Shown here: piece after piece, positions 1 through 57,447 of the stretch
Layout of the letters: every line of letters begins with the position of its first letter
Position numbering within the stretch: the stretch's first letter is position 1
Source of the DNA: a virus
Lineage: Duplodnaviria > Caudoviricetes
Virus record (IMG/VR): IMGVR_UViG_3300009702_000029
Span: 1-57,447 of that record
DNA length: 57,447 nt
Reading direction: 5' to 3' (one strand)
Notes under the pieces: generated by a model
What the model saw: only the letters and a program-made list of their open reading frames with translations
What the model was told of the DNA's origin: nothing
Databases searched by the model: none
Position numbers and translations under genes: made by a program

Positions 1-862
1 AGATACCGACTCTTCTGCTCAAGCCAAATCCTTCACAGGTTATGGTTTAGCTGAAAGTGTTGTAAGAGATTCTCGTGGTTCTATTCTCGATGAAGACCAA
101 CTTGAAGATGATGGACGAATCGTCGTTGAGAATTTCGGTATGCCGAATCTCATGATGCTTGATACTAAGGTCCATTCGGACTTAGCTCGTCAGTTTTATC
201 CCAAAGAACGTGTAAATCCCATGGGTATTGCCAACGGCAAAGCTGGATTCGTTCTTCAACAATTCGTATCCAGTGCAGGAGCTTTTGATCTAGTATCAGA
301 TGTATTCCTTCGACCTAAGCGTGGTAATAGCCCTTCAACTGGAGCCCCTGCAGCTCCTGGAGCACCCACTGCCGCAACTGTGGCTCCTTCTGTAGCTGAT
401 TCTAAATGGTCTGCTGCCGAAGCTGGAACTTACAGTTACGTAGTTGCCGCTATCAATAAGGAAGGCGAATCGACGCTGTCTACTGAAGGCAACACTGCCG
501 TCGCTGCTGATGGTGCCATTACTGTTGCAATCCCTGCTACCGCTGGTGCGCATGCTTATGCAGTTTTCCGAGCCCCTGTTGGAACTACCGCTAATCATGA
601 GCTTATCGGTTTTGTTGCTCCTGCAACTGTCGGCGGAGCTGCAACTCTTACTGACTTGAACCATAAGCTTCCGGGCTTGGCTCAGTCTTACTTGCTCTCT
701 AATGAGTCAGAAGTAATGAGATTTAAGCAATTAGCTCCATTGATGAAAATGGATCTTGCAATCATCGCTACTGCGTATCGATGGATGCAACTGCTTTATG
801 GTACGCCGGTTGTATTTGCCCCGCGCAAATGTCTTGTAAGAGAAAATATCGGCAGAGCCTAA
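1..862 (+). CDS. Major capsid protein, SPO1/Twort (Herelleviridae)-like, 5'-truncated by window edge
   Basis: Frame is open from base 2 (DTDSSAQ...RDSRGSILDEDQLEDDGRIVVENFGMP), so the 140 start is internal. C-terminus QLAPLMKMDLA...LLYGTPVVFAPRK resembles the phage K/SPO1 capsid C-terminus. Has an Ala/Thr-rich Ig/FN3-like insertion (GTYSYVVAAINKEGES) and is followed by a strong terminator. Confidence 0.85.
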   Translation, partial: DTDSSAQAKSFTGYGLAESVVRDSRGSILDEDQLEDDGRIVVENFGMPNLMMLDTKVHSDLARQFYPKERVNPMGIANGKAGFVLQQFVSSAGAFDLVSDVFLRPKRGNSPSTGAPAAPGAPTAATVAPSVADSKWSAAEAGTYSYVVAAINKEGESTLSTEGNTAVAADGAITVAIPATAGAHAYAVFRAPVGTTANHELIGFVAPATVGGAATLTDLNHKLPGLAQSYLLSNESEVMRFKQLAPLMKMDLAIIATAYRWMQLLYGTPVVFAPRKCLVRENIGRA

Positions 863-886
863 GTCTTTGTAATATTTAAATGAATT

Positions 887-921
887 AAAGGCTAGATTCT
901 TCGGAATCTGGCCTTTTCTTT
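887..921 (+). terminator. Rho-independent terminator after capsid gene
   Basis: Stem AAAGGCTAGATTC / GAATCTGGCCTTT with cUUCGg tetraloop, followed by a T-rich tail. Confidence 0.9.
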
Positions 922-952
922 ATGCAATAGGTCATTGAAAGTTATTTGATAA

Positions 953-982
953 TTGTAATTCATAAACTAGGTATGTTATATT
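953..982 (+). promoter_or_regulatory. Putative sigma70-type promoter (TTGTAA-18-TATATT, extended TG)
   Basis: TTGTAA at 953-958 and TGnTATATT at 974-982, lying between two terminator-like hairpins. Confidence 0.45.
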
Positions 983-986
983 ATAA

Positions 987-1072
987 GAGATATAGCGCAA
1001 TGCTGTATTAAAGACTTTCATGTCTTATCTCCCTACCCTTAGCCCCTGGGGGTTCTCCTCAGGGGCACTTTT
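987..1072 (+). ncRNA. Candidate structured small RNA
   Basis: Promoter upstream and no + strand ORF. Hairpins TATAGC/GCTGTA and AAGAC/GTCTT are closed by GAGA/TCTC, followed by a C/U-rich linker and a terminator hairpin. Confidence 0.45.
1042..1072 (+). terminator. Rho-independent terminator
   Basis: Stem GCCCCTGGGG / CCTCAGGGGC (1042-1066) followed by ACTTTT. Confidence 0.7.
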
Positions 1073-1079
1073 ATATCTT

Positions 1080-1109
1080 TTGCAAAGCAATAGTTTTTCA
1101 TGATAAAAT
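1080..1109 (+). promoter_or_regulatory. Putative promoter (TTGCAA-18-TAAAAT, extended TGATAAAAT)
   Basis: TGATAAAAT at 1101-1109; same motif recurs before other transcription units. Confidence 0.55.
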
Positions 1110-1145
1110 AAGTAATAATAGACTCATAAATTTGGAGAGTTAAAG

Positions 1146-1355
1146 ATGGAAAAACAAGTAAAATGTCCCCTTTGTAAGGTGGAATCTAATATTGATGATG
1201 CAGAAGGTCAAAATACTCATAGATGTCCTGCTTGTAGAAATTTAGTTAGACTAGTAGAGTGCAATATTGAAAAGAAGGAAATAATTAAAGAAGAAAAGGC
1301 AGTTAAAAAAGCCAAGAAAAAGAGATCCAAAAAGAAGAAAGCGGATGAAAAATAA
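1146..1355 (+). CDS. Small zinc-ribbon protein with basic tail
   Basis: CPLC...CPAC pairs, Lys-rich C-terminus, GGAG RBS. Confidence 0.7.
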   Translation: MEKQVKCPLCKVESNIDDAEGQNTHRCPACRNLVRLVECNIEKKEIIKEEKAVKKAKKKRSKKKKADEK

Positions 1356-1671
1356 GGAATTCAAGACAGACCAACTTGCAGTCTGTCCTTATATTCTATT
1401 AAATGGCCTTAAATATTTGAGGTCGGAAATCTCTTTGGGTAAGTATGATAAACCTGTGGTAGTATTTGTATTTGAAGACCCGCATGGCGTGGGCAAAGAT
1501 CTTGAACTTGATTTTGTCAGAAGTGATTTTAAACGATATAGAGATACTTTGTTTTTCTTTCGTAACGAAATTGAAAAACTCATGAGAAAGATTGATCATG
1601 TTAATCTCAAAGAACGACGAAAGAAAGATGAAAAATATATTGATGAACATGGTGACATTAAGGAAGGCTAA
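1345..1671 (+). CDS. Hypothetical protein (DUF5659-like)
   Basis: Overlaps upstream gene. The FKTDQLAV.PY.LLNG...VFVFED pattern resembles small phage DUF5659-type proteins (from memory). Confidence 0.55.
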   Translation: MKNKEFKTDQLAVCPYILLNGLKYLRSEISLGKYDKPVVVFVFEDPHGVGKDLELDFVRSDFKRYRDTLFFFRNEIEKLMRKIDHVNLKERRKKDEKYIDEHGDIKEG

Positions 1672-1673
1672 AA

Positions 1674-2054
1674 ATGGGCGAAGAAAATAAAAAGTTGGGT
1701 TTGAATAATCATGCTAGAAGTCTTGGTTCAATTGCAAATGCCGAACATCATGATGCATCTGGTGTTGGTAAAGAAACAAGTGGAATTCCCGCAACTCCTG
1801 AAAACTTCTTTAATGATGCGATTGAGCATGCCGTCAAAGATTTTGCCTTATTACGAGTAGCTAACGATACTGGAAGCACCATTTATCTCTGGATTGGGGA
1901 AGCTGGAACCAATCCAACAGTAGACGCCACTAATGGCATAGCTATTTTAAATGGACAATCAGATATGATCTTTTTTGGAGCCTCCGGTACTAATAAGGGG
2001 CTGGCTTACAAATTAAGTGCAGCAGCACAAATTGTAGTTTTTAAACAAAAATAA
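1674..2054 (+). CDS. Putative virion/decoration protein
   Basis: AAGGAAGG RBS; small beta-rich protein in the head cluster. Confidence 0.55.
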   Translation: MGEENKKLGLNNHARSLGSIANAEHHDASGVGKETSGIPATPENFFNDAIEHAVKDFALLRVANDTGSTIYLWIGEAGTNPTVDATNGIAILNGQSDMIFFGASGTNKGLAYKLSAAAQIVVFKQK

Positions 2055-2090
2055 TTAGAAGCCCCCAAGGCTTCTTAAAAGGGGCTTATT

Positions 2091-2534
2091 GTGTCGATTG
2101 ATGATCCAATCAGAAAAAATCAAATAACCTCTAGGAATAAGATTGAACAGCAGGAGCACTGTGACGATGCGGCTGCGCGTAGAATAATTATTGTAGATCA
2201 TAATGGGAATATTCTAGGAGGAGTGAAGTCTGTAATAGATGAGTCTGGAAATATAATTTCTCCATTACAGACCAATATTACATTATCAAATGGGGTAGTT
2301 ACTGCAATTCGAGTAGGATCATCTAATTTAAATAAAAGAACCACGATACAAGTTCAAGTTAAAAGTGGAACAATCTGGTATGGATATATTAATACTATAA
2401 CCTCTGGAACCAATGGATCAGGTTTTCGCGCAACAAAAAATGATATAATCTCAGTTGATATTGGGCCAGAGAAAGATTTTTACGTAATTTCTTCAAATAA
2501 TACCACTAAAATCGCAATAGCGGAGCTTCCCTAA
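2091..2534 (+). CDS. Putative virion/decoration protein
   Basis: GTG start with AAGGGG RBS; beta-rich C-terminal part; TAATG overlap with next gene. Confidence 0.55.
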   Translation: MSIDDPIRKNQITSRNKIEQQEHCDDAAARRIIIVDHNGNILGGVKSVIDESGNIISPLQTNITLSNGVVTAIRVGSSNLNKRTTIQVQVKSGTIWYGYINTITSGTNGSGFRATKNDIISVDIGPEKDFYVISSNNTTKIAIAELP

Positions 2535-5500
2535 TGAGCAAGAAGCTTACCCATATTCATATAGATCCAGCCATACCTGATTTTACAGGAACCAATGTAA
2601 AGGAATATGATTATCTTGCTGCTCAGGGTCAAATGTCACGCGTATGCAGGATCTATGAGAATAGTTTATTAGTTACAACATACCATTTTGCAGAAGATGC
2701 AGTAGTAGGAGACGTAGCCCTTAGAGTGGATGTGATCAATGCTGGAACAGCGGAGGAAGGAGGGAGATCCTCACTTGTCACTGTTACTCAGGGAATGTTG
2801 GATTGCTCAGAATTACAAGCAAATTTGGCTCCAACGGACATTACCTTATCTAATAACACGGTATTAAATACGAGTCCAATAGGCACAACTATAGGGACAC
2901 TTAGTGCCATTGATCCTAACCCAGGCGATATGCACACCTTTTCAATAGTAAGTGATCCAGATAATAAGTTTCAGATTTCTGGAAATCAACTTCAGCTTAA
3001 AAATACGGTAGATCCTAATATAAGTCCCTCCCACCAAGTTACTGTAAGGGCGACGGACCAAGGGTCTCTAACCTTTGATAAATCTCTTGTAATATTTGTC
3101 ACTCAAATACAATTTGTAAATGATAAAGCTACATTATTTCAAGGAGATACAGCAAATACAGATATGGTAGGTCCTGCTTCAGATCTGATTTTACCAGGAA
3201 GTGGTAGTTTCACTATGTCAACTTGGATTAAAAAGAATAATCCAAAAGTAAAACCGACTGACATAGCTAATCTTGTAGTATGGTTAGATGCCTCAGATGA
3301 TACCACAATCACTAAAGATGCCTCCAATTTCGTATCTCAATGGGATGATAAGTCTGGAAATGGCAATAACATGGCACAGGCCACATCAGCAAATCAACCC
3401 GTATGGACTCAAGGATCTATTTCTGGAAAGTCAGTTATAAGATTTGATGGTACGGATGATAACATGAGCGTACAAACTAATGCATTTTCGGGAGACCAAG
3501 AGTATACAGTTTTTGCTATATTTAAAGCCGATGCATTTGGAGGCCCATTTAACTTAACAAGAACTATGTGGAGTATTGGTGTTGGTGGAGGCGGATCACG
3601 TAGACAGTCTATATTTTCTCTTAATAAGGGCACAAATGTAGAAGTTAATAGACTTGGGGCTTGGACAACCTTTGCTACAAGTTTAGTTCTAGATACTCCC
3701 ACAATGGCTACAGTTAGATATGATGCCGGAGGCGGCACAGACGAATTATGGATAGATAGCGTAGCCCAAGCTGTATCTAGTTCTTCAGCCGGAACATATC
3801 TTTTTAATAATGGAATATTTAGATTAGGCATCACAACAGTAACTAATAATCCAGCATATTACTCTGGAGATCTTGGAGAGATAATTCTTTTTAATCGAGC
3901 CCTAACTACCCAAGAGAGAACCGATATTGAAAATTATCTTAATGATAAATGGATTACACCCACCATACTAGAAGAGAGTCCGGCGGACGTTTCAGGTTTA
4001 TCTATGTGGTTTGATGCTGATGATGCAAGTACCATTACGTCATCTGCAGGAAAAGTATCTCAATGGGATGATAAGTCTGGAAATGGCAATCATGCCACGC
4101 AAGCTACACCCTCTCAGCAACCCACGGTGGTATCCAATGGGTATGGAACTAGAACGACAATTGCCTTTGCTGATCCCCAAGGTTTAACGACAACTTATAA
4201 CACAGGGGCGGATTCCACTATTTTTGCTGTATTTTTTCATAATCATGGAGCAGTTCAACCTACGGGTCCGGTATGGTTGGTAGATTCTACATCAAATGCT
4301 AATGGCTTCTTTCCCAAATATGTGGATGGAAATCAATATGTGGGAGTTGCAGGAACTGTTTGGATGTCTAAAATCTCTACCTTTGCTAATAATACATTTT
4401 ATAATACAGCAGTAGTTTATGATTCTACCAGTCCTTTAACTGAATTATATGTAGATGGGGTTTTAAACGATAGTACAGCCTCAGCCGAAGATCCCGGAAA
4501 TAATTTCATGATTGGTAGAAGAGAAATTGGAAGCCTAACCCACAGCCTTGTGGGTCAAATAGCAGAAATAATTGTATATAATAAAGCTCTTACTACCGGA
4601 GAGCGGCAACTTGTAGAATCTTACCTAAATAAAAAATGGAATCAAGGTTTAAATTACGTATTGCCCAAAACTTTGATAGCTCTTCATCAAAATACTCCAA
4701 TAGTTAATCCCAAAGCTGAATTAAGATGGAATGAATCTGACACTCTTGAGCTGAGATACCACAATGGTACAGCTTTAAATACTATTAATGCTTTGGGAAA
4801 TTTTGGAGATAATGTTTATCATAATGTGGTGGCCAGATACGATTCTGTAGCGCAAAATATTGAGTTATATGTAGATAGCAGCTTAAAAAGCTCTGTAACA
4901 GATATTATTACTGCAACTGGAAATGCCCCTGCTAGATTGGGCAGTTTTGATGGAAATGCGCCATACTATGATGGATTAATGGATGAAGTATCGGTTTGGG
5001 ATACAGCGGCAGATCCGGTTCACATATATTTTGGCGGATTTTCTCAAGATTTACTATCTAACACAAATCTCACAGGTTTAAGATTATGGCTTAGAATGGG
5101 CGATCCTCCAGATGATTTTACTACATCTGGCGGAGTTATAGATGTAAGTGGAAATAACCTTAATTTCACAGCTAATTCCATGACGGCAACCAATTGTGTT
5201 TCGGATTCTGTAATTGCTATACCTGCTAATACCATTAGTGATTTGAATTCAGTAGAATATAATGGTATTGATCAGTTTTCTGTAATAGATGCTGACCCAA
5301 GTGGTGATTTATTTAATATGGCAGCCGGAACTACAGGATATCCATTTACAATATCGACATGGTTTAAAACTACCGCCCCAGCTACCGGAGATGATGATAT
5401 CTTACAAATACAAGGAGCTGCACAGAGTGAAGTCTACACTAGACTTCAAATAAGTGGCACAACTATAAGATTACAAATAAGAAATGCCCAATCAGGAGAC

Positions 5501-5989
5501 GATACAACTAATTTAGATATTGATATAGCCACTGGAGGGGCCGGAACAGATGGTAATTGGCATCATGTGGTTGCTAGTTTTATCAGTGCTACTGAAACAA
5601 GAATACGGTTTGATGGCGGCACTGTAATTGTAGCAGGTGGCAGGAATGTATGGAATAGGGAATTAATAGCTAATTTCACAATAGCTGCTAGAGATAGTTC
5701 TGGGGTAGTTTCCTCATATTCCTCTATAAGGAGCGGAGATACCGCAATTTGGAATGTAGCCTTGTCAGATGCCGCCATGCTTGAGATATACAACTCAGGT
5801 AAGAGTTATGATGTGCAAAAGAACGGTATTGATTATAAACAAATTGCAGACCTTCAAGCATTTTGGTTAATGGGGGATAGGTCGGGAGATGTCCATCCTG
5901 TAATTTCCGATGCTAGTGGCAACTCTTTAAATCTTGCTATGGTATTATTTCATCCATCTGCCGATGGTTTTGTAGTGGATGCACCTTAA
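2534..5989 (+). CDS. Large virion surface protein with cadherin-like and multiple LamG/concanavalin A-like domains
   Basis: Cadherin-like APTDITLS...IGTLSAIDPNPGD...RATDQG. Two W(L/F)DA.D.TI...SQWDDKSGNGN lectin-like repeats and further LamG motifs (DGNWHHVVA, GLMDEVSVW). Confidence 0.8.
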   Translation: MSKKLTHIHIDPAIPDFTGTNVKEYDYLAAQGQMSRVCRIYENSLLVTTYHFAEDAVVGDVALRVDVINAGTAEEGGRSSLVTVTQGMLDCSELQANLAPTDITLSNNTVLNTSPIGTTIGTLSAIDPNPGDMHTFSIVSDPDNKFQISGNQLQLKNTVDPNISPSHQVTVRATDQGSLTFDKSLVIFVTQIQFVNDKATLFQGDTANTDMVGPASDLILPGSGSFTMSTWIKKNNPKVKPTDIANLVVWLDASDDTTITKDASNFVSQWDDKSGNGNNMAQATSANQPVWTQGSISGKSVIRFDGTDDNMSVQTNAFSGDQEYTVFAIFKADAFGGPFNLTRTMWSIGVGGGGSRRQSIFSLNKGTNVEVNRLGAWTTFATSLVLDTPTMATVRYDAGGGTDELWIDSVAQAVSSSSAGTYLFNNGIFRLGITTVTNNPAYYSGDLGEIILFNRALTTQERTDIENYLNDKWITPTILEESPADVSGLSMWFDADDASTITSSAGKVSQWDDKSGNGNHATQATPSQQPTVVSNGYGTRTTIAFADPQGLTTTYNTGADSTIFAVFFHNHGAVQPTGPVWLVDSTSNANGFFPKYVDGNQYVGVAGTVWMSKISTFANNTFYNTAVVYDSTSPLTELYVDGVLNDSTASAEDPGNNFMIGRREIGSLTHSLVGQIAEIIVYNKALTTGERQLVESYLNKKWNQGLNYVLPKTLIALHQNTPIVNPKAELRWNESDTLELRYHNGTALNTINALGNFGDNVYHNVVARYDSVAQNIELYVDSSLKSSVTDIITATGNAPARLGSFDGNAPYYDGLMDEVSVWDTAADPVHIYFGGFSQDLLSNTNLTGLRLWLRMGDPPDDFTTSGGVIDVSGNNLNFTANSMTATNCVSDSVIAIPANTISDLNSVEYNGIDQFSVIDADPSGDLFNMAAGTTGYPFTISTWFKTTAPATGDDDILQIQGAAQSEVYTRLQISGTTIRLQIRNAQSGDDTTNLDIDIATGGAGTDGNWHHVVASFISATETRIRFDGGTVIVAGGRNVWNRELIANFTIAARDSSGVVSSYSSIRSGDTAIWNVALSDAAMLEIYNSGKSYDVQKNGIDYKQIADLQAFWLMGDRSGDVHPVISDASGNSLNLAMVLFHPSADGFVVDAP
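3332..4090 (+). repeat. Identical 36-bp direct repeat (3332-3367 and 4055-4090) in duplicated lectin-like domains
   Basis: GTATCTCAATGGGATGATAAGTCTGGAAATGGCAAT occurs twice. Confidence 0.9.
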
Positions 5990-5998
5990 GGAGATCAA

Positions 5999-6709
5999 AT
6001 GGCTGGACAATTATGGTATGCAATAGTAGATTATCCGTTATCTCAAAGTATTGAGAATGATGAAAATGTAACTCAAACTAATGATACCGTATCTATTATA
6101 TCCAATGACAGATCTAGATGCGTTATTAGTTTTCCAAATACGTATTCATTCTTGCATAAGAATTATGCGATATTTACCTCAGCCCAATCTATGCTAAGTT
6201 TTCAAACGAAAGATCCCAAAACTTGGGACCCAAATGCCGTATATGATCCCCCGAAGGACCAGGATGGGAGACCTATTGTAGCTCCTACCTTTGAAGATAC
6301 TCAAGGACTTACCACAGTTTGGAAAGGGCATCTTTACACTGCTCCTCCAGGAACGTTAAGCTTTTTTGATGTAGAAGTTACATCAGAATTAATGCTTAGA
6401 GGTGGGTGGTATGAGATTATAGATTTAGCTAATATCACTGTAGGAGATTACATAGAAATTTCCGTTATTGATAAAAACGATATTTTAGGCTATTTTGCAC
6501 TATACGGCCTAACAGTCGGTGTAGATATCCTTGAACTCAAGAAATTTGTTAGAACGGAATATATTAACCCCGATCCAAAAGGCATACCAGATTTCACATC
6601 AGCGGGGGCTTCACCAATTACTGCTGGATTATTTATGAGAGTTAGTTTTATGAATACTGGGACTAATTCGATCAGATTTAAAATAACGGAAAAATACCAT
6701 GAAATTTAA
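5999..6709 (+). CDS. Hypothetical virion-associated protein
   Basis: AAGGAG RBS; 236-aa ORF in the structural operon. Confidence 0.65.
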   Translation: MAGQLWYAIVDYPLSQSIENDENVTQTNDTVSIISNDRSRCVISFPNTYSFLHKNYAIFTSAQSMLSFQTKDPKTWDPNAVYDPPKDQDGRPIVAPTFEDTQGLTTVWKGHLYTAPPGTLSFFDVEVTSELMLRGGWYEIIDLANITVGDYIEISVIDKNDILGYFALYGLTVGVDILELKKFVRTEYINPDPKGIPDFTSAGASPITAGLFMRVSFMNTGTNSIRFKITEKYHEI

Positions 6710-6872
6710 AAAGAAATTCAAAATCAAAGGTAAGAGTATATTTGTAAGTGTTAATGGAAATACTCAAAATAAACTTGTAAAAAAGGCCAAGCTCAGTGAT
6801 AAGGGCATTACCCTAGAGGAGGCGCTCAAGAATTTTAAATACAGGAGAAAAACTAATGAAAAGGGAACATAA
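6699..6872 (+). CDS. Small basic hypothetical protein (57 aa, not in ORF track)
   Basis: ATG 6699 MKFKKKFKIKGKSIF...NEKGT*; fills the gap and overlaps both neighbours. Confidence 0.5.
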   Translation: MKFKKKFKIKGKSIFVSVNGNTQNKLVKKAKLSDKGITLEEALKNFKYRRKTNEKGT

Positions 6873-7134
6873 GGACCATTGTGGACCCTATTGGATGCCA
6901 CGTTGGATTCGAAGAATTTTAAGTAGTAAATTTAATGCGAGCTGCAAAATCCATGATTTAGACTATATTACAACTAGATTTACTAGAGATGAGGCTGATG
7001 CTAGATTTCAGGATCACATGAATAGGCAGGCTAAATCTAGTCTCAAATGGAGATTTATAGCCTTTTGCTATTATATAGCCGTAAGAGTGGGTGGAAAGTT
7101 CTCTTGGGGTCGAAAACCGAATAAGAGTGAGTAG
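6856..7134 (+). CDS. Small phospholipase A2-like / DUF1353-like protein
   Basis: CGP...C.IHDLDY...EADARF pattern (HDxxY plus downstream ADxxF); AGGAG RBS. Confidence 0.55.
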   Translation: MKREHKDHCGPYWMPRWIRRILSSKFNASCKIHDLDYITTRFTRDEADARFQDHMNRQAKSSLKWRFIAFCYYIAVRVGGKFSWGRKPNKSE

Positions 7135-7152
7135 GAATTTTAATAAACTTAG

Positions 7153-7161
7153 TGATACAAT
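7153..7161 (+). promoter_or_regulatory. Extended -10 promoter element TGATACAAT
   Basis: Intergenic; matches the recurrent TGATAnAAT motif. Confidence 0.5.
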
Positions 7162-7191
7162 AAATTATAAAGGATTCCCAAGGAAATAGCG

Positions 7192-7608
7192 ATGTCAGAT
7201 GAAAATAATGATCAAAATGTATTGTTAACTAATATTTATAGAGAAGTTGGAGAAACGAAGGTTTCTGTTGGAAATCTAGATAAAAAGGTTGATAAACATA
7301 TTGATTATACGCAGCAAGAGTTAAAAGCTATTAATGAGCTTGATGTAGAGCAAAATAGAATCTTAGATGCTCACATAGAAGGTGTTAATACTCTTAAGAA
7401 AATGCACTTAGCCCATAGAACAGAGAATCAACAAAGAATGCATATTTTGAGAGAATCTCTAGAACTTCAAAAAAAAGAATGCGATGCCCGAATTGGAGCA
7501 TTAGAAAGACCATATGACTTAATTAAATTAGCTGGAAAAATGTTAATATGGTTAGGGGGGCTCGCAACTGCAATTTACGCCATAGTTAGACTTTTCGGAG
7601 GATTTTAA
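7192..7608 (+). CDS. Coiled-coil membrane protein (holin/XhlA-like)
   Basis: Long coiled coil plus a single C-terminal TM helix (MLIWLGGLATAIYAIV); near the M15 peptidase. Confidence 0.5.
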   Translation: MSDENNDQNVLLTNIYREVGETKVSVGNLDKKVDKHIDYTQQELKAINELDVEQNRILDAHIEGVNTLKKMHLAHRTENQQRMHILRESLELQKKECDARIGALERPYDLIKLAGKMLIWLGGLATAIYAIVRLFGGF

Positions 7609-7609
7609 A

Positions 7610-7990
7610 ATGATTTTTCAACTTCAAATGCTAAATAGTGACGCAACGCTTAATGCTCTTTTTGATATTGATGTGGCAAAATTCTTGCCAGGTCAAGCCC
7701 TCACTTTAAATATGAGAATTCTTCAGCCCGAACGGCAGGGACTTAGATATGTACCGGCATCGGGAGTTACATTTTCAATGGACTTTAAGATGTCTGATGA
7801 CACGATAATTACAAAAACCCCTATCGTACTTGACGCAAGTGACAGGTCCTTAGTTACAGTTACCTTATCAACAGCAGAAACTACTTTACTTATTAGTCAG
7901 AATCTTACACTTGAGATCACAGAGGGAGCGACCACACATGTGGCAATTCTTCAAATGGCCCTTCAAGCCACAAAGATAAAAGGATGCTAA
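7610..7990 (+). CDS. Hypothetical structural protein
   Basis: GGAGG RBS; beta-rich 126-aa ORF. Confidence 0.6.
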   Translation: MIFQLQMLNSDATLNALFDIDVAKFLPGQALTLNMRILQPERQGLRYVPASGVTFSMDFKMSDDTIITKTPIVLDASDRSLVTVTLSTAETTLLISQNLTLEITEGATTHVAILQMALQATKIKGC

Positions 7991-7991
7991 A

Positions 7992-8396
7992 ATGGCCAAA
8001 AATGTCAAACTTTATAAAAAGGGCATAAAAACTAAACTCACAACTAATTTTGTCTCTACTGAATTTGACTGTAATTGTAAATATCCAGATTGTCAATGGA
8101 CTAAGATTGATCTTACTCATGTTGAAAAGCTCCAAGAACTTAGAAAAAAATTAAAAAGTCCTATAAAAATCACATCAGGATACCGTTGTGAAGAGTATAA
8201 TAAAGATGTTGGAGGAGCTTCCAAATCTCGTCATAAAGAAGGAGATGCGAGTGATCTTCAAGTTAGGACAAAAACTCCTGATCAAGTTGCAAATGCTGCT
8301 GAAAAACTGGTATTTGACGGTATTGGGCGGTATAACACTTTTACACACTTGGATTCTCGCGGATGGAATAGTCGATGGGATTTTAGGAAAAAATAA
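7992..8396 (+). CDS. Peptidase M15 (D-Ala-D-Ala carboxypeptidase/YcbK-like), probable endolysin
   Basis: NF...EFDC.C, ITSGYRC..YN..VGGA..SRH..GDASD, GIGRY.TF.HLD.RG Zn-peptidase motifs. Confidence 0.9.
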   Translation: MAKNVKLYKKGIKTKLTTNFVSTEFDCNCKYPDCQWTKIDLTHVEKLQELRKKLKSPIKITSGYRCEEYNKDVGGASKSRHKEGDASDLQVRTKTPDQVANAAEKLVFDGIGRYNTFTHLDSRGWNSRWDFRKK

Positions 8397-8397
8397 A

Positions 8398-8658
8398 ATG
8401 AAACCATATGAAACTATAGAAGAATGGAAAAGTGATATGGATATTTTTAAAAATAATCCTGAAGATACGCGATTTTTAGCATCAGTAGCAAATAGGCTGA
8501 ATCAATCTTCAGTTTCTATTCAAGAGGAGGTAAAAGAGATCGTCGAAGATGATATGTTTGAACAAGATCCATTAAGATATATGGATATGGTTTCTAGAAG
8601 ATCACCGGATACAGTAGTTATTATAAATACACTGGATGATCCTTGGTTTGAGGTTTAA
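8398..8658 (+). CDS. Hypothetical acidic protein
   Basis: Probable start ATG 8398 with AGGA RBS. The track ORF from 8188 overlaps the peptidase. Confidence 0.6.
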   Translation: MKPYETIEEWKSDMDIFKNNPEDTRFLASVANRLNQSSVSIQEEVKEIVEDDMFEQDPLRYMDMVSRRSPDTVVIINTLDDPWFEV

Positions 8659-8660
8659 AT

Positions 8661-9455
8661 ATGAGTGTAAAATTTCCATTTAATAGTGTAACAGAATCTT
8701 CATTTTCAACAAGTGAATCTCTTATTACACCCGAACAACTTAAAAGTAGATATTTATTTGGAATTGATCTTTCTGATCCAGTGTCTGGAGAAGAAATACC
8801 AAAAGATACAATCCAACATGCGATTAATACTTCAGTTAGTTTTTTAGAACATGAACTTGATATTCTTATTACACCAAGAGAAATTCAAGAGAATTTTGAC
8901 TATAGAGCAGTAGATTATATAGATTTTAATATATTAAAACTTAAGAAGAAGCCAGTAAGTGAAGTCACTGAACTTAAGGCACAATTTCCAAATAGTATTG
9001 ATTTAGTAGATTATCCTAAAGAGTGGTTTGTAGTTGAAAAAGAATCAGGACAACTTCAATTATCTCCTGTAGAGGGGAGCTTTTCTGGTTTAATCGTAAC
9101 TCAAGGTGGGTCATATCTTCCTCTTATTTATGGAACTAGAGATTATTGGCCACATCTATTTAAAGTTACGTATAGGGCGGGATTTGATAGTGATTGCATA
9201 CCTATTGTGATTAATGATATGATTGGAATGCAGGCTGCAATTCATTTATTTGAGATTCTTGGAGATATTGTTCTGGGGCCTGGAGTTGCATCAGAAAGTG
9301 TAAATTTGGATGGAGCAGGAGTAAGCAAAGGAACCACTGCATCTGCAATGTTTCATGCCTTTTCTGCTAGAGTTGAATCTTATAGAAAGAAACTAGAAAA
9401 ATATACGATGGCTGTAAAACAGCATTATCGTGGTATCCCATTTGTGGTGGCATAA
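8661..9455 (+). CDS. Head-tail connector/adaptor (neck) protein
   Basis: YLFGIDL...I..AI..SVS.LEHEL.I pattern and VTY.AGF; position and pattern as in SPO1/Twort-like neck genes. Confidence 0.65.
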   Translation: MSVKFPFNSVTESSFSTSESLITPEQLKSRYLFGIDLSDPVSGEEIPKDTIQHAINTSVSFLEHELDILITPREIQENFDYRAVDYIDFNILKLKKKPVSEVTELKAQFPNSIDLVDYPKEWFVVEKESGQLQLSPVEGSFSGLIVTQGGSYLPLIYGTRDYWPHLFKVTYRAGFDSDCIPIVINDMIGMQAAIHLFEILGDIVLGPGVASESVNLDGAGVSKGTTASAMFHAFSARVESYRKKLEKYTMAVKQHYRGIPFVVA

Positions 9456-9456
9456 T

Positions 9457-10299
9457 ATGAATGATCCTAAAAAGTTCGTAAAAACTTATAAATCAAAGAA
9501 AAAGAAGATCAAAAAGAAGGAAGCTAAAGAGCCTAAAGGTAATCGTTCAATTATTAATGCTCTTCCATCTTTAATTAAAACTCAGAAGTTTTTTGAAGAA
9601 TTCAAGAAATCAACTTATGATTTTCGTGATGCAAAAGTATCAATAGACGCCCAACAGCACGCAACTGCTGAACAGACAGCTCCTCCTGAACTTATTGAAT
9701 ACTTAAAACGATCAATTGATTCAGATTTAACTAAGATTCCTATGGATAAAGGTCTTCTCACAGTATTTACTAAAGATCGGGGGCTGTACAGCGGTTTCTT
9801 TCAAGATGGAGAAGGGCAAGTTATTGAAAAGTTTGACGATATGACTATCCCTATTCTTGCAAAGAATCTTGAAATTAAACAACTTTATACCGCACCTCGC
9901 CTAACTGCGGATCCTTCTACTAATGTAGAAACGGCAGCTGATATAGAAACGGCAGAGGATGTAATGGATGACATGTTATCTCAACATAGAGAACTTTACC
10001 ATCAAGGCCAAAACCCCGGAGAACCTATTAATAATGGTAAAGGTAGTTTAAGGATTAAAATGGGAGATATTGATATCGAGATCAAAAAATCAATTAACGG
10101 ATTCATTAAGAATTATAAAGCACATAGTAAAAATACTGAAGTAATTAAAGCACTTCAATCTTGGAGACGAAACTGTGTCGCAGGTAAGGTTTGTAGAAAT
10201 AATTTAGATGCAGCTCAAACACTTTTAGCAGAGTGGGATAGCCTTTCAGAAGAGTTTTATCAGATACTACACGCAATGAAACAAAAGAAAAATGAGTAA
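9457..10299 (+). CDS. Putative internal head protein
   Basis: Probable ATG 9457; repeated hydrophobic-x-K-(S/A/N) motifs (FKKS, LAKN, IKKS, VIKA). Confidence 0.5.
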   Translation: MNDPKKFVKTYKSKKKKIKKKEAKEPKGNRSIINALPSLIKTQKFFEEFKKSTYDFRDAKVSIDAQQHATAEQTAPPELIEYLKRSIDSDLTKIPMDKGLLTVFTKDRGLYSGFFQDGEGQVIEKFDDMTIPILAKNLEIKQLYTAPRLTADPSTNVETAADIETAEDVMDDMLSQHRELYHQGQNPGEPINNGKGSLRIKMGDIDIEIKKSINGFIKNYKAHSKNTEVIKALQSWRRNCVAGKVCRNNLDAAQTLLAEWDSLSEEFYQILHAMKQKKNE

Positions 10300-10996
10300 G
10301 TATAATACGTTTTTAAAAGCATTTAAAAGTTTGAATTTACGTTCTGGTGAAAAGATAGTTCTTTATAAGAATGAATATACAGTTATATCTTCTAATGATA
10401 AACTAACATTAATGAAAAACGCAGCAGGCCATCCTTGCGCATATCCCACTGAGAAACTTAAATCTATTATGCTTAATAAAGCTTTAATATCTAATAAAAA
10501 CTCAGGAATCATAGCTGGAAGTGAAAAGGGAACTTCTTCTAGAACACAAAGTGGGGCAGGAATGGGAGTAGATCCTAAAAAGATGCATTCAGGAAAGATT
10601 AGGGTAGATAAAGTTGATTCTAAAGGTCATAAATATCATTATTGGGTTGATGCACAGCATGGTACAAAATATGAATCTCACGATTCAACCAATCCGCATC
10701 CTAATCAAATTGATGAAGTATCTAAATTGCATTATTCAGAAATGAATAGTATAATTCATAAATATGCTGCAGATGAGGATGTACCTAAATTACAAGGTAA
10801 ATTAGATGAATACGTAAAAGCTAAATCAGCTTATATACATTTAGAGGAAGCACATAATCAATTGGCTAAAGAGCATGGAACAGGTTTTCCAAGTTCTACT
10901 TTAAATAACTTGGCAACTAAACAAGATGATTATGAACGTAAATTTAATATACTTAAAACAGCATTGAAACAATCTAAAGATAAAAAAGGAGAATAA
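10292..10996 (+). CDS. Putative internal head protein
   Basis: FLKA, AFKS, LMKN, LNKA motifs near the N-terminus; basic; between neck genes. Confidence 0.5.
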   Translation: MSKYNTFLKAFKSLNLRSGEKIVLYKNEYTVISSNDKLTLMKNAAGHPCAYPTEKLKSIMLNKALISNKNSGIIAGSEKGTSSRTQSGAGMGVDPKKMHSGKIRVDKVDSKGHKYHYWVDAQHGTKYESHDSTNPHPNQIDEVSKLHYSEMNSIIHKYAADEDVPKLQGKLDEYVKAKSAYIHLEEAHNQLAKEHGTGFPSSTLNNLATKQDDYERKFNILKTALKQSKDKKGE

Positions 10997-10997
10997 A

Positions 10998-11417
10998 ATG
11001 AGCAAAGAAATTAAAAAGGCAATTACATCAGAGGCAGCTCCTGCTGAGAATGGTCCAGAAAATGATACACAATTGAATGCAGAAAATGCTCCTTCAATTC
11101 AAGATGCCAAAGCACCAGGAGATTCAGCTGAACCTGCTAAAGTTGAACAACAAGAGCTTCCAGAAGGATTGGATATAGCAGCTCAAGGTGGAGAAGTAGA
11201 AGATTTGACCGAAGAGAAAAAAGAAGCTTCTAAGGAGGTATCATTTGGAAACTTCTTTGGAGATACTAAATATACATTAGGTGCAACTCTTGAACAAGGT
11301 CCTTCTGGGAATGTTATGGCCAACATGAAACCGTCTCAGAGTAACTATGTTGAGCAGGCCAAGAATAGTAAGAATATAATCCTCACTGAAGAGGACTTTG
11401 CAGATAAAAAAGAATAA
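10998..11417 (+). CDS. Acidic low-complexity protein, possibly head-associated
   Basis: AAGGAG RBS; N-terminal EIKKA then an E/A/P-rich disordered sequence. Confidence 0.55.
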   Translation: MSKEIKKAITSEAAPAENGPENDTQLNAENAPSIQDAKAPGDSAEPAKVEQQELPEGLDIAAQGGEVEDLTEEKKEASKEVSFGNFFGDTKYTLGATLEQGPSGNVMANMKPSQSNYVEQAKNSKNIILTEEDFADKKE

Positions 11418-11424
11418 GAAACTA

Positions 11425-11550
11425 ATGAGTATGATAGAACAATTTCTTGAAAAGTATAAGATTAAATTAGAGCTATCAGCTTTTGCTAAAGCTCATGCAG
11501 AATCTCAAAAACTCAAAGAGAAAGAGCGGACTATCACCGATAAGGATTAA
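11425..11550 (+). CDS. Small hypothetical protein (41 aa, not in track)
   Basis: MSMIEQFLEKYKIK...TDKD*; fills the gap; TAATG overlap with next gene; no clear RBS. Confidence 0.4.
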   Translation: MSMIEQFLEKYKIKLELSAFAKAHAESQKLKEKERTITDKD

Positions 11551-12299
11551 TGATGGGAAGAAAGATAACCCCCGGCATTGATGTTGATCGTTTAGATCAA
11601 GTCATCAAAGATTTAGGAGTACGCATTAGACTTTGGAAGTCCACTATCATGCCTAATATGAAAAGTTTGGAATCTATGGATCAAGATCTTAATGATCCTA
11701 TTTCTAAAAATAATATGTTGGATTTTGATTGTTTTGAAACAGTTGCATTATTTCAACAACAGCAACTTGCTGAAACTTTTCAAATTCAGGGTACATTCCA
11801 TATTGATGAGATTTTAATGACTTTTTTATCTGGACAGACCCTTGCTCCATTAACTAAAATTGAGTTACTTGATTTTGAAGAGGATTTTTATGAGTTAGTT
11901 ACAAGACAGGAAGGAGTAACTAAAGATAACTTAAAATATCCAGCTTGTACAGTTTTAGCCATATTTACATATGATAAGGTCAACAAGACTACATCAAGAT
12001 ATCATTTTGGAACAGATTTTGAAATCGATCTAAATGGTAATATTAGTTGGATTGGTACGCATAAACCTGCAGATCGCCAAATTTATTCAATTTATTATAA
12101 GTACCATCCCGTGTATCGGGCCACTAAGGCAGTTCATAGAGATCGATTTAGTCAGTTCAATCTTAGACCTGCACAAACACAAGCACCAAAGAAACAGATC
12201 GATGGCGCTACGTATGTGAAACTTCCCGAAACTTGGGTAGTCAAAAGAGACTTTTTACTTGAACGACCTAAGAATGCGGATTATGATCCAAATGAATAA
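11550..12299 (+). CDS. Head closure/neck protein
   Basis: Position between connector and tail completion genes; W.G..KP....YSIYY...P.Y pattern seen in SPO1-like neck proteins. Confidence 0.55.
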   Translation: MMGRKITPGIDVDRLDQVIKDLGVRIRLWKSTIMPNMKSLESMDQDLNDPISKNNMLDFDCFETVALFQQQQLAETFQIQGTFHIDEILMTFLSGQTLAPLTKIELLDFEEDFYELVTRQEGVTKDNLKYPACTVLAIFTYDKVNKTTSRYHFGTDFEIDLNGNISWIGTHKPADRQIYSIYYKYHPVYRATKAVHRDRFSQFNLRPAQTQAPKKQIDGATYVKLPETWVVKRDFLLERPKNADYDPNE

Positions 12300-12302
12300 A
12301 TC

Positions 12303-12995
12303 ATGATCAAAATAGATGTTGAATTAGAATTAGATGCTGACGAGATTCTTGATGGAATTGATAAGAATTTAAAAGCTGTAGCAGGTATGACGGCCAGTGA
12401 AGTTGGCCAAAAAGCTAAGGATCTAGCTGCCAATAGACTTAGAAGTGGATATTCTCATTGGGAACAGGGTTTTCGAATGGAGAAACTTGGAGATGGGGAA
12501 TGGCTTTTATATGTGACTGGAAAGCTGGGCAAGATGATGGAGGATGGCTTTGGAGTTGGTGAAATTAAAGCAATGGTTCTCGGCGGAAAGGCGTATGCTG
12601 CTAATAAAGCTGCTGGCAAGGATTATGTAGATATTCCTATCTTTGATGCAGATACGGCTGCTAAAGAGCTAGGAGAGGCCGGTGGAGGCCTCAGAATGAC
12701 TGATGTGACAAGTGCCGATGATATAACTAAGCATCTTGCTGGAACTATGGCTTCTGGCTCTTCTGAGGCAAAGAGGGGCTTAGATAATGATCGTAAGATC
12801 ACTAGAAAGGTCAAAGATATGATAAAAGCTGCTAAGCAGAATAGGAAATCTGGAGCTAGACTCTTAAATATTAGAAGAATGACTCCAGAAAGCAAAGGTT
12901 GGCCAAATAAGCCCTTTGGCGGAGCTAAGGTATTGGAAAATTTAGATAATATCATTGAAAGGGCTTTTGAGGAATCTTTAAATAGATTACTCTAA
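12303..12995 (+). CDS. Neck/tail-completion protein (HK97 gp10-like position)
   Basis: Basic protein with MMEDG and YVDIP motifs; synteny. Confidence 0.5.
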   Translation: MIKIDVELELDADEILDGIDKNLKAVAGMTASEVGQKAKDLAANRLRSGYSHWEQGFRMEKLGDGEWLLYVTGKLGKMMEDGFGVGEIKAMVLGGKAYAANKAAGKDYVDIPIFDADTAAKELGEAGGGLRMTDVTSADDITKHLAGTMASGSSEAKRGLDNDRKITRKVKDMIKAAKQNRKSGARLLNIRRMTPESKGWPNKPFGGAKVLENLDNIIERAFEESLNRLL

Positions 12996-13007
12996 TTGAG
13001 AGGTTAT

Positions 13008-13919
13008 ATGAGTGCGCCAATGACAGAATTTGTATTTGAAACTATCCTTAGAGATGGATTAAATGAACTGCGCCTTACACCCAGTAAACTTGATGATATT
13101 TTTAGTATATTTTTGAAGACATACTTTGATACCCAATATGGTCAAACTAAAATTGATGAATTAAAGACTTTTATTACAGATAATCCTGTTAGAATTGTTC
13201 ATGCAAAATCACAAATTCATACCCAGATTCCGTGTGTATCAATCCAGATGCTAAGAACAGATGAGGAAGAGGGACTACAGCAATTCTCAGATCAACTTGA
13301 AGAAGTAGATACGTCAAAGGCCCCAGCTCTCTTAGTTCCTGTAGTAACTCCGGGTACTTACGACATTATTACTGGAAAGCTCACAATTGTTAATGCTGCA
13401 GATTTAAGTATAATATGTCCTGGCCAGATCTTTAAAGATGCTTCAGGCGTGAAATTTACAATTCAATCAGGTAATAGTAATTTGGCTGGCAATAAATTTA
13501 TTAATATTGGAACAGGTAAGAGTCCTGATTTAGGTGGAAATGGCCTTATAGAGAGTTCAATAGATATTAAGCGTACAGAGCGTAGGCAAGTTAGACTTAG
13601 AGAGACAATAGCAATTGGGGTACACGGTAAGAACCAAGTTCATATGACCAAATTCTTATTTGCCCTAATTTTTTATGTATTAAAATCCAGAAGTGATGTT
13701 TTAGAACAGCGCGGAATTCAAGTTAGCAAAGGTGATACCACTATCTTTGATATGGAAGAGCAATTTGAAAAGGAGTTAGTATATAGTCGATATATTCAAG
13801 TGCGATGCATCACTTGTTTTGATTGGGACCAAGCTGAGGTAAATCTAATTGACTGCTTTGATGTAACTATCAAGGCTGAGGATATTACTACTTTTAATAC
13901 TAATACCTCAAATAGTTAG
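13008..13919 (+). CDS. Tail terminator/completion protein
   Basis: GAGG RBS before ATG 13008; IPCVSI motif; close upstream of the sheath. Confidence 0.55.
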   Translation: MSAPMTEFVFETILRDGLNELRLTPSKLDDIFSIFLKTYFDTQYGQTKIDELKTFITDNPVRIVHAKSQIHTQIPCVSIQMLRTDEEEGLQQFSDQLEEVDTSKAPALLVPVVTPGTYDIITGKLTIVNAADLSIICPGQIFKDASGVKFTIQSGNSNLAGNKFINIGTGKSPDLGGNGLIESSIDIKRTERRQVRLRETIAIGVHGKNQVHMTKFLFALIFYVLKSRSDVLEQRGIQVSKGDTTIFDMEEQFEKELVYSRYIQVRCITCFDWDQAEVNLIDCFDVTIKAEDITTFNTNTSNS

Positions 13920-13972
13920 CCTTGGATAATATAATAAAAAGTGACAAGTGTAGTGTAAAATATAAGGAATGG

Positions 13973-14221
13973 ATGCTTGAAATGAAAAAAGCAAAACTTA
14001 AGAAAGATGAGTTAAAATTAGAAGAAAATAAGAAGAAGCCTATAATCAAAAAGAAAAAGGTGCAGACAGTGATAAGTTTTGATGTTTATTTTCAAAGACT
14101 TATCCAAACAAGGGACGATATTATGTCCCACCATAAGGCACCTATGAGGCTTTTTGCTTCTAAGAACGGAAAAGAATCTGGGACTCTGGAAGATTTTGAA
14201 AAATTATTTAGTTTGTATTAA
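13973..14221 (+). CDS. Small basic hypothetical protein (start uncertain)
   Basis: AAGGA RBS; small gene directly before the sheath, as is common in SPO1-like phages. Confidence 0.55.
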   Translation: MLEMKKAKLKKDELKLEENKKKPIIKKKKVQTVISFDVYFQRLIQTRDDIMSHHKAPMRLFASKNGKESGTLEDFEKLFSLY

Positions 14222-14236
14222 TAGAGGAGCAAACAA

Positions 14237-16042
14237 ATGGCAATAACTAGAAACTTTAATGGTGCGAGTATTCGAAAACCCGGCGCTTATACAAAACGTG
14301 AAGTAAATTTAGCTGGGGGCTTTCCGCTTGCTCCAACCGGAATAGTTGCAATTGTTGGTGAAGCTGAGGGCGGAGCATCAGGAGCATCCGATGGAGTTCA
14401 GACTTTTACTTCTGAAGATATTGGAGCCTTAATTGCTAAATATAAGGAAGGCCCTATTGTAGATGCGGCTAGAGTTTTAGTAGCTCCAGCCAGAGATGGC
14501 CGAGTTGCCAATGGTGCCAGTCAAGTTCGAGTTTATAAAACTAATGCATCAGCAGCTGCATCACTTGCCCTAAGTAATGGAACTTCAACTTTGATGAATC
14601 TTACTTCTGCAAATTTTGGAGAAAGTGAAAATTTAATTAATGTCAAAATTGTAGACGGAACTATTGATGCTTTAGCAAAAATTCTAACTATTCAAAAAGG
14701 AACAGTCAAAGAAACTCTTTCAGAAAATGCTAGAACTATTTGGATGAATATTCATTATACTGGTGCATCCGCTGGGGCAGATCTAACCATTCAAGGTGGA
14801 AGCCTAGACGTTACTACCAATACCCCGAGTACTCCCGCAGATGATCTTAGTATCACTTTAGCAGGCAAGACAGTTCAGGATGTGGTAGATATCATTGATG
14901 CTCATGCGTCTTATACAGCCACGACGACACTTAAACTTGCAAATGCAAAATCATCTGCAGACTTAGATCCAATTAGTACTTCGGTTGATGTTATAACTGC
15001 CACGGACCTTCGAGCAGAGCAGAAAGAACTTTTGGATATTATTAATTCAGAGTCTTCTCTCGTAACTGCAACTAGAGTTACTGATGTAGAAGGAACACTT
15101 GCAACTTTATCAAAAACATTTATGGCTGGAGGAGCTAAAGGAGCTTCCACTAATTCTTCATTTCAATCAGGATTTGATGCCTTGCTATCTTCAAGATCTA
15201 ATACTATAGTTCCTCTTATTTCAAGAGATGCTACAGCCCTAATTACAGAGGGGGCAACTGACCCTGCTTCTACTTTTACTGTAGATGCTGTCAATCTTCA
15301 AGCACTTACCCATTGTATTACAGCCTCTAATACCAAGAACCGATCTGAACGAAATTGTTATGTTTCTAAGAAAGATACTTTTGCGAATTCTCAGGATGCT
15401 GCTCAAGATCTTAATTCTGAAAGAGCATCAATGCTTTTTCAAGATGTTGAAGTTCTTGGATCTGATGGAAATTTGAAATTTTTAGAACCTTGGGCTGCAG
15501 CATGTATAGTGGCGGGAATTCAAGCTGGAACTGATGTTGGTACCCCAGCAACATTCAAAGGTATTAATGCTAATGGAATTAAGCATTCTGATTATAATTC
15601 AAAAACTCAAGTTGATCTTGCCATTGATGCAGGACTTACTCCACTTGAAGAAAGAGATAGTGGAGGATTTCGAGTAGTCGTCCACAATACTACTTATAGT
15701 ACAGATGCTAATTTTGTATTTAATCGAGTTCATGTTCTTGAAGCTGCCGATAGTGTGGCTTTCAATTTACGACAGCAGTTAGAAGCAATCTTTGTTGGAA
15801 CTAAATCTAGAACTGGTACTGCGGAAGCTATCAAGAATACTACAATTTCAATTATGCAGAGTTTTTTGGATACTGACATTATTGTAGGAGATGATACTAA
15901 TGCTGGAAAAGGTTATAAAGATTTGCTTGTTACTATTACTGGAAATACCGCAAATATTGATGTAACCATCACTCCAGTTCAAGGTATTGACTTTATTCTT
16001 GCAACAATTACTTTGGACGATATCCGTTCAAGTGCAGCCTAA
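14237..16042 (+). CDS. Tail sheath protein
   Basis: FNG..I.KPGAY N-terminus, AIVGEAEGG, P.TFK, C-terminal V.ITPV.GIDFI; 601 aa; GAGGAG RBS. Confidence 0.92.
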   Translation: MAITRNFNGASIRKPGAYTKREVNLAGGFPLAPTGIVAIVGEAEGGASGASDGVQTFTSEDIGALIAKYKEGPIVDAARVLVAPARDGRVANGASQVRVYKTNASAAASLALSNGTSTLMNLTSANFGESENLINVKIVDGTIDALAKILTIQKGTVKETLSENARTIWMNIHYTGASAGADLTIQGGSLDVTTNTPSTPADDLSITLAGKTVQDVVDIIDAHASYTATTTLKLANAKSSADLDPISTSVDVITATDLRAEQKELLDIINSESSLVTATRVTDVEGTLATLSKTFMAGGAKGASTNSSFQSGFDALLSSRSNTIVPLISRDATALITEGATDPASTFTVDAVNLQALTHCITASNTKNRSERNCYVSKKDTFANSQDAAQDLNSERASMLFQDVEVLGSDGNLKFLEPWAAACIVAGIQAGTDVGTPATFKGINANGIKHSDYNSKTQVDLAIDAGLTPLEERDSGGFRVVVHNTTYSTDANFVFNRVHVLEAADSVAFNLRQQLEAIFVGTKSRTGTAEAIKNTTISIMQSFLDTDIIVGDDTNAGKGYKDLLVTITGNTANIDVTITPVQGIDFILATITLDDIRSSAA

Positions 16043-16054
16043 TAGGAGAATATA

Positions 16055-16567
16055 ATGGGATTATCAAGTAGAGCACAAAAAGCATTAGAAACGGGATTAG
16101 CAAGTACAGCTTTATCTGAAGAGCTGCAAAATATTGCTGCGGCAGATGTGGCTAGTTTTAGTGGACAAGTGGCTGGAATGACTACTAACGTAACTATTGA
16201 GGCAGATGTTGCAGGATCAGCTGGAAATATTACTCTAACTCAAAATGGATCAGATATTGATACGCTAATTAGTGCTCATAATGGAGCTAACCCCACTAAT
16301 ACGGTGACACTTGTTACTGGAGATGGTACGCAAGTTCCAACTGCTAATATCACTTTATAAGGAGGAGCCGGAGTAGCAACAGCAGCAAGTGATAAACTTA
16401 AGAAGGCTCTAGAGGTAGGACTCGCAAGTACAGCCATGCGGGATGAAGTTGTAGCAGCGGCAGAAGCAGGATCAACTATCTTGAGTGATAAAGCTAAGAG
16501 ACATATTAAAATTATGATGGCCAATAACAGTGATGGCCAAGAACTTATAGACGAAATTGAACAATAA
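16055..16567 (+). CDS. Virion protein interrupted by an in-frame TAA at 16358-16360 (or two tandem paralogous genes)
   Basis: Frame stays open 68 codons after the TAA (GGAGVATAASDKLKKALEVGLASTAMRDE...EIEQ*), repeating the N-terminal QKALETGLASTALSEE motif. Confidence 0.6.
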
Positions 16568-16626
16568 TATAGACAAAATGAACGTTAACCCCTTGTCTGA
16601 AAATAGGGTTGTAAAGGAGCAATAAA

Positions 16627-17040
16627 ATGAGTCAAACTTCATCAGGTGCAAGAGTGGTCTTCCGAGTCAATGGCGAGAAAGTAGCTTTTGCAAATGCAAT
16701 TAATTATACGGTCCAACATCAGCATCAACCAGTAGATGTGTTAGATCAATTGGAACCAGCTGAATATGCTGAAACAGGTTATGTAGTTAATTTTACAGCG
16801 ACTACTTTTCGTATTGGCGGACAATCAGCAATGGCCACAGGACTTCGACCAAGACTTGAAGATATTTTGACTCAACCTGAGCTTCAAGCAGAATTAATCG
16901 ACCGAATAAATGGAACAACTTTAATGTTGATTCAACGCGTAAAATGTACTCAAGAGGACTTTAACGTAGATGCCCGATCATTGGGTCAATCTACCTTGTC
17001 TTTTGTTGGAATTCGACAAGACGACGAAGGTTCTCTATAA
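16627..17040 (+). CDS. Tail tube protein
   Basis: 137 aa after the sheath; SGAR...NGEKV.FA...VDVLDQLEP.EY..TGY.V pattern; AAGGAG RBS; terminator follows. Confidence 0.85.
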   Translation: MSQTSSGARVVFRVNGEKVAFANAINYTVQHQHQPVDVLDQLEPAEYAETGYVVNFTATTFRIGGQSAMATGLRPRLEDILTQPELQAELIDRINGTTLMLIQRVKCTQEDFNVDARSLGQSTLSFVGIRQDDEGSL

Positions 17041-17077
17041 ATTTGAATTTTTAATTCATATCTCCTCTTTATTGAAG

Positions 17078-17104
17078 AACCCCGGCTTGTCCGGGGTTTT
17101 TTGT
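17078..17104 (+). terminator. Rho-independent terminator after tail tube
   Basis: AACCCCGG-cttgt-CCGGGGTT followed by a T-run. Confidence 0.9.
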
Positions 17105-17122
17105 TTATTTTTTACCGAATCA

Positions 17123-17131
17123 TGATATAAT
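17123..17131 (+). promoter_or_regulatory. Extended -10 promoter TGATATAAT
   Basis: Consensus TGnTATAAT just after the terminator and upstream of the tail chaperone. Confidence 0.65.
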
Positions 17132-17183
17132 AAACGTGCGATACCCAGTGGTTAAGGGAATTATATAATAAAGGAGAATTAGA

Positions 17184-17603
17184 ATGTCAATCAAAAGCTT
17201 ACCGTCTATGGAGCATTCCTTCAGAATAAATCTAAAGGGTGAAGAAACAGGAAAAATCTTTGAAGGAGATTTTGTTTATAAACGCCCATCAATTCGAACA
17301 GACTCAGAAATCTCAAAAACTAAAGCAATGTTAGATGGTGGAATGAATCTTGATGAAGATACTCAATTCATTCATAAAGTATTAGCTACCCTAAAACACA
17401 CAATTCAGAATTGTCCCAAATGGTGGGAAGATTCTGATTTTGGATTTGAATTATATGATTTGAATGTAGTATTTGATGTTTATAAAGAAACGCAGAAGTT
17501 TGAAAAAGAATGGAGAGATAAGGTTTGGGTAGAAGAGAGCCCTGAAGAAACCAAAAAACCTGGACAAGCTAAGGAAGTTTCCAAGGCAGCTAAGGAGGCT
17601 TAA
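17184..17603 (+). CDS. Tail assembly chaperone (G-like)
   Basis: Between tube and tape measure; G.F..KRP, P.WW motifs; AAGGAG RBS. Confidence 0.7.
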   Translation: MSIKSLPSMEHSFRINLKGEETGKIFEGDFVYKRPSIRTDSEISKTKAMLDGGMNLDEDTQFIHKVLATLKHTIQNCPKWWEDSDFGFELYDLNVVFDVYKETQKFEKEWRDKVWVEESPEETKKPGQAKEVSKAAKEA

Positions 17604-18014
17604 GTGGCCAAGCAGTATGGGATTAAAAATTTCGTTAGAATAGCAAATGCGCAACTTAATCCTGATTTAGATAGTTTTGAAGGCATGAAGCAATATTTAA
17701 TCAATTGGTTCTGTTTCAAGTATAGTACTACGGAGAATGATGATAAACTGTTGGATATGACTTTTGAGGAGCTTATGGTTTTATACCAAAAGCACTGTAT
17801 TCATGAGGACCCCAAATATTTTGATGAGATTATGAACCCACAAGTACGAAGTTATGAGGATTGGCTAAAAGAAGAAATGGGGGAAGATTACGCAACTGAA
17901 GAAGAAAATATTGAGATGATTCTTAAAGAACAAGAAGACTATACTGAGAAAGTGCATAAGAAATATCCAGATGAAATCACAACTGATTTTTCTAAATTTA
18001 AAGAGGATAATTAG
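17604..18014 (+). CDS. Tail assembly chaperone (T-like)
   Basis: W...KY...D..LL..T.EEL pattern; GTG start directly after the TAA of the upstream gene, same frame; own AAGGAGG RBS. Confidence 0.65.
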   Translation: MAKQYGIKNFVRIANAQLNPDLDSFEGMKQYLINWFCFKYSTTENDDKLLDMTFEELMVLYQKHCIHEDPKYFDEIMNPQVRSYEDWLKEEMGEDYATEEENIEMILKEQEDYTEKVHKKYPDEITTDFSKFKEDN

Positions 18015-20197
18015 TGCCTATAGAAAAGAAATTAAAACTCATAGCAGAATTAGATGATCGAAAGATTAAACGTCAAATTGCGAGTCTTAAGAAAGAACTT
18101 AAAGGACTTACAATTAAAGGTCAAGATTTATCTGGATTCTCTAAATCTACTGCAACTCTTAAAGAGGCAGCCAAAGAACTTCGTAAGGCTATTAGAGAAC
18201 TCAAGGGAGTATCTCCAAGAAATATCACTATGGCCGCAGGTATGGGGCGAAGTTCAGGAATCCCCGGAGTTACAGGTAGAAATGGAGCATCTGCAGGATT
18301 TATCACAGATCTTAAAACTGGTCGAGAGTTTAAAACCAGAGAAGCTTTTGAAAAGCGAATGTCAATTGAAAGGCATCAAGATCAAAAAAAAGCCTTACGT
18401 GCTGCACAAATATCAAATAATAGAATAGAAGCAGCTAAAACTAAAGCTATACATGCTGAAAGCCAAAATAGAAGAAAAAGTCTTAAAAAAGAATTAAGTA
18501 TAAGAGAGCGCGGAACCAAGAATATAATGGTCGCAACTTTGCGTCAAGCAGGTGTTGGCCTTCCTCAGGGCAGAGTTATTACAGAAGCTGCTAGTTCCAA
18601 ATTAGAAGGAGGATTTACTGGATTAGGTCGTGGAATACGTAGAAGTGCTTATCGAGGTCTACGTGGAATGGGATTAGGTGCTGGAGCAACTAGGGGCGTT
18701 CTTGGAGCTGTGGGAAATATAGCAGGAGCATTAGGTGTAGCAGGAGCGGCTGTAGGTGCTGTAGGATTAGTAGCAAATCGTATTGCAGCCGATGCCGCAG
18801 CACAAAGAGAATCAAGACAACTTCAAGCTAAACAAAGACAAGAAAATACACAGGATCTAATAGCGGGTAAAGGTCTTGAAACTAGAATTAGACAGCAAGC
18901 AAGATTAAATACGAAAGGAGATATTTCAGCTGGAATTGGAAAAACTGTATCTGATTTATTTAGTCTTAAACTTGGTTCTGTATTTTCTGGGGCATCTTAT
19001 AGAGCTGGAAAACTAGGAGCACAACAGGAAGAGATCAATACACAACTAATTGAAACTGCTGATACTAGAGCAGCAAGAGATCGTGCCAGAGCTTTAAGAG
19101 GTTCTAGAGTAACTGCTTTAAGAGGAAGTAATTTAGGCCCCACTGGAGGGGAATTCCTTACAGCATTACAAAATTCGGGTGCAACTAGAGGATTCTCAGC
19201 AGAACAAACATTACAACAATTTACACAGGCTCGTAAAGCCGTGGGAACAAATATGGCAAGAACTGGTCTTGGATTAATGCAAAATCTTACAAATCGCACG
19301 GGTATAGGCATTGGAGAGCAGGCAAAAGCAATGGAAGCCTTTACTGGCGCTTCTCGTGGACCTGGAAGAGCGGTATCTCCTAAGAAATTAGAAGAAATAC
19401 TGAAAAAGGGAGTTGCAGGCGGAGTTCAGGCTAGTAAGTTAGATCAATATTTAAAAACAACTGCAGATTATGTGACTCAAACTCAAGGCTTTGGACAAGT
19501 GGATGTGAGTAGAATGACAAGTAATATTGCACGATTTTCATCAGGATTTGCAGGTGGCGGTCCAGTAACTCAACAAAACTTAAATCAAGCTCAAAGAATG
19601 CAAACTATGCTTACGGGGGAATCCACAGGTATGGGCGGATTAGCCGGAATAGGTAATCTTCAGGCTACTCAAGGATTAATGAAAAGAACTGGAGTAACTG
19701 ATCCTGCAGCATTTTTAGCTTTAATGAGATCAGATGTTAATGCCTCCCCGGAAGAAATAAGAAAAACTTTGAAAAGAAGCGGAGCTACAGGGAATGATAC
19801 TGAACTACTTGAGCAATCTAAAAGATTTTTAAGAGATAAAAATGCCACTTTAAAATCAGGGGCTACAATGGCAGCAGGAGGAAATGAACTTATGGGTCAA
19901 GTTCTTTCATCTATGGAAAGAAATATTTCTTTTAATCAACAAGGCGGAATGAATGCAGCTTATAATGGAAAATTAAGTTCTAATCCAAATTTGCCAAAGG
20001 GACCAAGTGGGATAGATTTCAAAAGTATTAGTAACGAGTTTAAAGGACAACAAATTGAGTTTACTGCTGGACTCAAAGTAATGGCAGAAGATAGTGTTAA
20101 TGCCAGTGAAAATTTAAAGGCATTAACTAAACAATTAGAAGTTTCAGTAAAAACTCTTGAGAAATACAACACCAAAATTAAATTGAGAACTAAATAA
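18014..20197 (+). CDS. Tape measure protein
   Basis: Helical, Ala/Gly-rich, basic 727-aa ORF after the chaperones and before the baseplate hub. Confidence 0.75.
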   Translation: MPIEKKLKLIAELDDRKIKRQIASLKKELKGLTIKGQDLSGFSKSTATLKEAAKELRKAIRELKGVSPRNITMAAGMGRSSGIPGVTGRNGASAGFITDLKTGREFKTREAFEKRMSIERHQDQKKALRAAQISNNRIEAAKTKAIHAESQNRRKSLKKELSIRERGTKNIMVATLRQAGVGLPQGRVITEAASSKLEGGFTGLGRGIRRSAYRGLRGMGLGAGATRGVLGAVGNIAGALGVAGAAVGAVGLVANRIAADAAAQRESRQLQAKQRQENTQDLIAGKGLETRIRQQARLNTKGDISAGIGKTVSDLFSLKLGSVFSGASYRAGKLGAQQEEINTQLIETADTRAARDRARALRGSRVTALRGSNLGPTGGEFLTALQNSGATRGFSAEQTLQQFTQARKAVGTNMARTGLGLMQNLTNRTGIGIGEQAKAMEAFTGASRGPGRAVSPKKLEEILKKGVAGGVQASKLDQYLKTTADYVTQTQGFGQVDVSRMTSNIARFSSGFAGGGPVTQQNLNQAQRMQTMLTGESTGMGGLAGIGNLQATQGLMKRTGVTDPAAFLALMRSDVNASPEEIRKTLKRSGATGNDTELLEQSKRFLRDKNATLKSGATMAAGGNELMGQVLSSMERNISFNQQGGMNAAYNGKLSSNPNLPKGPSGIDFKSISNEFKGQQIEFTAGLKVMAEDSVNASENLKALTKQLEVSVKTLEKYNTKIKLRTK

Positions 20198-21969
20198 TGG
20201 CAGGCAATAAGCTTCCTAATAAAATAAGAACTAGAAGTGGCAAGCAAAATGTCTCTTCAATTACTAATTCACAAAGGTCAGTTTGTAATGTTGCAATTTA
20301 TAGATGGGATGATACAGATATTACTAAACTCAATGCCTTAGATGCAGTAAGTGAGAAAGGATATTCGGGCCAAGGCGAAGGAGCTACTACAGGTAATTTT
20401 AGAGAACGAAAAAGAATTGTAATCACTAATGATGTAATTAGGGCTAATATAACTAAAAATAAATCCACCAATGCTGGACAATTTTCTCTTACACTTAAAC
20501 GAGGTAAAAGGAGAGTTGGAGGAGTAGTTCAATTTGATGATATTGATTATTTAAGTTCAGTACATGAGGGCGATTGGATTATGATCTATATCAAAAAGGG
20601 CGGAACAATAGATATAAATAGCACAAAATCTAATAGTGGTTTTAAGATGCTTGGAATGATCCAAAATGTAAGATATATAGAAGTAGACGATGAAAAGACT
20701 GGGAAACCTAGACTTGAATATCTTATTACAGGACAAGATTTTGGATCAGTATTTGATATGAGTATTTTCTTTAATCCACTTTTAAATCAAAAATCTGCGT
20801 CAACTTTATTAGGAGCAAATTTTCTAGTAGATTCTATTAAAAGTTTAAAAGGAGCTGAGCGTGGAGTTTTTAAAGGACTTACTCCAGATGATTTGATATC
20901 TAAGTTAGTAGGATTTTATTTAGGTGGAACAAAAGGCAAATCTAATCTGGATGCATTAAATTCTACTAATCAAGATTGGTATATACCTCCAGAGCTTGCT
21001 AAACAATTTGGTAAAAATATTAAAAGAAATAAGACTTTAGGAGTATCTTTTATAGATATTTTAGAATTAGGAAAAATAGGACTTCATAATTATGGAAGAA
21101 ATGGAAAATTACCAGATCAAAGTAAACTTCCTCAACTTCCTGGAGGAACTTTTATTACATCTCTTCCTTCATCAGGAACAGTTTGGGAAGTTCTTCAAAA
21201 TTTTCAAAATAGAATTGCAAATGAGATGTACACAGAATTAACAGTAGATTCTAATGGTAATTTAAATCCATCAATAATATTACGGCAAGTTCCATTTTCT
21301 AATCATAAGAATCATGAAACAAATCCTTATACAATTGCAAGAAATAAATATAAAGAAAGTATAGATCCCCCAGTACCTCAAGCTGTGATAAAAACAAAAA
21401 CATATTTTACTAATTTACCTAAACATGAAATATTAAGTTCAAGTATAAAAGAAAAGAATATTGGAAAAAGTTCTCATGAGAGAATCAATCATGTAGTTAT
21501 TGTGCCTAAACTTGGAGGAGATCCTCTTAATGTTGCATATAAAGCTATCATTAATACTCCTTCAATTCAAAGATATGGATTAAAAAGTTTTCAGGGACAA
21601 TCTAATTTTGTATTAGATAAAGATTTGGGAGATCCCGCTAGTGCTGCAGAATTTTTTGCAGGTTTAATAGTGGATTGGTTTTTCTTATCACATCAGCTTT
21701 ATAATGGAACAATTATTATTGAAGGGCAGGACGAGCATTTTGAAATAGGTAATAATCTTTATATTACTGATATTCAGCAGTTATTTCATATTGAAGGATA
21801 TACTCATCTTTATGAAAATAGGGCGGACGGCTCAACAGAGTATACAACGGAATTTATCGTATCTCGTGGTCAATTTTTTGATGGATCAGTAGCAAAGTTC
21901 ATAGGTCCATCCAGCAAACAACAAGAACCTACTACAATTACAACTAGTGTTCTTGAAGGAATTAGATAA
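20197..21969 (+). CDS. Baseplate hub protein
   Basis: K.....GQFSLTL, GDWI.I, ITGQDFG, SIQRYGL, YNGTI.I.G...IG, FHIEG..H patterns typical of myophage hubs; synteny. Confidence 0.7.
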   Translation: MAGNKLPNKIRTRSGKQNVSSITNSQRSVCNVAIYRWDDTDITKLNALDAVSEKGYSGQGEGATTGNFRERKRIVITNDVIRANITKNKSTNAGQFSLTLKRGKRRVGGVVQFDDIDYLSSVHEGDWIMIYIKKGGTIDINSTKSNSGFKMLGMIQNVRYIEVDDEKTGKPRLEYLITGQDFGSVFDMSIFFNPLLNQKSASTLLGANFLVDSIKSLKGAERGVFKGLTPDDLISKLVGFYLGGTKGKSNLDALNSTNQDWYIPPELAKQFGKNIKRNKTLGVSFIDILELGKIGLHNYGRNGKLPDQSKLPQLPGGTFITSLPSSGTVWEVLQNFQNRIANEMYTELTVDSNGNLNPSIILRQVPFSNHKNHETNPYTIARNKYKESIDPPVPQAVIKTKTYFTNLPKHEILSSSIKEKNIGKSSHERINHVVIVPKLGGDPLNVAYKAIINTPSIQRYGLKSFQGQSNFVLDKDLGDPASAAEFFAGLIVDWFFLSHQLYNGTIIIEGQDEHFEIGNNLYITDIQQLFHIEGYTHLYENRADGSTEYTTEFIVSRGQFFDGSVAKFIGPSSKQQEPTTITTSVLEGIR

Positions 21970-23039
21970 TGGGCAAGAATTTATCAGACGGTTCTGTAAT
22001 TAGTTCATTTTTTGATGTAGAAAATCAGATGGATACGGGAACTAAAGATGAATTTAAAATCATTGAAGGACAGATTTTAAAAATTCATTTTGTAGATGAT
22101 ATATCAAATCGCAGTAAAGTATATGTTGAATATGATGTTCTTGCTCGTGACGCACATGGATCTGCGTCAACTTACCAAAATTGTAAAAATATTATGGATT
22201 TTGGAGGAAGTAATAATTATACAGAATGTGTGCTTGAAGCTAATGAGGCCGCACTTCAAGGTAAATTAACCACCGCAAATTTTGCATCTAATATGAATGG
22301 CACATTAGTAAAATTAGCCTTTTTAGAAAATTTAGATAGACCTATTATTATTGGTGGAGAAATTCATAAAAGAATAGGTGGAGCAACCCGGAAAGATGGA
22401 ATTAGGCAACTTAGTGAGTTTAATGGAATTAAGACGGAAATCAATAAAGATGGCGAATTTATCATTACAGCTATAGGTCCTAAGTCGTCAGATGGAAAAC
22501 TATTAAGAAAGGACACTGGACCTACTTCTATTAAGATTGATAAAAAGGGTGATTTTGAATTTAAACAAGAGAAGAATGGAAATATTCTTAATTCTGAAAA
22601 ATTCGAAAGAGATGTAAAAAAAGTCACTAGAAATATTGGAACTCTTGGAGAAATTTGGGATGGAATCGCTGATAAAAAGTCTTTTACAACTGAGGGAGGA
22701 CTTACTATTGAATATAATGGGGCATCTGATAAAGTTACGTACACTACTTCAGGAGGTGCTGTAGTCACTATCAATGGAGGAGGTGATATAACTTTAGATT
22801 TTAATGGAACATTAATTAAAATTAGCGCAGGAAAAATAGAATTAACAGGAGCAGCAGTAGATGTTGGAGAGGCTGCATCAGCATTAGCTGCCCTAGGCCC
22901 CCAGTTAGTATCTTGGGCCGCATCTCATACACATTTGCATCCTACACCACTACATGTTGCAGGCTCTGCACCTACATCTCCTCCAGTAGTTCCACCTCCA
23001 GCATCCGTATTAAGTACAAGTGTAAAGATTAAACCATAG
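21969..23039 (+). CDS. Baseplate central spike (gpV/gp5-like)
   Basis: N-terminal OB-fold-like region (PIIIGG), beta-helix repeats, C-terminal HTH(LH) metal-binding tip. Confidence 0.75.
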   Translation: MGKNLSDGSVISSFFDVENQMDTGTKDEFKIIEGQILKIHFVDDISNRSKVYVEYDVLARDAHGSASTYQNCKNIMDFGGSNNYTECVLEANEAALQGKLTTANFASNMNGTLVKLAFLENLDRPIIIGGEIHKRIGGATRKDGIRQLSEFNGIKTEINKDGEFIITAIGPKSSDGKLLRKDTGPTSIKIDKKGDFEFKQEKNGNILNSEKFERDVKKVTRNIGTLGEIWDGIADKKSFTTEGGLTIEYNGASDKVTYTTSGGAVVTINGGGDITLDFNGTLIKISAGKIELTGAAVDVGEAASALAALGPQLVSWAASHTHLHPTPLHVAGSAPTSPPVVPPPASVLSTSVKIKP

Positions 23040-23047
23040 AGTAAATA

Positions 23048-24277
23048 ATGGCTAAACCAACATTAACATCAAGTCAAATTGCAGCAATTCAATTAGAGGT
23101 CACAAATAAAACGACTCAACAAACCGCGCTTCAAGATACAGCTGCACTTCAAGATCCAGTTATCACAAATAAACAGGAGGTTGATAATGCATTTGGAGCT
23201 TTGTTTAATTACTACAATACTGATATAATTGGACCTTATGATGATGAAAGGAAAGCTATTAGTGGAGTATTTGTTATTAGCCCTGTGACTGAGTCTGATA
23301 TACTTGCAGTGGGAGGTAACCCATCATCTGGACGTTTAGTGCCCACGCCTCCTGCAACTGATATTGTAAGAATTAATGAATTTGATGCAGGTGGATATAC
23401 GGGAACAACATTATTAAATGAGCAAGAACATATTTCAGAACAGGCTACTGCAGAAGATCAACTTAAAAATGGAATTTCTGGAAATTCACCAACTGTAAAT
23501 GCTTCTACATTAACAGATTCAGCTTTGACCGCAGCATCAGTTTCTTTAGATATTAAAGATACAGTTGCTCAGCCCTCTTTTTCCATCAATGATGTATTTT
23601 TAGTAGTTAATGGTGGAAGTGATGTGGCAGTAGTTCAAGTAGATTCAGTAGTAGATAATACAGCTATCCCTTCAATGCCGCCATTTTTATTTACTCTTGG
23701 AATAACTATTTTAATTCCTCCAATAGGAACAATTGCTATTGGATCAAATTTATCAAATTCATTTTCTGGGTTTACAAATGGAGAAAGAATATCTAAAATT
23801 GCTTCAGATTCAAATCTTCAACCTTTGATGAATAGTCTTATTACACAACTTGAAACTGCCATGCAAGCTAGACAGTCGCGTATTGCAGAAATGTTAGCAG
23901 CTCTTGCAGTCAACGACGATCCAGATGGAGTCGCTCAGATAAATACAGCCACGACAAATGCAAATACAGCAGACTCATTTATAACAGCGTACTTAATAGG
24001 TACAGACGTATCAGATACAGGTTTAGCCTCCCTATCTACTGAACGGGGAACTAGAACTACAGAACTAAGTGCTAGACTTGCAGAGATTCTTGCCAACTAT
24101 ACTGGTCAGACAGAGAATTATTATGATTCTAGATATAATGCCGCCAATGATAGGGGAAGCACTTCTCGCGGAACTCTTAGAGAATTAGAAAATGCAAAAT
24201 CAGTTAAGACTGATATGCAAGGTTTGGCAGATGGGCTACAAAATAGCATTAATTCTTTAAATGGTATTTTGCCTTAA
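23048..24277 (+). CDS. Hypothetical baseplate/tail protein
   Basis: 409 aa; coiled-coil termini around a beta-rich insert; in the baseplate cluster. Confidence 0.55.
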   Translation: MAKPTLTSSQIAAIQLEVTNKTTQQTALQDTAALQDPVITNKQEVDNAFGALFNYYNTDIIGPYDDERKAISGVFVISPVTESDILAVGGNPSSGRLVPTPPATDIVRINEFDAGGYTGTTLLNEQEHISEQATAEDQLKNGISGNSPTVNASTLTDSALTAASVSLDIKDTVAQPSFSINDVFLVVNGGSDVAVVQVDSVVDNTAIPSMPPFLFTLGITILIPPIGTIAIGSNLSNSFSGFTNGERISKIASDSNLQPLMNSLITQLETAMQARQSRIAEMLAALAVNDDPDGVAQINTATTNANTADSFITAYLIGTDVSDTGLASLSTERGTRTTELSARLAEILANYTGQTENYYDSRYNAANDRGSTSRGTLRELENAKSVKTDMQGLADGLQNSINSLNGILP

Positions 24278-24282
24278 AACGA

Positions 24283-24291
24283 TGATATAAT
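24283..24291 (+). promoter_or_regulatory. Extended -10 promoter TGATATAAT
   Basis: Consensus motif in a short intergenic gap. Confidence 0.6.
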
Positions 24292-24316
24292 TGAAGGAAA
24301 AGGATAAATAAATAAA

Positions 24317-26104
24317 ATGGCAATCGGCATAGGAAATCTTGGCAATATTGTTGAAGATTTTACCAATTCACTCAATCAAATCTTTGGTGGAAAGGGCTCC
24401 AATGGTTCCGAAAAGGGAGCAGCTACGGGAGATCTCTTTAATACCCGAGTAGGTGGGAGCACGAAACTTGATCAAAATAAGTGGATTGGAAATGCTGGAA
24501 CTAATAAGCGAAAAGTAAGATATGGATTTGCAACCCTAAGATTAGAACAAATTACTTCTGGAGAAGGTATAATTATCTCTGCTGATGGTAAGTCAGATAC
24601 ATTATCAAAAGTCTCTGCAACTTATTACTTAGATCTTCCTCCTCAAGCTATCCAACAAAGAGAAGTTTTCTCCAATAATATTACTGCGACACGCAAGGGA
24701 GTTATTGTTGAGTCTGAAGGTGTAGTCTTTCGAGACATCATTCTACAAGGTACTACGGGCATCATGCCAAGTCGTAGAGGTGAATCAAATACCCCACAAT
24801 CAAATTTATTTACAAAGCCCACGCAAGCCCCTACAGCTCCTCAGGGAGTTGATCCAGAGACTGGCCGTTCTCGTCATCCTAATTCTAAAGTTATATCAGG
24901 ATATGAGGAGTTCTTGCGCTTACGTCAATTCTTTTTAAAATATGCAGCAGATAAAGTTGAAACTGATGGAAATTTATTTCTAATATTTATTAATGAGAAA
25001 GACAATCAGAGTCTAATTGTTGAACCTCTAGATTTTACTATGTCTAGAGATACTAAATCTCCCCTCACGTATAATTATAAGATAACCCTTAAAGGAATTG
25101 GGGATCTTAGTGCAGCATTCCAAGGAACAGAATCTAAAAAGGGTCGTGGAGGATTGTTAGGATTTCTTGAGGATGTAGGTAATGTTTCGGCCAACGTCTC
25201 AGCAACCATTCAGCAAGGGAGGGCTACTTTTAATCAGTCTATTAGGCTTTTAACCCGTATTTCTCAATCAGTTGACCAGACCATCAATGGCCCTCTCAGA
25301 CAGGCCCAGTTCGCCACAGAGGACATCCGGGATGGGGTGGCCACAGTATTGGCTTTACCTGAAATATTGGTCAGAAACACGAATGATACAATCCTAGGCA
25401 TACGTGAGAACATTAACAACATTGGAGCTTCTTTGGGGCTAGGAGCTATAGGGAACTCTGTTACTCCAGTAAAACCAAAACCGGGGGAAACCTTACCCGC
25501 AGGCACAGAAACAGACAGAGAACAGATTTCTCAAAACTTCTCTACAACTCGAGATGTACTCAATCGGATTGAAAATGACGAATCAGTTCCAATTCCCAGG
25601 GCCTCTATGGAAGCAACGCGTAATAAGCTCGAAGATATAAGTGATAATTTAGCCGATTTTGTAGGGCTAGGAGATCCAGTTTATGATAGTATAAAGGGGA
25701 GGGTTTCTACAATAGAGCCAGATCCTCTTAAAATTGTAAGTGATGATGAATATTTATTAATGGGACAGTTATTAAAAGTTCAAGAAGCCCTCAATTTGAC
25801 TTTAGCCTCTAACGCATTGTTTCAACAAGATGCAGATATTGCCTTTGAAAATGCATCTAGCGAATTTCAAAATCCAGATGTACCAGAGGATCAACATATT
25901 ACTATTACTAAGCCGACGTCCGTCCGAGAAGTTCGAATTTTACAAAACGATACACTCGAAAGGATAGCTCAGCGAGAATATGGTAATGCACTAAGATGGC
26001 TTGATATTGTAGTACTTAATGGTCTAAAACCTCCTTATATCGCCTCCGAAGGTGGAGATAGTGTTAAAAAGCCTGGAGAAATTATTTTAGTAGGAGTTAA
26101 TTAA
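24317..26104 (+). CDS. Baseplate/tail tube initiator protein with C-terminal LysM domain
   Basis: I.LQGTTG, P..F.M.R....PLTY.Y.I.L; C-terminal QNDTLERIAQREYGNALRWLDI..LN.L LysM. Confidence 0.75.
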   Translation: MAIGIGNLGNIVEDFTNSLNQIFGGKGSNGSEKGAATGDLFNTRVGGSTKLDQNKWIGNAGTNKRKVRYGFATLRLEQITSGEGIIISADGKSDTLSKVSATYYLDLPPQAIQQREVFSNNITATRKGVIVESEGVVFRDIILQGTTGIMPSRRGESNTPQSNLFTKPTQAPTAPQGVDPETGRSRHPNSKVISGYEEFLRLRQFFLKYAADKVETDGNLFLIFINEKDNQSLIVEPLDFTMSRDTKSPLTYNYKITLKGIGDLSAAFQGTESKKGRGGLLGFLEDVGNVSANVSATIQQGRATFNQSIRLLTRISQSVDQTINGPLRQAQFATEDIRDGVATVLALPEILVRNTNDTILGIRENINNIGASLGLGAIGNSVTPVKPKPGETLPAGTETDREQISQNFSTTRDVLNRIENDESVPIPRASMEATRNKLEDISDNLADFVGLGDPVYDSIKGRVSTIEPDPLKIVSDDEYLLMGQLLKVQEALNLTLASNALFQQDADIAFENASSEFQNPDVPEDQHITITKPTSVREVRILQNDTLERIAQREYGNALRWLDIVVLNGLKPPYIASEGGDSVKKPGEIILVGVN

Positions 26105-26526
26105 TGGCAACTATTAGAAAACAAGATTCCACAATCACAAAGGGACTTAGTGAAGTTGAAAAGAATATAGGAGTTGATTTAAAATTAACTAAGGAGAATG
26201 ATCTTGAGTTAACAAATCTTAATGATTTTAAATTAATAGTAGGAGGAGAGAATGCAGCTCAAGCAGTTAAAACTAGATTATTTACAGAGCCGGGAGGTTT
26301 ATTATTACATCCCGGACTTGGAACAGATATGCAAATTGGAGAAAAGACTTCTAATGCATTTTTGATTCAGACTCAAATTATCAAATCTTTAAGTCAAGAT
26401 CCTAGATTTGAAAATGTAAATGCATCGGTAAGTGTCACAGGCAATACTATTTTTGTTAATTTATCAGTTGGAATTGTAAAAACAGGATTACAAGTTCCAT
26501 TAAAGTTTGCGGTTGAAGGACAATAA
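26104..26526 (+). CDS. Baseplate wedge protein (gp25/gpW-like)
   Basis: G.DL...D...G.EN..QA...RL.TE.G.L..HP..G...I...L.QDPR. Confidence 0.85.
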   Translation: MATIRKQDSTITKGLSEVEKNIGVDLKLTKENDLELTNLNDFKLIVGGENAAQAVKTRLFTEPGGLLLHPGLGTDMQIGEKTSNAFLIQTQIIKSLSQDPRFENVNASVSVTGNTIFVNLSVGIVKTGLQVPLKFAVEGQ

Positions 26527-26527
26527 T

Positions 26528-29500
26528 ATGGCTCAATTAGAACTAAAATCACTACAACAACTTGTAACAGCCATGGTCGCTAAAATGTCGGCAGAAACTC
26601 CTTTAAGCGATTTCAATGATGGATCAGTTTCACTTACTCTTCTTGAAACTGCAGCCGTGGAAGATTTTCAACAATATGTACAAATGCTTAATATTATTCG
26701 TAACTACAATTTAGATACGACTGAAGAAGGAGATCTTGATAAAAGAGCCGCTGAATATGGATTAACTAGACTTCAACCTCTGTCTCATAGCGGTTTAGTT
26801 AATATTGGGGATTCACGATTCACAAAGATTTCGACAAAGATCTATGCAGGACTTCCAGGCCCAACTGCCGGGAGTACTGTAGTTAATGTAGATGATGCCT
26901 CGGGGTTCCCAAGTACAGGCAGCATCTATCTTGGAAGAGGGACTACAAATTCAGAAGGTCCAATAACATATTCAGCAGCCCCCATCGATAATACTTCATT
27001 TTGGACTATTACTTTAGATGTTGCATTAGTCAATGATCATGGAACAGATGAAACCATTGTATTATCTCAATTTGGAGATAGAGTAATTACAGCTGGAACT
27101 GAAGTAGAGATTCCAGAGAATGATGTAAGTGATCAAGTTCTTTTTGAAATTAATCAGACTTTTACTATTTTAGATGGAGAAGATCTTGTAGAAAATGTGC
27201 TTGTTACAGCCTTAGATCCAGGGGGATTTAGTGTTCCTGCTAAATCTATTGTTACATTTCCTAATATTCCTTTTTTAGGAGCTACAGTATCAAATCCACT
27301 TCCCTTTGTTAATGGACGAGATGAAGAGACTGATCAAAAACTTCGAGATCGAATTAGACGAACTATTCAATCCTTATCTCGTGGAACTAAAGAATCAATT
27401 GCAAATGGGATTATTGGCCTAATTAATGAAGAGACTAACCAGTCTGTAGTATCTGCAAGCATTATTCCTCCAGTAATATTGGCTGATGGGCCGACCCAAG
27501 TATTTATCGATAACGGTAGAGGATTAGAACCCACACTTGCTGCAACGGGACTTGAAAGTATTCTATCTACTGCTACCGGAGGCGAACAATTTTTTCAACT
27601 TGAAAATTTTCCAATTGCAAAAGCAAATTTAATTTCTCAAAATATTCAGCCATTTGCATTATCTGGAACTGAAACATTAATTTTTAAAGTGGGAACTAAT
27701 GAGGAAACTTTTACATTTTTAGCAACTGATTTTGATATTCCAGGAAAAGCCGCAGCAACTGAGATTTCTGAAGCCATCAATAATAGGTCAGTTTTGATTG
27801 AAGCCAGGACAATTACGGATGCAGATGGGTCCAAAGTAATTGTAAATCCTAGAACTAGTTCAAATGAAAATTTAATTATCGACAGTGCCTCAACAGCTAA
27901 TATAGTAATGAACTTTTCTACCAAAGAAGTAGCTACATTAAAATTATATAAAGATGATAAATTATTAATTAAAGATGGACTTACAGCTTCTGTATTATCT
28001 GAAGCTCAGCCATTTAATATGACTACTACATCAGTAGCTACCACTGATGGAGATATTACTGTAACTGCGGCATCAAGAATCATCACTAAAACTGTTGCTG
28101 GATCAGAACCGTTAAAACAATTCATTCATCCAGGAGATTATGTTAAATTTGATGCAGATGCAGATACAGCTTTTGTTAAAGTTAGGACAGTAGTTTCTGA
28201 TACTAAAATTATATTAGAAGAAGCCTATAGTTCGAGCGGCGGTGGATTAGGTGATATTATTATTTGGAATTCTCCTCAATTAGAAATTGCAGCTAATGGA
28301 GATATTGAAGAAACTGAAATAGTAAGTTTTGGGCCAAATGACTTTGCTAATGAAGCTCAGGCATTAGCTTCAGAAGTTCTTGTAAGAATTCAATTAGAAG
28401 TTCAACTCTCAAAATCAGAACTTGCAGTAAATAACACAAAAGTTAAGATTATTTCTGAAAAAGAAAATAGCAGTAATTCTAAAATGCAAATTGCAGGAGG
28501 CGCAGGAGCCTTAGCTATGGGATTTTGTTCTGTATCTTCTTTAACTGGAACTATAAGTGCCGTAGGTGGGGATAAAATTATTTCAGGAACTGGCACTTTA
28601 TTTTTAACTGAGCTTCAAGAGGGCCAATGGATTAAAGCTGATGCTGATGGAAATGGATCTTGGACTAAAATTGAATCTATCGAAGATAATACAACTTTGT
28701 ATCTTACAGAAGGATATCGCGGTAAAGATAGAACAACCGTTGTTGCTAGTTTAACTTCTTTTGGAGTTTTAGCAGAAGGAGCAGATAAGGATTATATTTT
28801 AAATAGATCTAATGGTCAGATTGAACTTAATGATCCTTTAGTAGCTGGTGATAGTCTAACTGCGGGGTCAGTTAATACTAGAGCCTTTGTAGACTCTCTT
28901 CCAGAAACATATGATTTTGATAGTTTAGGTGCAACTTCAGATTTAATTGTATGTGTTGATGGTGGATTCAAAGGCACAGTAACTACGGGAGACGCCGTTG
29001 CCCCTTATGAAAATTTCTTTGATTCTTCAATTATTAATTTTGGAACAAACTTTTTTGTGGGATTTTATTTAGAATGGATCACAGGAAATAATATTGGAGA
29101 TACTAGCTTTGTATCTGCTTATAATACCACAACTGGAGAATTTACAACTGTAACTAATTTTACAAATCCTATCGTTGCAGGTGATAAGTTTATTATGTGT
29201 CAGATTATTGATTTTGTTAATGCATCAGATTTTGCAGATTCAAAAAATGCAACAGTTCAAGAAGTCATCGATGCAGTTAATGCACAGATTTTAGGAGGAA
29301 AGGCTGAAATTCTTACTATAAATAACTCTATTAGAGTTCGAACTAGTAATTTTGCTGAAGAAGGTGCTATTCAAATTAAAGGTGGAACAGCTAATCCAAT
29401 TCTAGGCTTTAGTGAACTTCAACAAACTAATCAATTAACTAATATTGCAAATATAGTATCTCAAAATTCAGATAGAAATGGAAATCCTGCAGCACTAGGA

Positions 29501-30886
29501 TTTACTTTAGGACCCAATCAGACTTTAGTAGTTATTTTAGATGAAGACAGTGCCAACAAGACTTTTTCAATTGTAATGGATGTAAAAGGGACTGTTACTT
29601 CAGTTGGAGGTATTGGGAATTTTTCAGATTCAACTTTAGTAAGTAGATATACTTCAGATGATTATTTTAATGATTTCTGGGTTTATTGGACAAGTGGAGT
29701 TAATGAGGGGACCGTCCAGTTAATAACCAATTATACTCAAGTTTCTGGAACATTTACAACTTCAGATGTATTAGGAACGGCTGCTGCAGCAAGTGGCGGA
29801 GACTCATACGTAATAGTCCCAAGAACGGCAGAAAATGTGGTCAAACTTCTTGAAGATTTTAATACAACAACCTTCTCTATTGTTGGAACTCCAGAAGTCA
29901 CACAAATAACAGGCGACTTTGTACAACTATCCACTAAAACTCCAGGATCTGAAGGTAAAGTATTTCTAACTGGGGGAACGGCCAATAGTATAGGGATCGC
30001 AATTCAAAGTATCCCAGCAGGAGCACCAGTTAATGATGTATCACTCAATAGTATAGCAGGGCTCTCTAAAGGGTTACTTACTTCTCTTACAGTAGATGGG
30101 GATGTGACTACAGCAGATACTTCAGCACCTTATGATACTTTTAGATCAACAATAATGATTACAACTTTTATTAATTATTTCAACGGAATGGAGATTGAAT
30201 TTTTAACTGGAGGAAATGCTGGATTTTCAACCACAATATCAAGTTATGATAATACAACTGGAGAGATTGTATTGGCAACAGCTGCAGCAAATGCTATCAA
30301 TCTAACAGATACATTTAGAATTTCAACTCCTGCATATGTAAGTAATATCGTAGGAACTGCCGCCCCCTTTACTGTAGAATTTATAGATCTCACTGAAGTT
30401 GTAATTGATGTATCAGGATTTACAGCAGAACGAAATGGAACAGTTAGAGATCGAAATGGTTTAAATTTTAGTACTTTGCAAGTAGAAGGCGTGGATGGGT
30501 ATAAGTATTTTACAGGATTAATTCAAAGAACCCAATGGACTATTGATGGATTAGATAGAGATTCTTCTAATTTTCCCGGAATTGGAGCAGCAGGAACTCA
30601 ATTTGAGGTATTACCTCCAGTTTTAGTTAAACTTGATTTAGTAGTAAATGTAACAACTCAACAAGGAGTTAGTTTAAGTGCCGTTAGTGGAGATGTAAGT
30701 AATGCAATTCTTGAATACATAAATTCTCTTGGAGTTGGAGAAGATGTAGTTCTTTCAGAGATTGTATGTGCAGCATTAGGAATTACTGGAGTAATTGACG
30801 CGGAAGTTCAAAATATTTCAGAAAATGTAGTGATTCAAGATGGTGAATTGGCAAGATTAGATGCTAACCAATTAATTATAGGATAA
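26528..30886 (+). CDS. Baseplate J-like (gp6-like) wedge protein with a very large multi-domain insertion
   Basis: DF..GSV..TLLE, GDLD.RA.EYGL.R, GRDEETD..LR.R, SLSRGT; C-terminal YIN.LGVGEDV..SEI; probable ATG 26528. Confidence 0.85.
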   Translation: MAQLELKSLQQLVTAMVAKMSAETPLSDFNDGSVSLTLLETAAVEDFQQYVQMLNIIRNYNLDTTEEGDLDKRAAEYGLTRLQPLSHSGLVNIGDSRFTKISTKIYAGLPGPTAGSTVVNVDDASGFPSTGSIYLGRGTTNSEGPITYSAAPIDNTSFWTITLDVALVNDHGTDETIVLSQFGDRVITAGTEVEIPENDVSDQVLFEINQTFTILDGEDLVENVLVTALDPGGFSVPAKSIVTFPNIPFLGATVSNPLPFVNGRDEETDQKLRDRIRRTIQSLSRGTKESIANGIIGLINEETNQSVVSASIIPPVILADGPTQVFIDNGRGLEPTLAATGLESILSTATGGEQFFQLENFPIAKANLISQNIQPFALSGTETLIFKVGTNEETFTFLATDFDIPGKAAATEISEAINNRSVLIEARTITDADGSKVIVNPRTSSNENLIIDSASTANIVMNFSTKEVATLKLYKDDKLLIKDGLTASVLSEAQPFNMTTTSVATTDGDITVTAASRIITKTVAGSEPLKQFIHPGDYVKFDADADTAFVKVRTVVSDTKIILEEAYSSSGGGLGDIIIWNSPQLEIAANGDIEETEIVSFGPNDFANEAQALASEVLVRIQLEVQLSKSELAVNNTKVKIISEKENSSNSKMQIAGGAGALAMGFCSVSSLTGTISAVGGDKIISGTGTLFLTELQEGQWIKADADGNGSWTKIESIEDNTTLYLTEGYRGKDRTTVVASLTSFGVLAEGADKDYILNRSNGQIELNDPLVAGDSLTAGSVNTRAFVDSLPETYDFDSLGATSDLIVCVDGGFKGTVTTGDAVAPYENFFDSSIINFGTNFFVGFYLEWITGNNIGDTSFVSAYNTTTGEFTTVTNFTNPIVAGDKFIMCQIIDFVNASDFADSKNATVQEVIDAVNAQILGGKAEILTINNSIRVRTSNFAEEGAIQIKGGTANPILGFSELQQTNQLTNIANIVSQNSDRNGNPAALGFTLGPNQTLVVILDEDSANKTFSIVMDVKGTVTSVGGIGNFSDSTLVSRYTSDDYFNDFWVYWTSGVNEGTVQLITNYTQVSGTFTTSDVLGTAAAASGGDSYVIVPRTAENVVKLLEDFNTTTFSIVGTPEVTQITGDFVQLSTKTPGSEGKVFLTGGTANSIGIAIQSIPAGAPVNDVSLNSIAGLSKGLLTSLTVDGDVTTADTSAPYDTFRSTIMITTFINYFNGMEIEFLTGGNAGFSTTISSYDNTTGEIVLATAAANAINLTDTFRISTPAYVSNIVGTAAPFTVEFIDLTEVVIDVSGFTAERNGTVRDRNGLNFSTLQVEGVDGYKYFTGLIQRTQWTIDGLDRDSSNFPGIGAAGTQFEVLPPVLVKLDLVVNVTTQQGVSLSAVSGDVSNAILEYINSLGVGEDVVLSEIVCAALGITGVIDAEVQNISENVVIQDGELARLDANQLIIG

Positions 30887-30889
30887 TAA

Positions 30890-32782
30890 ATGGCAGCAGA
30901 TAAATTTCAAAGAATGGTCAGAAATATGCCATCGTTTTATAAAAGCGAAACGAATACTATGATTCGAGGGCTACTTAAAGCTTGGGCAGTATCAGATGAC
31001 GAAATTGAAATTCAATTAAAAAATACTAAAGATCAATTATTTGTTCAAACTGCAGAAGGTCGTAATTTAGATCGTTTAGGAAGTAATGTAGGCGTGGATC
31101 GAGCACCCGAGTTGGGTATTGATGATTCCGATTTTCAAGAATTAATTCCAGTTCTTTCATTTTTTCCAAAACAAGTACGTAAAACTGTTATTGCACTTTT
31201 AGATGTATTCTGGGGACCGGGATTTACAAGACCAAATATAAATAGCGGAAATACCGAAACTTATAATTTTGGACCATCTTCATTAGCCGGAGGCACTGCC
31301 ATCTTTAAGAAAGATAGTAAGACTATAAAAGGCACTGGAACAACCTTTACCACATCGATAATTCCGGGTAATTATATAAAACCTTCAGGAACTACGGGAG
31401 ATAATTATCAAAAAGTATCTGCTGTAATAGATGATACAACTTTAGTTTTATCATTACCTTGGAAAAATAATACCGCAGTAGGAGCCATTGTTGAAATTGG
31501 TGTAACCCGAGAACTTGAATATAGTGCAGATGGCAAGGAAGCCACCATTATAAGATTTATACCAAATGCCTTTCAGAATTTAACAGCTGTAACTATCCAG
31601 GAAATTATAGATTTTATAAATTCTCAAGCAGAACATAACGTATCTATCGCAGCTTCAAAATTCTTAGACCCTATTGTTGGCCCCAAGCTCAATCTTAGAA
31701 CTAATACACCAGGACTTCAGGGATCTATTCAAATTTTAGGAGGAGATGCAAATGATCCAACTCGATTAAATTTTTCCACCAATGAAGAATCAGACACTCG
31801 TGCAAAGGTAATTGAAACAAATCCGAATGAAGTTGTAGTACAGATTCCTTCTTCTGTGCCAGTTCTTAGAAGGAATTTAAGTGGTTCTGTACATCCTAGA
31901 CAAACTAAAACAGCCATTACTTCAGATCAAGAAGTATTTGATTTTAGTGGCTTAGGAGCTTCTTCTACTCTTGAAATAACAATTGACAGTTCACCATATA
32001 CTATAACCTTTACACATGCAACAGATTTTGCAAATTCTGCAGCAGCTACTTCAGAAGAGGTCGCTAAACAGGTCAATGATCAGCTTACATTTCTTCAAGC
32101 TAGAACTTCTTGTACTGAGGGAGATATTAAACGAGTAGAGCTTAGAACTACAGAAGGAAGCTCTCAATATCAAGTTACAGGAGGCACCGCAAATGGAATT
32201 TTGAACTTTGATACTGCATTGCAACAAGATCCTGATTTAATAGATATAGGATTTCCTTCCTCTTATATTTTTGACCCTATAGGTCAATTATTTACAGTTA
32301 CAAAGGTTAATTCAGAACTTGCTGTAGCTATTTCTGCAGGTTCCGTGCAAGCTTCAATTACACTAAATGATGCATCAATTTTTTCAAATCTTCCAGGAAA
32401 TCTATTATTTGATTTTGGAAGATCAACTCAGGAAGGGCCAGTATCTTATACTTCTCGTCCGAATAATTCAACACTCCTAATTGATGCAAGTCATATTTTT
32501 CAAAATGATCATGGAATTGGACGTAAAGTAAACTTCATATCGAATAATGCCACAATACCTAGATTGACAGGTGAAGATTATCCGGTATATATCACAGGAA
32601 CAGAGGAAGCTCGTGTGGCGGCACAAGGTCTTATTCGTCAACTTTTGGCGGCAGGAGTTGTGATTAGATTTTTGATAGATTTTCCAGAATTTCTATTTGA
32701 ATGTACTTGTAGAGGATGTGGTCCTTCTGAGGACCCAAATCAGAGAGGGTCCCTCACAGGTCAAGGTCCTCTGGTTTTTTAA
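30890..32782 (+). CDS. Baseplate wedge protein (gpI/gp7-like)
   Basis: TAEG..LD.LG...GV.R N-terminal motif; C-terminal AAGV; follows baseplate J. Confidence 0.7.
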   Translation: MAADKFQRMVRNMPSFYKSETNTMIRGLLKAWAVSDDEIEIQLKNTKDQLFVQTAEGRNLDRLGSNVGVDRAPELGIDDSDFQELIPVLSFFPKQVRKTVIALLDVFWGPGFTRPNINSGNTETYNFGPSSLAGGTAIFKKDSKTIKGTGTTFTTSIIPGNYIKPSGTTGDNYQKVSAVIDDTTLVLSLPWKNNTAVGAIVEIGVTRELEYSADGKEATIIRFIPNAFQNLTAVTIQEIIDFINSQAEHNVSIAASKFLDPIVGPKLNLRTNTPGLQGSIQILGGDANDPTRLNFSTNEESDTRAKVIETNPNEVVVQIPSSVPVLRRNLSGSVHPRQTKTAITSDQEVFDFSGLGASSTLEITIDSSPYTITFTHATDFANSAAATSEEVAKQVNDQLTFLQARTSCTEGDIKRVELRTTEGSSQYQVTGGTANGILNFDTALQQDPDLIDIGFPSSYIFDPIGQLFTVTKVNSELAVAISAGSVQASITLNDASIFSNLPGNLLFDFGRSTQEGPVSYTSRPNNSTLLIDASHIFQNDHGIGRKVNFISNNATIPRLTGEDYPVYITGTEEARVAAQGLIRQLLAAGVVIRFLIDFPEFLFECTCRGCGPSEDPNQRGSLTGQGPLVF

Positions 32783-32800
32783 GAAAGCTATTGCTATATA

Positions 32801-32809
32801 TGATAAAAT
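32801..32809 (+). promoter_or_regulatory. Extended -10 promoter TGATAAAAT
   Basis: Intergenic copy of the recurrent motif ahead of the tail fibre genes. Confidence 0.55.
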
Positions 32810-32842
32810 TAGCTTATAATAAGAAGAATAAAAGGATAATAA

Positions 32843-35800
32843 ATGGCACTTTTACAACGCACAAGAATTCTTCCTAATCAGCGTATTGATCTCCCAGATT
32901 ATAATAATATCGAAGATTTCATATGTGCGGACTTTAAAGCAATTCATAAGAATATTTGGACTGGCAATAATTTTGTTTTCTCAGGATTTAAGGCAACTGG
33001 AACCGGAACTACTGATCTAGCTATAGAATTGGCAGGTTCTAGTGCAGTTATTGGAGAAGATAGTGGAGTCGTGTATATTGGTGCGCCTTCGTTAGCTGCG
33101 TTATCTACCTCAGCTCTTACTCCTTCTTCAACTAATTTTATTGAAATATTTATCGAGCAGGATACTGGTGGAGCAGACTCTAGAGCATTTTGGGATCAAA
33201 CCGCAGCCGGAGGAGCAGGTGGCGAGTTCTCTCAAATTATTGATACTTTTATCTTCTTAAAAGCTACTTTTGCAATTAATACTTCAAATTTTACTGGTGA
33301 TGCAGATAAACTTCCATTATGTGAAGTTGATGTAAATGTCTCAGGTGTAATTACAGCAATTCGTGATAGTCGAAATATGTTTTGGAGATTAGGTCGCAGA
33401 GGCGATGCAACTTTTAATTTTCCCTGGTCCTCACGAGTAGAACCCGCCAATACCGCTTTTATAGGTGCAGACAAAGATATTGGAACATTTAAAGAATGGA
33501 CTGATGCGATCATGTCTTCAATCAAGGAGATTAAAGGGTCTACTTATTGGTTTGAAGCTGTTCCAATTACACTTCCTGGTACATTTGTCAATGCTGCATT
33601 AAGTACAATTGCGCCTGTTACTTCTGGAGCTAGAATTGAATGGGATGGAAGTAATCTTCGAATTACAGATGATAATCTTACTCCTGCTACAGCAGATCGA
33701 GTAGCCGCTATTCGAGCTTTAAATGATATTGCAAATATTTATTTAACTCGTCAAGATGATGGTAAAGAAGTTGTAACTATTACATTAGATGCAGTAGCTG
33801 ATGCAGGAATTTTAACTTTAGATGCCAATGGAAATTCCGTTGCCATTAATTGGAACGATAATACCGCCGCAATTCAATCTACTTGGAATGGATCAGGAGC
33901 TGCAGCAGCAACTATTGCTGGAAGTGTTGCTGAACAAAAGATCACAATTACTTTTAATACAGCAGCCAACCAAGTTGATGTATTCAAAAATACAACGACT
34001 CTTACCAAAAATACAGTTGCAGTGATTGAGACGATCTCAATTAAACAAGGCCAAGCATCAGATAATAGTATTCCTATCAATGATGGCGAAGCTCTTTGGG
34101 TAGAATTACCCGATCCTCTTGCAGATCAAGATTATACAGCAGTAGGTATTCTACAATCTAATTACAGAGTTTCGGCACGCGGAAGTGTCCCTCTTAATGA
34201 TACAACTTATTGGATTTGTTATCGTGAAGGAACTAAGTTAATCTTGAGAGATACGGGAGAATTAGAATCTGGTGAAGTTCAACAATTTGGAGATCAATTC
34301 AGTCAAGCTTTAAAAACATATATTGGAGCCACAGATGAATCTGATGATTCCCCAAATTATGATTCAGCTGATATTGTAACACAAGGCGGCCCTCTTAATA
34401 AAGCTATTGGAGAATTAGATGCAGCTGTATCTGAAAATATCTCAGATAATAATCAAGATCGAAATCTAAAATTAGTCGGAGGTGGAATCTGGGCATGGGA
34501 TTCAGGAACTGGAAATCTTTCTTTTACCACTGATGCTTATATTCAAATTCCTGGAATATCTAATGTAAGAAATACCATACAACAATCCTCTCAATCACCA
34601 ATTAATTTAGCATCTGATGGAGACGTTGCGTATGTTACAGTAAATCGCACAACTGGAGGTGCCACAAACTTAACTGTATCTACTTCCGCTATTGCATCTT
34701 TGACTCCAGGAAAAGACACAGCTATCATAGCAAGACGTATTGGAACTGAAGTTATTGTAGGAACCCATTCATTCAATCTTATTAATGGGGAATCAAAAGA
34801 GCTTGATTCTGGACTTTCTATTCAAAACCGAGCATTTATAGGAAATAGCATCACCGAAGCCACAAGTCAACCTACCTATTCTTCGGACATTCGTGGAACC
34901 GCCAGTGAGAATCTTGAAACTCGAATTGGAAACCTAACTGATGCAGCTGGAGATTATCAAGAAGATCGATCTACTTTTATGCGATCAGATTCTGAGATTA
35001 CATGGACTGGAACTCAAATCACTTTCTCAAGTGATATTGTGATTGAGATTCTCAATACCAAAAGTGGAGTTTCATCACAGCATACTATACTATCTTCTAA
35101 TAGTCCGGTATCTCTAAATAATCAAGAAAGCGCATGGGTTTTAATTGATCGAACACAGACAATTGAGAATCTGACTGTAAATCTTTCCGATTCTACAGCA
35201 ATTCCTGCTCAAACGCAGGCCAATAAAGATGTCATCGTATTATTCAGAAGAATGGATGCTAATGGATTTGCATATCTTCATCTTCCATTCATGAAGCAAC
35301 TTTTAGAACCATCTCAGAAAGTTAGACTTGGAGCAAGTGGGGGAATTACTGTAACTCCCTTTTCAATGTTGGATAATCAAGTATCTGCTGCTAATGTAAC
35401 GGGCATAGTCGTGCCCTCAACTGCTAATGCTTTTAAAGCTGAAATCAGTATTAAAAGACAACAGACTGCAGCTGGATTTGAGTTGGCTGATTTTTATACA
35501 AATTTAGGAACTGCATTTGATGGAACAGTTAACATAGTTTTGGCTCAATCTAACGACGATACTCTAGTTGGAGGCGGATTTACAACTTTAAATGGAAATA
35601 CTAGAAATCGTTTAGTTAGACTAAATTCAGATGGCACTGAGGATACTGCATTTTATGCTAATCTTGGAACTGGATTCAATGGAACTATCTTCGCTGCAGC
35701 ACAGCAATCCAGTGATAGTAAGCTCCTTCTCGGGGGTGGATTTACGACTTTGGGAGCAAATACCAGAAACTATTTAGTTCGATTAAATTTAGATGGAACA

Positions 35801-36793
35801 GAAGATAGCGCGTTCTATACTAATTTAGGAACTGGATTTAATGGGAATCTTGATACAATTGCAATTCAATCAGATGGAAAAATCCTTACTTGCGGATCTT
35901 TCACAACTTTAAATGGAAATACCAGAAATCATTTAGTTAGACTAAACTCAGATGGCACGGAGGATACTGCGTTCTATACTAATTTAGGAACAGGGTTTTC
36001 AACCCATCCCACAGAGATTTCCGTGCAGACCGACGGCAAGATAGTGGTCGGTGGTACTTTCAATACTTTGAATGGAAATATTAGAAATCGTTTAGTTAGA
36101 CTAAATTCAGATGGCACTGAGGATACTGTATTCTATACTAATTTAGGAACTGGTTTCAATGGAGGAGTTCAAGCGGTCAAAGTTCAGACTGATGGTAAGA
36201 TAGTTGTGACTGGAGATTTTACTGATCTGAATGGAAATGCTAGATCTCGAATTGTTCGTTTAAATTCAGATGGCACTGAGGATACTGCGTTCTATACAAA
36301 TCTAGGAACAGGAATTAATGCAGCTGCCACAAATATTTATGAACAAAATACAGGAAAACTTATAATCTCAGGATCATTTAGTACAATTAATGGAAATAGT
36401 CGTGTATCACTTGCAAGACTTAATTCTGATGGAACTGAGGATTCTACATTTTATACAAATCTAGGAACATCCTTTAATGCTGCAGTAAATAGTGTTGCAG
36501 AACTTTCAGATGGAAGTTTAGTTGTTGGCGGGTCATATACTTTATTTAATTCAAATATTCGAAATAGACTTGTTCAATTATATGGAGATATTGATTTAAT
36601 TGAACAGAGAACCTTACGTGGAATTTATCGATCATCTCCAAATCAATGGGATTTGGGAGCTGAGGTTTTCTTGGGAGATGATACTGGAGTCAACTTTAGT
36701 ATGACATCTTCCGGTCAACTTCAATATACTAGCACAGATCTTCCAGGAACTGTCACTGACTTTACTGCAAAATTTGCAATATTTAAACTTTAA
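32843..36793 (+). CDS. Tail fibre/receptor-binding protein with Delta-60-type repeat propeller
   Basis: 1316 aa after the baseplate; seven ~53-aa repeats FY(T/A)NLGT.FNG....Q.DGKI.VGG.F..LNG..R...RLNSDGTED. Confidence 0.8.
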   Translation: MALLQRTRILPNQRIDLPDYNNIEDFICADFKAIHKNIWTGNNFVFSGFKATGTGTTDLAIELAGSSAVIGEDSGVVYIGAPSLAALSTSALTPSSTNFIEIFIEQDTGGADSRAFWDQTAAGGAGGEFSQIIDTFIFLKATFAINTSNFTGDADKLPLCEVDVNVSGVITAIRDSRNMFWRLGRRGDATFNFPWSSRVEPANTAFIGADKDIGTFKEWTDAIMSSIKEIKGSTYWFEAVPITLPGTFVNAALSTIAPVTSGARIEWDGSNLRITDDNLTPATADRVAAIRALNDIANIYLTRQDDGKEVVTITLDAVADAGILTLDANGNSVAINWNDNTAAIQSTWNGSGAAAATIAGSVAEQKITITFNTAANQVDVFKNTTTLTKNTVAVIETISIKQGQASDNSIPINDGEALWVELPDPLADQDYTAVGILQSNYRVSARGSVPLNDTTYWICYREGTKLILRDTGELESGEVQQFGDQFSQALKTYIGATDESDDSPNYDSADIVTQGGPLNKAIGELDAAVSENISDNNQDRNLKLVGGGIWAWDSGTGNLSFTTDAYIQIPGISNVRNTIQQSSQSPINLASDGDVAYVTVNRTTGGATNLTVSTSAIASLTPGKDTAIIARRIGTEVIVGTHSFNLINGESKELDSGLSIQNRAFIGNSITEATSQPTYSSDIRGTASENLETRIGNLTDAAGDYQEDRSTFMRSDSEITWTGTQITFSSDIVIEILNTKSGVSSQHTILSSNSPVSLNNQESAWVLIDRTQTIENLTVNLSDSTAIPAQTQANKDVIVLFRRMDANGFAYLHLPFMKQLLEPSQKVRLGASGGITVTPFSMLDNQVSAANVTGIVVPSTANAFKAEISIKRQQTAAGFELADFYTNLGTAFDGTVNIVLAQSNDDTLVGGGFTTLNGNTRNRLVRLNSDGTEDTAFYANLGTGFNGTIFAAAQQSSDSKLLLGGGFTTLGANTRNYLVRLNLDGTEDSAFYTNLGTGFNGNLDTIAIQSDGKILTCGSFTTLNGNTRNHLVRLNSDGTEDTAFYTNLGTGFSTHPTEISVQTDGKIVVGGTFNTLNGNIRNRLVRLNSDGTEDTVFYTNLGTGFNGGVQAVKVQTDGKIVVTGDFTDLNGNARSRIVRLNSDGTEDTAFYTNLGTGINAAATNIYEQNTGKLIISGSFSTINGNSRVSLARLNSDGTEDSTFYTNLGTSFNAAVNSVAELSDGSLVVGGSYTLFNSNIRNRLVQLYGDIDLIEQRTLRGIYRSSPNQWDLGAEVFLGDDTGVNFSMTSSGQLQYTSTDLPGTVTDFTAKFAIFKL
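35491..36580 (+). repeat. Seven ~159-bp tandem coding repeats (Delta-60-type)
   Basis: Near-identical DNA blocks such as TTAGTTAGACTAAATTCAGATGGCACTGAGGATACTG recur with ~159-nt period. Confidence 0.85.
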
Positions 36794-36804
36794 TGGAGAG
36801 ATAG

Positions 36805-38883
36805 ATGTCTGATGATTCAATAAAAGTAAGAAAATCCATGATATTCGAGAAAAGTACTCCTGGGGCTAATGTCCAAGATGGTGAGATCTATCGTGATATT
36901 TCTGGAGATCTAATATTCCAAAATAAGGATAATACTGTTGTATTGTCTAATCCTACATTTGATTCTGGATTGGGAATAAATTATATTGCATTAACAGGTG
37001 GAAAAAATCATAATTTTGAATCAGGAGTAACCGGATATTCAGCATATGCAAATGCTGCTGCGGCTATTCCCGTTGATGGAACAGGCGGATCTCCAACAGT
37101 TACAATTACACAAAATTTAGCAGTTCCGTTAAGAGGATTAGCTGATGGCGTAATCACGAAGGATGCTGTCAATAGGCAAGGTGAGGGTATTAGTTATGAC
37201 TTCGCTATTGATGATGCAGATCACTCAAAACCATTAGTTATTTCCTTTGATTATTCTGTATCTGCTAATTTTGCAATTAATAGTGGAACTGCTGTAGATC
37301 CTTCAGATGTTATGGTTTATATCTATGATATTGATAATGCTACTTTGATCTACCCTTTATTGACTGGTCTTGATGGATCAGGTCGATTCGTATCATCATT
37401 TCAAGCATCAGCTAGTTCCACCAATTATAGATTATTATTTCATATTGCCACAGTTAATGCATTACCATGGACCATGAACATAGATAGTATTTCTATTGGT
37501 CCTAGTGCAGTAGTTTCATTAGATGGGCCAATAACTGATTGGGAAGATTTTACTCCAACAAGCACTTGGACTACTAATGCAACGCAAACAGGAAAGATGC
37601 GCAGAGTTGGCGATAGTTTTGAAGTAGATGGACATCTAACGTTGTCTGGTGCAACGAATGCATCAGAATTAATATTAGATCTTCCCGCTGGACTTACAAT
37701 TGATACGAATAAGATATCATCTACGACCACAAGAGAAGTAGTGCTAGGTACTTGTATAGTTGTTGGATCATCTGGGACAAATTACCCAGGAAAGATTTCT
37801 TATCTAACTTCAACTACACTTCTTCCTGTTATTTATGCAGAACAAGATGAAACAAATCATCGATCAAAAATAGATTCGATGAGTTCTATAACAAGTCGTC
37901 CAGAGCCCATTGGAGCTGGAGACGGCATCCATTATCGGTACAAAGTACCCATTCTTGGGTGGCAGTCGGGAAAGACAAGTGCTGTAGCTTTAGATAGTAA
38001 TAGACCAGTTGAGTTTTCAGCTTATCTGGCATCTCCACAAAGCATACCCGATATCACGACAACGACTGTTGTGTATGACACTGTTGTTAACGATAGTCAT
38101 GGAAATTACAACGCTTCAACTGGTGAATGGACAGTTCCTGTTAGTGGCAGATACGACATCAAAGCTGGAACAGGAATGGCGTCTGTGTCATGGACTGTTG
38201 GGAAACAATATACCGTCTATGCATCAGTTAATTCAGGTCCTAAAAGACGCTTAGTTAATAACATTCAATCTGCGACAGCTATAATCGCTAAATTTTTTAA
38301 TGGTTCAGTGTCCTTGGATCTTGTAGCAGGGGATATAGTTGAAATTCAGGTTTTTCATAACCAAGGCGGCGCAGTTAACACCCTTTCAGGTGAAAGTTTA
38401 TTATATGTTGCACTTGAAAAGACAGATACAGGATCTCCACTAGCTGCGTTGACTGAAAAGGTAGTAGCTAGATATGTTTCTAACTCTGGCCAGATCATGA
38501 CAAATGGCGTGGCGACTACTGTTTTATTCGAAAATAAACAAAAAGACACACATGGAATTTATAACATCTCAACTGGTGTGATAACTATCCCAGAAAATGG
38601 GGATTATTCTCTATCTGCAATTACACGAATCACAGGTGTAACTGCTAGTACGGGAGAAGTTGCATTATCTATTACAGATGGAAGTGATGTAACACAAGTT
38701 GATGGCCCACAATTTACTATCCCCAATTCAACTCAGGCATCTGCTAATATCCAAACAGTATTATATGATGCAAAAGCGGGTGATCAATTTAAAGTAAAAC
38801 TCTTTCATAATAATGGTGCAGATAGATCTTTATATTCTGTGTCGAATACTAGAAATAGTTTAAGTATTTTTAAAATAAATTAA
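36805..38883 (+). CDS. Tail fibre/receptor-binding protein with two C-terminal C1q/TNF-like domains
   Basis: FSAY....Q......V.YD....D..G.YN.STG.WT.P.SG.Y pattern occurs twice; GGAG RBS. Confidence 0.7.
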   Translation: MSDDSIKVRKSMIFEKSTPGANVQDGEIYRDISGDLIFQNKDNTVVLSNPTFDSGLGINYIALTGGKNHNFESGVTGYSAYANAAAAIPVDGTGGSPTVTITQNLAVPLRGLADGVITKDAVNRQGEGISYDFAIDDADHSKPLVISFDYSVSANFAINSGTAVDPSDVMVYIYDIDNATLIYPLLTGLDGSGRFVSSFQASASSTNYRLLFHIATVNALPWTMNIDSISIGPSAVVSLDGPITDWEDFTPTSTWTTNATQTGKMRRVGDSFEVDGHLTLSGATNASELILDLPAGLTIDTNKISSTTTREVVLGTCIVVGSSGTNYPGKISYLTSTTLLPVIYAEQDETNHRSKIDSMSSITSRPEPIGAGDGIHYRYKVPILGWQSGKTSAVALDSNRPVEFSAYLASPQSIPDITTTTVVYDTVVNDSHGNYNASTGEWTVPVSGRYDIKAGTGMASVSWTVGKQYTVYASVNSGPKRRLVNNIQSATAIIAKFFNGSVSLDLVAGDIVEIQVFHNQGGAVNTLSGESLLYVALEKTDTGSPLAALTEKVVARYVSNSGQIMTNGVATTVLFENKQKDTHGIYNISTGVITIPENGDYSLSAITRITGVTASTGEVALSITDGSDVTQVDGPQFTIPNSTQASANIQTVLYDAKAGDQFKVKLFHNNGADRSLYSVSNTRNSLSIFKIN

Positions 38884-38895
38884 AAATCAAGAGAT

Positions 38896-40338
38896 TCAAT
38901 TATAAATTGAATAAACTTCTTCTCGAAGAATAGAATGTTCTTCAAGCCAACGCGAACCTTCATCTGTAAAATCAATAATCAAAGCAGATTTCTTACCTGG
39001 AAATACTCTTAATACTCGTCCAACATTTTGCATGACTTGAGAACGAGCCTTTCCACCACCTGCCATTATAAGAGTATCTGCAATGGGCAAGTCCACTCCT
39101 TCGCCAATCACAGTTGAACCTATCAGAATATTGATTTTTCCTTTTCTAAAATCTTCCATAAGTTTTTCACGTTCTAGATCCTTAATAGTTCCATGGATGA
39201 ATTTAGCATTATCAGATTTAATTAATTTTTGAAGTCGTTCTCCATGTTCAATTTGTTGGACTAAAATAATAACATGCCTGCCCTTTTGAGCCTCTTCAAT
39301 AGCCACTTTAGCTATAATTTCATTTCGATCATCATTTTCAACAATAGCACTTTTATAAGTTTGTTGCCAATTACCGGCATCTTGGACCTGAGTTTGAATG
39401 AATTCGAATTCAGGTTTAATAAGATATCCCTCCTTAATAGCTTGAGGAATAGAATATTCAAATAAAACATTACTTAAAACTGATTGTAGAGCTAAATCTG
39501 ATCCATCATTTCTAAAATTTGTTGCAGTAACACCAATTCGAAAATATACATCTTTGAGATGTTTAAGATTAACTTCTCGAAAAGTTTCAGCACTTGAATG
39601 ATGAAATTCGTCTGTAAAGACAGCATCAATGTTTTTTAAGGCTGAAGGTTTCATCTTAACTAGCGCCTGAATGTTTACGATATTAATAGGCTTCTTAATT
39701 TTTACAGTCTTAGTATTGAGTTTATCAACCTTGCCTTTTCCAAAATGTTTAATTAGAGTATTTTGCATATGATCTGTGATGGCTTTTGAGGGAGTGATAA
39801 TTAGAGTATTAACTCCCAAATCCCATATCATTTTTGCTACAAGCAAAGATTTGCCCGTACCCGTGGGCATTACTACAACTCCACGTTCATTTTCTTCTAA
39901 GGCTTTAGTTCCAGTCTTTTGATAATGTCTAAGAGCTGGAAAAGGTTCTTTTAAAACAAATTTATGCTGTTTAAGTTGGGGGCGCTTACGTGCGTCGTTA
40001 ATAATATATTGTTCTTCTTTTAGAATATTTAAAACATTTGGCAATAAACCCGTAGGAAATTCTCCATCTTTGTAAAGACTTACATAAAGCTTACGTCTAA
40101 GTCCACGATTAATATGCAATAGTTGTGCCAATCTATTCTCAAGCCCTATGGTGTTTGAAAGTCGATTAGAATCTAACATAGCATTCATCTTGCTGATTTC
40201 CTTCTCATTTTTAAAAAGAGAATATTCTACATTAGAATCCATATATCTAAGTTCTTGCTTTAATCTAGTATCAATTCTATTGTTTAAATTTTTTGCTTGA
40301 CATATCGAGTTATACACGGTAAGATTTATTACAGACAT
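38896..40338 (-). CDS. Superfamily 2 DNA helicase (UvsW-like)
   Basis: LR.YQ, MPTGTGKS, DEFHH, TAT, IGEGVDLP, QNVGRVLR motifs. Confidence 0.92.
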   Translation of the reverse strand: MSVINLTVYNSICQAKNLNNRIDTRLKQELRYMDSNVEYSLFKNEKEISKMNAMLDSNRLSNTIGLENRLAQLLHINRGLRRKLYVSLYKDGEFPTGLLPNVLNILKEEQYIINDARKRPQLKQHKFVLKEPFPALRHYQKTGTKALEENERGVVVMPTGTGKSLLVAKMIWDLGVNTLIITPSKAITDHMQNTLIKHFGKGKVDKLNTKTVKIKKPINIVNIQALVKMKPSALKNIDAVFTDEFHHSSAETFREVNLKHLKDVYFRIGVTATNFRNDGSDLALQSVLSNVLFEYSIPQAIKEGYLIKPEFEFIQTQVQDAGNWQQTYKSAIVENDDRNEIIAKVAIEEAQKGRHVIILVQQIEHGERLQKLIKSDNAKFIHGTIKDLEREKLMEDFRKGKINILIGSTVIGEGVDLPIADTLIMAGGGKARSQVMQNVGRVLRVFPGKKSALIIDFTDEGSRWLEEHSILREEVYSIYN

Positions 40339-40344
40339 AGGGAT

Positions 40345-40373
40345 ATTTTTTCACAGAATGCGCAAAATGTCAA
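40345..40373 (-). promoter_or_regulatory. Putative sigma70 promoter for helicase, possibly leaderless mRNA
   Basis: Minus strand TTGACA-17-AAAAAT (TGAAAAAAT) ending 6 nt before the ATG; no SD visible. Confidence 0.45.
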
Positions 40374-40395
40374 TATTTAAGATTAGGAGAGAGGT

Positions 40396-40602
40396 ATGAC
40401 GCTAAGGCACAAGATTCTTGAATTTCTGTATACTCAAACGCAAAAGAAATCAATTCAATTCATTAAATCTGGAATGGTTGAGGATTTTGAAGAATTTGTG
40501 ACTAAAATTATTTCAGAACGAGAATTAGGAGAAGCATCGGATCGAATGCGTCTACATCAAGCTATAGCTGAAGAAAAAGCCGAAGGGGAGAAGGATGTAT
40601 AA
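40396..40602 (+). CDS. Hypothetical protein
   Basis: AGGAG/GAGG RBS; 68 aa, helical; overlaps the chaperonin start. Confidence 0.6.
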   Translation: MTLRHKILEFLYTQTQKKSIQFIKSGMVEDFEEFVTKIISERELGEASDRMRLHQAIAEEKAEGEKDV

Positions 40603-42289
40603 AAGAGTCTTAAATTCAAATCAATTAAGGGCAGTTGCAGGAAAAGCCATTTCTTTAGTTGCAGATCCCGTAAAGAGAACTCTGGGACCTGCTGGGCAGC
40701 CTATTATTGTGGAGCTTGCGGGACAGAATCCAGATGGCTCATCCCTTGACCCCATTATCACTAAAGATGGTGTAACTGTCGCAGAGCATGCCTCTTTTAG
40801 AGATCCAGCTTTAAATACTATTGTAAAAACTATCATCCAAGTTGCTAAGAAAACTGTGTCCCAAGGCGGGGATGGAACTACAACTTCTGTAGTATTAGCT
40901 GAAGCTATTTATAAAGAAGGGATGAAATATGTAGAGCGTGGCGCAAATAATATTGAATTATATAATGCCCTTAAAGCTATTAAAGATGAAGTTTTAGAGT
41001 ATATTGACGAGATTAAAATAGATGTTACTACCGATGAACAAATTAAAAATGTAGCGATGATTTCCTCAAATGGAGATGAGGAGATCGCAACTATCGTAGT
41101 TGAAGCAATTAAAGCTGCAGGAGAACATGGATATATTGAACTAGAAGATGGATATACTAAAAATTGTGTCATTAATGTCATTGATGGAGCTTCTTACAAA
41201 AGAGGTTGGAGAAACTTTGGCCCAAATGGATCGTTGATGGTCAATGATAAAGCCAAGAATTCTTGTGAACTTACAGGAGATAACGGAGTGGCAACGCTAC
41301 TTTACGCAGGAAAGTTAGATAACGTCCATGAATTACATGATTTAATTAATAAATTGTATAAATTTGATGAGAATAAGGGATTTTTAACTGAGATCTTTCC
41401 TTTTTTAATTGTGGCATATGATTATTCAGATGATGTTCGAAATTTCATTCTTCAACAAAGAACTCAAGCAAAACTTCCATTGGCAGCAATTAAAGCTCCA
41501 GCGGACGGTAGTCCTAATTCTAGAACAGAAATGCTTTACGATATGGCGGCACTTACGGGAGCCACGGTCTCGGCAAGAGGTATCTTAGATCTTGATAAGG
41601 TGGATGAGACTCATTTAGGTGGAGCAGAATCTGTATCAATATCTCCTGAAGATACTGTTTTTTACAATGTATCTGGTGATAAAGCGGATGTTAAACGCAG
41701 AATTAAAGAATTAGACACTCTTTTAGAAACTTCAACTCTTGATCCTTGGGACCAACAGAATATACGACTTAGAAAAGGAAAGTTATCTCAAGGAATTGTA
41801 ATTGTACGAGTTGGAGGAGATACTGAGCCGGAAATGAAAGAAAAGAAAGATAGGGCAGAAGATGCACTTTGTGCAGCAAAAGTGGCTGTCAAAGCTGGGG
41901 TAGTTCCTGGAGGTGGAGTAACACTTTATAATGCAAGTTATTTAATTGACAGGTCTAATGCCGGGAGTATTGCTGATAAAATCATGGCAGTAGCTCTTCG
42001 AGCCCCCATGCGGCAGATTATAGAAAATGCTGGAAAATCACCAGAAAAGATTTTCACAGTTCTCGAAATGGACCCAGGAGAAAACAACGACGGCTATGAT
42101 GCGAGAACACATAAATTTGCAAATATGGTAGATTCGGGAATACTTGATCCCGCTAAAGTTACAAAATCAGCACTTGAGAACGCAGTATCAATTGCAGGAT
42201 TATTATTGACGACTGGTGGAGCCTTAATTTCGGACGTTCTACCAGAGGACGGCAAAGAAAACCCACTTGCAGCAATGTTTGGAGCTTAA
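40595..42289 (+). CDS. groEL: Phage-encoded GroEL-like chaperonin (Cpn60)
   Basis: V..TLGP.G, ITKDGVTVA, GDGTTT, VGG.TE.EMKEKKDR.EDAL.A, GVVPGGG, GILDP.KVT.SALENA.S.A...LTT. No GGM tail. Confidence 0.95.
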   Translation: MYKRVLNSNQLRAVAGKAISLVADPVKRTLGPAGQPIIVELAGQNPDGSSLDPIITKDGVTVAEHASFRDPALNTIVKTIIQVAKKTVSQGGDGTTTSVVLAEAIYKEGMKYVERGANNIELYNALKAIKDEVLEYIDEIKIDVTTDEQIKNVAMISSNGDEEIATIVVEAIKAAGEHGYIELEDGYTKNCVINVIDGASYKRGWRNFGPNGSLMVNDKAKNSCELTGDNGVATLLYAGKLDNVHELHDLINKLYKFDENKGFLTEIFPFLIVAYDYSDDVRNFILQQRTQAKLPLAAIKAPADGSPNSRTEMLYDMAALTGATVSARGILDLDKVDETHLGGAESVSISPEDTVFYNVSGDKADVKRRIKELDTLLETSTLDPWDQQNIRLRKGKLSQGIVIVRVGGDTEPEMKEKKDRAEDALCAAKVAVKAGVVPGGGVTLYNASYLIDRSNAGSIADKIMAVALRAPMRQIIENAGKSPEKIFTVLEMDPGENNDGYDARTHKFANMVDSGILDPAKVTKSALENAVSIAGLLLTTGGALISDVLPEDGKENPLAAMFGA

Positions 42290-42291
42290 TA

Positions 42292-43383
42292 ATGGCAGGT
42301 AAACAGACAACTAGAATTAGTTATTCATCGGTCAATGATTTTAAAGAATGTCCGACCAAAATGTATAATAAAAAGAAATACTCAATGATCAAGCAATCAT
42401 CAGCTTTGGCTTTTGGATCAGCTATTGAGGCGGGAGTTGAGGCGCTTCTAACAGGAAATACAATTGATGAGGCTATTGACATCTTTCATGAACATTGGCA
42501 CACTCGTCCTGCAAACAAATGGGAAGGTGCCAGGCAGATCTTTGATTCCGAAGATATATTTTATTATGCATCAGATTATGATAAAAATCTTTTAGATGTT
42601 GAAGCTTTTGATTTATTTGATGAATGGTGTAGTGAAATTAATATAGATCCTCCCAAAGATTATTTTAAATTTGTTGGAGAAATTCAAACAGCCTTCAAAA
42701 AGGAGGAAGAAGTAACAGATGAGGATCGCAGACTCTATCATAGAATTATGTGGTATTGCGTAAATACTAGAGGACCCTATATGATTGAGGCTTTTGCGCG
42801 TGACATCATGCCTAATATAGAGGAACTGTTATCTTGTCAAAAAGATGTTCTTATTAAGAATAAAGATGGGGATAAAGTTACAGGATTTATCGATTTTATA
42901 GCTAAATATAAAGATATAAAAGGGCCTGTCGTTTGGGATTTAAAGTCTGCAGGTAGATTTTACGAGTCTCATAATATTGATTCAAGTGATCAACTCCGAG
43001 TATATGCTGTATCAGAAGATATCAGAACTGTGGGATACTGGGTATTGATTAAAAGTCTGAAACATAAGAAGTTTTGCACGAAGTGTGATCATGAACGAGC
43101 TGGGGCAGATTTTCGAAAAAAGAATTGTACGCAAAACGGCTGTAAGGGGAAGTACGAAGTAATTCGTACAGAGGGTCTAACTCAAGTTCTAACAAAGACT
43201 CTCACTCAAGCGGACGTTGATGATGTAATGGAAGATTTTTCAGAGATTCTAATGGCAATTAAAAATGGCTTAAAGTGGAAGAATGCTAATAGTTGTTTTA
43301 ATTATGGTACTAAATGTGAGTTTTACGACAATTGTTGGGCCGGTAAGGCTCTTAGTGAACTGAAACATCTTAAAAAGAGGTAA
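42292..43383 (+). CDS. PD-(D/E)XK exonuclease (RecB/Cas4-like)
   Basis: ISYS....F.ECP, GFID, DLKS, QL.VY, C-terminal Cys cluster plus an extra CxxC...CxxxxC insert. Confidence 0.85.
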   Translation: MAGKQTTRISYSSVNDFKECPTKMYNKKKYSMIKQSSALAFGSAIEAGVEALLTGNTIDEAIDIFHEHWHTRPANKWEGARQIFDSEDIFYYASDYDKNLLDVEAFDLFDEWCSEINIDPPKDYFKFVGEIQTAFKKEEEVTDEDRRLYHRIMWYCVNTRGPYMIEAFARDIMPNIEELLSCQKDVLIKNKDGDKVTGFIDFIAKYKDIKGPVVWDLKSAGRFYESHNIDSSDQLRVYAVSEDIRTVGYWVLIKSLKHKKFCTKCDHERAGADFRKKNCTQNGCKGKYEVIRTEGLTQVLTKTLTQADVDDVMEDFSEILMAIKNGLKWKNANSCFNYGTKCEFYDNCWAGKALSELKHLKKR

Positions 43384-43385
43384 TT

Positions 43386-43559
43386 ATGTTAGATAAATTT
43401 AAAAATTTATCAAATAAGAAGATTACAGGATACGTATTTCTAGGATTATTTTTTGTATCAACAGTCATTAATCCTGGGTTAGCATTTTTAAATTTGATTT
43501 TTGGATTTCCTTTGATATTGCTTATTATAGGAACTACGTTACTACTAATGAAAAATTAA
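43386..43559 (+). CDS. Small membrane protein (57 aa, not in track)
   Basis: GAGG RBS; MLDKFKNLSNKKITGYVFLGLFF...; two hydrophobic segments. Confidence 0.6.
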   Translation: MLDKFKNLSNKKITGYVFLGLFFVSTVINPGLAFLNLIFGFPLILLIIGTTLLLMKN

Positions 43560-43567
43560 ATTAATGC

Positions 43568-43596
43568 TTGACTGTGGCGCGTCAAAATGATATGTT
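43568..43596 (+). promoter_or_regulatory. Sigma70-type promoter TTGACT-17-TATGTT with overlapping inverted repeat
   Basis: -35 at 43568-43573; TGn plus -10 at 43588-43596; TTGAC-N8-GTCAA dyad. Confidence 0.7.
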
Positions 43597-43615
43597 AAAT
43601 AAAAGGGAGATATAA

Positions 43616-44173
43616 ATGGGTAGAAATGATGATAACTTCGATGAAGCAACGTATATAAAAGTTAATGAACGATTAGCAGCATTCCGAAAAGAGTTTCCTG
43701 AAGGACTCTTAACTACATTTCGTGGCGAAGATAGTGAAGGAATTTTTTATAAATGTGTAGTTTTTCGTAATCCGAAAGAAGCAGAACTCTACGGTCCTCA
43801 CCAGATAGCAGCGTCCTCAGGTACGGCATATTTGCCAGAATGGGCCGCTCAAGAAGAATCGCCGAAGGTGGAGGAAGCGACTGAAACTGCGGCAGTAGGC
43901 CGAGCACTGGCCTTTATGGGATACCGAGTAGAAAGATCAATAGCTTCATCAGAAGAAATGCAGCGATTTGAGAAAATGCACGGAGAGTCGGAAGAAGAGG
44001 AGGAAGAGGTCAAAGCTAAAGCAAAGAAATCACGAACTCGGATGTCTACACGAACGTCAGTTCGAAAGGCCAAAACTGAGGATGATAATGTGAAAGAATT
44101 GCCTAAGCTAAGATCATCAAGGAACTTCAGTAGAGGTTCTAAACTATCTAGTAGAAAGAGAGTAGGAAAATAA
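43616..44173 (+). CDS. Probable single-strand annealing protein (Rad52/Sak-like)
   Basis: Y..V.ER...F....P.G...E..ET.AVGRAL...G....IAS.EEM pattern; near the exonuclease; charged C-terminal tail. Confidence 0.6.
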   Translation: MGRNDDNFDEATYIKVNERLAAFRKEFPEGLLTTFRGEDSEGIFYKCVVFRNPKEAELYGPHQIAASSGTAYLPEWAAQEESPKVEEATETAAVGRALAFMGYRVERSIASSEEMQRFEKMHGESEEEEEEVKAKAKKSRTRMSTRTSVRKAKTEDDNVKELPKLRSSRNFSRGSKLSSRKRVGK

Positions 44174-44174
44174 A

Positions 44175-44486
44175 ATGGAAAAGGCAAATGCAAATGCAAC
44201 ATTTCCGACGCCAGCATCTTTTGAAGCATCGAAGCTTATAAAGAAGTACCCAAATCGGAAATTGTATGATACTACGTCATCTGAATATGTCACTTTGACA
44301 GATATCTATACTTACATAGAAAATGGCGAGTCAGTACAAGTAATTAATAACAAGACTAAAGAAAATGTCACTACTGCAGTTTTGCTCAATGCCCTTGTAG
44401 AAAAGGGTAAAGGAGAGACAAATGGCGCAGTAGCAGGTATGCTTGAGTATGTCGCAGATTATATTAAAGGAGGCAGCAATGTCTAG
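44175..44486 (+). CDS. PhaR-like (PHB_acc_N) DNA-binding domain protein
   Basis: IKKYPNRKLYDT.SS.YVTL.DI...I..G..VQVI.NKT.E.VT..L closely matches the PhaR N-terminal domain. Confidence 0.85.
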   Translation: MEKANANATFPTPASFEASKLIKKYPNRKLYDTTSSEYVTLTDIYTYIENGESVQVINNKTKENVTTAVLLNALVEKGKGETNGAVAGMLEYVADYIKGGSNV

Positions 44487-44997
44487 AGGAGAAGGACGAA
44501 GAGGTTATTCAGGTAATGCAGATCGTAGTTCCCGTGGAGCAGGTCGTGGAAGCTCCCGTGGAGCAGGTCGTGGAAGCTCCCGTGGAGCAGATCGTGGAGC
44601 AGATCATGGAGCAGATCGTGGAGCAGATCATGGAGCAGATCGTGGAGCATTAAATCAGGATAGAGGTCGGGCTAGTAGAGGAAGTCGTAGATCTAATGGA
44701 GGCCAAGGCCAAGACCAATCTGATTTTGTAAAAGTTGGAGATATGAAATTAACTTTAACTGCATCAAATAATGAAAAGAAAATTCTAGACACTATTGCTG
44801 AGCTGATTGATGATGGTGCATCTTTACAAGAAGTACTTCAAGAATCGGGACTTCAATTGTGGTGTCGTTTTTGGTTTCCCGATGATGGTGGAATGGAATA
44901 TCGAAGTGAAGATCAATTATTGGTCACATTTAAAAAGCCTTCCATTAAGGCACCGAAATTCAATCTAGCTAGTGTATCATTTGATTCTAAATCATAA
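44479..44997 (+). CDS. RG-rich repeat protein, probable nucleic-acid binder
   Basis: AGGAGG RBS before ATG 44479; N-terminal RGAG/RGSS/RGAD repeats, then a globular domain. Confidence 0.6.
   Translation: MSRGEGRRGYSGNADRSSRGAGRGSSRGAGRGSSRGADRGADHGADRGADHGADRGALNQDRGRASRGSRRSNGGQGQDQSDFVKVGDMKLTLTASNNEKKILDTIAELIDDGASLQEVLQESGLQLWCRFWFPDDGGMEYRSEDQLLVTFKKPSIKAPKFNLASVSFDSKS
44533..44649 (+). repeat. 12-bp tandem repeat, about 10 units
   Basis: Units CGTGGAGCAGGT / CGTGGAAGCTCC / C(G/A)TGGAGCAGAT. Confidence 0.95.
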
Positions 44998-45008
44998 AGG
45001 GAAAATTA

Positions 45009-47132
45009 ATGCTTGTAAGGGTTACTCAGTCGGTCAAGGATTATGGAACACTCGTTCATCCAGACGAAGTGGAGGCCTTGATCGACGACCCTTCTAAGGA
45101 TTGGTATAAATCTCCCTTTTATTATGGAAATGATGTTCTTGAATATTTTAAAGAACATAAGAATAGTATCAAGGGCTACACTGGAGAGGTTTGGACAGAT
45201 TCTCTTTATTGGGATTTAGATTGTAAAGGAAATTTTGAAGAAGTTAGGGAAGGTGCCATTTGTCTTATTAACAAACTTATAGACTTAGAACTTGATTCTG
45301 CAATTGAACTTTATTTTAGTGGCAATAAGGGAGTTCACGTATTTCTTAGAACAAAGAATAAATTTACCCCAGATGAAGCAAAAAAGATCTGTTATAATTT
45401 GGCTTATGAGGCCGGAGTTCTTAAATATAAAGATAAGAACGGTAAGGCCATATTTGATACGACTGTTTATAACATTAATCGAATCTTTAGAATACCTAAT
45501 ACAAAACATCAAGAATCAGGATTATTTAAAATCCAATTGGATATTGATGAATTTGAAGTAATTAGTGAAACTAAAGTTCGAAAGCTTGCTAAAAAGCCAG
45601 CAGAGATCGTATATGCCACACCCATAGAGGCTGAATTTTTAAAAGAAGATTATAATACTCAATCACAACTTGAAGTGGTATCAAATATTGTAGATATTAC
45701 ATCATTAAAGGAAAAATATATAGGAGATTTTAATCCTTTAGACTGTCCTCCTGATAAACGAAGATGTATTTATGTTCTAGAAAATGGATATTTTGGACCA
45801 GGAGAACGCGAGAATGCATCTATAAGATTGGCAGCTTATTATCATGGTCAAAATTGGACCAAAGAACAAACTTTTGAAAAATTAGTTGATGCATTGGATA
45901 AACGGGCAGAAAATTATCCAGATGCGACTCCTTGGAAAGAAGAAGACGTACACCGAGTAGTAGATCTTGTATATTCTGAAGGATGGAATGGTGGTACTTA
46001 TTCTTGTAAAACTGATGATTTTTTACGATCAAAATGCGATGTTGGAGCTGGACCATGTTGCAATAATACTTCTGCAAAACCCTCAGGAGTAACAGTTGGA
46101 GGTTTAATTGATCAATATATTAATTATGGTCTAGAAGCTTTAGATGAATATCCTAAAACGGGGTTAGATTGGGTAGATAACTTAGTTAGATTTCGACCGC
46201 GCAATTATTCTATTATTAATGGAGCAAATGGATCAGGTAAAACTGCATTTTCAATTCAATGGATGGAACATCTTAATGAACAGAAGATGTGGCATATTAT
46301 ATTCTCTGCCGACATGGCCAATACCTCATTATTTGAAAAAATGGCAGCAAGGAATACAGATCTTACTCCTATGGATATCGAGAGAGCATTTAATAAACAC
46401 TTCATTGATAAGGAAGCTCAAAAACGTGTGACTGCTGCTCTTAGGGAAAAATATCCATATAGCATTTTTGACTTTACATCTGCGCTTACATCACGACATA
46501 TTGAACGTGAGATCAGACTTTGGAATGAACTTGGATATAAGATTCAAATAGGTTTCATTGATTATGCAGGACGAATGATTGGAGATAATGATAGTCAATA
46601 TCAAAATGCTACACAGATTGCTTTGGAAGCTAATGATATTGCAAAACGAACTAATACTCATTTGTGTTATATCTCTCAAATTCCACGGGATGAGGGAGAT
46701 CATACTAGACCTCTAAGATCTAGTCGTGTATCAAAAGATTCGGGAGCATGGGAAGAAAATGCCACTATCGTCATTAATGTATGGAGGCCTATGGGAGATG
46801 GCATTGAGGATTTAGATAGCTATATGCATATTTATATTGCAAAGAATAGATCTGGAGCTTTAGCTGAACGAGTATTTTGGTGGGAAGGTAAGCAAGGTAG
46901 AATAAGTAATATTTCTGAAGAAGAGTTCAAGGCGTATAAAGGTTTTTGTGAGGAATTAGATCGACCAAAACCATATGAGCAATTTGAAAATCGAACTAAT
47001 GATAGAAATAAGCTTCAAAGAAATGATCGGTATAGGGCAAGTAGGAAAGATAATGACAAAGAAACAGATCAGTTACATAATGATCGAGAATCAAGAGCAA
47101 CTAAACGAGGTTCTAAGTTGTCTAAAAGATGA
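45009..47132 (+). CDS. AEP-family primase fused to SF4 (DnaB-like) helicase
   Basis: WDLD, FSGNKG.H, R.FRIPNT.H (AEP); PriCT-like G.R...RLA region; GANGSGKT, IDY, SQ..R, IAKNR.G (SF4). Confidence 0.9.
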   Translation: MLVRVTQSVKDYGTLVHPDEVEALIDDPSKDWYKSPFYYGNDVLEYFKEHKNSIKGYTGEVWTDSLYWDLDCKGNFEEVREGAICLINKLIDLELDSAIELYFSGNKGVHVFLRTKNKFTPDEAKKICYNLAYEAGVLKYKDKNGKAIFDTTVYNINRIFRIPNTKHQESGLFKIQLDIDEFEVISETKVRKLAKKPAEIVYATPIEAEFLKEDYNTQSQLEVVSNIVDITSLKEKYIGDFNPLDCPPDKRRCIYVLENGYFGPGERENASIRLAAYYHGQNWTKEQTFEKLVDALDKRAENYPDATPWKEEDVHRVVDLVYSEGWNGGTYSCKTDDFLRSKCDVGAGPCCNNTSAKPSGVTVGGLIDQYINYGLEALDEYPKTGLDWVDNLVRFRPRNYSIINGANGSGKTAFSIQWMEHLNEQKMWHIIFSADMANTSLFEKMAARNTDLTPMDIERAFNKHFIDKEAQKRVTAALREKYPYSIFDFTSALTSRHIEREIRLWNELGYKIQIGFIDYAGRMIGDNDSQYQNATQIALEANDIAKRTNTHLCYISQIPRDEGDHTRPLRSSRVSKDSGAWEENATIVINVWRPMGDGIEDLDSYMHIYIAKNRSGALAERVFWWEGKQGRISNISEEEFKAYKGFCEELDRPKPYEQFENRTNDRNKLQRNDRYRASRKDNDKETDQLHNDRESRATKRGSKLSKR

Positions 47133-49479
47133 AGCAACTGAGGTAGCTTTTGATATCGAGACGACTGGGGTTCAAGAACATGTAGTAGAGACTATAGGCA
47201 TAGCCTTTACATGGTTCACAGATGGTGGAATTTATCTTCCATTATATGTTTATAATAAAGAAGAAGATAAGCTTAAGCCCTATTTTGATCTTAAAGTTCA
47301 AGAGGAAATGATTCATAAATTATGTGAAACACTTTTGGATTATAAGCTCATAATGCACAATGGCGTATTTGATATTGCCTGCATTTTTCATCGTTACGCA
47401 ATCAATCTTACTGCTGCACTTTGGGCAGATACTATTTTAATGAAACATACAGTTGATGAGGAACGTCCATTTGGATTGAAGCAAATAGGTGAAAAGCTTT
47501 TTGGAGAAGAAGCCACAGATGAACAAAAAGATCTTGAAGAATCTGTTAAAGCTAATGGTGGAAGGTGGAATAAGAAGAACAAAGATATGTACAAAGGAGA
47601 TCTTGATTTACTTGCAAAATATGCTATTAAAGATGTTATTTTGACTTTAAAAATTTATGATGAATATAGTATAGAAATGGAACAGCAAGGATTAGATAAA
47701 TTCTTTTATAAACAGGAAGTTATGCCTCTTTATAAAAGTGCGACAATACCCATGAAGTTAAATGGAATGTACATTGATATAGCGTATTTTAATAACTTGA
47801 AAAAGGAAGTTGAAGATGGTATAATTAAGCTAACTGATGAGGTCTTTGACATGATCGAAGATGACATAGAACCTAAAGTTCGTGAAATTTTAGATAAAAG
47901 TATAAGATCCTCAAGGACAGGTAAATTTGCTGAAGGATTGTTGCGGCATTATGAACTACCAGTGCCTCTTAATAAGAAGACTGGAAAGCCCACACTTGCT
48001 AAAAGTGCGTTGCGATCTCTTGAAGTTGAATTTCCTGAGCATCCTGCAATAACTTGGTTAATGTGGGAAGCGCCCAAAAAATTAGTCACTGTCGAAAAAG
48101 AGATAGAAACACCTATTTATGCCGCCGGAGACGATCCCGAATTTGATAAGGCCCGAGATTATATCAAGGAAATTGTCACAGTTTAGAAATTAATTAAAGA
48201 CGAATCAGTCGAAGGTCCTTCTTTGCCTGATGACGTCATTTATGCTGTCAAAAAGGAATTATACGTTGAACGCTATCCTGCTTACCCTAGGGTATTTAAT
48301 TTATCTTCTACCCATCATCTTAGTTGGTTATTATTTGATGTTTACGGACAGAAAGCGACGAAACATTCGAAAAAGACGGGCCAGCCTACGGTTGATAAAG
48401 ACGCCCTCGACCAATTCGACCTCCCATTCATCCCACTTCTCGCAAAATTAAAAAAAGAAGAAAAACTTTTGAGCACTTATATAGGACCTATTCTTGAAAA
48501 GCAACATAATGGATGGTTGTATCCCTCAATGCAACAATTTGGAACTACGTCAGGTAGATATTCTTGTGGTGGTGGGTTAAATTTTCAAACACTTCCAAGA
48601 GATGATAAAAGAGTTAAAAAAGGTTTTATAGCACCTCCAGGCTATAAAGTAGTAGCTGCTGACTTTTCTTCGTTAGAACCCCGCATTTTTTCATGGGTAT
48701 CAGATGATCCAGGACTTAAAGCAGTTTATTGGGATAATTTGGATCTTTATTCACAAATTGCAATTGATGTATTTGGTCTTGAAGGAGTTAGTGCTCATGA
48801 AGAAGATGATAACTTTCTTAAAAAAGTTCAGCCAAGCATGAGACAATTATCTAAAGTTTTTACACTTGCCGTACCTTATGGTGCAGGTGCTGGACGTATT
48901 GCGAATATTCTGAATAAAGATTATAATGAAGCAGATAATATTATTAAAGCTTACTTAAATGCTTATCCGGGTCTAAAAACTTACATGACCACGCAAGAAA
49001 AGAATGCTTTTAAAACTGGAATGGTATACACTCGTTTTGGACGTATTCGACATTTACCTCATGCAAAAGAATTATATGATAAATATGGTCAATGTTTGTT
49101 TAATAAAAAGCGTTTAACTGTAGCATTAATGAAAGAAGGCTTTGATCATGAAGAAGCCAAAGACGAATCTAACGAGCTTTTTTACAAATTTCGTAACTAT
49201 CTAAATAATGCTAAGAATTTTCCAATTCAGAGTACCGCAGCACATGTAACTAATGCAGCGCTTATTTACTTGGCAGAACTTTTAGAAGATAATAATATCG
49301 ATGGTTGGATTTGCTTACAAGTTCATGATGAAATAATACTACTTGTTAAGGAAGAACAAGCGGAATTTGCTGGAGAATTAGTGAAAGAGGCGATGGAAAA
49401 TAATTGGGTAGCGCAAGAAATTGACATTCCAATGATTGCTGTGCCAGAAATAGGAAATAACTTCGCCGAAGCAAAATAG
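47053..49479 (+). CDS. polA: Family A DNA polymerase with 3'-5' exonuclease domain, interrupted by an in-frame TAG at 48184-48186
   Basis: Exo I DIETTG, HN..FD, YA.KD; GT.SGRYS, motif A DFSSLEPR, motif B K...LA..YG, motif C VHDE. The two track ORFs are in the same frame, separated by one TAG. Probable start ATG 47053. Confidence 0.9.
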
Positions 49480-49494
49480 GAGAATATAGATATT

Positions 49495-51216
49495 ATGGCT
49501 AAGAAAAAACTAACTGCTGCTCAAAGAGCTAGAGAAACTGCTAAGAAAAAGAAAGAGCAAGAAAAACTTAAAAAAGAGAAAGTAAAAGCCAAGCTTGAAA
49601 AACAAAAAGCTGCGCGAAAGCGAGCAATGCTTGAGAAGTATGTAAAGATTGTTCAGCAAACTAACATGTTCCCTACACGTTCAGACTTAGCTACCGTAGG
49701 TATTTCCAGAGATAATCTACGACATTACTTTGTAAATATTAAAGGTATGCGAGATGCCGCCAAGATGACCTTTCCCGAAGTATTTGAAGGTGTGGTGGAT
49801 GTTGAGAATTATATCGACAAAAAATATCAAGAGGCGCTCCAAAAAGAAATTAAAAAATATAAAAGATTCTTCATAACTACTGCTGTTAATGGTCAGTTTG
49901 TTCATCCTGGATTTATGGAGAGCATTAATACTTATTGTAAAAAGAATAAAACAAAATTATTAATTCTCCCATGTCATGATCCTGCACATAATTTAGATAA
50001 TCAAATTGAATGGCATTTTGATGATGTTATTTCACAAAATGGACATGATATTGTGTTTTCTGAATTATCTTTAAATTCAAATATCCATATTAGTGGACTT
50101 AGAGTGACAGCAAAACAAATCAACCCGACTACGGGACTTGCTAGGGTGTCACAAAATAAGGGTAGTTTTATTTTTGGTTCACCAAAACAACCACTTGAAT
50201 TTAATCCTGTTGCAAGTAAGAAGATGCCTCATGCATTAATGGGAACTGGAGCATGCACAGTCAAAAATTATAAAACCACCAAAGGTAACTCACTTAGATC
50301 AGCTTTTCTTGCAGATCATGACCACGAATTGGGTGGGTTAATTGTTGAAATTGAGGATGATAAGATTTATCATTTTAGACAAATACAAATTGATGTCAAA
50401 GGCAAATTTATAGATCTTGGAATAGAATATTCAGGCAAAAGCACCAAAGCTGTAAGAGGAACTAGACTTGTATTGGGAGATTATCATGCCGGAGAGCATG
50501 AAGAAAGTGCCGTTAATGCTTGGGAGCAAATAATTAATCAACTCAAAGTAGAGGAACTTTTCTTACATGATGTACATAATGGACTATCCACTAATCATCA
50601 TGAAGAAAAAAATATGATTCTTCGTGCTAAACGCGCACAAGAAGTTAATCAAATATCTCTTGAAGCTGAATTAAAGATCACTGCCAGAGAAATTGATCGT
50701 ATGGCTTCTTTGGAAAGTGTTAAAAAAGTAGTGATAATTAAATCAAATCATGATGAGTTTTTAAATCGTTGGTTAAATGAGTGTCGTTTTAAAAATGATC
50801 CAATTAATTTTCAATTAGGCTGCCGATTAGCAGATAAAAGCATAGATGGAGCCGATCCATTGCAAGAGGGCATCAAAGAAGTGGGAGGATTAAAGCATTC
50901 CCGCAAAGTATTGTGGCTCAAGCGTGATCAGGACTATAAATTTGCTGATATTGAATTGGGAGCACATGGAGATGTGGGACCTAATGGGGCTCGCGGATCT
51001 AAGGCTAATTTGGAAAAGGCGTATGGTAAGTGTGTCATTGGTCACTCTCATACTCCTGGGATTCTTAGAGGTGTTTTTCAAGTTGGAACAACCTCAAAAT
51101 TTCAGTTGGGCTATAATAGGGGAGCATCTAGCTGGATGCATACTTCATGCCTAGTCTATCCAAATGGCCAACGTCAATTGATTAATTCAATTGGTGGTAA
51201 ATGGCGACTAAAATAA
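49495..51216 (+). CDS. Large calcineurin-like metallophosphoesterase-fold protein
   Basis: GDYH, HD..NG, SNHD, HGD, GHSH motifs; basic N-terminal extension. Confidence 0.75.
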   Translation: MAKKKLTAAQRARETAKKKKEQEKLKKEKVKAKLEKQKAARKRAMLEKYVKIVQQTNMFPTRSDLATVGISRDNLRHYFVNIKGMRDAAKMTFPEVFEGVVDVENYIDKKYQEALQKEIKKYKRFFITTAVNGQFVHPGFMESINTYCKKNKTKLLILPCHDPAHNLDNQIEWHFDDVISQNGHDIVFSELSLNSNIHISGLRVTAKQINPTTGLARVSQNKGSFIFGSPKQPLEFNPVASKKMPHALMGTGACTVKNYKTTKGNSLRSAFLADHDHELGGLIVEIEDDKIYHFRQIQIDVKGKFIDLGIEYSGKSTKAVRGTRLVLGDYHAGEHEESAVNAWEQIINQLKVEELFLHDVHNGLSTNHHEEKNMILRAKRAQEVNQISLEAELKITAREIDRMASLESVKKVVIIKSNHDEFLNRWLNECRFKNDPINFQLGCRLADKSIDGADPLQEGIKEVGGLKHSRKVLWLKRDQDYKFADIELGAHGDVGPNGARGSKANLEKAYGKCVIGHSHTPGILRGVFQVGTTSKFQLGYNRGASSWMHTSCLVYPNGQRQLINSIGGKWRLK

Positions 51217-51238
51217 GGGCGTACATACATAATAGCAC

Positions 51239-51267
51239 TTGACATTAGCATCAAAATAGTATAAGAT
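51239..51267 (+). promoter_or_regulatory. Sigma70-type promoter TTGACA-17-TAAGAT
   Basis: Consensus -35 with a 17-bp spacer in an intergenic gap. Confidence 0.75.
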
Positions 51268-51284
51268 ACTAATAGGGAGATTAA

Positions 51285-51449
51285 ATGGATAATAATCTAT
51301 TAGCAATGAGACTTGCTATGGGTGCAATTATAGTATGTACTGTCGGACTTATCGTCCAATTGGCAGTCAAAATTACGGATTGGCATTATTCCAAGTTTTA
51401 CTTATTATTATTAATATCCCTGGTTATATCAAAAATAAAGAAGTTGTAG
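51285..51449 (+). CDS. Small membrane protein (~54 aa, not in track)
   Basis: AGGGAG RBS; MDNNLLAMRLAMGAIIVCTVGLIV...; two hydrophobic segments. Confidence 0.55.
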   Translation: MDNNLLAMRLAMGAIIVCTVGLIVQLAVKITDWHYSKFYLLLLISLVISKIKKL

Positions 51450-51465
51450 ATCAGAGGAGATCCAA

Positions 51466-52233
51466 ATGAGATTAGTATTATTTGTGGGGCCTAAAGGATG
51501 TGGAAAAGATTCAGCAGCATCAATGCTATATCAAGCAAAAAAATCACGATCTAAAATTAGTTTTGCAGGACCTTTAAAGGAAATTTGTGCAAAAGTATTT
51601 AGATATCCTGCTAAATTCATGAATGATCCAATTCTTAAAGAGAAACCATTTGAAACTATTGAAATCTTGGATCGAACTAAGTTAAGACTTATTAAACAAG
51701 AGCTTCCAAAATATGTTCCAGAACTAGATCCAGTTACGGGCTTATTAAAATATAATATTGACCGAGTGACAGTATCTGGTTTGGAGAATAGACAATTCAC
51801 TAAACCACGGGAGATCCTACAACAAGTGGGAACAGATTTTATTCGCAATCTAGTGTATCCAAACTGGCATGTAGAGGCTGCTTTTAGCCCGGAGCGAGTG
51901 ACTAAGTATCGAAAAGGAGAACTATATTGTGTGACAGATACTCGATTCTTAAATGAATATAAATTTCTTTTAAAAAACTATGGAGATTCCTTAAAAGTAT
52001 ATTATATCGAACGTCCAGAAGCGGAAGCTCATTTAGCAGAGGCCACTCATGAGTCAGAACTTGAAGTTTTAAAAATAAAAGAATTACTTCCCAAAGAGTG
52101 CATCATTAAAAATGATGGAAGTTTAGAAGATTTTAAAAAGAAAGTTTTAAAACTTGATTTACCACCTAGATCTGGGAAGAAAGCGGCTTCGGCCAAGAAA
52201 ACTGGATTTATATATGGAACAAGAAACAGATAA
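51466..52233 (+). CDS. Deoxynucleoside monophosphate kinase
   Basis: G.KGCGKDS, SFAGPLKE, PRE.LQ.VGTD..R, VTD.RF.NE, H.SE motifs. Confidence 0.9.
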   Translation: MRLVLFVGPKGCGKDSAASMLYQAKKSRSKISFAGPLKEICAKVFRYPAKFMNDPILKEKPFETIEILDRTKLRLIKQELPKYVPELDPVTGLLKYNIDRVTVSGLENRQFTKPREILQQVGTDFIRNLVYPNWHVEAAFSPERVTKYRKGELYCVTDTRFLNEYKFLLKNYGDSLKVYYIERPEAEAHLAEATHESELEVLKIKELLPKECIIKNDGSLEDFKKKVLKLDLPPRSGKKAASAKKTGFIYGTRNR

Positions 52234-52840
52234 CAAGACTTTAGAGTTTCATGAAGTCGAAGTTAAATTTAGACTTGATGCTTCTAAGCTTGATGAATGG
52301 AAATTATTAGTATCTGGTTTAAAAGGACAGAAAGACTTTGATCTGAAAGAATGGATTGCAGTAGATTCTGATGATATATATTTTACTCGTCCTCCATCAA
52401 AAGATATGGATTATGAGTTCGTTAGGTATAGATTCTCAGATGATAAGAAACAAAAACGGGCCGAACTTACCACCAAATGTAAGCTCTCGGATGCCAATAA
52501 CATTATTCGAAAAGAATTTAATCTTAGAGTTGATAATAATTCTAAAGAAACTGTTGAGGCTTTTATTGAAAGTTTGGGATTTAAGCGTAGTTTCACCATA
52601 ACAAAACATGTCCAAATTTATAGATTCGAAGATGCCACATTGCCTTATTATACAGTCATTGATGATAAAGGTAAGCGGAATACCTTTATCGAAATTGAAG
52701 TTAATGAAGAGAAGATTCATAAACTTACCAAAACAGAATGTTGGGCAATTATTGAGAAGTACGAAAAAGTGCTTGCACCACTTGGCATATCAGCAAAAAA
52801 TAGACTTAGGAAAAGCTTGTTTGAAATGTATAAGCCGTAG
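52214..52840 (+). CDS. CYTH-domain protein (class IV adenylate cyclase/triphosphatase-like)
   Basis: EVEVK (ExExK), DIYF, R.R, LT.K, R.E, FIEIEV motifs; probable ATG 52214. Confidence 0.85.
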   Translation: MEQETDNKTLEFHEVEVKFRLDASKLDEWKLLVSGLKGQKDFDLKEWIAVDSDDIYFTRPPSKDMDYEFVRYRFSDDKKQKRAELTTKCKLSDANNIIRKEFNLRVDNNSKETVEAFIESLGFKRSFTITKHVQIYRFEDATLPYYTVIDDKGKRNTFIEIEVNEEKIHKLTKTECWAIIEKYEKVLAPLGISAKNRLRKSLFEMYKP

Positions 52841-52848
52841 GAGATGAT

Positions 52849-53370
52849 ATGAATTTGATGATTGATTTAGAAACCTTGGGAACCACGGCAGCTTGTCCGG
52901 TAATTAGTATTGGGGCAGTATTTTTTGATCAAACAGGCATAAAGCATAAATACTATGAGATTCTAGATGTGGAACAGCAAATTGATCAAGGTAGACAAGT
53001 AGATGGTGCCACCATCAAATGGTGGATGAGTCAGGCTAATGCAGCCAAAACGGTATTTAACGAGAATGCTCGTGATTCTAAGTTAATTCTTGAAAAATTT
53101 GTGGATTTTATTAATATGTATAGTAATAAGAAGGCCGTCAAGCCTTGGGGTAATGGTTCCAATTTTGATATTACTATCTTGGATGATCTTTTTTCCTTTT
53201 ATGGAATGGATACCCCTTGGGAGTTTTGGAATATTCGAGATCTTAGAACTTTTAAAGAATATGTATTTGATGGTGGAAATGTAAAAAGGCTAGGAACACA
53301 TCACAATGCGTTAGATGACGCAATTTATCAGGCAGAAATTGTGATTGAAGGTATGAAAAGAACACGATGA
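52849..53370 (+). CDS. DEDDh 3'-5' exonuclease
   Basis: MIDLETLG, ISIGAV.F, T..WW..Q, WGNG..FD, RD.RT, HNALDDA..QA. Confidence 0.9.
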   Translation: MNLMIDLETLGTTAACPVISIGAVFFDQTGIKHKYYEILDVEQQIDQGRQVDGATIKWWMSQANAAKTVFNENARDSKLILEKFVDFINMYSNKKAVKPWGNGSNFDITILDDLFSFYGMDTPWEFWNIRDLRTFKEYVFDGGNVKRLGTHHNALDDAIYQAEIVIEGMKRTR

Positions 53371-53392
53371 TCAAAAGAATTGGAGAATTAAA

Positions 53393-53629
53393 ATGGTAAT
53401 GGCAAGATGGCTTAGAGATTTACTCTCATTTCTTAATGGATTTCGAAAGTTAGTAATTTGTATTTTAGCATTGATTTTGGGAACTATAGCAGTATACACT
53501 AGATTTATCGATGGCCCTACTTATGGTAAAGTTCTGACAATTACAGTTCCTGCGTATTTTGCAGGAAATATCGGAGAGCATTTGACCAATAGTATTAAGG
53601 AATGGTTGGCTAGACGTAAGGAGGCTTAA
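53393..53629 (+). CDS. Small two-TM membrane protein, holin-like
   Basis: Two hydrophobic segments, Y..GN..EH motif, charged C-terminus. Confidence 0.55.
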   Translation: MVMARWLRDLLSFLNGFRKLVICILALILGTIAVYTRFIDGPTYGKVLTITVPAYFAGNIGEHLTNSIKEWLARRKEA

Positions 53630-53910
53630 TGGATAATTGGATCAAAAATCTTTGGAATAGCAACAAGCTATTATTCTTGCTTTTATTGCCATTAGTGTTT
53701 ATAATCTTTTTTAAAGATCTGATTTTGGAATACTTAATTGGCTCAGCACGTAAGATGAGCAATGAAGCTCAAGAAAAGGATCACGTTTTGCAAACTGAAG
53801 AAGAAAAACTTAACTTAGAAGCAGAAAACATGCGTGCTAAAGCGGCGCAATTGGGAGAAAATGCAAATAATGTCGGAAAAGATGAAAACTGGAACAAAAA
53901 AGAAGACTAA
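53629..53910 (+). CDS. N-anchored coiled-coil protein, i-spanin-like
   Basis: N-terminal TM helix followed by coiled coil; AAGGAGG RBS. Confidence 0.5.
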   Translation: MDNWIKNLWNSNKLLFLLLLPLVFIIFFKDLILEYLIGSARKMSNEAQEKDHVLQTEEEKLNLEAENMRAKAAQLGENANNVGKDENWNKKED

Positions 53911-53969
53911 AGAATATAAAGATCGTTGGACAAAGCCTTTAGTAAATCCTCCGATTACACAGAGAGATT

Positions 53970-54365
53970 ATGAATATGAAAAAAACCGTGAGAGGGAAGA
54001 AAAACTCATTAAAGACAAAGATCCAAAAGGGCATGCTTGCGGTAGCAATTTCTGTAATTCTATTTTTAGGAGTTAAAACTGGGCTTTTAGAATATAAGTT
54101 GGGCCATAGGGGCCATCTTGTAGGAGAATGTTTTGTGATCCCCAAGCAACTTACTACGTTTCAAATCACAGGACTAAGAGGTCCTAATTATGTCATTTCT
54201 GGAATTGTTTTGTTTTTTCCATTTAAAAGACTTATGTCTCCACGAGAATTAAATCGAATGCTATATAACAAGAATGCTAAGCAAATAGACTGTAAAACTG
54301 GCAAACCATTGGGAGAAAAGAATGAAAAAAGTTCTAAATCTGATTCTTATTTTAAATCTAAGTAG
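53970..54365 (+). CDS. Hypothetical membrane-anchored protein (start uncertain)
   Basis: One TM segment then a Cys-containing domain; overlaps another small ORF (about 53882-54076). Confidence 0.45.
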   Translation: MNMKKTVRGKKNSLKTKIQKGMLAVAISVILFLGVKTGLLEYKLGHRGHLVGECFVIPKQLTTFQITGLRGPNYVISGIVLFFPFKRLMSPRELNRMLYNKNAKQIDCKTGKPLGEKNEKSSKSDSYFKSK

Positions 54366-54705
54366 TTTGCCTGCTTTTGCATGTGATTTTTCAAAAGACA
54401 TCACCAAAAATGCCAATGGAAGTTACACTTATACAAAGGATTGTCATATTAAAGTGGGCCAAACTGTTAAAAAATTAGAACTCAAGACTCAACAAGTTGA
54501 AGCACTTGAAAAGGCTTTAGAACTTAAGGATTTAGCTTTAGACAAATCTCATGAACGCATTCAATCGTGGATGGATGTCAGCATTAGACTGGAAGACCGC
54601 GTCAATACTATTGATAGACTTAAAGATCGTAATAAGTGGCTTTATTTCACGTTGGGGATCGTAGTAACTGGAATAGCCGTATATGGGGCGGCACATCTTC
54701 GATGA
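54322..54705 (+). CDS. Spanin-like envelope protein (signal peptide/lipobox, coiled coil, C-terminal TM)
   Basis: MKK + hydrophobic stretch + PAFA-C; coiled coil; C-terminal TM WLYFTLGIVVTGIAVYGA. Confidence 0.55.
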   Translation: MKKVLNLILILNLSSLPAFACDFSKDITKNANGSYTYTKDCHIKVGQTVKKLELKTQQVEALEKALELKDLALDKSHERIQSWMDVSIRLEDRVNTIDRLKDRNKWLYFTLGIVVTGIAVYGAAHLR

Positions 54706-55346
54706 AATCTGAACTCAAAAGGATATTTTTCACATCAGACTGGCATATAGGGCACCAGAACGTCCTGAGATTTGATGAGAGGCCATTCAGGGACCTTAAA
54801 CACATGCATGAGGCCCTGACTATGAGATTCAATGCCAATGTCCCTGAGGATGGGATTACGTACTTCCTGGGGGATATGGGGCTTTGTAAGGGGGCTATTC
54901 TTGAAGGGATAATTAAGGGACTTAATGGGACCAAAATTTTGATTTTAGGCAACCACGATAAAGGCATTAACGCAATGCATAATGTAGGCTTTGATGCAGT
55001 GCTTCATGGCATGGTGCTGTGGATTGCAGGTGAGCGAGTTACGCTCAGCCATTGTCCACTTTTAGGATTGCCAAGAGAGGATACAGGTAAAATGAGAGGC
55101 TCTACTGGTAAAGAGAACTGGCACGGAGAGGGACATGCAAGTTACGAAAAATTTACATTCTCAAATGAAGGACAATTTCATTTGCATGGACATATTCATT
55201 CTCGTCCTGAAAGAAAGGAAAGTGAACAAATATGTAAACGTCAATTTGATATTGGAGTTCCTGCAAATGGTTATTATCCTGTAAGTTTTGCGAGAATTGA
55301 AAGTTGGATTAAAAGAACTAAAAGGAAAGAAGAAAATGGCCTTTAA
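54702..55346 (+). CDS. Calcineurin-like metallophosphoesterase
   Basis: FTSDWH.GH, YFLGD, GNHD, SHCP, LHGHIHS, DIGV; ATGA overlap at 54702. Confidence 0.9.
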   Translation: MKSELKRIFFTSDWHIGHQNVLRFDERPFRDLKHMHEALTMRFNANVPEDGITYFLGDMGLCKGAILEGIIKGLNGTKILILGNHDKGINAMHNVGFDAVLHGMVLWIAGERVTLSHCPLLGLPREDTGKMRGSTGKENWHGEGHASYEKFTFSNEGQFHLHGHIHSRPERKESEQICKRQFDIGVPANGYYPVSFARIESWIKRTKRKEENGL

Positions 55347-55584
55347 ACCGTATACACTTTATAAACATGAGAATGGTAAAGATGCAGCTATTTTTGTATT
55401 AGAACAAATGCCTGTTGAAAACGGAATAGAGCTAAAAGTTCTTTGGTACAATGTTCATTATAATGAAGTGGGTGCGACACCTCCATTTCAGGTATCTGAG
55501 AAGATGGATAAGATCTTTATCCACAAAGATCGACTTAACCAATGGCAGGAATATATTCCAGAAGAGCATTTTGGTAAAATTTAA
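55336..55584 (+). CDS. Hypothetical protein
   Basis: Probable ATG 55336 overlapping the end of the upstream gene. Confidence 0.55.
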   Translation: MAFKPYTLYKHENGKDAAIFVLEQMPVENGIELKVLWYNVHYNEVGATPPFQVSEKMDKIFIHKDRLNQWQEYIPEEHFGKI

Positions 55585-55595
55585 TTGGAGGTATA

Positions 55596-56021
55596 ATGAA
55601 GAAATCAAATAAGAAATTTCAAAGTAAAAAAGAATTAATCACTGATGATATTGATGTAGAAAGTGAACTTTACATTGAAGATGAACATCTTAATGAAGAA
55701 ATTATGGACCAACCATTAAAATTTCGTAAATGGTCGCGTTTGGAAGTCAGAGCTAGTCGAAAGACAGATGCCATAGAGCTTAAACTTAGAACTGCAGAAG
55801 CGAGAGCATATTCTCAGGCCAAAAATAATGAAAAGAAAATGACGGTCAAAGATATAGAATCTTATGTAGATCTTGATGAGAACGTTCAACAACTTAGGGT
55901 TGAATTAGTAGATGCAAGGGCTGAACTTTTGGACCTTAAGATGATTGTAAAAGCATTTTATCAACGCCATGAGTCACTTAAAGATTTGGCAGCTAATTTT
56001 CGAAAGGAATTAATAGATTAA
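55596..56021 (+). CDS. UvsY-like recombination mediator
   Basis: Helical coiled coil with T...I.SYV..D and R...L..L pattern; close to RecA/UvsX; GGAGG RBS. Confidence 0.65.
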   Translation: MKKSNKKFQSKKELITDDIDVESELYIEDEHLNEEIMDQPLKFRKWSRLEVRASRKTDAIELKLRTAEARAYSQAKNNEKKMTVKDIESYVDLDENVQQLRVELVDARAELLDLKMIVKAFYQRHESLKDLAANFRKELID

Positions 56022-56455
56022 TGGAAGTTAAAAAATTACAATATAGAAAGATTAATGTGGGGGATACTTTTCAATTTGTAAATGCAATTCAGATGGAGGT
56101 ATTACATGCTAAATTTGATATTATTAAATATCTTAAAGCGGTATTTACTAAGTTTAGCTTCAAAATTGTGAATGGATTTAACTTTTACTTTAAATCTCAA
56201 ACATTTGGAAGAATCTTGATACCCAGTTATAAAAATCCTATTTATATAAAGCTTGCAATCAAAGAAGGAATGCCGTATAATTTAGTAATTGGAGAAGTCA
56301 GCAAACAAGGCAATAAATTTATGGTAACAAAAATCTTTCGATGTCGCAAACCTAATACAAATGTATATACTATTCATGGAGCAAAATTTGATATAGCATG
56401 TCAAGTTGTTCCAGTTAAAGTGTTTGGAAAAATAGAAGAAAGTTATCATGGATAA
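56021..56455 (+). CDS. Hypothetical protein
   Basis: TAATG-coupled 144-aa ORF. Confidence 0.55.
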   Translation: MEVKKLQYRKINVGDTFQFVNAIQMEVLHAKFDIIKYLKAVFTKFSFKIVNGFNFYFKSQTFGRILIPSYKNPIYIKLAIKEGMPYNLVIGEVSKQGNKFMVTKIFRCRKPNTNVYTIHGAKFDIACQVVPVKVFGKIEESYHG

Positions 56456-56729
56456 AACAGAATTTCCATTAGTAGAAATTAGGCAGCGTAAAGAAGAGCT
56501 AATAGGCGGTAGAATTATGACAGGGGCAAATACCCAAGTCCTAATCGATGGAAAGAAGGTCCCATACGCCCGATCCGTAGAGTTTAAAGTAGATGCTAGA
56601 GGCTTAGCGGTTGTAAAGCTTGAGTTATATGCAAATGTGAAAATACATGGAAAAATAAAAACAGAAATTACCGAGATAGACGTCAAAACAGGCGAAGAGG
56701 TTGAGAATGGCCAAAAAAAGTCCAATTAA
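56448..56729 (+). CDS. Hypothetical protein
   Basis: 93-aa beta-rich ORF overlapping both neighbours. Confidence 0.55.
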   Translation: MDKTEFPLVEIRQRKEELIGGRIMTGANTQVLIDGKKVPYARSVEFKVDARGLAVVKLELYANVKIHGKIKTEITEIDVKTGEEVENGQKKSN

Positions 56730-57447
56730 AGTTATTAAATCAGAACCAGAAAAATCTGAAGGTCTATCAAAGATCAAAAATATTGCAAGAGCTTTTAATA
56801 AACATATTAATCATCAATATCAAGAGGCCGTAAGTTACGTTCCAGATAAAGACACTAAAGCAGCAGTTCAGGTTAGCAAGTGGTTAGAACTTCCTAAAGC
56901 AATTTCCGATGTGATTGGTCTCCCTGGCTTACCAGTGGGTAACATCACACATGTTTATGGAAAGCCTAATGCAGGAAAAACAACATTATTGATGCAAGGC
57001 ATTGCGGCAGCACAGAAACAAGGTATTTTGCCAATTTTAATTCTAACTGAACATAAATTTTCATTTGATCGATTAGAAAAATACATGGGTGCTGACACTG
57101 AGGCCATGCTAGTAATTCATGCAGATACATTAGATCAAGCCTACAGTTTCATGGAGAGGATTTTAAATGATATTCGAACGGGTAAAATTGTTATTGAAGA
57201 CGACGAAGGTAACGACACTGTTATCGACGTGTCTGATCTTGATTGCTTTATTTTCATGGATTCTATCGGCAACACGATGTCACGAGAAGAACTTGCCTAT
57301 GACGTCGAAGATGGAGACAAATCCATGGGTAAACACGCCAAAGCATTGAAACGACTTACAAAGAGAGTTGCTAGACTTCTTGGAAAGAAAGAGCTTAGAC
57401 AAAAAGTTGGAATCTTATTACTAAATCAGAGTTATATGTCAATGCCA
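56707..57447 (+). CDS. recA: RecA/UvsX-like recombinase, 3'-truncated by window edge (not in ORF track)
   Basis: Translated from ATG 56707: GLP.GNIT.VYGKPNAGKTT, TEHK, FMDSIG, G.HAK, LLNQ. Confidence 0.9.
   Translation, partial: MAKKSPIKVIKSEPEKSEGLSKIKNIARAFNKHINHQYQEAVSYVPDKDTKAAVQVSKWLELPKAISDVIGLPGLPVGNITHVYGKPNAGKTTLLMQGIAAAQKQGILPILILTEHKFSFDRLEKYMGADTEAMLVIHADTLDQAYSFMERILNDIRTGKIVIEDDEGNDTVIDVSDLDCFIFMDSIGNTMSREELAYDVEDGDKSMGKHAKALKRLTKRVARLLGKKELRQKVGILLLNQSYMSMP

Follow-up and report, generated by a model that had tools for sequence, protein, structure and literature searches.

A lone in-frame TAG in a phage family A DNA polymerase gene is private to one assembled record

Classical conditional-lethal amber mutants are known in phage polymerase genes. 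Breaks and stops of other kinds have been described in phage genes as well. According to the accessible part of Czernecki et al. 2023 (PMC10201439), a +1 frameshift separated the exonuclease from the polymerase part of PolA in the S-SBP1-like T7-like cyanophages, where the stop and the new start are both conserved across the clade. In TAG-recoded phages (crAss-like and other gut phages), TAG occurs within many ORFs and suppressor tRNAs are present, as far as the accessible excerpts of the sources go (PMC11210395, PMC10879173, PMC10607447); in phAss-1 the codon lies within 41 ORFs (PMC10607447). The bypass in T4 gene 60, as outlined in the accessible portions of two sources, involves matching GGA codons, a gap of 50 nt and a signal in the nascent peptide (10.1101/2024.12.09.627546, PMC5462505).

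Here, we analysed a phage polymerase gene that carries a single TAG between its exonuclease and polymerase parts. A first-pass annotation, made from the letters of the sequence, had offered for this codon site-specific readthrough or dependence on a suppressor tRNA, ribosomal bypass, a naturally split two-subunit PolA, and a sequencing error or dead allele. The gene lies in a linear IMG/VR virus record of 57,447 b, analysed over its whole length and hereafter called the window, for which CheckV gives a completeness of ~49%. We show that the TAG is private to this record, the normal gene being uninterrupted and having Glu at the site.

The polymerase gene and its surroundings

Judging from its gene content, the window is part of a myovirus-type phage, since it encodes a tail sheath, a GroEL-like protein and replication proteins (primase-helicase, PolA, dNMP kinase and helicases). 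The genomes of the phage's relatives measure 110-120 kb. The GroEL-like chaperonin gene (40595-42289; match to phrog_5725, E 2e-108) is located upstream of the replication module. The features of the polymerase gene are collected in Table 1.

Table 1. Features of the polA region, in positions of the window
Feature	Positions	Strand	Remarks
Family A DNA polymerase gene (3'-5' exo plus pol)	47053..49479	+	808 codons including the internal TAG
3'-5' exonuclease domain	47074..47664	+	PF01612, residues 34-230 of the protein read from 46975
Variable beta-hairpin insertion between exo and pol parts	48076..48198	+	AlphaFold2 model of P0129; TAG in the second strand
Internal in-frame TAG	48184..48186	+	T at 48184; another assembly has G there (GAG, Glu)
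GAAGGT plus TTG, possible unconserved restart site	48211..48225	+	SD-like motif at -12 to -7; used as the start of P0128
Polymerase domain	48274..49470	+	PF00476, residues 30-428 of the protein read from 48187
Terminal TAG of polA, genuine	49477..49479	+	C-termini of relatives; next ORF has its own ATG at 49495

The first-pass annotation had described one reading frame with a single break, and this holds: between 46975 and 49482 the only stops are the two TAG codons of Table 1. The codons around the break (ATT GTC ACA GTT TAG AAA TTA ATT AAA GAC) are found at 48172-48201, and the other landmarks that had been pointed out downstream are also in place, namely an in-frame GTC 27 nt past the GTT (48208-48210), the GAAGGT (48211-48216) and the TTG (48223). 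The claimed exonuclease and polymerase halves are real, with the Pfam match to PF01612 upstream of the TAG (E 8.3e-15) and that to PF00476 (DNA_pol_A) downstream of it (E 9.1e-62). Hence, both domains of a PolA with 3'-5' exonuclease occur in one frame. The uninterrupted ORF of the relatives is missing from the record, which has the one TAG at 48184, but is found in the other assembly and in the ENA protein described below.

The N-termini of the relatives align to the MTKK at 47053, whereas the source gene call (P0127) begins at 47080. With the start supported by homology, the first 80 nt of polA (47053-47132) coincide with the end of the primase-helicase gene; with that of the source gene call the overlap is of 53 nt. 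At the other end, a C-terminus of the ...AEAK type is shared by all of the 19 aligned relatives, two of which carry an additional D. A 573-aa ORF (49495-51216) follows directly 3' of polA in the same frame, the gap consisting of the TAG plus 5 codons. It has no Pfam match and matches phrog_1745, 'DNA transfer protein', over its full length (E 2.3e-101). A fusion of polA with this ORF was considered and rejected: the ORF has its own ATG and the PolA of relatives ends before it.

The internal TAG is one point difference within a conserved gene and not a chance pattern. The window contains 6 pairs of open stretches of at least 100 codons separated by a single stop, and a single gene was recognised across the stop only in the polA pair; the remaining 5 are boundaries between ORFs, each of which has its own start.

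The site in other assemblies and in relatives

Only one public sequencing run is listed as containing DNA of the window, the subsurface metagenome X1, with 0.97 of the sampled words, and none is listed as containing its RNA. A contig of X1 (9584 b) spans positions 47600-48800 in one piece. Over these 1201 bases it differs from the window solely at 48184, where T is replaced by G and the codon becomes GAG. The word depth of this contig is only 6.87, and X1 is possibly the source sample of the window itself. By our own count the difference lies ~930 letters from the end of the contig (the program printed 255).

An intact protein is also on record. Looking up the N half from 47080 led to a cluster in which the two half-proteins of the window, P0127 and P0128, are grouped with P0129, a 799-aa ENA protein encoded on a contig of 12,877 b. 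P0129 is identical to the read-through of the window from 47080 at 797 of 799 residues, and the two differences are an E at the TAG site and Q779R. The first-pass annotation had guessed from the peptide context that the codon was a GAG turned into TAG; the G of the X1 contig and the E of P0129 bear this out, and among its options it is the error or dead allele that the data favour. Taken from any of three candidate starts, the Glu read-through has no exact match in the collection, because P0129 differs also at Q779R. A search with 51 nt of the site, N replacing the variable base, gave 0 matches in metagenome_contigs and 0 in viral_contigs, from which the window's own records have perhaps been left out, so that it is uninformative on the allele.

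Among the 17 other window proteins that were looked up, 10 are letter-identical in ENA; therefore, the assemblies represent the same phage. The four neighbours of polA (707, 573, 255 and 185 aa) are letter-identical in ENA and also in Logan. The three assemblies, i.e. the window, X1 and ENA, are perhaps not independent samples. The comparison rests on contigs, which drop rare variants and give no allele counts.

The read-through protein has 324 significant matches, and the 120 that were listed are all single polypeptides of 527-1163 aa, the best homologue among them being 68% identical over 757 aa. IMG/VR contains 116 stretches that code for a relative, and 80 loci were kept; the polA match was checked in 39 of these 80, and in none of the 39 does a stop occur inside it. 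These loci came from an alignment-based search, the viral_contigs locus search with the C half alone having returned no relative. Among phage records with names, the best PolA match is from a Flavobacterium phage and, at 29.6% identity, is too distant to inform on the site. When short versions of the N half were sought, only 7 proteins emerged, 5 of which are on contigs of at most 6.9 kb (4 of at most 3.7 kb) and may be cut ORFs; there is no sign in this search of a conserved split form. Among relatives such as P0030, P0032, P0116 and P0009, some are long, with 1081-1163 aa, and carry intein or homing-endonuclease domains (PF14528, PF14890, PF13392). P0009 has a Cys-rich insert of ~41 residues after a ...LQTLPR motif.

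An alignment of 19 relatives places the TAG in an indel-rich region between '...HPALxWLL' and 'GPxLPxxVxYxIKKEIYVER'. The column of the TAG itself holds K five times, T three times, P twice, E, L, V, S, Q and R once each, and a gap in three sequences. The alignment of relatives that the first-pass annotation had proposed thus speaks against conservation of the stop and of its context: the loci have no stop and the column is variable or gapped. The pattern is also not that of a programmed readthrough site with a conserved stop and context, since the same phage reads GAG there. As grounds for abandoning a functional stop, the first-pass annotation had itself named GAG or CAG in most reads or a sense codon in all close homologues, and as far as contigs can show this is the situation of the gene.

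The AlphaFold2 model of P0129, built with 35 relatives (mean pLDDT 90.8, pTM 0.82), predicts that the site belongs to a long beta-hairpin. Its strands would be residues 333-346 and 360-373, the TAG corresponding to residue 369. Over residues 331-380 the block pLDDT is 82, 68, 54, 77 and 80, so that the tip of the hairpin has low confidence (68, 54). The insertion (residues 333-373 of the model) is present in variable form in most relatives. The two closest ones (P0002 and P0003) lack most of the segment, and together with P0012 they account for the gaps at the TAG column. The pseudo-symmetry that had been noticed in the peptide (LVTVEKEI ... IVTVEKLI) is real, and in the model its two arms form the two strands of the hairpin. 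A DNA duplication was considered as the source of this symmetry and rejected, as the region 48000-48300 gave only an 18-nt pair of 72% identity and a weak inverted pair. P0129 resembles Taq and Klenow from about residue 403 onwards, just before FNLSS, and this makes the earlier placement of the TAG 'just before the thumb' seem reasonable.

Explanations for the T at position 48184

Very probably, the TAG is a single-base G-to-T difference carried only by this assembled record, at a site where nothing is programmed. The normal polA would be one uninterrupted ORF with a GAG (Glu) inside a variable, surface-type beta-hairpin between exo and pol, and a readthrough signal, a bypass and an evolved gene fission would all be absent. 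The G allele and the intact protein are there in the other assemblies and the relatives have no stop; that the T has no function is what we infer. The T would then be an error of assembly or sequencing, or else a nonsense allele that really occurs as a minority in a polymorphic population, and we regard the odds between these two as roughly even. Should the allele be real, the genome would make the exonuclease fragment, of 377 aa, and at best a little polymerase fragment from the chance TTG, and its carrier would be defective or rely on wild-type phage co-infecting the cell. On the present evidence, the TAG is a true feature of the record and not of the biology of the phage.

Two properties of the difference point towards error: it is a transversion, and coverage is low. 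T-bearing reads must nevertheless exist, because an assembler does not invent a base, and the other differences of the record offer a context. Over ~10,439 residues in 18 proteins, the window and the ENA versions differ at 11 residues: three, clustered, in the 363-aa exonuclease, two in PolA, two in the 692-aa protein and one in each of four others. At least 8 of the 11 must be transitions, and TAG/GAG is one of only two necessary transversions. Besides 48184, the window has private alleles at 42619, 42629, 42631-42633, 49415, 3602, 21389, 23754, 32280, 37618-37620 and 38282. In the 363-aa exonuclease (42619-42633) the three differences fall within five codons, with D110, C113 and S114 in the window against N, Y and R in both ENA (P0137) and Logan (P0138), and the window record is again the odd one out. 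The Logan versions carry private differences too (P0146, P0138). This looks like a polymorphic population whose variants were resolved differently by each assembler. A real T allele is plausible since the pattern of differences resembles real strain variation, and if a nonsense allele really were frequent enough to enter an assembly, this would have to be explained.

One might propose that the T is a real amber variant that circulates at appreciable frequency beside GAG in a natural subsurface phage population. It would persist because the break hits a dispensable hairpin, a functional replicase would still arise, from the two pieces (with re-initiation at TTG 48223) or by occasional suppression, and the variant would represent a first step of PolA fission. 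We consider this scenario unlikely.

Its stricter version, in which the tolerated T allele yields an exonuclease fragment ending at the TAG and a polymerase fragment re-initiated at TTG 48223, the two associating non-covalently in an incipient fission still present as a polymorphism, strikes us as quite unlikely. The break does fall in a hairpin of lower model confidence, in a segment largely missing from the two closest relatives, and the other differences between the window and the ENA assembly resemble real variation. Naturally split exo/pol PolAs are also on record in the S-SBP1-like cyanophages (PMC10201439, in its accessible part). There, however, a whole clade shares the stop and the new start, unlike the situation in this phage, whose near-identical genotype has an unsplit gene, as have all of the 39 relatives.

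The putative restart site can be judged more closely. The source gene caller used TTG 48223 for the 418-aa C-terminal ORF (P0128), and restart there is mechanically possible because SD-like 4-mers are common in the window, being found upstream of 30 of the 44 genes, and because the weak SD-like motif GAAGGT stands at -12 to -7 of this in-frame TTG. Yet, the TTG simply encodes the Leu of a Leu/Ile-Pro pair that is largely conserved (L391 and P392 hardly vary), and restarting on it would drop 13 residues. In the relatives L002-L007 the aligned codon is ATC, ATC, CTC, CTT, CTG and CTC, respectively, i.e. a start in none of the six. Nothing in this alignment suggests selection for a start at TTG. 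The natural two-subunit PolA of the first-pass annotation consequently loses its footing: the break is absent from P0129, and neither the stop nor the start shows the conservation across a clade that marks a naturally split PolA.

Very unlikely, in our opinion, is a real T allele that is read through by an amber suppressor tRNA, of the host or from the missing half of the phage, in such a way that suppression sets the ratio of exonuclease fragment to full-length protein. Phages that suppress TAG with suppressor tRNAs of their own are known from the accessible parts of PMC10879173 and PMC11210395, and tRNAs of the phage could lie outside a window that is only ~49% complete. Yet TAG is an ordinary terminator here. 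In a crude set of 62 non-overlapping ORFs, 47 end in TAA, 9 in TAG and 6 in TGA; genes follow tightly on the TAG-terminated ones, among which is polA itself with the C-terminus of its relatives. The earlier statement that TAG is not globally reassigned is thereby upheld. Contrary to a TAG-recoded phage, with many in-frame TAGs and avoidance of TAG as terminator, only one TAG-split gene was recognised in 57 kb.

The search for a CUA-anticodon tRNA that had been recommended was negative in the window, in which ARAGORN finds no tRNA gene at all, the window amounting to ~49% of the genome. Five near-complete related genomes carry 0 or 1 tRNA-like genes each (a match in 2 of the 5), and no CUA suppressor was recognised among them. 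One match is a tRNA-Met(CAT). The other lies at 1501-1606 of L083 (record G005), matches RF00005 with 40.8 bits, and has 48 nt replacing the 15-nt anticodon arm. It was not called by ARAGORN and may be an intron-bearing tRNA; the PolA of L083 is only ~30% identical. The site is moreover unconserved and the same phage reads GAG there, so that site-specific readthrough or dependence on a suppressor appears improbable.

Finally, a bypass of the T4 gene 60 type from GTT (48181) across the TAG to GTC (48208), suggested by a Val codon before the stop and a second in-frame Val codon 27 nt downstream, is scarcely credible and effectively refuted by the comparison of alleles, because an intact GAG allele exists in which the 'gap' codes for EKLIKDES (P0129): most relatives have residues there, many of them a K after the TAG column, the presumed take-off and landing codons differ, and RNA structure over 48150-48270 is not significant (z = -0.23; 75 of 200 shuffles fold as well or better).

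Meaning and comparison with known systems

For annotation, we advise reading the gene as one PolA with Glu at the site. More generally, these results call for caution, in that a lone in-frame stop in a metagenome-assembled viral contig can mimic recoding and vanish in another assembly. If the T allele were frequent, the case would be modestly interesting: a wild phage population would be maintaining a nonsense allele in an essential replication gene or, alternatively, an exo/pol fission like that of the S-SBP1-like cyanophages would be at its beginning.

How does the locus compare with the systems described above? With T4 gene 60 it shares a stop directly after a potential take-off codon, but, set against the accessible accounts of that system, its codons are unmatched, structure is absent and the stretch to be skipped is coding in the intact allele. 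With the TAG-recoded phages it shares an in-frame TAG in a phage gene; relative to what the accessible parts of those papers describe, the window shows a single TAG of this kind, employs the codon for termination and holds no tRNA. The S-SBP1-like split PolA offers a broader parallel, at least in the accessible part of its description: the break falls between the 3'-5' exonuclease and the polymerase, new termini there would be solvent-exposed and the start is close to the stop. By that same account the present break is different, since it consists of one substitution, is missing from a 797/799-identical protein and from 39 of 39 relatives, and is followed by an unconserved TTG. There remains the likeness to an ordinary amber mutation or base-call error. 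Although seen here only in a metagenome assembly, the T resembles such a change in that one base turns GAG into TAG in an otherwise intact essential gene, with the wild-type allele alongside.
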